64,000 bases of DNA from Eledone cirrhosa (lineage: Eukaryota): the NCBI GenBank assembly GCA_964016885.1, contig OZ024743.1, positions 39,928,001-39,992,000 on the forward strand, given 5' to 3'. The notes under the pieces are model-generated. The model worked only from the letters and a program-made list of their open reading frames with translations. It searched no databases and was not told the DNA's origin. Shown here one piece after another: positions 1 to 64,000 of this stretch; positions within the stretch are counted from its first letter, which is position 1; every line of letters starts with the position of its first letter. The translations under genes were made by a program, and so were the position numbers.

Positions 1-722
1 AATGTAAACGAGCTGACCTTCCGATCGGATCACAGAAAATATATTTTCCTTTCTGTGTTCCCATTAATGTTATAATTTGGATAGTGTACTTAATCATATA
101 TGCATCATGACATTTTTGTTGTAATCTGGCAGCATTTGAACTCATAACGTATACATACGTAGCTCAAGTATTTATCTAAAGCAAAATTCCCTTGACTGGA
201 TGAAATCAAATTTGACAGTATCATTTAAACGCTGAACGTAGAAAGTGGGAACGCGCTAAAATTGTTATGACTGCCATTTCAGTGTCTATATTAGTCACAA
301 GGAATAATCTCAATTTCGCATGTATTTCTAAACAGAATTTGCAAATGTTTTAACGGTATTTATTGTACCTGTATTAATAATGAATTGAGTGTAAATATCA
401 CGATAAATATTTACAATTCAGTGAAAATTGAAATATGTGGCAAATATCTTTAAAATATTCCATTAGCATAAATCACTCCGAAAAATACTTTGAAATTAAT
501 TTTTATTTATTCTTCGTCACATTGCTTCAATATTTATTATATATTCATGAATTGTTGTCTGTCCATAAAGTGAATATATGTTTATTAGTTAAAAGCTTGA
601 TATACGACGTTACTGTTGTGATATTGCTTTGCTATCAAATGAATTAATTTGCTTTTTCATCGAATTAAAAACTGGTATGGAATATTCGTGATACCACACT
701 TTCAATTATACAACGTATGAAT

Positions 723-2500
723 TGTTTCTTTATTAGCCATACATGATTCACATTAAGCAAATATTAAGGATTGGACTAGAGGGTACAGATCGACACAAGA
801 CTGTAGAGTATGAGGTTTGGCGAGGAAAAATGTTTAACAAAAACAAGAAAAGTTCTTTCACATGAAAAATTTCAAAGAAAAGGAATTCCCGAATATGAGA
901 GATTTCTTGGGTATCACATTTAGAAAGCTCACCAAGTACCATGGTCACCCTGACCGCTAGTGCCAATGCCCCTACCCAGTTGTTCTCCTATAATCTTCAA
1001 TCGAATACTCTGAGCAAACCCTTCAGTCAGGCCATGTTCGCCACTTTCACCCACCTTTCAATAAATTAGTTGAAGGCAGCACTGCTCTCTCTACGCTGAT
1101 ATTCCTCTTCAAGTTAAACCTGAAAAAGACAACCGGGGTTTTGCCGAAGAGGAGAGTGCTTTCAAAATATTTACACATGTCCACCACACAATCTCTTTCG
1201 TCAGAACCACCAGTAGCAGCCGGAGTTCCATATAAACCCATAATTCAGCAATATGCGGACATTCGACGCCCTGCGTGCATCCTAAATATGTCCGGCTGAC
1301 AGCACTTCCATTTCAGTAAAGTTTAGCTCGAACAATCTACGCTTCACAATAGCGGTGCAAGGCCAGGAAATCTGGAAGTTATCCATGGGCACCAGACGGA
1401 AAACTCTCCGAAAGTGTTTAGCTAGATCATAAACGTCGATGCTTAGGGTCTCTTCAAAACCTTCATAGCTTTTAGTGTATAACACTCTATAGAACATCAA
1501 GGTTGCGTTTTCCTTCACATAATGGGCATAGACAACAAATTGATTGCCTGAGTAATGGAAGTCGTCCCTTCCACGAAAAGGGAAGGAGTAAACCCTCCAG
1601 TGCAATCAGACGTGGGCAAGAATGAGGCACGACGCACAGGCGTTAATAGATATAGGGACGAGGTGTACGCGTTTGTTGGATAGCTTCCTCCTTACCTATT
1701 TTGGGGTGAGACAGGCCAAGTGTGTGTACAAATGCAGTTCCGAACCCAATCGGAAGACCGATTAACCAGTCCATCCGTTCAGTGCCAGCCAACGCATAGA
1801 CATTCCTCTCCAGGTACCGGGCTGCAAGCCTACCGACCTTTCATGATTAATGTTTGCCCTTCGTAACCACTTCGTACTCCCTGATATCGGTCCCGATCAT
1901 AGCAATGTGATGATGTCCGAGGGCATATGCTCACACGAGACGTAGACGGCATATGCTCACACGGTTATTCCCTATCTCAATCTACGCGAAACACCCCTTA
2001 ATGTATCAATTCGGGTTGTAATACATACAAAAGTGTCAAGTGAGGGGAACATCATTATACCTAGCGCACGATGTTGCACGGTTCTAAAAGTCAACTGTTC
2101 ACTCTAGCCATAGAAAAGATATCACTGTGAATTGCAGCGATCCAGCCACTTGAAATTGTCTGATACTGGCTGCCTAGTGGACAGGCAAACTTAATTATGA
2201 CTAACTCTATTGCAGGATTTTGATTGATCTAAGTTGATCAGAACACCGCCCATGCCAGTGCTCTTATCCACCCACTCTATGATGTATAGAATTGGTTTAT
2301 AGGGGTTAGATCTGTTCGGGACTGCACTAGTTTTTGCCTCACCTGGAAGACCACCGACGACATGCACCAACATCTCATTAACAACATGACCAAATTTAAA
2401 CTCTGTATTTAGCAGAGTTGTGGGTTTAAATTTATCAATGTGGTTTTCCTTGTTCGGATCAGAAATACCACTGCTCTACGGCTCACAGAACTGGGAATAT
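723..2500 (-). mobile_element. Old, degenerate Tx1-clade LINE, 3' half (RT remnant to 3' UTR)
   Basis: ORF pieces 2191-2373 (GGVLINLDQSK), 1282-1605 (PMDNFQ) and 1047-1241 (FFRFNLKRNISVER) match ORF2 of the 3593-9427 copy. The 3' terminus gtttctttattagcc at ~724 matches gttttctttattaacc at 3593. Confidence 0.8.
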
Positions 2501-2674
2501 CTTATTTGATTATAAATGTATCTTTCTCCATTCATACAAGAGTGCAAGAAAATGACAAGGATAAATTTAGTTGGTAATAGTATCTAAAGTGGGAATTATA
2601 TCGAATTTGGCGCCTTCACGAGATCAACTTCTTCCCCATCGTCATAGGAGCGCTAGTACTATGCCGCAGAGTTC

Positions 2675-3515
2675 AATTCTTGAACTCTGTATTTAGCAGA
2701 GTAATGGGCCTTAAAGTTTCTGTTATCCCTCTTGTTAAGAACCTTTCTCAGCAGCACCACCGCTCCTCGGTTCACCGAGCTGGGAATTCTCCAGTTCTGC
2801 TGCCAGTCGCAGTAGACGTCCGCCAAGATGTCTTGAACACGTCTGGCATGGGTAGGTAAAGTTCGTAGGGAAGACCATTCAAAGCAGCCGATTCACCCAT
2901 CCTGCAGTGAGTCATTGCTACTCGTATGTCAGCGGCTGTTATCGGCCTTTCGGAACATTCCACCCAGTGGCCGAGAGCCGCGGCAGTCCGTCAAGGTAGG
3001 CACTAAAGTCCATCCTGCAATCCCACCCACCACTGCCCCCGAACAGCTGAGTTAAGTGCCACTGAAAAACCCTCACACATTTGCTCGGGTTCGAGTAGCA
3101 TGTGCCCTCCGTGGTCCTCCAAAGACCGGACCGTGGTTTTGTTGCCATGTCGCGCCTAATCGACCCGGGCCCATTGAACGGCTTTCGGCCCCTCGTGTCT
3201 GAGAGCACGCGCCGTAGCTCTGCCATCGCAGTCATCGTTCTCTGTGTTGAAGTATTGGTCCAGGGTCAACTTCGCCGCTAGCACGTCGGTATCGATCCCT
3301 TTACTAAGCGCCTCAACTAATTTTCTAACTAATTGTCCCTCTGCTCTATTTATCTCTATTGCTAACGCCTTACTAAATTTAATGGACTCTATTCTAATCG
3401 GCCTTTTTTAGGGTGAACCTCTATTTGTTGCCCTCGTAACTCCCGCTTAATTAGTTCGCTAATTCGCACTATATAGGCTTTGTGCGCTGTCAACGATTCA
3501 TTTAGCTTCCAGTAT
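2675..3515 (-). mobile_element. Internal Tx1 ORF2 fragment (EN C-terminus to RT start)
   Basis: YWKLNESLTAHKAY, MDFSAYLDGLPRLSA and GLPYELY match the neighbouring copy. It covers the same RT segment as 2390-2500, so it is a separate copy. Confidence 0.8.
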
Positions 3516-3529
3516 ATAATAATCCTGTC

Positions 3530-3592
<63 letters not shown>
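3530..3592. repeat. (AAT)n microsatellite, 3' tail/target of Tx1 copy B
   Basis: Pure AAT run abutting the Tx1 3' end. Confidence 0.95.
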
Positions 3593-3593
<1 letters not shown>

Positions 3594-3836
3594 TTTTCTT
3601 TATTAACCACAAGGGTTTACATAAAGTAGACATTAAGGACAGTACAGGACAATACAGGACGGTACAAATGGGCATTTCTGCGTGTAAAAAAAACAGAGGA
3701 TGAAATAAAATAACAAAGAAAAATTCCCCAATAGGGGGGAGACTTCCGAGGGACATTTGTGGAGAAAGCCCATTAAAAGACCACAGTGGTCCTGACCACC
3801 AGGGCAAGTGCCATCTCCCAGTTTTCCACCTTTAAT

Positions 3837-6800
3837 TTACAGACACATACTCAGAGAAGGCCCATTCATTCGGGCCATACTTGCTTCTCTCACCCATCTT
3901 TCAACAAAATGCTGGGAAGAGAGCACTTCCCTCTCTACCCTGATTTTCCTTTTCAGATGAAATTTGAAAAAGTTAATCAGGGCATCACCGAAGAGGTAAT
4001 TGCTCGACTTCAGCCCTTTCAAACGTGTCCACCATACTCTCTCTTTCGCCATGGCCACCAGACATATAAAAACTGCCTGCCCTTCCCGGCTAAAGGAAGA
4101 GGGCGGGGCAATCCTCACGATGGACTCAGCTGATAGCTGCATCCGTCCTACACGTGACAGCAGGTGTTCGACATAAACCCACAAGTCAGCAATGATCGGA
4201 CACTGGACGAGAGCGTGCAGGACGGTTTCGTCGCCCTGTGCGCATCTCGGACATGCTCGGCTGACGGCACCACCATGCCTGTAAAGTTTATCCCGAACTG
4301 GCAAAGCACCCCGGTAGCACTGCCAGGATAGGGATTTCTGGAAGTTGTCCATAGGCCCCGGCCCGAAATTCCTTCCGAAGAGATTGGCTAGTTGATTTTC
4401 ATCGACTCCTAGAGTTTCTCCAAGTACGTCGTCGCTCTTCCCCTCCACTAATCCTCTATAGAACGCCAAGGTGGAGTTTCCACCGATCACATTTCCCGAT
4501 TGGTCGAGGGCTGTGAGCGCCTGAAGACATTCCAGTCTCCAAGCGCTCCCTATCGGTCTTCGCTTGACCCAGGACTGCAGCTCCGTCAAGGAGACGAGCT
4601 GGGGAAAAACGTGTCTAGGAAACGGCGACAACCTGATCACCGTCGAGGAAGAGGTGGAGATGTCGTAGCCTGAGCGCGTGTCTGCGCATCATCAGCCACG
4701 GCATGCCCAGCCCTCTACGTAGCGGGTGTTGACAGCAGACGGACCGCCTGACCATCAGAGCACGTCCCTTCAACAAGAAGCGAAAGAGCAAACGCTCCAG
4801 CGCAGTCAGGCGGGGCGTAGGACAAGGTACGACGGTCAGGCGGTAGTAGATGACGGACGCGATGTACGGGTTAGCCACCTCCGCTCAACCTTTCAGGGAT
4901 AGCTTCCTCTGGGCCCATTTCTGGGTGAGAGAAGCCACCCTGCTTGTCACCTCGTCCCAGTTTTTGTCCGTCTGGAGGTCTGGACCGAACCAGACCCCTA
5001 GCAAGTTAACCGGTCCGTCCGACCAGCGCCCGACGACGCTGTTGGACGGCATGGACCTGCCTCTCCAGGTGCCGAGCTGCAGGCCCACTGACTTTTCCTG
5101 GTTGATCATTGCTCCTGTCACCGCTTCGTATTCTCTTAGTGTAGTGCCGATCGCCTCGATGTGTTTGGCGTTCGACACCACTACGGTGACATCGTCGGCA
5201 TATGCTGACACGGATCTTCCGCATCCTAGTTCGCGCGGCACCCCCCTCAACGTCTCCAGTTTGTGCAGTAATGGCTCGAGAGTCAATACGTACAATAGGG
5301 ACGAGAGGGGACATCCTTGGCGGACCGAGCGCATGATGCTGAACGGTTCCGAAAGGTGAGCGTTCACTCTCACTACAGAGCAGGACTGCCGCTAGGTAAC
5401 AATGGTCGACCCTATCGAAGGCTTTCGACTGATCTAAATTGATCAAAGACCCACCCGTGCCAGGTTCCCTAGCTACCCTCTCTACGATGAATCGCATGAG
5501 GTGGAGGTTGTCGTGAATGGATCTGTCGGGAGTGGCGCATGTCTGTGCCTCTCCCACCAGACCACCAACGACAAGCGCCAACCTCTTTGCTAGCACCTTG
5601 GCCAAAATCTTGAACTCTGTGTTTAGCAGAGTTATGGGCCTAAAATTATCTATGTTATCCCCCTTGTTCGGATCCTTTCTCAGCAGCGCCACCGCTCCTC
5701 GGCTCAGAGCTGGGAATTCTCCCGTTCTGTTGCCAGTTGCAGTAGACGTCCGCCAAGAGGCCTCCGAACAAGTTTGGCATTTGTACGTAAAGTTCATAGG
5801 GTAGACCATCTAAACCAGGCGATTTACCCCTTGTGCAACTAATCATTGCATCCCGTACTTCAGCGGTTGTTACCGGCTTTTCTCAACACTCCGCCTCAGT
5901 GGCCGAAAGCCGCGGCAGTCCATCGAGGTAGACACTAAAGTCCATCCCTCGATCCGGCCCGCCACTACCCCCGAACATTTGAGCGAAGTGTCGCTGAAAA
6001 GCTTCACACATTTGCCCGGGATCGAGTAGCATGCGCCCGTCGTGGTCCACCAAAGACCGGATATTGGCTTTGTTGCCACGACGCGCCTCCGCCACTCGGG
6101 CCCATTGAACGGCTTTCGTCCCCTCGTGTCTGAGAGCACGCACCCTAGCTCTGACAACGCAGCCTTCGTGCTTTGCATTGAAGAATTGGTCAAAGGCCAA
6201 TTTCGCCGCAAGTACGTCGGTCGCGATGCCTTTGCTAAGCGACTCATCTAATTTTCTAACTAATTCTCCCTATGCTCTATTTTTCTCTATTGCTAAAGTC
6301 TTACTAAACCTAATGGACTCTATTCTAATTGCTCTTTTCAGAGCAAACCACCACTTGTTGTTGACGATGTCCCCCGTCAACGCCCGCTTAACTAGTTCGC
6401 TAATCCGGTCTCTGTAGGCCTTGCGCGCTGGTAAGGACGCGTTTAGCTTCCAGTAGCCGGGTCCTCGTCTATGAAGCCTATCTAAGTCAAGCACACAGAT
6501 CACGAATTTGTGGTCCGTGTAGCTGACTATCTGGAATTGTGGACAGCCTATGCTAGACCTATCTATTTCCCTACAAAATACTCTATCTAGATATGATCTG
6601 GATGACCCTATGCGATTTGTCCAAGTCCACATTGGTACATATTGAAATCCATTCGGTACCTGTCAGACAGTTCAAAACGTCTGAGCAGGTTGGTGAGACT
6701 CTTGCACCCTCCTTCCCTGTCCTCTAATCCCACACAATCCCAGCGTGCATCTAAGATCCCGTTCCAGTCGCCCACTAACACTAAAGAGCGGGACGTTTCA

Positions 6801-7189
6801 AGAAAGGTCTCCAGACGCCGGAAGAAATCAGGCCGCCCTGCTCCTGTCGGGGCATAGACGGCCACTAACCTGAAAGCTAGGCCGTCTCCGCTGGTCACAA
6901 CCAGCACAACCAACTTACCATCTGGGTCCAGGAAGATGGCCCGTATGGCAAGATCCAACCCTCTCCGAAAAAGCACAGCAACTCCTCCCCCCGATCCCGG
7001 ACGGCTGGGAGATGCGTACACATCGTAGCCGCCGAAGATCGGTGCGAAAGCCTGTGCTTCGGAGATTCTGGTCTCGCTGATGGCCACTACATCTATGTTT
7101 AGTGACCTGATGTCGTTGAGCAGGTGGCCCTACTTCAATGACGACCCCAAGCCACGCGCATTTATGCTACCTCTTCTGCGTGAGGTCAT
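3837..7189 (-). pseudogene. Tx1 ORF2 (APE endonuclease + reverse transcriptase + Cys-rich domain), frameshifted
   Basis: SINARGL, ISETR, VYAP, GDWN, YLDR and TDHK (APE); FRPITLLNTEFKI, LDQSKAFDRV, VRQGCPLS and YADD (RT); CPRC-x8-HALVQC. Has stops, frameshifts and a ~60-bp RT deletion near 5375 relative to copy C. Confidence 0.9.
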
Positions 7190-7223
7190 GTTGAAATGGA
7201 GTGGAAAAGATGAGAAAGACCAC

Positions 7224-9227
7224 TTACCTTACTTCTCGTAGGGGAAGGACGTTTTTTCCATCCTTTTCACTGCTTGTGGCCTCCTCAGGAAGGATGTCCT
7301 TATAAATCCTCCTGGAGAGTGCTTGTCGGAAGTCTCCGATGTCTTTGGGGAATTTTTGTTTTAGTGTCATGTACGTTTTCTGTGTGATGCGAGTGATTTG
7401 TATGTGTGGAGGTGGTGTGAATTTTGGGGTTGTTGTGTAGTCTTTTTCTGTGATGCTGGTGTTGTGTTGGATGTAGTGTAATAATTGCTTGTTGTTCAAA
7501 TTTAATGCTGTGTAGTGTGTATCGTTTTGGTTGTTTTGCTTTGTTTGCGTTTGTTGTGCGTTTGTTTCTGTTTCACATTTTGGTGACTTTTGTGGTGTAG
7601 GTGATGGTGGTGTTGGGGTTAATGATGGTGATGGGGTTGGTGTTTGGGTTGATGGGTTTGGTGATACTGGTGTGGATGGTGGCATATCTGTCCTAACTTT
7701 TTTGTTTCTTAATTTATTTGTTTCCCTCTGTATTTTGTTTTTGGAGGGGGAAGGAAGAGAATTTTTTCTTTTTTGGTTTCTTTTTTTTTTCCGGATATCG
7801 TTTCCCACTCCTCGTCGTCACAATCTGTCTCCAGTTGTGATAGGCCGGGGAGTGGAAAATCCTCCACAGCCGTCAGTTTTGGTTGTGGCATGGTGGATGG
7901 TGTAGGCGCTGGTGCTAGTTCTGAAGCGTTGGGTGGTGGTGGTGTTGGTTTTGCTGGTGGTGGTGGTGGTGTTGGTTTTGCTACTGTTGCTGGGGTTGTT
8001 GCTGTTATAGTTGCTTCTGTTGTTGCTGCTACAGTTGTTGCTGCCATCTCTGCTACTGGTGGTGTTGATGGTTGTGTCACTGGGGTGGGTAGGAGTGGTG
8101 GCCTCAACCTTTTAGCCTGAGGGCAGAAAGCCCTTAGGTGGGTTCCTTCACCACAAACGACACACCCAGGTCTTCTGCCCTCGACAATTACCGTGAGGTG
8201 GCTGCCGTCAGTGAGGTCTATTACCTCTGGGATCTCCTCAATGCTTTTTTGGTCCGCTTGGATCAGGAGCTCCATCCCAGATCCGGACCAGTTCTCCTGC
8301 TTTTCTTTTGCTATTGCTATTATTTTTGTGTTGGCTTCGATGCCGGCGAGGACGGCCGCTATTAGCCAGGGAATTTCGATGGCCGGTGGAACGTGGGTCA
8401 CCCTGATCTTTACGAGTCTCTGGCCACAATAGCTTGGGACGAGTGTGAAGTCGTCACTTCTTAATGGGACCATGGAGTGTTCTCTAGCCTCCTCTGGTGT
8501 TTCAAAGAACACGTCCACGGTTCCATACTTTTGCCCACGTCTGATGTGGGTTTTTCTTGCCCACACATGTCCCAAAGCTTTTTGGATTTGGGACTCGGAT
8601 GCCCGTTCCACTCGGCGCGATTTTACATTTATTGTTCTATACGACACGGTGCATAGGCGCCGATGCTCCATTTTATTAGGTGGGGTGTGAGGCTGACCCT
8701 GTACCCATCTTTCTTTACCATTTGTTTGGCATTTTCTAAATCCTCCTGAGTTACCGTAAATGCTTCGAACTGTTGTGCTACTCTGGCGAAACTGAGGGTC
8801 GGTTTTATAATGTCATTGTTGTTGTTGTTGTTGCTATCGTTATTTGTGTTAATATTAATTTTAGTTTCAGTTGTGGTGGTGGTGACGTCAGTCGTCTTTG
8901 GTGGGGAAGAGTCCATTTTGCTTAATTTCATTTCGACATCACGAGATAATTTATTTTTTTCTTCTTTTGTTTCTGTTGTCGCGGTGGTGGTGGGGGTTGG
9001 GTTGTCGCGGTGGTGGTGGTGGTGGAGGCTTTAACACCTGCAGTCATTGGTAATGGCGGGAAATGAATGTCTGCCTGAGACAAATTTAAAATATTGCTAC
9101 TGCTTATATTTTTTTTTGTGTTGGCAAACGTAGTAACATTTACAATGGTGGTGTCGGTGTGAGGTGTTAATTTGTGAGGAAGGCTTTCAGCTGCTTGGTG
9201 CAGAGGTGAATTAGCCATTGTTTTCAA
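7224..9227 (-). pseudogene. Tx1 ORF1 (gag-like nucleic-acid-binding protein), frameshifted
   Basis: Pieces 8928-9227, 8629-8931, 7709-8671 (CVVCGEGTHLRAFC zinc knuckle, Pro/Thr-rich linker) and 7224-7808. Confidence 0.8.
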
Positions 9228-9427
9228 AGAAATTTTTTTTATAATAATAAAAGTTTAAATTTTGGACACAAGGCCCCAATAATTTTGGGTGTCCTTTTCG
9301 GAAAACTATGTATGTGCGCTTATAAACAGTTAACAATAAAAATTTTCCATAAATGACAATTTTTAACAAACGGAAATAACAAACCTTTGCGGAGCTCACG
9401 ATGATACGATTTACTACGTAGGTCGCC

Positions 9428-9475
<48 letters not shown>
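9428..9475. repeat. (AAT)n microsatellite between Tx1 copy B 5' end and the Dong element
   Basis: Pure AAT run. Confidence 0.95.
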
Positions 9476-12213
9476 TGAAAAGAAAGTACACTATAAAATG
9501 AACAAATGACATAGACATGCTGATAGAAATAATCAAGCAAAAAGTGTCGGCCAAAGCTGGTCGTATAAGGTGCTTTGAAAAACGATCTAGATTCTATAAG
9601 GACAATAATATGTTCAAAAACAACCAAAGAAACTTCTACAGAAAAATTGGTAAGTCAACAATAACTGCTAAATCAATACCACCCAAGGAGGAAGTGCAAG
9701 AATTCTGGGAAAAGATCTGGGCCGAAGAAAAAGTTCATAACATACATGCCCCATGGATAGACAGACAAATGAAAGAAACAGCTCACCTTGAGGAACAAAC
9801 ATGGGAAAATATAACAGTTGAACAGTTGCGCTTGGCTCTAAGAAAAACCAGCAAATGGAAATCCCCAGGAAAAGACAAAATACAAAACTTTTGGATAAAT
9901 GCCTTCACAGAGTCTCATGAGCTGTTAGACCAACTTTACAATGAAATAGTTAAGGAGCCAGAAAAGATACCATCATGGCTAGTTAACGGCATTACATTCC
10001 TGCTACCGAAGAATGATGAGACAAACAATCCCAAAAACTACAGACCGATAACCTGCTTGACCACAATGTATAAAATGTTAACATCAGTCCTAACTGAATA
10101 TACATATGACCACCTGATAACAAATGACCTATTTCCCATTGAGCAGAAAGGGTGTAAACGAGGCTCATATGGCTGTACGGATCAGCTTTTGGTTAACAAA
10201 ATGATACTGGAAGATTGTCATAATAGACACACAAATATATCAATTGCTTGGAAAGATTATAAAAAAGCATTCGATAGTTTGCCACACAGCTGGATTGAAA
10301 AATGTTTAGAGATTTTCAAAATATCTCCCGTTGTCAGGAGGTTTTGTCGTTCAGTATGAAGACATGGAAAACGACACTCCTTTTGAATAGTGAAACAAAA
10401 TCACTGGAAGCTGGAAAAGTTAATATTAATCACCGCTTTTATACTGCATCACACTTATACCAATAAGTAAAATGATCAATGAAACAAAACATGGATATAA
10501 AGTCTACGACAAAACCATTAATCACTTGTTCTACATGGATAACTATTTGCAAAAAATGATGAACAATTGCAAGGGCTATTATCTGCTGTGGTGCAGTTCA
10601 GTGATGACATTAAATGGAGTTTGGACTAGATAAATGCGCCAAAGCAACGTTCACCAGAGGAAAGCTGTTGAAAAGTTCAGGCATTAATCTTGATCGGGGA
10701 ATGTGATAAGAGAACTTGATCAAGAGAAAACTTACAAATATCTAGGTGTTTGTGAAGGAGACGTAATCAAGCACTCGACAATGAGGGAAAGGATAAGGAA
10801 GGAATGTTACCACAGAGTAAGAGCAATCTTAAGAACGGAATTGAATGCAAGGAATAGGATCGATGCCATAAACACGCTTGTCATACCAGTAATAACCTAC
10901 AGTTACAAAGTCATCAACTGGTCAAGCACAGAAATCCGTAGGGTCGATACAAAAATTCGAGAATTCTTAACCATGCACAGAATGCATCACCCTAAGACAG
11001 ATATAGATAGAATATATCTCCCTAGGAAAGAAGGAGGACGTGGGTTAATCCAGTTAGACATTGCGTTGAAAACTGCAACAATTGGCTTATCTACATATCT
11101 CAGGGAATCACATGATTGGATGATCAAACTCGTTTTGAAACACGAAAGCATCAAAAGATCATACTCCATTACAAAAGATGCACAAAGATACAGTAACGGA
11201 CTACAAATTTCAGAAGTCCCATTTACTGCTGAAATGGAAATCAGAAAAAGCAAAGCAGGTAAAAGTAACTGCAAAGAAAGAACTGCTACAGAAACTGGCT
11301 AATAAATGGCAAGAAAAGCCTCTGTATGGGAAATACCCAGAACGAGGTAACAATCCTGATGTTGACAAAACTTTAACCCATCAGTGGTTGGCATCCTTTG
11401 GACTGAAATCGGATACTGAAGGACTGATTATATCAGCACAACATCAGTGTCTGCCAACAAAAAATTACCAAGCCAACATAATAAAAAATGGATGCAGCCC
11501 ATTATGCCGTGTATGTAAAAAACAACCAGAGACCATTGACCATATAATTTCAATGTGCAGTCCTATAGCTCCAACCGAATACCTAAACAGTCATGACAGA
11601 GCTGCACAATACATACATTGGATAATGTGTAAGCATTTTGACCAGCCCCATCAAAAGAATTGGTGGGATCATCAACCACCTCCCATACTTGAAAAAGATC
11701 ACATCTCAATCTTGTGGAATTTAGCATCCAAACAGACGAAAAACAGATACAAATAGACTTGATATAATATTGAAGGTCTTTAAAAAGAGGGTATACCTGC
11801 TAATTGATATGTCTGTTCCAATAGACAAGAATATATCTATAAAAACCTTTGAAAAATTGAGCAAGTATAAGGACCTGGAGATAGAAATTAGAAAAATGTG
11901 GAAGTTGAGAACTAAAACAATACCAGTGGTTGGAGGCGCTCTAGGAATGATACCTTAGGGGTCTAATGATTACTTATCGCAAATGCCAGGAAACCCGCGT
12001 ATAGGAGAAATACAAAATATATTACTAATGGGAACTGCCCATATACTAAGGAAGATTCTGTCAATATGAGTACATCACAAGTCTAAACAACTAAATATGC
12101 ATATGTGAGTATGTATGTTCTTTCTTAAACATGGCGAACCTTGTTGTCTCTTGAGGTCACTGGTTGTGACTTGGTGATAACTCGTATCAACATAAAGCAA
12201 GATAAATGTAGCT

Positions 12214-12214
<1 letters not shown>
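9476..12214 (+). mobile_element. 5'-truncated R4/Dong-clade non-LTR retrotransposon (RT + CCHC + restriction-like endonuclease), defective
   Basis: NYRPITCLTTMYK, DYKKAFDSLPH, HLFYMD, KTYKYLG; CRVC-x7-HIISMC followed by HD; RLE region LLIDMSVP...KLSKYKDL...IPVVGGALG; ends in (TAA)n. Confidence 0.9.

Positions 12215-12260
<46 letters not shown>
12215..12260. repeat. (TAA)n shared as 3' tail by Dong (+) and Tx1 copy C (-)
   Basis: Pure TAA run between two convergent 3' ends. Confidence 0.95.
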
Positions 12261-12261
<1 letters not shown>

Positions 12262-15200
12262 CTTTCTTTACCACAACAGTTTACATAAAGTAGACATTAA
12301 GGACAGTACAGAAAAATACAGGACGGAACAAATGGGCATTTCTGCGTGTAAAAAAAACAGAGGATGTAATAAAAAATAACAATGAAAAATTATCCAATAG
12401 GGGGGAGACTTCCGAGGGACATTTGTGGAGAAAGCCCATTAAAAGGTCACAGTGACCCTGGCCACCAGGGCAAGTGCCCTCTCCCAGTTTTCCACCTTTA
12501 ATTTACAGACACATACTCAGAGTAGGCCCATTCACTCGGGCCATACTTGCTTCTCTCACCCACCTACAACAAAATGCTGGGAAGAGAGCACTTCCCTCTC
12601 TACCCTGATTTTCCTTTTCAAATGAAATTTGAAAAAGTTAATCAGGGCATCACCGAAGAGGTAAGTGCTCGTCTTCAGCCCTTTCAAACGTGTCCACCAT
12701 ACTATATCTTTCGCCATGGCCACCAGACAGATAAAAATTGGCTGCCCTTCCCGACTAAAGGTAGAGGGTGGGGCAATCCTCACGATGGACTCAGCTGATA
12801 GCTGGATCCGTCCTACACGTGACAGCAGGTGTTCGACATAAACCCACAAGTCAGCGATGCTCGGACAAAGGACGAGTGCGTGCAGGACGGTTTCGTCGCC
12901 CTGCGCGCATCTCCGACATGCCCGGCTGACGGCACCTCCATGCCTGGGGAGTTTATCCCGAACTGGCAAAGCTCCTCGGTAGCACTGCCTGGCCAGGGAT
13001 TTCTGGAAGTTGTCCATAGTCCCGGCACGAAAGTCCTTCCGAAGAGATTGGCTAGTTGATCTTCGTCGACGCCTAGAGTTTCTCCAAGTACGTCTTCGCT
13101 CTTCCCCTCCACTAATCCTCTATAGAACGCCAAGATGGAGTTTCCACCGATCACATTTCCGGATTGGTCGAGGGCTGTGAGCGCGATGAAGACATTCCAG
13201 TCTCCAAGCGCTTCCTCTCGGTCTTCGCCTGACCCAGGACTGCAGCTCCGTCAAGGAGACGAGCTGGAGAAAGACGAGTCTAGCAAACGGCAACCACACC
13301 TGATCACCGTCGAGGAAGAGGTGGAGATGTCGTAGCCTGAGCGCGTGTCTGCGCATCATCACGGCATTCCCAGCCCTCCACGTAGCGGGTGTTGACAACA
13401 GATGGACCGCCTGACCACCGGAGCGCGTCCCTTCCATAAAAAGCGAAAGAGCAAACGCTCCAGCGCAGTCAGACGGGGCTTAGGATAAGGTACGACGGTC
13501 AGGTGATAGTAGATGACGGACGCGATGTACGCGTTAGCCACCTCCGCTCGACCTTTCAGGTATAGCTTTCTCTCAGCCCATTTCTGGGTGAGAGAAGCCA
13601 CCCTGCTCGTCACCTCGTCCCAGTTTTTGTCCGTCTGGGGTTCGGGACTGAACCAGACCCCTAGCAATTTAACCGGTCCGTCCGTCCAGCGCCCGACGAC
13701 GCTGTTGGACGGCATGGACCTGCCTCTTCAGGTGCCGAGCTGCAGGCCCACTGACTTTTCCTGGATGATCATTGCTCCTGTCACCGCTTCGTATTCTCTT
13801 ATTGTAGTGCCGATCGCCTCGATGTATTTGGCGTTCGACACCACTACGGTGACATCGTCCGCATATGCTGACACGGATCATCTGCATCCTAGCTCGCGCG
13901 GGATGCTCCTCAACGTCTCCAGTTTGTGCAGTAATGTCTCGAGAGTCAATACGTACAATAGGGACGAGAGGGGACTCCTTGGCGGACCGAGCGCATGATG
14001 TTGAACGGTTCCGAAAGGTGACCGTTCACTCTCACCGCGGAGCAGATGTCGCTGTGCATGACATCGATCCTGCCTCTGAGACGGGCCCAAAGCCAGCCGC
14101 CCTCAGGACTTCCGCTAGGTAACAATGGTGGACCCTATCGAAAGCTTTCGACTGATCTAAATTGATCAAGGACCCACCCGTGCCAGGTTCCCTAGCTACC
14201 CTCTCTCCGATGTATCGCATGAGGTGGAGGTTGTCGTGGATGGATCTGTCGGGAATGGCGCATGTCTGCGCCTCTCCCACCAGACCACCTACGACAAGCG
14301 CCAACCCCTTTGCTGGCACCTTGGCCAAAATCTTGAACTCTGTGTTTAGCAGTGTTATGTGCCTGAAATTATCTATGTTATTCCCCTTGTTCGAATCCTT
14401 TCTCAGCAGTGCCACCACTCCCCGGCTCACAGAGCTGGGAACTCTCCCGTTCAATTGCCAGTTGCAGTAGACGTCCGCCAAGAGGCCTCCGAACAAGTCT
14501 GGCATTTGTACGTAAAGTTCATTGGGCAGACCATCCAAACCAGGCGATGTACCCCTTGTGCAGCCAGTCATTGCCTCAGGTACTTCAGCGGCTGTTATCG
14601 GCTTTTCGCAACACTCCGCCTCAGTGGCCGAGAGCAGCGGGAGTCCGTCGAGGTAGACACTAAAGTTCATCCCTCGATCCGGCCCGCCGCTGCCCCCGAA
14701 CAGCTGTGCGAAGTGTCGCTGAAAAGCTTCACACATTTGCCCGGGATGGAGTAGCGTGCGCCCGTCGTGGTTCACCAAAGGCCAGATCGTGGCTTTGATT
14801 CCACGACGGGCCTCCGTCACTCGGGCACATTGAACGGCTTTCGCCCCTCGTGTCTGAGAGCACGCACCCTAGCTCTGACAACTCAGCCTTCGTGCTTTGC
14901 ATTGAAGAATTGGTCAAGGGCCAATTTCGCCGCAAGTACGTCGGTCGCGACGCCTTTGCTAAGCGTCTCGTCTAATTTTCTAACTAATTCTCCCTCTGCT
15001 CTATTTTTCTCTATTGCTAAAGCCTTACTAAACGTAATGGACTCTATTCTAATTGCTCTTTTCAGAGCAAACCACCACTTGTTGTTGACGATGTCCCCCG
15101 TCACCGCTCGCTTAACTAGTTCGCTAATCCGGTCTCTGTAGGCCTTGCGCGCTGGTAAGGACGCGTTTAGCTTCCAGTAGCCGGGTCCTCGTTTATGAAG

Positions 15201-18057
15201 CCTATCTAAGTCAAGCACACAGATCACGAATTTGTGGTCCGTGTAGCTGACTATCTTGAATTGTGGACAGCCTATGCTAGACCTATCTATTTCCCTACAA
15301 AATACTCTATCTAGATATGATACGGATGACCCTATTCGATTTGTCCAAGTCCACATTGGCACATTCGGGAAATCCAATCGGTACCTGTCAGACAGTTCAA
15401 AACGCCTGAGCAGGTTGGTGAGGCTCTTGCACCCTCCACCCCTATCCGCTAATCCCACACAGTCCCAGCGTGCATCTAAGATCCCGTTCCAGTCGCCCAC
15501 TAACACTAAAGAGCGAGACGTTCCAAGAAAGGTCTCCAGACGCCGAAAGAAATCAGGCTGCCCTGCTCCTGTCGGGGCGTAGACGGCCACTAGACTGAAA
15601 GCTTGCCCGTCTCCGCTGGTCACGTCCAGCACCACCAGCTTATCCTCTGGGTCCAGGAAGATGGCCCGTATGGCGAGATCCAAACCTCTCCGAAAAAGCA
15701 CAGCAACTCCTCCCCCGATCCAGCACGGCTGGGAGATGCGTACACATCGTAGATCGGTGCGAAGGCCCGTGCTCCGGAGATTCTGGTCTCGCTGATGGCC
15801 ACTACATCTATGTTTAGTGACCTGATGTCGTTGAGCAGGTGGCCCTACTTCCATGACGACCCCAAGCCACGCGCATTTATGCTGCCTCTTCTGAGTGAGG
15901 TCATGTTGAAATGGAGTGGAAAAGATGAGAAATACCACTTACCTTAATTCTCGTAGAGGAAGGACGGTTTCTCTATCCTTTTCAATGCTTGTGGCCTCCT
16001 CAGGAAGGATGTCCTTATAAATCCACCTGGAGAGTGCTTGTCGGAATTCTCCGATGTCTTTGGGGAATTTTTGTTTTAGTGTCATGTACGTTTTCTGTGT
16101 GATTAGAGTGATTTGTATATGTGGAGGGTGTGTGAACTTTTGGGTATTTGTGTAATATTTTTCTGTGATGCTGGTGTTGTGTTGGATGTAATGTAATAAT
16201 TGGTTGTTGTTCAAATTTAATGCTGTGTAGTGTGTATCGTTTTGGTTGTTTTGTTTTGTTTGCGTTTGTTGTGGCTTTGTTTCTGTTTCGCATTTTGGTG
16301 ACTTTTGTGGTGAAGGTGATGGTGGTGTTGGGGTTAATGATGGTGATGGTGTTGGTGTTTGGGGTGATGGGGTTGGTGATGCTGGTGTGGATGGTGGCAT
16401 GTCTGTCCTAACTTTTTTGTTTGATTGTTTATTTGTTTTCCCTCTGTATTTTGTTTTTGGATGGGTAAGGTTTCTTTTTTTAATTTTTCCTGATACCGTT
16501 TCCCACTCCTCGTCGTCACAATATGTCTCCAGTTGTGATAGGCCGGGGAGTGGAAAATCCTCCACAGGCGTTAGTTTTGGTTGTGGCGTGGTGGATGGTG
16601 TAGGCGCTGGTGCTAGTTCTGGCGCGTTGGGTGGTGGTCGTGTTGGTTTTGCTACTGTTGCTGGGGTTGTTGCAGTTACAGTTGCTTCTGTTGTTGCTGC
16701 TACATTTGTTGCTGCCATCTCTGCTGCTGGTGGTGTTCATGGTTGAGTCGCTGGGGTGGGTAGGAGAGGTGGCCTCATCCTTTTAGCCTGAGGGCAGAAA
16801 GGACTTAGGTGGGTTCTTTCACCACAAACGACACACCTACGCCTTCAGCCCTCGACAATTACGGTGAGGTGGCCGCCGTAAGTGAGGTCTATTACCTCTG
16901 GGATTTCCTCAATGCTATTTTGGTCCGCTTGGATCATGAGCTCCATCCCAGATCCAACCAGGTCTCCTGGTTTTCTTTCACTATTTCGATTATCTTGGTG
17001 TTGGCCTCGATGCCGGCGAGGACGGCAGCTAGTAGCCAGGGAATTTCGATGGCGGGTGGAACGTGGGTCACCCTGATCTTCACGAGCCTCTGGCCACAAT
17101 AGCTTGGGACGAGTGCGAAGTCGTCACTTCTTAATGGGTCCATGGAGTGTTCTCTGGCCTCCTGTCGTGTTCCAAAGAATTCGTCCACGTTGCCATATTT
17201 CTGCCCATATCTGATGTCGTTTTTTTTTGCCCACATATGTCCCAAAGCTTTTTGGATTTGGGACTCGGATGCCCGCTCCACTCGGCGCGATTTTATGTTA
17301 ATCGTCCGATAAGACACGGTGCATAGGCGCCGATGCTCCATTTTATTAGGCGTGGGGATGGGTTTGGGGGGTACCCATCCTTCTTTACAATTCATTTGGG
17401 TTCTTCTAATTGCTCCTGATTTACCTGGATTGCTTCGCACTTTCTTGCTACTCTGGCAAAAGACAGGGTGGTTTTCTTATTCTAATTGTTGTTGTTGCTC
17501 TTGTTGTTATCGTTATTTTGGTTATTGTTAATTTTAGTTTCCGTTGTGGTTGTGGTGACGTCAGTGGTGTTCGTTGTAGAAGAGTTCATTTTCGGTGATT
17601 CCATTTCGATCTCACGAGATCATTTCTTTCTTTCTTTTGTTTCTATTGTCACTGTGGTGGTGGTAGGGTGGCGGCTTCAAGACCTGCAGTAATTGGTAAT
17701 GGCGGGAAATGAATGTCTGCATGAGACAAATTTAAAATATTGCTACGCTTATATTTTTAGTGTTGGCAAACGTAGTAATATTTAGAATGGTGGTGTCGGT
17801 GTGAGGTGTTAGTTTGTGAGGAAGGTGTGACAGTGAGTCGTCCATGATTTTTGAAGAAAATGTTTGTTTGATAATTATAACAGTTTAAATTTTGGGCTCA
17901 AAGCCCCAATCGTTTTGAGTCTCCTTTTCAGAAAACAATGTATGTGCACTTATATACAGTTAACAATAACAATTTTCCATAAATGGCAATTTTAAACAAC
18001 TGAAAATAACAAACCTTTGCGGAGATCACGATAATACGATTTACTACGTAGGTAGCC
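12261..18057 (-). mobile_element. Full-length Tx1 LINE, copy C, defective
   Basis: Colinear with copy B end to end; ORF2 ~12503-15904 and ORF1 ~15939-17700, both frameshifted; 5' end ...ggtagcc|aataat. Confidence 0.92.

Positions 18058-18088
<31 letters not shown>
18058..18088. repeat. (AAT)n microsatellite at Tx1 copy C 5' end
   Basis: AAT run with one interruption. Confidence 0.9.
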
Positions 18089-18099
18089 GCCATCAAGAT

Positions 18100-19518
18100 T
18101 TCCGAGAATGAAATAAACACAGACATTACCATAAGTATCGCTGATGAGAATTACGAAGTGGACATGATACCAAACTGGAGTACTCCAAATCCAAATGAGA
18201 TCCATATATTTTGGCTGAAGAGATGCATAGAGCTTCATAAAAGACTGGCAACTCAACCAAATGGATGAGACGTAGTATTCTGTCGTAGTAAGAATTATGT
18301 TCCACCACCCTCTCCGGCATCCCGCTTTCCACTAACAGGGTCTTCTGGTAAGCTTCCCACATCGTTTTAAAATAGAGCAGCACGCCTCAATCCATGACTG
18401 CCGCATACCAAATTGTATTTTGTTAGCTTGTAGTGTATCTGCCACACAATCCCATCGAACGGCTCCTCTTTCCTCGAACATTCCACGTGCATTATCTCTG
18501 ACAATGCCATCAATGTGTTCCGTATTGAAGAAATGTATAATGTCATTCTCGTAGCAAGTACGTCAGATGCAATGACCCTCCTAATTGCACATTCTTGATT
18601 AGCTGTTAACTCCACATGCGCTCCTTTGTTTTCCTATAGCCAATTATTTATTGAAATGTGTTGATGCTTATCTAATTGTTTATTGACATACTGTTCATTC
18701 TTGAAACTGTCAACTGTCATTTAGCTAAAGTTCTAATCTGGTTTCTGTAGATTCTAGGCACCAAGAACGATGTGAGAAGCACTAGGTGACTGTGAAGGTG
18801 TTCTATAAATACAGATCAGAAAATTGTGGTTCGATTATGCGACCGTTTGGAGTTGTGGATATACTAGCTAATCCCTATCTGCTATCCTAACCAAACGGTC
18901 TGTCTAAATACGATCTATGCTTTTCGCATTGCTGCTGCTAATCAGTCTGCCGTTATTGTTGTTGTATTTAGGTCTTGGAGTTGTTGATAGTGGCACCCTA
19001 GTGTTGACTGTATACCAAGATAGAAATAGTTATACAGTATTGCCTTTGAAACGTTCTCTAATTTCAGTGAAACATTTTACTCAGACGCTTATATTTTCCA
19101 CAAAATACTATATTCTACTAGTTCTCACATCTGTCCTGGCCTATGGTACAAAAGTTGTATTTGAACAAATTTCAATAATAATTCAATATGTTGGTATGTC
19201 ATCGAATGATATTAGAAGTTGTGTCGTAGAAAGGGAGAATAGATATACTATAGTATCAGAAATACAATCACACTAGTGTGCGTACATACAAACAGGACAA
19301 AGCTACAGCTTGGCTGTGGACGTATCATGGCTGAATCATAGTGTTCCGTGTTCGAACCCATAGCTTCAAGTAGTCCCAACCTGTCTAACCCCGTTTGTTA
19401 GACAGGTTCTATTTCCAAGTCAGAGTGTACATGTAATTCAAAGACCCAGACTTATCCCACAGTGTCCAGCTGAATCCCCCTCAGTATTATATTATGGTGT
19501 GCATGTGCCTGTGTAACA
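18100..19518 (-). mobile_element. Possible decayed LTR-retrotransposon 5' part (LTR ~18771-19518, PBS-like motif, gag-like remnant)
   Basis: Segment bounded by TGT...ACA, then TGGTGCC (18763-18757) on the minus strand and broken ORFs 18126-18615; no diagnostic protein motif. Confidence 0.3.
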
Positions 19519-21372
19519 CCCAGGTTAATTCCCTATGCAAGCTCTTGTATTAATCAAAGAAACGGACCACTCATAATCGAAAACAATGGAAGTCAATTTA
19601 ATTTAATTTTACATTCAGTATCTGTCGGAGCAACAGAATACAATCATTTGCACATATTCGGGATATTTTAACCACCTGTATTCTTTTTCTTTTTTTGTTT
19701 TCTAGTTTTGTTGAATCTGGATATTCATTTCAGTACTTACAACCACTTCATATTTTCCTATTTACTATAATCATTCAAAGTCATTAGAGTGCAATTTCAG
19801 GAAATCTGACTGTCTTTTCTTGTTGATCAAGTGACCGTATAACGACATTTATTGGCTCCTGGGGCTTTGAAGTTTTCCATTTAATTTTCATATACATTAT
19901 TGGAACCTATGTGTCTCTAGGCTTTGCAATCTCCTACCAGTAATATACAAAAAGTACTGTTATCCCTTCTTGTCACAAGCAACGACTGATACTTACATAA
20001 TTCTGCTTAGTGTATATATCACTTGTATGAGACAATGCAGACGGTGAGTCTATAACCGTATTTTCCATATGAATGATGGTGGAATTGTGGCTGTTTAATG
20101 TAAAATATAGAACATTTGGTGGACATCATAGGTCAGAGGGTTAGTAGAGAGTCATACGCATATTTCATTGACTAAATTATACTGCTGACAGTGAGGTTGT
20201 ATCAGATCAGGTGGGAGTTATAAAGAGATTTTGCAGACATGAACTTTAGAAAACTTTCTTAAACATGGAATCTCAAAATAGAACCATAAAATTACACAGA
20301 GAAATATTTTCAGAACAAACTGTCTAGTATGACAGACATCTTCACATACGAGACATTTATGTCAATAATTCTAGATCTTTATGGGATGCATGTATATAGG
20401 CTTCGCAGCTGTGATTTTAGCTCCATTTTATATATCTACAGTTAACTACCGTAGTACGGTTGATATGTGTCTGAACATTTGAACACAGGACGCTGAAAGA
20501 CACAAAGAAAAGCTCCCTGAAATAATAGTTTAAACATCTCATGATTATTTTTCGCTTAAATGAACGAAATATTGTTTCTAACTTGTTAAATGATTCAGCG
20601 CCAAGGGATCTTTGTACCAGAACGTTCGGCACCCAAGTATGTTTATCAATGGCAATCATACAGATTAATATTTTACGCAGATACATTCTTACAAATACGG
20701 AAAACTACATATAAGTAAATAGGCTAAAATGAAAATATATTTCTATTTTGAATGTGAAATTGATTATCGGAACTTTCATGTGTGCAGTCATTAAATAACG
20801 GTAAAAAAGTTGGTTTTACAACTAAGATTTATGAGGTTTGAACATATTTCGAGACACACGGTGGGGGCTTCGATCTACATCCCGTTAGTGAAATTGGGAA
20901 GAAGGTATAGGTTTCTAAATAGATATGCACTTAGGGAACTTAGGTAACTTGCTGTAATTTGGCATCTAAATATTTAAATATATGACAATCCTTTCTAAAC
21001 TGTCTTTTGTTAAAGTTTATCAATATATCTACACACACAACTATTTCACTCGAAATTTCCCTCGGATAAGAAAGTTTATAAACGAACGAAAGATAGCGTT
21101 TCTTTTTTATATATCTTATATCAGTTTTCCTGTGATATTGTAGTCGTTGCATGTTAAGAAACACACTTCTATCCAATACCACCCATACTAAAGGACAATG
21201 TTTTTTTCTCTAAAAAAATGATGATTTTGATATTTGTAATTAAATAGCGTCTTAAAATATATAGTTCTGAATGTTCAATATCATACAAGTCTGTGAATCT
21301 AGTTGAAATAACACAAACTTCTGTTCACTGTTTCCGGCGGCTCCAAGCAAATTTACTCTATTTTATAAGCCA

Positions 21373-22266
21373 CTAGCAGTGGTACCAGGCGTTGCACGGG
21401 ATAATGTATTTTGGAACGCGGACCGCCAACAGACCAAATCGTGGAAAAACTGCATGCCTGGACAATATGTAAAGAAAATAAACCAAATACTCTGATGGCT
21501 GGATAATCTTTAAGATTTTCCTCGATGGAGCAGGAAAAATGCAGTTTTTCACCTAATGTGGGCCCTAGGGGATCAAGAACATTTTTTTTTTATGTGCATA
21601 ATATGCTTTGAAATTTCGGGAAAATCGGCTAGACGGAACGCCTCCAAAAAGCCCTGAAAAGTTGAAAAAAATGAAGTTTTTCACCTAATGCGGGCCCTAG
21701 GCCATAAACAAGTTGGATTTTCTTTGCTCACGGTATGAAGAAGAGACTGACTAATACATAGTTACCATTTCAAGGAAATCGGTCTGACGTAACGCATTAA
21801 AAATCCCTAAAAAGCTTAAAAAACGCAATGTTGAATATTTTTATGTGCATATTACTCCCTGAAACATAAGTAATACACATGTAAAGTTTGAAAAAAATCA
21901 GTTGGGTACTTCTCGAGTTTTAGGGATTCAAACTCACACACACACACACAGACAGACATCCTCAGGGAAGTGACGTCAGGCAGACACAGACATACAGACA
22001 GATATTATAAGGGCGCGACGTTATATGTATGTATCTATCTAAAAAGAGAAAGACTAAGAATTATAGTGAGAGAACGCTAAATCGCCTAATGCAGTCCCTA
22101 GGGCATTGAAAATTTGAAGTATTTTTTTGCTCAGAACACCCGCTGAAACATAAGTATTACATGTGTAAAGTTTGAAAACAGTCGCTTGGATGGTTCTCGA
22201 GTTTTAGTGATTGAAACTCACATACACACAGACACACACAGACATTCTCAGTTTTATATATATAGA
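21373..22266 (-). mobile_element. Non-autonomous Helitron-like element
   Basis: Minus strand starts TCTATATATATAAAA, has (TG/TCTG)n runs and internal ~130-bp subrepeats, and ends with a GC-rich hairpin (cccgtgcaacgcctgg), 8 nt, then CTAG|T. Confidence 0.75.
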
Positions 22267-22304
22267 CTAGCAGAATACCACCCGGTGGGGCGGTTTTCTG
22301 CTGG

Positions 22305-22580
22305 TCTATATATCTAAAACAGAGAATGTCTGTCTGTCAGCTCATTAAAACTTGAGAACCATCTAACCGATTGTTTTCAAACTTTAGACATGTAATACTT
22401 ATGGTCCTGTGAGTGTTTTGAGCAAACATTATCTCAAATGTTCAATGCCCCAGGGACCGCATTAGGCGATTTAGCGTTCTCTCTATATAATTCTTAGTCT
22501 TTCTTTTTAGATAGATACATAGATATAACGTTGCGCCCTTATAATATATGTCTGTATGTCTGGCTGTCTGCATTACGTCA
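22305..22580 (+). mobile_element. Second Helitron-like copy (5' part), inverted relative to 21970-22266
   Basis: Starts TCTATATATCTAAAACAGAGAATGTCTGTCTG and is the diverged reverse complement of the left copy. Confidence 0.75.
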
Positions 22581-24020
22581 TTATGACGCGCTCAGCGCGA
22601 TTCCCTCGGCCTCAGTGACCAAAGTCAGTGGAGAGGGGAAGTTAATGTTTCTGTAGCACGTGTTTTAGCGTCTATTCACTCTCTCTCTCTCCCTCTCTCC
22701 CTCCCGCTATCCCCCTCTCGTAGTCTGTCTCTTTCTTTCACTCTCACTCTCTTTCTACGCACGTGTTTCCACTGTCGGACAGACACACAGAGAAATTGCT
22801 GGTTATATATATAAGTAGATTATTTGTAGTGATCGGTTATTACCATAGCCATTTGTGTTATGTGTGGTATATATTTCAAATATTAAATATTCCCATTGAT
22901 TCTTAGGTCAATAGATTTGTTTAAAATAATTACTATGTATGTAATTACATTGTAATGAAACAAAAATTGAAGTAACATGTTTATCAGTTACATACGTTTA
23001 TTGAGAATGGGTTGTATTTAGCACAAGGAAAATATTCATAATACTCTGCTGGTTTTTCTTTTTTATTAACTTAGTGAACCATGGTGTCAACAACGACTGC
23101 AATAACCTTAAAAGTGCATAGTTTGTCGTTTCTAAGATGTGTATGCCATATACACCGGGATTATATTATCTATTAACAATCATACGAACTGAGAAAATTG
23201 TTTGCATAAATAATGATATGCAAAAGAATACCCTATCCTTTATGTAATTACTGACTTGTGGCATGTAGTAATGACAATAGTGGATTTTAATAATTTTGTT
23301 CTCGGATATAATTATATAAATATTCAGCTCATATACTCTCATGATAAACTGACTTAAATGTGTGAGTAACTATTTACATGCAAAAATGTAGAATTAGAAT
23401 CCAGCTCCTTGTGATTGGATAGCAAATATTTTATAGCAGCAATATGACTGAGAAAGGTGATACAAAGTGTGATTTAGCACATAACTATATTTGTGTGTCG
23501 ATTGCAGAATGGGTGGCAGTTATTCTCAAATCTAAAAGATGGCCTAATTGTTTTCTAAATGATAGCTCCACTAAACATCCTACTTTTCAATAGCTTAACG
23601 GATTAATGCTAACCATGTAATCACATGATTTGAACTCAATACGGTGAGATCCAGAATAAATACCGTAAGATATCCACTTTAAAGATTCCACCTGTCTACT
23701 ACCCTATGCTACTAATTTCTTTTACGATAGCGGTAGAAATAATAGGACCCACCTTCGTATTCTAGAAAAACTAGGGAAATCTGGTAGATAATAATGTATG
23801 TGATTAAGTGTCATATTTATTACAAACATTTCAATTTTTGTTCCAAGGTGATACCGTATAGGCTTATCGAATCTTTATGTAATATCTCTGGTATATGTTT
23901 GACAAAGAAATATACCATTGTATTTGACAAGATGTGACATAAGTTGCAACAAGCAAAAGGTTTATAACACTAATTATCTAATATTTTCAAATTCTATCAT
24001 TTGAAAATCTGGAACTATGC

Positions 24021-24297
<277 letters not shown>

Positions 24298-24882
24298 AAT
24301 AAAATATCAATTGATATACGAATGAAGCCACGACGAAACATCATTGGTTGAAATCTAATTAACTTTATTATACTGTTGATTTTTGTATGCAGAGAAACTT
24401 TAACAAAACTGAAAGTATATAACAATTTAGATTGTCTGTATTTTTGTAAGGAGTAAATTTGTCTATAAAATAATGGTACGATATTTTATGTATTTATTTG
24501 TAATCTTATTTGCTATTTTTTCCTTATTTTTCAACAATTCTTCTTCAGGAATCCAATTATTCATTCTGTATTCTCAGAATTATTTCTCTGTCTTTCTCTC
24601 TAAGAATGATAAACACCATTTTCGGAAGTGAACAACAACAAAATTGAAAATGATTAAAAAATGAGAAATATAAAAAAAAAACACCAAAAGCAGTGCAATA
24701 CATTTCCCATGCATTCAATAAATTCTTCATTCGCTTTTGTACTGAAAATTGAAGTATAAGCGAGATAAGAAAAAAATACTATACAAATGAACCTATATAT
24801 TTCAATATACATGTATGTGTATATATGTATATATATATTTATACATACATACATATATATATGTATTTGTATTTAAATATAC

Positions 24883-24924
<42 letters not shown>

Positions 24925-25127
24925 GTATATAATTTTCTCTTATTTTATGGGGTATTGCTGCTTTATTTTCATCTGAATTTCTTTATCATCTGTAATTTAT
25001 TGATGGAGCTGAAACAAAGCAATTTATATTAATTCTATACTTATTTAATTTTGTTCTTTATGGGGGTTATATTTTTTTCCTCTATTACTTTTACCGTTTC
25101 TACGTTGATGTACATACACATACCCCC

Positions 25128-25355
<228 letters not shown>

Positions 25356-26067
25356 AATGTTTAAATAAAAAAAATGAAAGAAGAGCAAACGCAAATTACG
25401 CAAACCAATCGAAATTGAAAATATTTAGCTACTTAAGAATACAATAGATCTGTGTGTTACTTATGTGTATGTATTTGACATATAGGAGAAACCGGTGTGA
25501 GTAAAAGTTCATATGAATACATCTATTGCTTTCTTTACCATTTGAAAGATTGTGGGTGACAGAGAAAATAAGCTATCGAAGCTCTAATTTTATACATGGA
25601 TTAAACTATGACTGCTTCATGTTCTATACATTTAGTAATTGATTTTGCAGTGAAATTCTTCTCGTCAGGGTCGAGTACAACAATATCATGTTGTTTAATA
25701 TGATCTATGCTTTGTTTTCGTAGGATGTTTTGTAGAATTGACAAGGTTACGTAATACTTTAATAATACTTTTGAAACATTTTTGGTGTATAAATATATAC
25801 GCTAAATTACGAAATATTTAGGTGGCATCACGCAATGCCGTCATATCAAAGCGAGGTTTCCTGAGCACCATTCGAAAGTAATTTACCCTTGTAGTACACA
25901 TTATTCATAGGAAATCACCATGAAACTCCTTATGATTCGTTAAGAATGAAACAATTCTAGTCGCGAAGAGATCATTTCTTTTATGAAAGATTGCTATAAG
26001 TTACTAAAGTATTGAGTAACATTTTAAACTGTAGTCACTTCCTGATATACATCGGTAATCCACCAAT

Positions 26068-26560
<493 letters not shown>

Positions 26561-26611
26561 ATTAGTGTCGGATATTTTAAAATAAGCCGTTGAGGTATGA
26601 AGAGAGGGAAA

Positions 26612-26733
26612 GAGAAAAAAGAAAAAAGAAAAAAAAAAAAAGAAAAAAGAAAAAAGAAAAAAGAAAAAAGAAAAAAGAAAAAAGAAAAAAAGAAAAAAGA
26701 AAAAAGAAAAAAGAAAAAAGAAAAAAAGAAAAA
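26612..26733. repeat. (GAAAAAA)n heptamer tandem repeat
   Basis: Direct reading. Confidence 0.9.
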
Positions 26734-27601
26734 ACAGCTTTAAGAGGAAAATAAGAAAACGAGAAAAAGAGAAAGAGAGAAAGAGAAGAAAAAAGAAAAG
26801 AGAAAAAGCGAAAGCGAAGGAGACAAAGAAAGCGCTAAGTGATAGATTGTTGTATTAGCATAAATTTTGGGATGAAGTGAACAAATAAATATTTTTGGAT
26901 GAGTAAAGAAATAAGTAAATAAGCGTGAATGGGAAATACTCGTGAATGGAAAATGAATTTTAACCAGTGTTTAAATATGATTAAATGTTTAGTTTATCAA
27001 TTAAATTATCTATCAAATTAATGAGATATATACATTAAAAGTTGAGATCTATATATTATTAAAAATCTATATATTATTAAAACCCATATATTATTAAAAG
27101 GATATATCCATATATATACGTACGCACACATACATACACATACATATAAATATATATATATATATATATATACCTACACATACCATACACATAGATAAAG
27201 GTCTTTTTATGTATAACATATAGGAATTTTCTTAAACTTATATATTTTTCTGAGAAACCAGAGAAAAAACCCTGAGAAAAAACATGTCTATGTAATAGCA
27301 AAACAGCGTGAAGGAAATTAAGTTATTTACCTATATTAAATGTTATAAATGTCAAGATAACAAAGGAAATTTAAGATTATAGAAACCTTATGTTATAAAA
27401 CAAACCTTATATTATAAATTTTATATTTAGTAAATCTACCTGTTATGTAGTTGTGACTGTTATTATATAAGTTTGTTTATCACGAACCTTAAGGAAACCC
27501 TTATAATCTAGTGCATTTGAATTGTATGCATATATATATATACACACAACTCACAAATATATACACATAGACATAGATATACATACAGGTAGATACGCAT
27601 C

Positions 27602-27644
<43 letters not shown>

Positions 27645-28724
27645 TAAATGTACAGTACATAGTATAATTGAAGTACATAATATATAAAAAAAAAAAGATA
27701 AAAATGAATTATATTACGATTTGGAAATATATGCTTACAATTATAAGCAATATAACTTTAAAAAATATAATTTTAAAAATTACTGAATATCTTAAGATAT
27801 AATTTTAAAATAAGAATATGTCTAAACAATTCAGTATAAAATTTAAATTTTTTATACAATATTTAACTCTCAGTATGTTTAACTTAATTATATAACTATG
27901 TGGGAAATTTACAAAGAAAAAGAAAGAGAAATTTTCAAAAGAGAAACTTTCAAAAATTGGAGAAACCTTTCAAAGAAAATGTTTTCTCCTTTTAAGAGCT
28001 TTTCTGTATGATTATCTAGACAAATTTACTAGGAAAAAGTTTTTATATTTGAGAGTTTAAGCAGTCAAATGAAGGAATCTAATGATTTATCGATAGGTTC
28101 AATATATTAATAGAATTAATTATATATTACATTTTAAATTTATATTTAAACGTTGAGTTCAATCTATGTCTGCAGCATCTTACATTTAGGGAATTTTTGC
28201 TTTTAATATAAAGAATATTTTCTCTATAAAAATATCACAATTTTCTGAAGAGGAATTAAAAGGAGTAGCTTTTGAAATAATATTCCAAAGTAACGAATAT
28301 TTAACGTTCTTTAATTTGAGGTCCCATAATAAGCTAGATAGAGAAGTTGAAGATTTTTTGTTTAAATGCGTAAAAGAGCTTTTATAAACAGTGAGTGTGT
28401 TCTGTTATTTTTTATGGAAATATTATTACAACAATATGACCTCCCTAAGTATAACAATATATATTTATATATATATATATATATAGATATATATATATAT
28501 ATAAATGAAAATAGAGAAATTAATGTGATCTAGAAGCCAACAGTAAGTCATACATATAAGTGACTATTACGTCAAGATGGAAAATATTTAACGTAAGATA
28601 TGGGAAAATAATTCAATCCCAATTCAAAAAAAGTCAAGACAGAAATTTTATCCACAGGGAAAACACCAATAGAATCTCAACTCAGAATAAAATTACTTAT
28701 ACTTCAATTTTGAAAAAAAACAAC

Positions 28725-28757
<33 letters not shown>

Positions 28758-28834
28758 ACGAAGGAAATGTGGTAAGGAACCAGGTGGACCATAAAGCACC
28801 AGAGTACTCAATAGTTAGGGTAGTAGTGTGGGTA

Positions 28835-28945
28835 ATAGGAACAAGTAAGACCCCAACGGCTGAGCTCAAGCCGTTTCGACGGCTAATTCTGTACAGAATT
28901 AGCCGTCGAAACGGCTTGAGCTCAGCCGTCGGGGTCTTACTTGTT

Positions 28946-28950
<5 letters not shown>
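28835..28950. repeat. 116-bp near-perfect palindrome (one mismatch) next to (TA)n
   Basis: ataggaacaagtaagacccc...ctgt|acag...ggggtcttacttgttcctat; axis 28892/28893; only 28855/28930 is unpaired. Confidence 0.95.
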
Positions 28951-29012
<62 letters not shown>

Positions 29013-29055
29013 ATTTCTTTATTAGCCACAAGGGCGCTATATATATATATATATA

Positions 29056-29275
29056 TTAGAAAGTGAGGTTTTTTTTACAACTTGAAAAATAACCGAGGTG
29101 TCCTACACGAGTGAAAGTATAAAGAAAAAGAGATGAAATCGAAAATGCAACTGGAGTCTTATTTTTTTTACAAAATATATATATTTATTTGGTTCCTTTA
29201 CTGGTTTCGCATTTCTTCTGCTTTTCAAAAGTAGAGTTGAGATGGAGGGTCTGTGGTTTTTCTCACAGATGTGAG
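29056..29275 (-). mobile_element. Solo PLE 3' terminal repeat with minimal U3-A8 hammerhead (29196-29231)
   Basis: Near-identical to 37393-37605; minus strand ctt-TTGAAAA-gcagaagaaatgc-GAAA-ccag-TA-aag. Confidence 0.75.
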
Positions 29276-29285
29276 ATTTCATCTC

Positions 29286-29321
<36 letters not shown>

Positions 29322-29530
29322 GAGATGAAATCGAAAATGCTACTGGAGTCTTATTTTTTTTTTAAATATATATATTTATTTGGTTCCTTATATATGCATA
29401 AATATATATATGCATAAAAATATATGCATATATATATATGCATAAATATATATATATATTTATATATTTATATATATGCGTGTGTGTGTAGAAATCTCTC
29501 TTTCTCTCTCTCTATCTCTCTCTTTATATT

Positions 29531-29567
<37 letters not shown>

Positions 29568-29577
29568 ATATATATAT

Positions 29578-30156
29578 AATCCAAATGCAACCATGCAGTA
29601 TTCTTCTTCCCCTTGTTTTTCATATATATTTACCTAAACTGCGATTATCTGTTTCTCTCTTACTCGCCCCCCCCCCCCCCGTTCTCTCTGTTTCTCTTAC
29701 CTTCTTTCACCCTCTCTGTCAGTTACACTTTTTCTCTCGACTGACCTCTTCCTCGCACTTCCACTCACGCACTCTCTGTTTCTCCCCTTCTTAATTCCTC
29801 CCGTTCGCTACTAGTGGGGTTCCTTCTTTCTCACACCGCACTCACGGCGTACGGTCTGCTTCTCTGTCCGCTCATGAAATTCACCCTGGTATGCTGATCG
29901 GATAACTACCATGTGGCTTGCTGTTTTCCAACCTTCGGTTTGCTTTTCCTTCTGTTGTTTACTTGTCTCACTCGCTTTACGCGTTTCACTTGTCCCAATA
30001 GCTTATTTTAGTTATTGCTCGCACCAACCTGAGGTATCTGATTTTTAATGCGATGAAATACCAATGATGGTTGGCAAAATCACTGATGAGGGACTAATTT
30101 TATAATATGTAATCCATGTGCAACCATGCAGTATTCTTCTTCCCCTTGCTTTTCAT
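29578..30156 (+). mobile_element. CT-rich non-autonomous element with ~45-bp terminal direct repeats between (TA)n tracts, possibly PLE-derived
   Basis: tgcaaccatgcagtattcttcttccccttg.ttttcatat at ~29586 and ~30119; orphan CTGATGA near 30082 without GAAA. Confidence 0.5.
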
Positions 30157-30374
30157 ATATATATATATATAAATATATTGTTTCTGTGTATGTATACTAT
30201 TTCAAATTCTGTAAAATTAACCAGGAAACCTGTTAATTACATTTTCCTCAAACATACAAGAATAAAAGAAAATACCTAGTATTATTTGTTTACGTAGAAA
30301 ATTGTACGAAAAAAAGCAAAGAATAGCAGTTTGGTAAAATGGTTTAACTAAAAAGATAAAACATTATATTTCAT

Positions 30375-30560
30375 GACGGTGAATTGGCAGTATCAGTAGA
30401 GGCTTGGACGCCATGCTTTCTAGCATAGTTACGTCCCTTTACGGTTTGAGTTCAAATCCCGTCGAGGTTAACTTTGCCTTTCATCCTTACGGGGTCGATA
30501 AAATAAAGTACCAGTAATGTACTGGGTAAATGCTGGCCTTGTGCCAAATGTAGAAACAAT
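30375..30560 (+). mobile_element. tRNA-derived SINE with a gcctttcatcctt.cggggtcgataaaat central domain (Meta-domain-like)
   Basis: A-box-like tggcagtatc, B-box gagttcaaatcc, conserved core; further copies at 40758-40828 (+), 45057-45240 (-) and 62400-62585 (-). Confidence 0.8.
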
Positions 30561-32148
30561 TATATTTCATGACATTTTCTAGTAAAATTTTCATTATAAT
30601 AGATTGATATTTGTAATATGTGATATATATTATTTCAAATTGCGCAAATTCATTTTAAAGTTAAATTTAATTTGTTACGGCATTGAGATTAAATTATCGA
30701 CCCTATTTAGCAAATTCTATATCATAAAGACAGTTCTTTTTAAATATCAAATTAACTAAACAGAAACAAATGTCAAATGCTGCAACACAATTTAAATATA
30801 TCTAAGCCCGTATATGATGATCAAATCACGAATAATAACAGATTCTAATTTTTTTAAGGGTACTCTATCATGATTCATAATTGCTATTAGGTAAAATAAC
30901 AAATTACGTTGCTTTTATATTATTTGGGATTTTTCTTTAGAACAGTCTAAGCATTAGATCATGTCCCAGGAAATTATATGATATAACCAATAATTACAGC
31001 TTCAATAAAAATAGAATCACATTATTGTGATTAATATAAACTACCATACATAGGAAAAGTGATTGTAAAGCATATACAATGTTGCTACAATGTCTGATAT
31101 AAGAACAATTGAATGCAAATATATTGGGAACCATAATACTGACAGAGTGTTTTGTAAGAAATAATGGCTTGAAATTTATGTTGATATATACCCAGTCATA
31201 TTGTGTCGGTCACCGCTGAGAGCACAGGTGTCCCCAGTCACCGTATTGCTACTTTTTCTCTCCGGCCCTGGGTGAAAGAATTTCGGCTAAATAAAACCTC
31301 ATTAGATGGAATGGTGTCTAGAGTGATTTTCAAAGTCTGGTGATCGTGGAAACGTATTTGCAAGCATATCTGGAAGGAGTAACAACGATACGGCACGACA
31401 CAGCAGTGTTCCACTACTCTCTTATGTTATGTATTTCTCATGTACTAGCGTCATACCAACAGAAATTATGGTTTTGTTTTGCGGGCTAGCCTCATTTTCA
31501 TGAGACTTGCTTTCTAACGCGCGAAATCATATGCATCTAGAAGGAAACTCATGAGGTCATCACGAAGGTATAGATCTGTATTTCGCTTCATTCTACGTTC
31601 TTCATTATTTCTCCATTATGTTTTATCTTTAGTGTTTCTCAACAAAGTATACCTCCATCCTTCTAAATTCCCGAAATTCTTTCCTCATCTCATCTCCATC
31701 TATCTCTCATGCACTACCTCTCATTTTCACTCTCTCTCTACCCCTCCCATTTCTAATTTCATTCTTACATTCTCTGTTCCTTCCCATCCTTCCTCTCAAT
31801 ATGTGGTTGTATTTTAAACCGGCGTTGCTATGCACATAACAATTAGCTGTCTACAGCTAATCCCCGCGCTGAGATTCCTACAATATTATGAAAATTCATA
31901 TATATATATATATATCCAAAATTAAATTAAGGACGTCATGTCAGAGAGACATGTGCCCTATCCACTGTAGAATACGGTCCAAGATGTTACCTACCTAGTT
32001 ATGTATGCTTACACACTTTTACAAATTATTCCCTGTGATTGTTTCATATGTATATTTTAGATATATATATATGTCAATCAATTTCTAGTTGCTTTATATA
32101 ATATATATATATATATATAATATATAAAATACACACACACACAGATAT

Positions 32149-32207
<59 letters not shown>

Positions 32208-33425
32208 TAGATAGATAGATATAGATATATATAGATATAGATATAAACAATATCTAGTGGGATTTAAAAACACCGGTTCATTAGAATCCTTTGTACTTTT
32301 AATGTATAAACATTCTGAGTATTTTCTATTTCTGAAAATCCCTTTAGAAATAATGGGTATTTCATCAATTTGTACCAGATAATCTTAACGTTTGTTAAAA
32401 TACATCGTCAATGTGCTACACCCAATAGAAATGCTAGTCATTTAAGTATAAATAATGTTCATGGCATATGATCGAGTTTCAGTGGTAAATATATATAACA
32501 CAGTATAATATAATGCAATATAATTCTGCATTATTTAAATTTCAACTACATTATTGAAGATATCGAAATACACTAAGGAAATAAGTATGAACTACTAACA
32601 TCAAATTTTAATTGACTTAAAATTTTCTTTGTAGCCGATGCTCCCTTCATTCATTTCATTGAAGAATAAAAAGAGAAAGTACATTATTTTCTTCCATCAT
32701 TTATACAGCATGCCATTTTGTAATTTATAAACTATTTTCCCTTTTGGCTTCCCTTTGAAAGTAATTGTAATTCTCATTTCTCTGCTTTTTTAAAGCTTTT
32801 ATTTTAATGTTTTTCAAGAAATAAATTTGAAACTAGACAAAGTAAACAATTGAAATAAAGTTAGTGAATATAGTTTTAATGTATATTTATCTGAGGACCA
32901 GCCACCACATTAAATTTATGTTTTAATGTTAACAATACAAAGGAATCACCATCTATATTTTCAAATGGCATGAAGGCATACAATTAAGTGATAGTTATAT
33001 TTACGTAATACCTCACAGATATAAATCAATACATTGACCAAAAACACGCAGTACATACTTTGGAATGTAATGTGTAACTATGTGACCAGAGATTACATTT
33101 ATACTGATACAACTATAACCAACTTTCCGTGGTAATATTAAAGACAACACTTTACAGAAGCAGAATGTTAAATATTCACGATCATGTTGAATAATGATGG
33201 TAAGATACACGGATTGTAGGAATAGTAAATATACGACATGCACCAAATCCGTAAAATAGCTGGTTCATACATGCTTCTGTGGATAAGTATCTTGTGATGC
33301 AACTATGTAGTTTCTGGTATAGTCGCATGACGTGTTCTGTTGTGAAAGTATCTCCTAGTGTACTCATTGTTTGATCAATGGTTTGTGGATGAAATTTGGT
33401 GTACTTCAAGATACCAAAGACCGCC

Positions 33426-33458
<33 letters not shown>

Positions 33459-33536
33459 AACTAGAAACTGGTTAGACACTTACTCACCAGAGTAAACGAT
33501 ACTCGGTGTCGTAGAGTATTGTTATATTATGAAGTG

Positions 33537-33625
33537 CCAGGACCCCGGCGGCTCAGCTCTTGCCGTTTCAACAACGTGGTAAAGTCTGTGAAACGGCAAA
33601 ACTCAGCTGTCGTGGTCCTGACTAG
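33537..33625. repeat. Imperfect inverted repeat, same family as the 28835-28950 palindrome
   Basis: caggacccc..cggct.agctc..gccgtttca ... tgaaacggc....ctcagctgtcgtggtcctg; both loci have caccagagta upstream and lie between (TA)n tracts. Confidence 0.75.
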
Positions 33626-33630
33626 AATAA

Positions 33631-33680
<50 letters not shown>

Positions 33681-35359
33681 TTGTCAGTGTCAGTCTTTTT
33701 AAGTACTTGCGCCTGTGTGTCTGTTTATATCCCATAAGTTACCAATCGATACAGATTCAGCAATGCTATAATTTCAATGCTTGAAAAATACTTATTGTTG
33801 TCGATTAAGGTGGTGCATTTGCATACCCTAGTCTAATGGTGAAAGACAATAAAAGAATAAAAGTATATACATAATGATTTATAAATAACACGAAAGGTGA
33901 ATTCATTTTATAATTAACCATTACTCACACTGAATGTAAAATAGAACTAAAAGACCCTCGATGGGGGCAGTTAAATACTATGGCAATGAGCCAAAATGTA
34001 TCAAGTATTTTAATTTGACACCACAAGGAGTGTATAATTTGCTATATATATTCTAAACATTAGCATCACAATAGTCATAGCAAATTCTAGAAACCATAAT
34101 TTCTCTCTCCACAAGGATGCTTTAGCTATACAAAGGCTCACAACACAACATTGAAAAAGAAACTCCAACTTCATCTCTGCTAAACTATAATACGACTACA
34201 TTAGATAAGCAATTCTCACATTAGTATACATTTGTCTATTATTGGTTTCATTCACTAGACTGCACTCACGTTGCTATTATATTTGCGTCATTGCTACTTA
34301 CTTATACTTACGAAAGTCCACATCTCGATAAAGATCGTTTGACTGACTCAGTCCCCACCACACTTCAACCTTCAGTTTAATCTCTCCCCCTCTCTCCTTC
34401 CATCTCTCTCTCAGTCTCTCTGTCACTCTCTCTTTTCTTTTTTTCTGTTTTCTTCCGTTCATGCTTTATCTCGCCCAGGCCGAAGATTCTTATCCTCGAT
34501 CTCTTAACTTCACATATGATGAGCTCTCACATAATAGGATTCATATCTTCATATCTACCTTCACTGGACTCAGCCAACAAATTATTAGAACTACATTAGG
34601 AAAACCAAAAGATTTGTTCTTCTTCCAAAACTTACGTTTATTTTATAATTTTTCTTAAAGAACGTTATATATAGAAATAAATATTTTGAACGCAGTGTAG
34701 CAAAATTGCTAAGTTTTTCATAAATATCATTCACCTAAAGTTTAGAAAAATATCTTCCGCTGATGAGTAATTATGGGTGCTCAAATTAATTAGGTTAATG
34801 CTGAAAAGTTTATATTGCATGTGATGTTTACATAAAGTAATTTTTAGATATTGTCTAAGAAATTTAGCTTATATTTATTCTAAGAAAGTGTTCATAAAAT
34901 TAAATCTCTTTCATTGATATTTCAATTAGCATATTCTCTCATTAAGTTATGCTGCAATTAATAACATCGGATAACAGCAACTTTATATCGTTCTTATAAT
35001 TAACTCAGATGTACACTTGCTCAAAATTTGAATTCATTAAACTAGTATTCTATGTCATAGTTAAATATGTTATTTAGAAAATTGGGGACAGTTGTCGGTC
35101 ATCAGAATGGACGACGAAAGACACATTTGTTTTTATTACAGATGTAACTCCCGGTCGCAACTTCTGGTAGAGATGTCATCACTTATCTGTTTACAGATTG
35201 CGGCATATGAACCAAATGGAAAGGATACCGCAAAGGATTCGCTGTTAGTATTTAACAATTCTGCTACTCCCCCAACTATTAGATTACATTCATATATATA
35301 TATATGTATCCAAACTGAAATTGCATAAATCTTCGAGAAGCTTCTGAAGAAACTAGACG

Positions 35360-35417
<58 letters not shown>

Positions 35418-35442
35418 GGTGTAACACACGTGTTGTGATATA

Positions 35443-35727
35443 TTAGTAAAAGGAAAAGAAAACGGTGACACATTTTTCACAGTAAAAAAGAGTTTAATTA
35501 GGAATAACTATAATTTGGTAAGTATTGCTTAGTATTCAGTTTTAGTTTTAAGATTTCACGTGCGCTCTATCTAAAAATTATTTTTGAAAAGCATTAGAAA
35601 TGCGCAACCGTTAAAAACTTCAAACTAAAATTGAATAACTAATACGTATTACTAATTTATACTTATTCCTAATTAAACTATTTTTCACTGGGAAAAAAAT
35701 GTCAGCATTTTCTTTTCCTTTTACTAA
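35443..35727. mobile_element. Fold-back element (~100-bp diverged arms) with a decayed minimal U3-A8 hammerhead at 35581-35616 (+)
   Basis: ttagtaaaaggaaaagaaaa...ttttcttttccttttactaa; ttt-TTGAAAA-gcatt-aga-aatgc-GcAA-ccgt-TA-aaa. Confidence 0.7.
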
Positions 35728-35848
35728 TATATATATATATATATATGTGTATATATATATATATATATTAGTAAAAGGAAAAGAAAATGCTGACAAATTT
35801 TTCCCAGTGAAAATAGTTTAATTAGGAATAAGTATGAATTAGTAATAC

Positions 35849-35937
<89 letters not shown>

Positions 35938-35942
<5 letters not shown>

Positions 35943-36755
35943 GCAATAGAATGAAACGAAATTTCATTTCTCACTCTTAGTAAAGCTGTTCAGCCGTTAA
36001 TATGCACAAGGAAAGTATATACTTTCAGACGTTCAACCATATGGCAGGAAGGTATACGATGCTGACGATAGATAATAAGCTTGAAACTAGCACATCGTTC
36101 ATGTGTCAGTGTTGAACTAAAAGGTGACGTGGTTGCCTAAACACTGTACGGCGTAATTCGGGCTATTTGTTTGTTTACAAACAAACAAACCGAGTATTAT
36201 AATAAATGTCCGGTAAATCGATACGTGCATATATATATATATATGTGCATGTATGTATATATATATACATACTACTGTACGTCTGTATACATATATCTAT
36301 GTACGTATACATACATACATACTTACATTTAAGTAACTGCCGTACTAAGAGTGAGAAATGATATTTCGTTTCATTCTATTCCATTTATCGTTTTCGCTGC
36401 GCCCAGCCGACTAAACTCACTCGATATGCACATTAGGCTGCTCAGCCGTTAATATGCATGAGAAAAGTATATACTTTCAGACGTTCAACCATCTGGCAGG
36501 AAGGTATACGATGCTGACGATAGCTAATAAGCTTGAAACTAGTGCATCGTTCCTGTGTCAGTGTTGAATAAAAAAATGACGTGGTTGCCTAAACACTGTA
36601 CGGCGTAATTCCGGCTCTTTATTTGTTTACAAACAAACAAACCGAGCATTATAATAAATGTTTCGTAAACCGATACGTGCATATATATATATGTGTGCAT
36701 GTATGCATATATATATATATATACATACTACTGTACGTCTGTATACATATATGTA

Positions 36756-36760
<5 letters not shown>
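35938..36760 (+). mobile_element. Partial tandem (452-bp period) hammerhead-bearing repeat with a short inverted 5' arm, in (TA)n
   Basis: 35985-36300 is repeated at 36437-36760; HHR motifs at 36056-36098 and 36508-36550; 35938-35984 is the reverse complement of ~36340-36387. Confidence 0.8.
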
Positions 36761-36814
<54 letters not shown>

Positions 36815-36821
<7 letters not shown>

Positions 36822-36923
36822 GTATTGCCCAAGGACATAACCTATCGCCCGGTCCAGATATCGAACTCACAACCTCACGATTGAGAGCTCAATTCTCTTA
36901 CCACTCAGCCACGCGCCTTCACC
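36815..36923 (-). mobile_element. Inverted duplicate of a tRNA-SINE head
   Basis: 109-bp reverse complement of 37168-37276 with one mismatch. Confidence 0.9.
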
Positions 36924-36946
36924 AATATATATATATATATATATAT

Positions 36947-37153
<207 letters not shown>

Positions 37154-37167
37154 TATATATATATATA

Positions 37168-37370
37168 GGTGAAGGCGCGTGGCTGAGTGGTAAGAGAATT
37201 GAGCTCTCAATCGTGAGGTTGTGAGTTCGATATCTGGACCGGGCGATGGGTTATGTCCTTGGGCAATACACTTTATTTCATGTTGCTCCTTCTACCTGGA
37301 GTTGCGACCGATAGATAGTATTAGCAATTGGAAAAACCAAGGGAAACTTTGTTTCCTCGGTCCGATTTTT
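37168..37370 (+). mobile_element. tRNA-derived SINE (second family)
   Basis: A box TGGCTGAGTGG, B box GAGTTCGATAT, then tgtccttgggcaa.acacttt. Confidence 0.8.
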
Positions 37371-37392
37371 CATATATATATATATATATATA

Positions 37393-39085
37393 TTAGAAAG
37401 TGAGGTCTTTTTACAAAACGAAAAATAACCGAGGTGTCCTACACGAGTGAAAGTATAAAGAAAAAAAGATGAAATCGAAAATGCAACTGGAGTCTTATTT
37501 AAAAAAAATATATATATATTTATTTGGTTCCTTTACCTGTTTCGCAGTTCTTCTGCTTTTCAAAAGTAGAGTTGAGATGGAGGGTCTGTGGTTTTTCTCA
37601 CATCTGGTTGGTCTTTGAATGTTACTTGTTTTGTATGGAAAAAAAGTGGCTCGAAACGCCAGGTTTTTAGAGAAGTAATTTGATTGGTTGGTCAATAAGT
37701 ATAATACATTTCACGCCAGTTCGCGTTACAATAGTTCTTCAAATAAGAGGGGGGGGTGTGGTAGGTAATTTGGCATTGGTGAGTAAGGTTTTTAGAGATT
37801 TCGTTTGTGTTTTGAGTATTTTGTGTGTTTCAAGGGCTTTTTTCATTCTTGGGTCTTGTTTCAGTAGTGGGATGTTCTTGTGAATAGTATTGTAAGCTTC
37901 CGTATTTCTTGGGTTGTGTATTGAGATATAATAGAATATTGGACGTACCTTGAATTTGTTTCTGTTTTCGTAATTCATCAATGACTATTACTTTAGCCGT
38001 TTCTTATTAGTAATGGTGGGTATTGTCTTTCAAGTAGAATTTCGTTTAATTCTTGAAGTCTTTTATTTCGCGTTTCATAATTGGAGACAATTGTGAAAAT
38101 TCTTCCTAGGTTAAAAGTAATGTTCATCTTCGTTGGAGGTGAATAGCAGGTATTGTTTGGAATCTGTTGGTTTGTAGTGTATGTCAGCTTCAATAATTGT
38201 GTCTTTTTTTCAGATTAAGATGTCCAGAAATGGGAGTTGATCTTGGCTGTATTCCATTGTGAAATGGATGTGGTTATTGATGTCGTTTATTAAATTTTTG
38301 AAATCATTCAGTTGGTCGGGTGTGTGGGGCCAAAGATGAAGACAATCATCCAAGTAGCGTTTCCAATTCTATTATAAATATTTGTGGAAGTTCAATCCGT
38401 ATTTTGATTTGGACTGTTCATAAATCTGGACTTCTAAGTATGCCATGACTAAGTTGGCATAAGTCGGAGTGGCTTTTGTACTCATCGCAGTCCCCGATAT
38501 TTGCTTGTAAGTACTGCCATCGAAATAAAAAAAGTTGCTCTGTAAGATAAATTTTAATCCCTCGTTGATGACGCTTTTTTCTATTCTGTCAGGTATCTCA
38601 TTGGGATATTTCTCTAGCCAGAATCGTATTGCTTGTATTCCGTATTGGTGTGGGATCGTTGTGTAGAGATTCACTTCATCGAAAGACACAATAATAGTAT
38701 CGTTGTTGACATGTTTGGGGAGGTGGTTTATAAGGTCCAGGACGTCTCTTACAAGGCATCCTATGTGTTTGAGAATTGGTTTTAGTAGTATGTCTATAAA
38801 GTTGCTCAGTCTGTGTGTTTCACATTGTGGGCCCGCTACAATTCATCTTAATTTAAGGTTAGTGGGGTATTGTGTGTTTACGCAGGCTGAGGTGGATTGT
38901 TTACATGCATCGTTAATTATTTTACACTTGTGGATCTTCGGAAGTCCGTAAAGGTTGCTGGTTTTGTATTCAAAATGTGTTAAATAATCGCGTTCCTTTT
39001 TAGTTAAGTCTTCCTGGTATCGGAAAATCAGTGTGTTTAATCTGCTCATCATTTTTGACTGCTGGTAGTTTTTTACTCTTACTCT
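37393..39085 (-). mobile_element. Penelope-like element: RT fragment plus 3' terminal repeat with minimal hammerhead (37531-37566); GIY-YIG not seen
   Basis: SNLYGLPKIHK, SFDEVNLYTTIP, YKQISGTAMS and WKRYLDD (PLE RT motifs); ctt-TTGAAAA-gcag-aagaa-ctgc-GAAA-cagg-TA-aag. Confidence 0.88.
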
Positions 39086-40061
39086 AGACCTGAAAAATGT
39101 TTGATGTGAGATAGTGTATTTTACTGGATTCCTGTTGATATGCACAGTAGATTTGGGTATTTCACTCTTTTATTTCAACTCCATTTCGATTCTCTTTATT
39201 TTGCAATTCACATTCCACCGTTGCGAAACTTATTTGGGTTTCGGGGTTCAAATTCGTCTACAGAACAGGTTTGAATTTTGAAATTTAAATATGTCCAGGA
39301 ATCATGGCTGTTGTCAATATAAGCTTGTCTTTATTGACTTATATCGAGACAGACAAATTGTATTTACTTTAATTAGTTTATTTCATTAATGGCTAACTTT
39401 GTCTGTTGCAATATGAACACATTTCGTGTTTATCATATATTTTAAATGTAACTGCTCGGAAGAGCCCCTTCCTGGAGCTTAATTATTGTAAACGACTGAG
39501 AGTTTATTCTCAAAATATAATATAATGTATAGCTCCTTTATTGTATGAGCTGATCCTTAATCCTGCATAAGCGGCTGTTATTTCTAGCACCGTGAATGCC
39601 GGATAGCTAGTTTTGGCTTGCCTGCACACGTGTAGTCAGACCTGAACAATTTTTGATGTGAGATAGTGTATTTTACTGGATTCCTGTTGATATGCACAGT
39701 AGATTTGGGTATTTCACTCTTTTATTTCAACTCCATTTCGATTCTCTTTATTTTTCAATTCACATTCCACCGTTGCGAAACTTATTTGGGTTTCGGGGTT
39801 CAAATTCGTCTACAGAACAGGTTTGAATTTCAAAATTTAAATATGTCCAGGAATCATGGCTGTTGCCAATATAAGCTTGTCTTTATTGACTTATATCGAG
39901 ACAGACAAATTGTATTTACTTTAATTAGTTTATTTCATTAATGGCTAACTTTGTCTGTTGCAATATGAACACATTTCGTGTTTATCATATATTTTAAATG
40001 TAACTGCTCGGAAGAGCCCCTTAATTATTGTAAACGACTGAGAGTTTATTCTCAAAATATA

Positions 40062-40066
<5 letters not shown>
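39086..40066. repeat. Partial tandem direct duplication, 552-bp period (~1.8 units)
   Basis: agacctgaa.aat.tttgatgtgagatag... at 39086 and 39638, near-identical for ~430 bp, ending at (TA)n. Confidence 0.9.
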
Positions 40067-40105
<39 letters not shown>

Positions 40106-40331
40106 TATATAGATATCAGCGTCTGAAGGAAAGTGAGTCCTGTAGTTCAGGTTGGTCACGGGCTGAATAGTATTAGATGTGTGTGGTACATTTTTTAAGT
40201 TATATGGGTGTGAATATAGTTGAAAAACCAGGTGCATCGGCTGAGAACCTTGAGGCGTCAATAGTAAATATGTACTTCGATAGTTCAGAAATAATGTGGA
40301 AGTTCAAATTTGACAATATATATATATATAC

Positions 40332-40416
<85 letters not shown>

Positions 40417-40561
40417 GTATGTGTGTATGTGTGTGCGTATGTGTGAGTCTGTCTGTGCAAGTATTTGTGTGTTTGTGCATTCACGCAAATGTATTTGCCA
40501 CTTACATAGAGAGATAAACACGCACACTTATCTCTCTCTGTCAGCCTCTCTCTGTCTTTAT

Positions 40562-40608
<47 letters not shown>

Positions 40609-41528
40609 TAAACATATGTGTATGTTTATGTTGACGTGTGAGTGAGTTCTGGTATGTTTATGTGAGTGACTTTATGCGTGGCATTGTTTATTTCGCTTGA
40701 ACGAACTTGACGCCAACGTTCGCTTCCCTTTCCATGAAAACTTCTTTGCAGATGTTAACGGGGTCGATAAAATAAAGTACCAGTAATACACTGGGTAGTT
40801 GCTGGCTTTGTTCCTAACGTAGAAACAGTTTCCCTACAATATAGACGACTTTCAAAAATCATTGCTTGGCATTGACTTCGTAATGAAAGTAAACTATATT
40901 TACCAAGTAACAAATTCTGCGTCAGTAAAACAAGTCATTATTTTGTTGAGTGTGGTTCATAGAATAGGTCTCTATTGCTACAAATACTATACATATTATT
41001 TAAGACTTTCTTCTCGTTACATTTAATCACATACCTTCAGAATCCATGTGATGTGGAGCTGTGATCTTCATTGTCAAACGTTTATCTATTCATAGACTGT
41101 AGTAAACATTACAGGAAATATAATTTGTTCAGTTCATGTGAGGAGTGTTAATTCACCGATGCAAAATGCATACAGAGAGGCCAGTAATAAGTTCGTAGAA
41201 ATGCTATACTGTCTCTCTTTCCCCCGATATAAAAGTGTCCAAAACATACATCCGTCACTCTTTTGCTTAATCAACTTACTTGACTTGATTAATTAAATAT
41301 GTATGTCATTTATGTTTTCTTCGGTGGAAAAGTATTCTAAGAAACTAATCAATGGATACTAGGTATTTTGCAGTGTATGGAATATGCAATCAGTGTTTAA
41401 TGTCTCTTGACCGATGCTAAATATCTCAGGCTTATGCATATAGACTATTTCCGAAGGTTTGGGGTATATAAACCGCTGGTAATCACTACGGGAATTCATA
41501 TCGGATGTGTATCGTCTTGATCATTGAC

Positions 41529-42467
41529 GAACCTAAAAAAAGCAACCTTTACGGACTTCCGAAGAAACACACGTGTATAATAATTAACGATGCCTATAAA
41601 CAATCCACCTCAACTTGCGTGAACACACAATACCCCACAGACCTTAAATTAAGACCAATTGTAGCGGGCCCACAATGTGAAACACAGACTAAGCAACTTT
41701 ATAGACATACTACTAAAACCAATTCTAAAAAATATTCCAAGTCTTGTAAGAGACGATCTGGACGTCTTAACCCACCTCCTCAAACATGCCAACAACGACA
41801 CTATTATTGTGTCTTTCGATGTAGTGAATCTCTACATAACGATCCCACACCAATATTGATTAGAAACAATAGGATTCTGGTTAGATAAATATCCCAATGA
41901 GATATCACAGAGAATAGAAAAAAGCTTCATCACCGAGGGATTAAAATTCATTTTACAGAACAACCTTTTTCATTTCGATGGCAGTAATTACAAGCAAATA
42001 TCGGGGACTACGATGGGTACAAAAGTTGCTCCGACTTATGCCAACTTTGTCATGCCATACTTGGAAGTCCAGATATATGAAATGTCCAAATCAAAATAAA
42101 TATGGAACTTCCACAAATATTTATCAGAGAATTGGAAACGCTACTTCGATGATTGTCTCCTTCTTTGGTCTCACACACACGACCAACTAAATGATTTCAA
42201 AAATGTAATTAATGGCATCAATAACCACATCCAATTCCCAATGGAATACAGCCAAGATAAACTCCCATTTCTGGACATCTTAATCATAAAAAAGACACAA
42301 ATATTGAAACGGACATACACTACAAACCAACAGATTCCAAACAATACCTGCTATTCACCTCCAACCATCCAAAACACACGAAGACGAATATCCCATTTAA
42401 ATTAGCAAGAAGAATTTGCATAATTGTCTTCAATTATGAAACGCGAATAAAAGACTTCAAGAATTAA
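41529..42467 (+). mobile_element. Second PLE RT fragment, same family as 37393-39085, opposite orientation
   Basis: SNLYGLPK, LRPIVAGP, SFDVVNLY, WKRYFDD; frameshifted. Confidence 0.88.
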
Positions 42468-42792
42468 TCTGTATATTTATTTATTTAAATAAATAAATAA
42501 ACAGATTAAATAAAGATGGCGTAGACATACAATATAACAGGAGGAAACTTAATAGCACCACTGACGATGTTGCAGATGTGCAACGAAATAACTTTGTTAG
42601 ACTATATATATATATATGTGTTCGAGTCTATATTATATCTGTATTTTTGACCGTTGGTCAGTCAATGGTAACATTGAGGACCGAATAAATTAAATTAACT
42701 GATATGAAAGATACAAAAGCCAAAGCCAAACGAACAGTGTGTTCTGTTATTAATTCTGTATTACACAAATATGACCCTCCCCAAGTATAACA

Positions 42793-42826
<34 letters not shown>

Positions 42827-43245
42827 AATGTGACCAACGCGCAAGGTCATCACTTCAGCAAATTATAATAATGTTGATATACGTAAATACATAATTATTG
42901 TTTAATGAAATTTATTTTTTCTTTAGTTTGTCAAAATGATATGAAGTAAATAATGTATTATCTAACTTTAAAACAATTATGCAACTTATTTTTCTGACAC
43001 ATACAATTTCAGGAATAGGTTAACCTAATATATTTCTGTACAATGTATCGTTCAGAAAAAAAAATAAATAAAAATAACTGGAATGCTCTTTTGTCAATAT
43101 TATCCAATTTAAATATACTGAATAGGACGAAACAAAATATTCTTCTGATTTTCAAATGCCAAAAGGAATGTATTGTAAGATATCTATATTCTTATGAGCT
43201 AAAAATTATTATATCTTACAAGGACCAAAGACACACACACCGCTA

Positions 43246-43693
<448 letters not shown>

Positions 43694-43697
<4 letters not shown>

Positions 43698-44174
43698 ATG
43701 CTTTGGGAGGGTCCTGTTGCCGATGAGAAACACACGCACCAGTTGCTTTTTACTTCAATATACTACAAATTAAATATATAAATTTAGGAATTTATAAATT
43801 TCCGGTTGGTTGGTCGGTTTCACAACCAGACATTTGTTCACATATTGTCAAAGTTCCCTCGTCACACACTCCGTGACCTCCCCAGTGGCTGGGGACCCTC
43901 TTTCTCTGTTTGTGTGCCTCTGCTTTGTTCTGTTCTACGCCATCTTGTTTTCGTGTGTGGTGTGTGCCCAGCCCGCGCATGTGCCACATCCGGATCTCGG
44001 AGTGTGTGACGATGGAACTTTGATAATATATGAACAATCGTGTGGTTGTGGAACCGACCAACCAACCGGAAATTTATAAATTCCTAAATTTATAAATTTA
44101 ATTTGTAGTAAATTGAAGTGAAGGCGACTGATGCGTGTTTATTATTGGCAACATGACCCTCCCAAAGCATAACA
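43694..44174. mobile_element. MITE-like element with ~185-bp terminal inverted repeats, TGT...ACA ends and ATAT flanks (Ginger-like termini)
   Basis: tgttatgctttgggagggtc...gaccctcccaaagcataaca; diverged arms around a ~115-bp spacer. Confidence 0.8.
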
Positions 44175-44271
44175 ATATCGGTTTCAACACAAGTTTTCAG
44201 ATAAAAAATCTTGCTAAACAAATTTAGAAACGAAATATATTTATATATATATTTATATATATATTTATATA

Positions 44272-44391
<120 letters not shown>

Positions 44392-45056
44392 TCATGCTCC
44401 CAAGATTACCCCAACATGCCGTTGGTTACCCAAGGTTACCCCGACATGCCGTTCTCAACAACATTTTGAGAAGGAGATTAAATGCAACCAGTTTCTTATT
44501 CATCACAACTGGAGCCAGTTGGCTTCAACCACGGAGACGATAAGCGCCCTGTCGGAATTAACTTCTTCCCATTCAAAAGAGGTAAATGATTTATCTAGGA
44601 TGCGTCATGCAATGACACTTTCTCCGCCTCCACACTAATCGCTTCAGACACAAATCCCGGTTTCGCGGCCCACAATGCAGAAGACAGAAAGTCAAGCAAA
44701 TACTGGGGTAGGCACCCATTGCCGTCGAGACCTCACCCATAATACAGTGGGTATGGTAACTGCGATGATGGTGATAATACAGTTGAAATTAGTAAAATTA
44801 TACTACTGATTGGTGGTGGTGATATTAGCGGCAGTCGTAGGGAAATATCAAAATATAATATAAAATACAGCGTATATTAATACCTCCACTTATTCTCTGG
44901 GAGGGTAATAACCGTTCGGTACAGAGCTAACATGATTTGCAATGGTGGGAATATATGAAAGTAAAAAAAAAATAGGAAATAAGAAATCATGAAAATGAGA
45001 ATATAAATGGATAAGAAAATTAGAAACAAGGAAATAAGAGAACAATGGAAATAAGT

Positions 45057-45240
45057 GGTTCTACATTTGGCACAAGGCCAGCAATTAACCAGTGCATTAG
45101 TGGTACTTCATTTTATCGACCCCGTAATGATGAAAGGCAAAGTTAACCTCGGCAGGAATGAACTCAGAATGGCAAGGGTTGTAACTCTATGCGTCAAAGC
45201 ATTGTGTCCGACCCTCTACCGATACTGCCAATCCACCGGA
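45057..45240 (-). mobile_element. SINE copy (family of 30375-30560)
   Basis: ttttatcgaccccgtaa.gatgaaaggcaaagttaacctcggc. Confidence 0.8.
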
Positions 45241-45942
45241 AATAATGAAAATAATAATGCAAGTAAGGAAATAAGGAATGTAATGAAAATAGGAAAATGT
45301 TGGGTTACCCTCAGTCAGCTATCATGGTATCAGTATATTTTTTACTGATTTTCCCTTTATCAAAATCATCACGGATACAACAAGAAGTTATAGCCACCTC
45401 CATTAATTGATGCATCAACAAGTTTACCAACGTAACTTGTTTTCTTTGTATCACCATCACAAGCAAAACCATCTCATTTGCTAACTCTACTACTTTTCCT
45501 TCATCTTCACTAATGTTAAACGATGTCCAATTCTTTTAGTTCTTTTACTTCCTTAAACGTATCTAAACTTACTTAATCATCATCACCAACTGTTTACACA
45601 AGTAACTCCGTTATCCATTGCATACTTTATTCACTCACCTACGTATCGAAAATATTTTCTATTAATCATCACAACATTAAGGTTTACCACTGACACCAAC
45701 ATCACCACCCACAAGCAGAAATCTATTGAACTGCTTCATTTGATTCAATCCACCTACTACTATAATACAAAGACCATTACCATTCTACTGTTTAATTATT
45801 AATTTTTATTTCAACTCTATCATTATCATAATCCTATATAAACCTGTTTTCACAATAATTCAATTTTTTAGTAAATATTTCATTCAGCCCCATGTTTAGT
45901 GTGAGTGGGTATATGTGTGCGTGTGTGTTTGGTTATTTGGGT

Positions 45943-45980
<38 letters not shown>

Positions 45981-47043
45981 AGCATTTTTAACCCTTTCGT
46001 CTGAAGACTGCCATCCTACTTAATATGTCGTCAGCCTCGTGGTCCTGGCCGAGGGAGATGACTTGGAACAGCCACTCCAATTCACGCGGCTCATAACTTC
46101 GAGCAACCAAATCCGCTCAGATATCAGTCAGCCGGGATGTGATCCGGGAACTATGAACCTCGGACGTCTCCACTGCTACAGGCTCTATCACAAACCTGTC
46201 AGAGACCGGTCGACAGTTGGACAGTTTTCTGTCTTCAGCCTGGCGGGCAGCGAAGCCTGTGCTGTTAGACGAGCACACCGGGTTTATACTAGTGAAGGTG
46301 TCACAACATGAAGCAACCCAAATGAGGGGCCTACTGCATTGAAACATAAGAAAGTCATTTCGCCTGGCCATTTAATCTCCCCTCGGTCCAGCTCTCTTGA
46401 TACACTTGCTTACCCAAGTCATTTTCTACTCATTTTATTTAACCAATTTATCATTATCGTTACCTCCCGAAACATCACCATTTCTTATTGATTCCAATTA
46501 TCGAATGTATTATCATAATCACCAACGCACATACCTTCCTTCTTTTTATTCAACTTAGCTCGTTTTACTGTAGGGTGATTGTGCCTGTTCAGATATCTAG
46601 GGTGAGAAGATAAGTTCATTTGAAATTATCTCTATTCGGTTTAAATAGCACTAGCTTAAATACATGGCATTTGCCAAAAAACAAAATTTAAACTAGTATG
46701 TAGTAACTTCGATATTATATTGAGATTTAATGACGTAGCCTTTCATGTGATAATACGGAATTTTTTTCGCTTTGCTCTGAATATATTGACATTGAAACGA
46801 AATTACACATTTGTACGCTCATGCATTCATGTAAACTGAATAAATATTTAGAAAGTGTGTTTATTTTAAAACTCTATGAAATGAAGGTAAACGAATCCTT
46901 AAGAGGATTTCAGACAAGTTTTATTTCCTATTTATTGTATGCCTTCTCTTGTTTTTTAAACTGAAAAGTCTTCAAACATGGAATTGCATTAATATTAAAG
47001 CACTTGGTGTATTTAGCTTTTCATACTGGTTCTCATTATTTTC

Positions 47044-47098
47044 AACATCATCGTCATCGCCATCATCATCATCATCACCAATCTCATCATCATCATCC

Positions 47099-47131
<33 letters not shown>

Positions 47132-47462
47132 ACATCAACATTGTTACCACCACCATCATCATCATCATCATGTTCATCCTTATCATCAACATCTTCGCCA
47201 TTATTATAATCAGAATCAGCAGTAGCAGCATCTTCTCAGCCACACGATGGTCGTCATCGTCGTAATCATCAAAAGCAGCATCATCATCGTCACAGTTGTC
47301 ATACCCATTCATCATCATCATCCTCATCATCATCATCATCATCGACATATTCGTCATTATCTCTATCGTCATCGTCCACGTCATCATCTTTATTACCATA
47401 ATCATTATCATCACCATCATCAACACCATCGTAACCATGATCGTTGTCAACATCATCATCAT
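47044..47462. repeat. Degenerate (CAT)n low-complexity tract
   Basis: Direct reading. Confidence 0.9.
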
Positions 47463-48474
47463 ATAAGCACATCTTCAGATTATCAATGTTATAGTCTGAC
47501 TAGCGGTGTATATTTCAATGGTGTTAATATTTTATTTTTTCGTTTCTCATACTATCAAATATTTTATTGGAAAATAACAAAAAGTGCCGTCTAGCAAATA
47601 CATTTGGATTTCCAAATTGACAAGACACATTTACTCTCAATGAAAACATATTTATCTGTGCTTCCCCACCCAAATTATGTGTTTCAAAGTTGTGTATGTC
47701 GTAACACCTGTCATGATATCTATTATGAAATCATAATCGAGAAAATGGGTTTTGAGTATAACTAAATCGAGACATTAAGAAGCATATATCAAGGCACTAA
47801 CATCATCCAAAAATAGATGCAATTCCAATCTAATAAAAGCATGTTCAATGCCAAAATGAATGTATCAGTAAAACCAACATCAATTCAAGAAGCGGAAATA
47901 CATACTATAGGAACTCCTTCCGCAAAATCTAACTTCATTCCATACATCGAATCTGAGACTAAAAGAAGAAACGAAACAAGTTCCATTTAGACCTGCGTCC
48001 GTTTCGTGTACAGTTGTTGAAACAGATCGAAACATTAAACAGCTTGTTCGTAGAATCTATGTGCAGGTAGGCGGTTTTTGCACTGCAACGTGCACAAATA
48101 CCGTAGTTCCTAGAGAGGTTCACTCTGTCATATTGTGACGCAACTGTACTTTGCAAATACAGGTACAATTTATTTTTGCCATGGAAGTGATCTGGTGTAA
48201 AGTGACATAAGTGTCTGCAGAATGAAAAATATATACACTTAAATATAAGGCAGCATTTAATAGACTGCGTTCAGCTCTTTGAACATAATGTCAACACTGA
48301 CGCGCCAAATTTCAATATGCTTACAAAACATATGATTAGGATGCGATGTAATATTTGTTTCAAGGTATTGCATTCTGCGCTACAATCACGTGGAGGTACA
48401 CTTTACATTTAAAATATTATATATGGATCTCTCTCCTCTCTCGAACAAAACAAAAATACATTTTGGTATAAATA

Positions 48475-49094
48475 AATATCTAATGTTTATTCTTTCTTTA
48501 TAATGTATTATATAGCTTTATATTGAATCAATCTAATCCATTCAGATTATGTTGTCCCTATTATTCATAGAGTAACAACGGTTAAGGTTGGCACCACACA
48601 AATTCAGGGATATATGTAGGTATATGCATGTCTATGTATGTATTCGCATGTGTCTGTGTATTTCTTTGTATTGGTTATAACTCCCTACAGTAGATTACCC
48701 ACTGAAGTATAGTGACTGCTGTTAAGCTTACACTAATCACACTTCTCGCCCTCCTAGCCAACTCTTCTACGGCCTTGACATAAAGACCCCCTCCTCCTTT
48801 TGTGGTATTTTTATCTTGGTTGTAAGAGGCTTAGCTCTGTTTCTTGACCGCTGTATCACGTGATAAGTTCCTCCTCCGCCTTTCGGGATTCTATCTCGCG
48901 TCCTACGGACGTGTTTTGAAACACTAAATGAGTTATCCTCTTGATAAGTCGGCAAACCTCACACAAATACTGCATATCTATGATGTAATGTTTTTGCATA
49001 ATAGCCCCGAAACTACGTAGTCGAGGATAATGAAGGAATCTAGGTATATTATATATTTTTATTTATATGTAATGTTTCCTTTTTCTTTATAATG

Positions 49095-49097
<3 letters not shown>
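48475..49097 (+). mobile_element. Older diverged ~590-bp unit of the hammerhead repeat family
   Basis: Colinear with the 591-bp unit (gttggcacc, cttctcgcc, ctcttctacggcct, ttagctctgtttct.gaccg); its end motif taatgttt...tttctttataatgtatta recurs at 48481 and 49070. Confidence 0.85.
48933..49030 (+). ncRNA. Type I hammerhead ribozyme, U3-A8 variant (diverged copy; stem II weakened)
   Basis: ttatcctc-TTGATAA-gtcggc...gcccc-GAAA-ctacgtag-TC|gaggataa; 8-bp stem I. Confidence 0.7.
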
Positions 49098-49137
<40 letters not shown>

Positions 49138-49368
49138 GAAACACACAGATACATGCGGACACACACATATATACATGAATGCATCCGCACCCAACTGCGA
49201 GTTAAGGGTGCCAACTTCACCGATGTTGCTCAATGAATGACTGGGACAGACCAATTCAGTTTGAACCAGACTGAACCAGTATCAGAGTTAAAAATACATT
49301 ATGAAGAGAGAAGAAACATTTAGATATAATTGGTAATAAAATGTATCATACCTAAACTGCTCCTAAAT

Positions 49369-49456
49369 TCCTCGACTACGTAGTTTCGTGGCATAAACAA
49401 AAACAATATATCAAAGATATAGAGTCCTTGCGAGGTCTGCCAACTTATCAAGAGGA
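49369..49456 (-). ncRNA. Hammerhead ribozyme (U3-A8), array copy 1
   Basis: Reverse complement of the motif at 51898-51985. Confidence 0.8.
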
Positions 49457-49959
49457 TACCTCATTTTACTAGTCTCAAGAACGCGTCTACATGACGTGAG
49501 AAAGAATCCCAAAAGGCGGAGGGGGAGATAGTCACGCGATATAACGGTCGAGAAACAGAGCTAAACCTCTTATAACCACGAAGAAAATACCACGGAGGCG
49601 GAGGGGGTATTCATATCGAGGCCGTAGAAGAGGTAGTGAAGAAGGCGAGAAGTACGAGTAATGGAAGCTTTCCAGTTGTCCCCACACTTCAAAGATTGCT
49701 CGACCAGAGGGAGTTATTAATATATTTAGAAACACACAGATACATGCGGACACACACATATATACATGAATGCATCCGCACCCAACTGCGAGTTAAGGGT
49801 GCCAACTTCACCGATGTTGCTCAATGAATGACTGGGACAGACCAATTCAGTTTGAACCAGACTGAACCAGTATCAGAGTTAAAAATACATTATGAAGAGA
49901 GAAGAAACATTTAGATATAATTGGTAATAAAATGTATCATACCTAAACTGCTCCTAAAT

Positions 49960-50047
49960 TCCTCGACTACGTAGTTTCGTGGCATAAACAAAAACAATAT
50001 ATCAAAGATATAGAGTCCTTGCGAGGTCTGCCAACTTATCAAGAGGA
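49960..50047 (-). ncRNA. Hammerhead ribozyme (U3-A8), array copy 2
   Basis: 591 bp after copy 1, identical motif. Confidence 0.8.
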
Positions 50048-50550
50048 TACCTCATTTTACTAGTCTCAAGAACGCGTCTACACGACGTGAGAAAGAATCC
50101 CAAAAGGCGGAGGGGGAGATAGTCACGCGATATAACGGTCGAGAAACAGAGCTAAACCTCTTATAACCACGAAGAAAATACCACGGAGGCGGAGGGGGTA
50201 TTCATATCGAGGCCGTAGAAGAGGTAGTGAAGAAGGCGAGAAGTACGAGTAATGGAAGCTTTCCAGTCGTCCCCACACTTCAAAGATTGCTCGACCAGAG
50301 GGAGTTATTAATATATTTAGAAACACACAGATACATGCGGACACACACATATATACATGAATGCATCCGCACCCAACTGCGAGTTAAGGGTGCCAACTTC
50401 ACCGATGTTGCTCAATGAATGACTGGGACAGACCAATTCAGTTTGAACCAGACTGAACCAGTATCAGAGTTAAAAATACATTATGAAGAGAGAAGAAACA
50501 TTTAGATATAATTGGTAATAAAATGTATCATACCTAAACTGCTCCTAAAT

Positions 50551-50638
50551 TCCTCGACTACGTAGTTTCGTGGCATAAACAAAAACAATATATCAAAGAT
50601 ATAGAGTCCTTGCGAGGTCTGCCAACTTATCAAGAGGA
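50551..50638 (-). ncRNA. Hammerhead ribozyme (U3-A8), array copy 3
   Basis: Identical motif. Confidence 0.8.
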
Positions 50639-51141
50639 TACCTCATTTTACTAGTCTCAAGAACGCGTCTACACGACGTGAGAAAGAATCCCAAAAGGCG
50701 GAGGGGGAGATAGTCACGCGATATAACGGTCGAGAAACAGAGCTAAACCTCTTATAACCACGAAGAAAATACCACGGAGGCGGAGGGGGTATTCATATCG
50801 AGGCCGTAGAAGAGGTAGTGAAGAAGGCGAGAAGTACGAGTAATGGAAGCTTTCCAGTTGTCCCCACACTTCAAAGATTGCTCGACCAGAGGGAGTTATT
50901 AATATATTTAGAAACACACAGATACATGCGGACACACACATATATACATGAATGCATCCGCACCCAACTGCGAGTTAAGGGTGCCAACTTCACCGATGTT
51001 GCTCAATGAATGACTGGGACAGACCAATTCAGTTTGAACCAGACTGAACCAGTATCAGAGTTAAAAATACATTATGAAGAGAGAAGAAACATTTAGATAT
51101 AATTGGTAATAAAATGTATCATACCTAAACTGCTCCTAAAT

Positions 51142-51229
51142 TCCTCGACTACGTAGTTTCGTGGCATAAACAAAAACAATATATCAAAGATATAGAGTCC
51201 TTGCGAGGTCTGCCAACTTATCAAGAGGA
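51142..51229 (-). ncRNA. Hammerhead ribozyme (U3-A8), array copy 4, in the palindrome spacer
   Basis: Identical motif. Confidence 0.8.
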
Positions 51230-51897
51230 TACCTCATTTTACTAGTCTCAAGAACGCGTCTACACGACGTGAGAAAGAATCCCAAAAGGCGGAGGGGGAG
51301 ATAGTCACGCGATATAACGGTCGAGAAACAGAGCTAAACCTCTTATAACCACGAAGAAAATACCACGGAGGCGGAGGGGGTATTCATATCGAGGCCGTAG
51401 GAGCAGTTTAGGTATGATACATTTTATTACCAATTATATCTAAATGTTTCTTCTCTCTTCATAATGTATTTTTAACTCTGATACTGGTTCAGTCTGGTTC
51501 AAACTGAATTGGTCTGTCCCAGTCATTCATTGAGCAACATCGGTGAAGTTGGCACCCTTAACTCGCAGTTGGGTGCGGATGCATTCATGTATATATGTGT
51601 GTGTCCGCATGTATCTGTGTGTTTCTAAATATATTAATAACTCCCTCTGGTCGAGCAATCTTTGAAGTGTGGGGACAACTGGAAAGCTTCCATTACTCGT
51701 ACTTCTCGCCTTCTTCACTACCTCTTCTACGGCCTCGATATGAATACCCCCTCCGCCTCCGTGGTATTTTCTTCGTGGTTATAAGAGGTTTAGCTCTGTT
51801 TCTCGACCGTTATATCGCGTGACTATCTCCCCCTCCGCCTTTTGGGATTCTTTCTCACGTCGTGTAGACGCGTTCTTGAGACTAGTAAAATGAGGTA

Positions 51898-51985
51898 TCC
51901 TCTTGATAAGTTGGCAGACCTCGCAAGGACTCTATATCTTTGATATATTGTTTTTGTTTATGCCACGAAACTACGTAGTCGAGGA
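51898..51985 (+). ncRNA. Hammerhead ribozyme (U3-A8), array copy 5; predicted cleavage after C51980
   Basis: Stem I tcctc/gagga; core TTGATAA (51903-51909); stem II gt(t)ggca/tgccac; GAAA (51967-51970); stem III actacgtagt; GUC site. Confidence 0.82.
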
Positions 51986-52488
51986 ATTTAGGAGCAGTTT
52001 AGGTATGATACATTTTATTACCAATTATATCTAAATGTTTCTTCTCTCTTCATAATGTATTTTTAACTCTGATACTGGTTCAGTCTGGTTCAAACTGAAT
52101 TGGTCTGTCCCAGTCATTCATTGAGCAACATCGGTGAAGTTGGCACCCTTAACTCGCAGTTGGGTGCGGATGCATTCATGTATATATGTGTGTGTCCGCA
52201 TGTATCTGTGTGTTTCTAAATATATTAATAACTCCCTCTGGTCGAGCAATCTTTGAAGTGTGGGGACAACTGGAAAGCTTCCATTACTCGTACTTCTCGC
52301 CTTCTTCACTACCTCTTCTACGGCCTCGATATGAATACCCCCTCCGCCTCCGTGGTATTTTCTTCGTGGTTATAAGAGGTTTAGCTCTGTTTCTCGACCG
52401 TTATATCGCGTGACTATCTCCCCCTCCGCCTTTTGGGATTCTTTCTCACGTCGTGTAGACGCGTTCTTGAGACTAGTAAAATGAGGTA

Positions 52489-52576
52489 TCCTCTTGATAA
52501 GTTGGCAGACCTCGCAAGGACTCTATATCTTTGATATATTGTTTTTGTTTATGCCACGAAACTACGTAGTCGAGGA
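52489..52576 (+). ncRNA. Hammerhead ribozyme (U3-A8), array copy 6; cleavage after 52571
   Basis: Identical motif. Confidence 0.82.
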
Positions 52577-53079
52577 ATTTAGGAGCAGTTTAGGTATGAT
52601 ACATTTTATTACCAATTATATCTAAATGTTTCTTCTCTCTTCATAATGTATTTTTAACTCTGATACTGGTTCAGTCTGGTTCAAACTGAATTGGTCTGTC
52701 CCAGTCATTCATTGAGCAACATCGGTGAAGTTGGCACCCTTAACTCGCAGTTGGGTGCGGATGCATTCATGTATATATGTGTGTGTCCGCATGTATCTGT
52801 GTGTTTCTAAATATATTAATAACTCCCTCTGGTCGAGCAATCTTTGAAGTGTGGGGACAACTGGAAAGCTTCCATTACTCGTACTTCTCGCCTTCTTCAC
52901 TACCTCTTCTACGGCCTCGATATGAATACCCCCTCCGCCTCCGTGGTATTTTCTTCGTGGTTATAAGAGGTTTAGCTCTGTTTCTCGACCGTTATATCGC
53001 GTGACTATCTCCCCCTCCGCCTTTTGGGATTCTTTCTCACGTCGTGTAGACGCGTTCTTGAGACTAGTAAAATGAGGTA

Positions 53080-53167
53080 TCCTCTTGATAAGTTGGCAGA
53101 CCTCGCAAGGACTCTATATCTTTGATATATTGTTTTTGTTTATGCCACGAAACTACGTAGTCGAGGA
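53080..53167 (+). ncRNA. Hammerhead ribozyme (U3-A8), array copy 7; cleavage after 53162
   Basis: Identical motif. Confidence 0.82.
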
Positions 53168-53236
53168 ATTTAGGAGCAGTTTAGGTATGATACATTTTAT
53201 TACCAATTATATCTAAATGTTTCTTCTCTCTTCATA

Positions 53237-53322
<86 letters not shown>

Positions 53323-54533
53323 ATATATATTTGTAGTAAGGTTGCTTGGATGCGTCTATATGCGGTATGATGGTTGAACACTCAATGCTTCTTCGGAGCA
53401 GAATATGATAATATGGAAAACGAAGAATCAGTGACGCATCGGAACACAATTTATTGCGTATTACAAATGTTCTCCCGCGAACATATATTTAAAAGAAGGA
53501 AAAGAAGGACTTCATTTGTGGTTCTAAACCATCTTATTTAAATTTATAATATAATTTTACAATTTGGTTTTGTAGATCTAGTAAGTTCTTTGTTAACTTC
53601 GCTGGGGAGAATTTTAAAGATTGCTGGTTAACTTTCCTGGAGAACTTTCTCGCATTCGTGGGTGGCGATTGGCAAACTAATGTTTGACGAATGCGAGAAA
53701 GTTTTGCAGGAAGTCAAACCCAACTGATTAGCCTGCGCACATAAATTAATCAGCGGGGAAGGTGTCTTCGTCTACGTAAAATAATTGAGATGCATTTGCT
53801 TCGATGGGTCCGATCTTCTGGCAGTGTTTCCAGGGAACAACAATGTGCAGATTATTAATTATTTTTCGTAACTTTAGGTAATTTGGCGTGGAACCGTTTC
53901 CTCATCGAGAGTTCACCTCCCTGTAATGAAACAATCTATATGGCGTCCTATTACCTTCCGTTGCTATTTGCAATTGAATGTAATAGTTTTCAACTGCTAA
54001 TGACGCCTGACGTCACATCAAACAAAAAATAAGTGAGGCCTGGCCATTTACAGGAACATACGATGGAATTGATTCATAATGAAAAAATATGACGATGTGA
54101 AAAGCACTTTACAAGGGTGATTTCATATAGAAAACAAGGACAGTACAGTAAACAATAAATAAAAAAAGGCTTGGAAAACAGAGTTAGAAAGTTTAACTTA
54201 CAATTTAAATGCAGTAAGGATTCCCTCTGAATGAACATGTTTAGGATTCGAAGCTTGTCGAATAGAATGAACATACCTTCGGTCAATTCGCTACTCACTC
54301 AATAATCGATTAAGTTTGTATTATTAAAATTTAAATCTAACTACTTTGAATACACACATACGTTAATCAGTGAGGAAGACGTTATCGTGTAGGTAATATA
54401 TATATGTAAATATATATAGGTAAATATTGATGCAATTCAATTCAAGCACTCAACGTACTTTTTCCACATAGGAGTGACGGAGTAAATATCGAATAAGGAA
54501 AAGCGAACATCTGAAACTACTTCGCTTTTCCTT

Positions 54534-54603
<70 letters not shown>

Positions 54604-56363
54604 ATATATGCAATTTTGAAATATGTTCATTTGTTAAATTAAATGTGAAATTACTTTTTGTCAGAATGATTTTTTGTATTTGGATTAAATTACTCACATA
54701 AATATTTTGAGTTATTGAGACTGAAATGTTATTCGGATTCGTTTCTTTAGCCTTTTCATCATTTATCGATTAACTATTTTTTTATCTTTTTTGTTATATA
54801 TATGCTAATCAATATTTATATAACATGAATAATCGTTAGGTCAGTGACTGATTTGAAGCACCCACCGTTTTCTTTTGTAGATTCAACTAGTAATAGTTTT
54901 ACTGTTGTCAATTTTAACTTGTGTTAGACCACACATAGAATGGAACTGAGAAACAAATTTTAGCATCTATTGTTACATTGATGAAGAAAAATATAATTCG
55001 CATGATGTATGTAGACTTACTAAGACATTCTAGGGAAATTTGTCTAGGTAATCTATATGTTGAACGTCTCTGTGTCTCTTTTCTGAGACAAAGCTTGGCA
55101 TGCAGGAAAACTGGTGTCTGCTACAGATGTTTAACATGAAACGATCACCATTGAAATCACATATGAAGCGGGAGTTTTCGTTAACCAAGTCTCTTTGTTT
55201 CTCCTACCCTGCACCTACCTCCATACCTCTAGAAATATAAATTACTTGGTAAAAGCTTTATTCTTTCTTTTTATTTACAGCTCATTGCTGTTTATTTACA
55301 GCTCATTCCCCTAATATCAAAGAAGTCCCGCTATAGGCAACTCGTCTTAAATTCTTTGTAACCGGGGCTAATTCATCTGATTTCTACCTGTGATATGGAA
55401 ACGTGTGATGTGAGAGAAATATAATCTGCGAAATGCCCTTTTATTGATGAAGGGCCACGTAATTTCTGACGCTGTGAGGTATATTATTGCAATGCTGTTA
55501 CATAAAACAACACCAATAGGCATATATAGTGAATGAACAAATCGATAAAAGTTTTCCCACGTAAGGATTGATAATAAACGTATGTATACAAAATGGCTTT
55601 ATATTTCTATATATCTGATTGTCTTGTAAACATGATTGATAACGAACCTGTGTAGTAACTCAATCTGCAAGAAATATCAGCAATGTTTTCGTAAAACACA
55701 CCCTACCATATAACTGCTGAATTTTAAAACACACATTCTTATATTGTAGAATGAAGTGCAGTTCCAGGCTAATTGATAATCATCTCGATACAATCATTTA
55801 GAGACTTGCATTCAGCTTTCTTGCTATATAGTGTACAGATGTATGCAACAAATGAGAAGTTGTATATGAATCAACACGTTCAATTTGGAAACTCTTCATG
55901 GAAAATAACTAAAAAAAATTAATACAGTTTGAAGGAAAAATAGGAAACATATCAAATGTAATATCAAATAAAAATGCGATCAATTGAGTTAAGCATCACG
56001 TGAAGTCTGGATCATAGAAAACAACGATTAATGATGATTTCAACGGAAACAGTTATGGGTAATTAAATGTAAGACACTATATCATTTGATATGTTGATAT
56101 ATTAAAAAGAATATGTAAACCAGCAGAATTACATAACAATCAATATGTCTAATCAATATGCATACTCTCATGCGCACACATACACACACACCCCACATAC
56201 CAGTATATATATATATATATATATATATATGTAAAATCCCTATTTAATTTATTGGAATTCGACAAACATAAATGCTCATAACTGATTTAGAGCACTCAAC
56301 AGTTTTGTGGAGAAGAAATTCCAGATATTAAATAAATGGAAACTATATTTATAAAACCATATT

Positions 56364-56428
56364 TATTTTATTATATATATTTCAAGGGCAACCAAGGCAA
56401 TCTTTGTGCGCTTTCCTCAGATAAAATA
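56364..56428 (-). ncRNA. Type I hammerhead ribozyme with a canonical core
   Basis: tattttat-CTGAGGA-aagcgca...tgccctt-GAAA-tatata-TA|ataaaata: 8-bp stem I, 6/7-bp stem II, palindromic stem III. Confidence 0.75.
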
Positions 56429-56909
56429 CAAAGTGTGTTTTATAAATAAAGACATAACCATGATAACCAAACCTTATCGGTCGGAAATTCACTGGATAGT
56501 GGAACCATATTAAGGGTTATTCATATTTATGTGTGAATATAAAAATGAATGTGCATATAATTGAAAAAAACAACCGTTTATATAAAGGACGATGGAGAAA
56601 GAAAGGTAAGAAAGTGAGAGAGAAAACAGTATTATTTTGAAATGGATAGAGAGAAGAAATTTACAAGAGGATGAATAGAAGTCATGTAACGTAAATAAGT
56701 TTTAAGTTTATATCTAGTAATGATACGTATATTTAAAGTTAAATTGTTGTTAGCATTCTTTTCTAATATAATATAATATTTAGTATTATAAGTAGATAGA
56801 GAAAATAGATATATATATAGAAAAATAAATATATATAAAAGATTAGTTAGACAAATAACCCATTTTGTCAAAGATATAAATGTTGAAAGATCTATTTATA
56901 CACCCACTC

Positions 56910-57929
56910 TCTTTGTTTGCTTTGTTTGCGATAGCTTTATCTCTCAGAACTTGGAACACATTTCTTGTCCAACACTGTTTATGATATTTGATATCAATAG
57001 CGTGGGCATCCCCTTCGGCGATGCAAGATGCCATTCTTGTTTTTGGTTCTGGATTAGGAGAGATTTCCATAGCGTTTTTAGAGCTTGGCCCGTATTGACA
57101 GTTTTTACTACAAACAACTATTGGTCACCAAATGATTGACAACAAAAAGTACAAATCATTTTCCAGTAGGTTTGTTGCTGACCGTGTAAACGGCCCTAAG
57201 ATTGCGGCAGAGGTTGATGGCTCACTCCTGTCAAAGCTTGAATGGCGTCCTCGCTTTCTGCGGATATGTGATCCAGTAGATAAAGACCGTTGGTGACGGT
57301 CTCTTGCACGTTGCATTTTGACTTTATCGGTGGCGTTGGAGTAGCACGTGCGATGCCAAAAAGCTTTATTTCTCTGCAAAGTTTCTGTTGTGCAGTCTTC
57401 TAGCCTCTTTTGAATTTTGACAAATCCGCCATCATTCAGTAGTGCTCGCTCCTTCACTGCAGCTAACAAACTATGGTATGAATATAATTTGGGTTGTAAC
57501 ACAAACTGGCCTGTATCTTGTAGGCATAACATACACCGTTTCCACTCAATTGTATCTTGTTGCTGTCTACCAAGTCGTGGATACGTTGCTGTGGCCACGT
57601 TGTTCATTGGTCTGAAAAATTATAAACTAATGAAGTAATTACATGGCATTTATTATTATTATTTTTTCTATCATTATTATTATTGTTATTATGTTAAATT
57701 AGCGACTAAAATTAGAAGTCCAGTTGGTTAGAATTTGAGATTCTGTTGAAAAAGGTTATCGCTAGGCACCATTTTGAAATTCCAAGATGGCCACCGCAGA
57801 CACATTGAAAAAAATGGCAACATTGGGTTTCGGATTCAGTATGTCCTAAAGTTTTCGAAAATGTATAGTTTTGCTAATCTCCAAGAAATCTGAACGAGAT
57901 TACCAATCGTTACATTATGAACTTGACTA
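56910..57929 (-). mobile_element. 5' fragment of a DNA transposon, probably Academ
   Basis: Minus strand begins TAGTC; subterminal caagatggc/gccat motifs; ORF pieces with WKRCMLC, WHRTCY and GDAHAIDIKYHKQC resemble N-termini of Academ-type transposases (from memory, not searched). Confidence 0.55.
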
Positions 57930-58469
57930 TTAGCCTTAATTAATTATTGGTTAAAAATCAATAAATTATTAAAAAATATTAAAAATATTAAACACTCTCG
58001 AAAATGTAAAAAAATTTTCAGAAAATATTTAAAAAATATGAAAAAAAAACACCTTCAAAAAATTTAAAAAAATTTGTTTAAATTTTTAGAAAAAAAAAAC
58101 ATTAACATTTTTTTTTATATAAAAGATAAGTAGATTTTTTAAAAAAAAGTATTTTTTAAAATATATGAAGTAAAAAATAAAAAATAGGAAAAATGAAACA
58201 TTTAATTAGTAAAGATAAGGATTTAAGAAGAAAGGGATAAAGAATTAAGAAACCTTGAAAAATATTAGAATTAAAGTTAAAATTTAAAAGTTTAGGATCA
58301 AATACGTATATAATTTATAAGATTTTAATAAGTGAAATTATAAGAGGTGAAAGTATATCAAACAATATATAGAAATAAGTAGAAGTATGAGTGTAATTAT
58401 AATTTATATATAGTTCTAAACGTAGAATTTAGGCGTTGTTTACAAGAACTAAACAAATTCATACGCAAA

Positions 58470-58640
58470 TTAATAGAGTTAATACACCTTTAGCCAAACT
58501 ATTCTTTAAAGCTCTAGATAAATGCTTCCCTAAAACACATAGATACCACTCTATCTTTAACAGACATACAATAAAACTATCTTACTCTACTACTATGAAC
58601 TTAGCACAAAATATAAATAAAATCAATAATAGAAATTTAA
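58470..58640 (+). mobile_element. PLE fragment (linker between RT and GIY-YIG)
   Basis: VNTPLAKLFFKALDKCFPKTHRYHSIFNRHTIKLSYS fits the PLE pattern DKxFP...IFNRxTxKxSYS. Confidence 0.7.
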
Positions 58641-60016
58641 ACAATATCCAAAATAGCAGGAATATCTCTAGCAATATCCAACATAATAGTACCGTTCCCA
58701 ATAACATCAACTTGGTGGTGAAGCAAAATTCCTCAGCTATGCCGAATATACATAAAGATACGTTGGCAAGCTTCTTAGGGCCTGTGTAATGTACTGAAAA
58801 ACATTTATTTAGCGGTCGGAAATCACAAAATATTACATTGCAAACATTCATAGCGAACACATTCTATGTCTATATAATATAAGGGTGTCGTATGTAGACA
58901 CAAGTCCTGTAATTCTTATTAAAAAAACACTTATTTTCAGATAGTTTAATTGATCGACATCAGACGTATTAAAAATCTGACAATATACTCGAAGGCTTTG
59001 GGCAGTCGATCTCACGTATCTGCGAAACCACCGACCTAATATATAATTGAAGCAATAACTGAACAAACCACTAATTATATTTGTTGAATACGATTATTCT
59101 AGAACATAGATTCACGTTTTTCCAATTCCATACGATCATATTTAACATATTATAATATTTTCCTCTCTGGATTAAAGTTGGAATTCTTACAGCTCTGTAG
59201 ACCTACTCATGTGACGGATATATATGCTAAATAACATATCATATTGAACGTGGTGCATTTCAACTAACTGAAAACATGCGAGTATATACCGATATTACTG
59301 CTTCCCTTGCACATAAACATGTTATTGAGATTTCCACATGAAAAATATTTGCATGTAAGCCATTAATACTTCATATATTTTCGTAGAAAGTGAGTTAATT
59401 TATCACAACGCAACTCCGATGTAGACCTAGAAAAATGTGTTGATTTCTGGTTCAGATCAAACATATCAGAACGATAGAAAATGTCGAAAATATATTTCTA
59501 AAAGGAAGTACAATTTCGCCATTAATGAAATCATAAACATAAATAGAAAGCAAATAAAAGATGTATGTGAATGATTTGGTTGGATACATCATCGTAAAGC
59601 TGTTTTGCTATAGTAGTCGTTATGTTTCAGTGGGGATAGTAACAGTTGATTGAAACTCAGGTATCAATAATCACATTTGCTGTAGGAATATATTTTTAGT
59701 GACAGAGCCGCATATCAATACACAGTCTTCAAAGTGTGATCGATAACAGGAAGGTTATCAAGCAGGACATGTTTTGATATATTTATTATCAGCCGTATTT
59801 CGACCCGTCAAAATATCAAAGACAATTAATAGATTTTTCTAGAAAAAAATTCTAAATAAAGAAAGAAAAGCGATTCGTGTTCATTGATTAACTTTGAGAC
59901 ATATCAAATATTGGCTGAGTAACTCCAAGATTTATAGCTTCAGGAATATCATTTCGTCTATGAACAAATAAAACAAACGCTAATTTCAGCGGTTATAAAG
60001 ATGATGAAAAATATAT

Positions 60017-60080
<64 letters not shown>

Positions 60081-60385
60081 GCACAATGATAAAAGAAAAG
60101 AATCACGCTTCCATTTCGTATGTGTGCCAATTAAATATATAATACAAAGATTTTATTAAAGTGATATTTAAAGAAATCAACACAGTACATATATACAATA
60201 CAGACACACACGCACACACACCATTACACATGCACACACAGACATACAGACACAAGCACACGCACAAACACACACACACACATACACACACACACGCACA
60301 CACACATACACACATATATGTATATATATATATATTTGAAAAGACGGTAAGGTTCTAAACAAACCGACGTTATAGAGAAAAAGTG

Positions 60386-60677
60386 GAACTGGATACAGCA
60401 CGGAAATATATATTTAAATGACCTGTTTTTCTTATCTTCTTCTTTGATCCATCAAAGTGACATTATTGAAAAAAATGAAATGAACAATATTTTTTAAGAA
60501 ACGAGTTTTATATTGTATATAAAATATATGAAGTATTTTATGTATTCTATATACATTATAAAACTCCTTTAAAAAAAAAAGTTGCTCCTCTCATTTTTTC
60601 AATAATGTCTGATAAAAGAAGGAAACAAAGAAAAATAGATAATTTAAATATATTTTCCGTGCTGTTTCCAATTTCAC
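60386..60677. repeat. Degenerate fold-back (~140-bp arms)
   Basis: acagcacggaaa.atatatttaaat...gacattattgaaaaaa...gagttttata | tataaaactc...ttttttcaataatgtc...atttaaatatattttccgtgctgt. Confidence 0.8.
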
Positions 60678-62399
60678 ACACACACACACACTCTGTCTAT
60701 CTTTCTCTCTCTATCTCTCACCCTCTCTCTGTCCATGTATAGATAATGAAGTACACGTCTACAGGTTAGAATTTACTTCATTTATGTTTGTATAATGTTG
60801 TTATATATATTTCGATGCATCATTTATAATCTTCTCAGACAGCTAAGATATGAAGAGAAGCAGAAATCGGAAAAAATAAAAATTAATCCTATTCTATCAA
60901 ATGTCCTGCGCTGATCATTGGTGTTGCTTTCTTAAAGCACCAGCGACAAATGACTTTGAATAGCATAAATGACTTAGCATCAGCACAAATGTGTATACAA
61001 ACCTATTAGGTAGGTCCGCCACCATATCCGCCTGTCATTGTGAATTATTTTTAAGATTTGCCGACCTCTTGCTCAGAAGCGAAGTTATTCACAGATGATT
61101 TAGCAGCAGGGTTCAAACTGCGTTTAAACAAGATTTAAATTAATAGCTGTGTCAGATGGATTTGTCTACAACAACCACAACAGTAATTCTCAACTAATGC
61201 GTATTATATTGCATACTGACCAGAGTGGTTATTATATTATATATGTTGACATAGAGAATTAAAAATGGGATAACAGTAGAGAATGTAAAATTGAACTATC
61301 TGATCGGCAGCTCATGAATAATTTTGAATATCTCGCCAGCGCATTTTCCCAGAACGGCCACTTTGACCTGTGTGTTTTATGGGACGTCACTTGTCACAAC
61401 CAGTCTAAAACTGCTACAGTAAGTGATGGTAGGGACTGGATTTGGATGTGTGGTTATAAACAATATTTCCATTTGAAGAGGACGATAATCCGCTGAGGAG
61501 GTAGTACACCGTCCTGTCGTGAATTGTCTGCGGACGGACACGGTTCGATTTTTATTTAAATAGATTTAGACTCTGGAAAGAGCAATGCAGTTTTTAAGAG
61601 TTGAAATTAATGCATAAATGATCTTATAGCCCTAGCATCGCTCCTTCATAGTCAGCCTATCACATTGTCAACCAACCCTAGAATTAATTCCATGTTAAAA
61701 AATGTGGGTTGAGAGCTTCATTGCTGGTGCAATGCTATATTTAATATACACTTGCTTCCTCTTTCTATGACGCTAGCTGTCCGTGGAAGGTCGCCAGGCA
61801 TGTGGCACATATTTGGGTCCTGTCTTGCACATATTCGTGGACAATGTCTACTGATACATAGCTTAATGCCTCTAGACATATGTAGCCATGGAAGGCTTAG
61901 GTTTCATTAATGAATGGCATTTTCTGAGGACAGTAGAATTTCTGTCACCACCTGACAACCTCCACCCACCTTTATACCACCTAGAAACCCACAATGCTTA
62001 GCATGGATACGTGTGTGCCATTCGGGGATCTTTCGCCGTTACAATAACATCGAATACGTGAGCTATCCACGAACCATTTCTCTATGCTCTGTTTGTGTTC
62101 GCTTATTAAATATCTAATTTTGAAATGAACACCTGTTCAAATCGCCAGTCTTGCTTCATAATCGCAACATTAAAACATCCTCCTTAATTAATATCTATCT
62201 CCGCTCCTGCACAAGCCACGAGATACCTCATCTCCGATGGATGATTTGCATGGCGTCAAGTGTTTTAATTTATTGCATCATCGTTTAATAACCGGAATGA
62301 CAGGTTCTACCCATTGATAAACAAAATAAAACGAATGGGATAAATAAGGCTGTTTATAAACATGGCTTAGAAACTGTGGGAGTATATTAAATTAAATAA

Positions 62400-62585
62400 T
62401 GTTTTCTACTTTTGGCACAATGCCAGCAATTATCCCAGTGCATTACTGGTGCTTTATTTTATCGACACCGTAAGGATGAAAGGCAAAGTTAACCTCGGCG
62501 GGATTTAAACTCAGACTATAAAGGCTCGTAAGTCTTTGCTATAAAGCATGGCGTTAGACCCTCTACCGATACTGCCAATCCACCT
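62400..62585 (-). mobile_element. SINE copy (family of 30375-30560)
   Basis: ttttatcgacaccgtaaggatgaaaggcaaagttaacctcggcgggatttaaactc. Confidence 0.8.
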
Positions 62586-64000
62586 TCTCTACATTTTAAA
62601 GTAGAATAAACAATAAATAGTGGGTTATATAGAAATAAATCAGCAAATGTTTAAATATTGATAAATTGGATCAAATAACTCAGGTAAAACATGAAATTTA
62701 AAAAAAAAAAGATTATGTGGATAAGTAACCAGTGATAAAGTATATGTACTATGTGTATGCATACTGAATATACTCAAGCTCACACAAGTATACTGAGGAG
62801 GTTTAGAAATCTTTACATAGCAATGCACGAAGAATTGCTTTAATGAAAGGAATAGAGTGAGATAAAAATTTAGAGAGCAAGTAAATGAGATGGTGGAAGG
62901 ATTTGGAAACGTATGCACACACACAATCACAAGCACATTAAACATGCACACATAAATACCCGTGTGGACATATACATACACACATGCATGTATATTGACA
63001 TAACTGCATGTAGGCATACATGCACAGAAAAGCGCGAGCATGTACATATGCATATACGTATAGATACATGTGTACACATGCACATGTGCATGCACGTGCG
63101 TATACACACCCATACCCAAACACACATTCATACACAGAAGCCCATGCATGTACATATAAGGAAAGGATGTAGTAAAGTTGTCGACAGTCATGCATGTATC
63201 ATGAACATGCACTCACATATATACCTACTACATTTATACACCCATACAAGAATCAGGGAAGAAGATGTGTATAGTCTTTCTGCAGATATACATATTGGAA
63301 GTATAGCATTTAAAAGGAAACTTACGTGAGGAGTAGTGGTTCTTTGGTGGCACAATGTAGATAATAGGTAGATATGCTGGGTGTGGTGTGGTAAAATGAA
63401 TTGTGGGTCCGGGTTCTCTGCATGTGGGCTCCCCGTGGAAGTACGAGTATTTGGGCAGATGTGTTAAGTGGAGATTAGCCCGGGTACAGATACCTACACA
63501 ATCTTAAATGGTGAGTGGTTCAGGTCACTGCAGCTTGTAAGTGTGGACCATTAGCTTTAAAGGTAATTTATTAGTTTGAGGTATTGGTATGAATTTTGTA
63601 TGCGATGCCTACATTTGGTCACAACACCCATCAAAAGGCTTACTTGAACACACATGGCGAAACCGCTTGGTGCTGCTTTAATCATTTTACACATATCTAT
63701 ACTTACTGTTCATAAATCAAAATCCAATACATTATTGTTTTTATTACACATTGACCTTAGAAAGTGTACTTGGTTTCCTACAATATGGTCTCTTATTGAA
63801 GGAAACTTGAGTTTTAATGATATGAACTTCAGTCCTTTCGGGAAAAGCTACGTATAAAGAAGCGTGACAAAAACAACTTCCTCAAAGATGCACCACTCTG
63901 CCGGTTAAGCATCAAATCCGTCTTGTTTTGATTTTAAGCCGAACACCTTAAACATAGGGGCACAAGCTTTCACAAATACTGCTATGTACAGATATTATCA

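Follow-up and report, generated by a model that had tools for sequence, protein, structure and literature searches.

The palindromic array in Eledone cirrhosa contig OZ024743.1 is best read, with a probability of about three in four, as a head-to-head insertion of a 591-bp hammerhead repeat into (TA)n, likely made in trans by a Penelope-like protein with reverse transcriptase (RT) and GIY-YIG domains, which would have primed both nicked strands on a single RNA, probably a circle, at two fixed internal sites. The features counted directly are the outer ends (unit positions 80 and 245–247), their pairing, the haplotype shared by the two arms, the microhomology at the junctions, the scatter of the inversion points and read-through at the cut site. 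In the mechanism that we infer, both (TA)n strands would be nicked, each target 3′ end would anneal to an AU-rich start site located immediately 3′ of a hairpin, the cDNAs would each extend over several monomers, and the two cDNA 3′ ends would be joined by 1–5 nt of microhomology and then filled in. Twin priming from both strands of a (TA)n target had been suggested in an earlier note on this DNA; the suggestion is supported here, and in a sharper form it places the two starts at fixed sites on a single RNA. The array is an ordinary representative of a family of small mobile repeats that encode no protein and carry a predicted self-cutting RNA.

The array and its predicted ribozyme

The window, by which we mean the whole 64,000-nucleotide stretch analysed, contains two arms of the repeat that meet head to head (Table 1). 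The earlier note had described a palindrome with 1,845-bp arms and this holds to the base: 49294–51138 is the reverse complement of 51398–53242, the match ends exactly at these bounds, and the alignment of these arms contains two mismatches (49492/53044 and 50268/52268; 99.9% identity). The 259-bp spacer that had been placed between them does hold one hammerhead, on the minus strand, but it is not a separate segment, being instead the 5′ part of the left arm. The insertion is asymmetric because the left arm also extends 165 bp beyond the palindrome. The right arm, of 72 + 3 × 591 nt, begins at unit position 9, which is indeed 8 nt 3′ of the extrapolated cut at 51389. The letters at the junction are also as first described, and TAG is the exact microhomology within them; the 'interrupted microhomology' seen there is correct in its letters but unremarkable, as 16% of random joins score as well and the junction ranks 9th of 70. 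The TC of this interrupted match lies 5′ of the cut and therefore, if it was paired, the template was uncut there. Both ends of the array merge into (TA)n, as had been noted, so that any target-site duplication would be hidden.

The new insertion landed in the (TA)n tail of a copy of an older sister family. Upstream of this older copy lies a degenerate (TCA)n tract of 140 units (window 47042–47462), and some older-family copies end in (CAT)n. Elsewhere in the window, at about 2675–18088 on the minus strand, a broken LINE-type element is present in two diverged copies, which lie about 8.7 kb from each other and are 89–93% identical; they show matches to endonuclease, RT and zf-RVT and have tails of (ATA)n/(TAA)n. 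Another RT fragment is found at 9517–11756 on the plus strand.

Table 1. Features of the insertion and its surroundings, in window coordinates; unit positions are counted from the base after the predicted cut.
Feature	Position	Strand	Remarks
Left arm	49129..51400	-	2,272 bp, 3.8 monomers; 5′ end at unit 338, 3′ end at unit 245 (site B)
Right arm	51398..53242	+	1,845 bp, 3.1 monomers; 5′ end at unit 9, 3′ end at unit 80 of a later monomer (site A)
Head-to-head junction	51398..51400	.	3-nt microhomology TAG
One-sided extension, 165 bp	49129..49293	-	Unit 81-245; counterpart of the Penelope 'tail' described between two start sites (PMC11167929, PMC8557442)
Type I hammerhead motif in spacer	51139..51232	-	Predicted cut after 51147
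First complete hammerhead motif, right arm	51895..51988	+	
Further hammerhead cores	52494, 53085	+	
Further hammerhead cores	49451, 50042, 50633	-	
Predicted hairpin A (unit 10-63)	51399..51452	+	Right arm begins at the hairpin's 5′ base; folding of its equivalent at 51986-52062 gave z -3.15
Predicted hairpin A upstream of start site A, right end	53172..53225	+	
Predicted hairpin B (unit 171-236), left end, preceding start site B	49138..49203	-	Same hairpin folded at 52146-52228, z -5.85
(TA)n left flank	49098..49134	.	Follows site-A end of older relative
(TA)n right flank	53240..53330	.	
Single-arm copy of older sister family	48476..49098	+	Unit of 590 bp sharing about 73-75% identity and the hammerhead core; terminates at its own site A

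The repeat unit is 591 bp long, with 1,567 of 1,570 positions matching at that period, and its position 1, the base after the predicted cut, corresponds to window 51981. Seven hammerhead motifs are spaced 591 bp apart along the array. The predicted plus-strand cleavage positions are 51980, 52571 and 53162, from which 51389 is extrapolated as the next, while in the minus-strand motif of the spacer the core starts from 51224 and C17 lies at 51147. The layout is that of a type I hammerhead, with stem I CCUC/GAGG, the core UUGAUAA (U3/A8), an extended stem II, GAAAC, a palindromic stem III and GUC. This core is present in 384 of the 397 motifs matched in the fetched loci and is conserved across two sister families that are about 73% alike; of the other matches, 11 represent a different, hammerhead-like motif in flanking DNA, with the core CUGAGAA and a different palindromic stem III. 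U3–A8 in place of C3–G8 is described as a natural covariant that is active in vitro (Perreault et al. 2011, PMC3088659); here the pair occurs in thousands of animal repeat copies, within a predicted motif. The stem III palindrome is predicted to pair between molecules (−12.9 kcal/mol), and the stem III motif has 7,675 matches. A scan of the window at Rfam gathering thresholds returned no match, and the isolated hammerhead motif folds no better than shuffles (z −0.53).

The unit is non-coding, its longest stop-free stretches being 86 and 83 codons with no ORF. The array is not an autonomous Penelope-like element, since the unit has no ORF with RT and GIY-YIG, and its tandem layout without terminal repeats gives no LTR. 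Judged on its sequence, the element is classed as a non-LTR retrozyme with Penelope-type ends. The role of the ribozyme likely lies at an earlier stage, in the production of monomers and circles, rather than in the placing of the junction.

Two fixed outer ends and a shared template

By exact patterns, 2,040 ends were counted in the genome for site A, which is unit position 80, and 644 + 1,021 for site B, at positions 245–247. Copies of the family are dispersed and mostly 92–100% identical, as in a young family. About 40 loci were sampled by best similarity and 80 by pattern in order along contig 1, a sample that is not random genome-wide, and a fresh set of 40 further pattern loci was fetched once predictions had been noted. 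About half of the insertions examined create inverted repeats like the one described here, two-arm head-to-head insertions making up 66/125 in the first set and 21/40 in the fresh set. Dropped before the counts were L032 (a duplicate of L031), the second copy in L077, L300 (the same as L203) and L253 (the same as L249), together with four two-arm cases with one undefined end, six three-piece cases and segments of less than 90% identity (e.g. L223). L031 and L032 are the same insertion found twice on one small contig (G000:C1704), inverted and about 50 kb apart, as a segmental or assembly duplicate, and at both L077 and L216 a single insertion is present as two tandem copies.

Sites A and B are the two outer ends of two-arm insertions, and they occur as a pair in 84 of the 85 cases in which both ends are defined (62/62 in the first set, 20/20 in the fresh set and 2/3 among later cases). 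The sole exception in the young family is a B+B insertion at L305; A+A was never seen. All six three-piece insertions likewise have A and B as their outer ends. The older 590-bp family uses the same two positions, and its 18 two-arm cases comprise 10 A+B, 2 that combine A with a nearby TA-like site at 211, 2 that are B+B-like and 4 that are unclassifiable. A hairpin is predicted before each site in both families (z −3.15 and −5.85 in the young family, −2.43 and −3.30 in the old). The tail between sites A and B is 165 nt at the present locus.

Other inverted structures were seen close to (TA)n. At L034 (3255–3315), where the copy has a single arm, the DNA flanking the (TA)n tract is duplicated in inverted orientation, and the 5′ junction of the copy lies directly next to this duplication. 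A near-perfect palindrome of ~60 bp lies in (TA)n just upstream of the long frame in L313, and is also found in the flanks of L050, L052, L053 and L057; it is probably the minimal head-to-head stub of another TA-targeting family.

The two arms of an insertion carry the same haplotype. Minor alleles are common to both arms at 150 sites and discordant at 5, compared with 35 and 266 for shuffled pairs, and the fresh set gave 25 shared and 5 discordant. Divergence is 0.2% within and 2.4% between insertions. At the junctions the overlap averages 2.2 nt (70 junctions) against 0.65 nt for random joins, 16 further junctions contain inserted bases, and extended imperfect homology is no greater than random. 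The lengths of the two arms are uncorrelated (rho −0.14, P 0.29) and therefore the two enzymes do not move in step.

The distribution of variants among monomers bears on the form of this template. Variant T400 is present in 7/7 monomers here, and genome-wide it is found in 9 other monomers at 8 loci, none of them adjacent and none with this haplotype. Its presence in every monomer, with no source array in the assembly, favours a circular template. A variant at L054 is similarly present in 6/6 monomers, with 14 single hits elsewhere. Private variants carried by all copies of an insertion comprise 11 A>G versus 4 T>C on the ribozyme strand, the corresponding figures for single-copy variants being 7 versus 20 (Fisher P 0.004); fixed variants with an A>G bias fit an edited monomer copied round and round. 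Seven private variants are present in some, not all, copies of an insertion, and at L035, L052, L113 and L137 such partial variants are common to both arms in one register, which argues that multimers also serve as template. A missing parent array, or gene conversion between the arms, could also make monomers uniform. Variants alternate every second monomer at L048, L052 and L305 (C,G,C; T,C,T; T,C,T), a pattern expected of a dimeric circle or of an array derived from dimers.

Sequence near-identical to the unit is found in sequencing runs labelled as 13 other organisms, and no RNA run was listed among the runs that contain it. The two contig sets of other labels that were examined contain the unit at low depth (about 8–13), and contamination or mixed samples are as likely an origin as relatives. 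In one of these two sets a contig forms a closed 591-base loop, a result equally given by a tandem array, and two Hi-C runs of another labelled organism gave 0 reads matching the unit.

Several other routes to this structure have to be weighed against twin priming on a circle. The closest retains the twin priming but dispenses with the circle: the template would in every case be a linear multimer, transcribed from a genomic array and left uncleaved. We regard this reading as possible though doubtful. The partial-copy variants common to both arms at the four loci named above agree with it, as do the heterogeneous monomers of the B+B case at L305 and a report that unprocessed RNA is the main substrate in vitro (PMC11167929). 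It provides no source array for the variants fixed in 7/7 and 6/6 monomers, nor does it predict the A>G bias among variants fixed in all copies, and a multimer would offer many A and B sites, yet A+A is absent. A more distant alternative is one priming event followed by fold-back, through self-priming on the antisense template or snap-back of the cDNA; antisense self-priming has been proposed for the inverted ends of Penelope (Arkhipova et al. 2013, PMC3846280). Such copying would suit the 43/62 insertions, this one included, in which one arm is contained in the other, and there are a few palindromic junctions (L046, L064 and L093). In the other 19/62, however, each arm covers sequence that the other lacks, so these insertions cannot have arisen by fold-back copying, and they weigh against the antisense self-priming just mentioned; fold-back also leaves unexplained that the second arm ends at the other fixed site, and the A>G bias lies on the ribozyme strand. 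We consider fold-back improbable. The least credible option is an assembly artefact, with the palindrome produced by fold-back or chimeric reads, or else the separate insertion of two copies into the same (TA)n. The near-identity of the arms (99.9%) and the attraction of (TA)n for repeated insertions would allow this, and no contig record bridges the junction: contigs from four sequencing runs compared with 51139–51640 end there in tandem-type loose ends, although these are filtered unitigs, possibly of another individual, and cannot prove absence. Against it, the arms differ in extent and at two bases, 259 bp are unpaired, the ends obey the family-wide rule, no target DNA is present at the junction, T400 is in both arms, and independent contigs show other head-to-head joints of the family.

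Inversion points relative to the ribozyme cut

The observation that the array inverts next to the cleavage position is correct for this locus, where the right arm begins at position 9, but across the family there is no link to the cut. Only 5 of 164 arm 5′ ends fall within 10 nt of it, where 5.5 are expected, and the count within 25 nt is 17/164 against 13.9 expected, with 1/164 at positions 589–3. The earlier note had tied the inversion to the ribozyme cut and held that this tie would fail if inversion points in other copies were random relative to the cleavage site; compared in this way, the inversion points of the other members are scattered, and the tie largely does fail. A cut site is crossed by 142 of the 164 arms, and two or more by 69.

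The same note had offered a template switch at a self-cleaved 5′ end as its second mechanism: RT would run off the ribozyme-cut RNA at that end, and the cDNA would then be joined to the other arm. The right arm of this insertion, starting so near the cut, is what such a switch would leave, and site-A arms as a class stop at 1–25 in 10/82 cases where 4.4 are expected (P 0.01). Joining could trim 8–20 nt, and in the older family, which has a longer stem I, two site-A arms end at the cut itself (L074 at 1, L251 at 590). Over all arms, however, there is no enrichment, with the 5/164 already given, and site-B arms never stop at 1–25 (0/82), an absence that an RNA end would not explain. In the fresh set 1/20 site-A arms stop at 1–25 and 0/20 at 9–24. 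The left arm of the present insertion crosses four cut sites and runs 262 nt past the point at which the right arm stopped. Seven distinct inversion-like joints in independent contigs (flagged uncertain) start at 53, 62, 79, 179, 180, 200 and 222, hence 0/7 at 9–33. A switch at the cleaved end is accordingly an unlikely origin of the junction, and twin priming at the two fixed sites, with arms that stop at scattered points, is the reading that we retain.

The stops that do recur among the arms relate to the hairpins. Site-B arms have a peak of their own, 12/82 stopping at 171–185 (2/20 in the fresh set, for a post hoc prediction). Both this and the site-A peak fall at the 5′ base of whichever hairpin precedes the start site of that arm, about 70 nt away from the site, and both are arm-specific, the ratios of site-A to site-B arms being 10:0 at 1–25 and 2:12 at 167–191. 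No site-B arm stops at 1–83 (0/82, 10.8 expected), and 5 stop at 84–95, just before site A. In 12 insertions the short-end arm stops at 1–40, and in 7/12, this locus included, the other arm passes that point if both started in the same monomer. Arm lengths of 57–76 modulo 591 are found in 22/164 arms (scan P 0.0007) and in 15/85 arms longer than one unit (P 0.0003); for these long arms the first set gave 12/69 (3.1 expected) and the fresh set 3/16 (0.93 expected, P 0.06). Single-arm insertions lack the 57–76 modulo 591 stop (0/44 long arms), and their site-A arms stop at 167–191 in 6/44. The right arm at the present locus likely stalled at the base of hairpin A, by chance 9 nt from the cut.

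These stops can be accommodated in a more specific model, which we put forward tentatively and with less than even confidence. An asymmetric dimer of Penelope RT would grip one edited 591-nt circle at two hairpins, each enzyme priming one target strand, and both would travel round the circle in a double rolling-circle reverse transcription. On every lap each enzyme would tend to pause about 70 nt beyond the site where it had started, an effect expected of a telomerase-like tether. Two post hoc predictions about where arms stop failed in the fresh set: that site-A arms stop at 9–24 (0/20), and, as stated, that site-B arms avoid 585–89 (3/20 fell there).

Relation to known elements and candidate machinery

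The array resembles the metazoan non-LTR retrozymes (Cervera and de la Pena 2020, PMC7229834; Li, Clavereau and Pollet 2026, 10.64898/2026.07.22.740005) in having non-coding tandem units with one type I hammerhead each, a GC content under 45% and dispersed copies, and its short palindromic stem III is like that of the dimer-dependent amphibian motifs (PMC7229834). It differs from them in its U3/A8 core and extended stem II, and the 591-nt unit compares with 170–400 nt (PMC7229834) and 51–972 bp (10.64898/2026.07.22.740005). A Penelope partner has already been proposed for metazoan non-LTR retrozymes. Head-to-head arms with two fixed ends are not described for retrozymes in the available text of PMC7229834, where the word 'inverted' occurs 0 times, or of 10.64898/2026.07.22.740005, where it occurs once, in the references.

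Penelope elements are described as forming partial tandems and carrying an adjacent inverted 5′-truncated copy and a tail that is often one-sided, with a bias for (TA)n (Craig et al. 2021, PMC8557442; PMC3846280), and the mechanism of their tandem and inverted insertions has been called undefined (PMC8557442). In vitro, purified Penelope protein is reported to cut and extend both strands from two internal start sites bounding the tail, without needing ribozyme cleavage, and these start sites show no strand preference (Frangieh et al. 2024, PMC11167929). With the endonuclease-positive Penelope-like elements the present array shares the partial tandem, the adjacent inverted copy, the one-sided tail, the (TA)n target and the two start sites; it differs in having no ORF, a tail of 165 nt rather than the 30–40 nt given for them, and arms of up to 5.5 monomers. 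What is added here over the Penelope papers are the counts of end pairing and of single-template origin. In the published work available to us, the route of retrozyme RNAs into DNA has so far been proposed, and this family gives countable footprints of it, namely the fixed pairing of ends, one template, an editing-like variant bias and an unmarked cut, together with predictions for the in vitro Penelope system. If the circle reading is true, a relative of telomerase copies circular RNA into chromosomal DNA, working at a break from its two sides. Read-through transcription of the palindrome could in principle give dsRNA.

Twin priming of L1 is said to have been described by Ostertag and Kazazian in 2001. 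L1 twin priming gives head-to-head copies, uses both target strands as primers and leaves junction microhomology; its arms are non-overlapping, and the first is primed at the poly(A) tail. The head-to-head geometry, the priming by both target strands and the microhomology are alike in the insertions studied here, whereas these have no poly(A), and each of their two start sites is internal and fixed. In 39/82 insertions each arm extends beyond the start of the other, so that the arms overlap on the template, unlike in the L1 model just outlined. L1 twin priming is mentioned in PMC2837659. Searches of the literature by title and the start of the abstract did not find twin priming for Penelope elements or retrozymes, although three papers mention twin priming alongside Penelope-like elements and supplements may show inverted retrozyme copies; the component parts are known, and their counted combination was not found in these searches.

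The genome has many frames with RT and GIY-YIG, and 10,597 GIY-YIG candidates. Among 88 GIY-YIG or RT loci, a small part of these candidates, no partner with an end homologous to the retrozyme was found; three of the 88 matched the unit, in each case through a near-identical copy of the retrozyme in the flanking DNA. A search by GIY-YIG family, RT protein and flank comparison gave several coding Penelope-like families with no shared end. The locus L180 is a coding Penelope-like element with RT, a CxxC linker and GIY-YIG in a frame of about 1,020 codons. A hammerhead descriptor search of L180 found no motif, and the folding of its ends does not exceed that of shuffles, which leaves the hairpin rule without support in this element. 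The element (L180:2340–7670; G000:C1:83810000–83819900) is young, with dozens of copies at 95–99% protein identity, and it lies in (TA)n as an inverted short-end arm plus a long-end arm, with a tail of about 47 nt between the ends: the same layout as the retrozyme in a different sequence.
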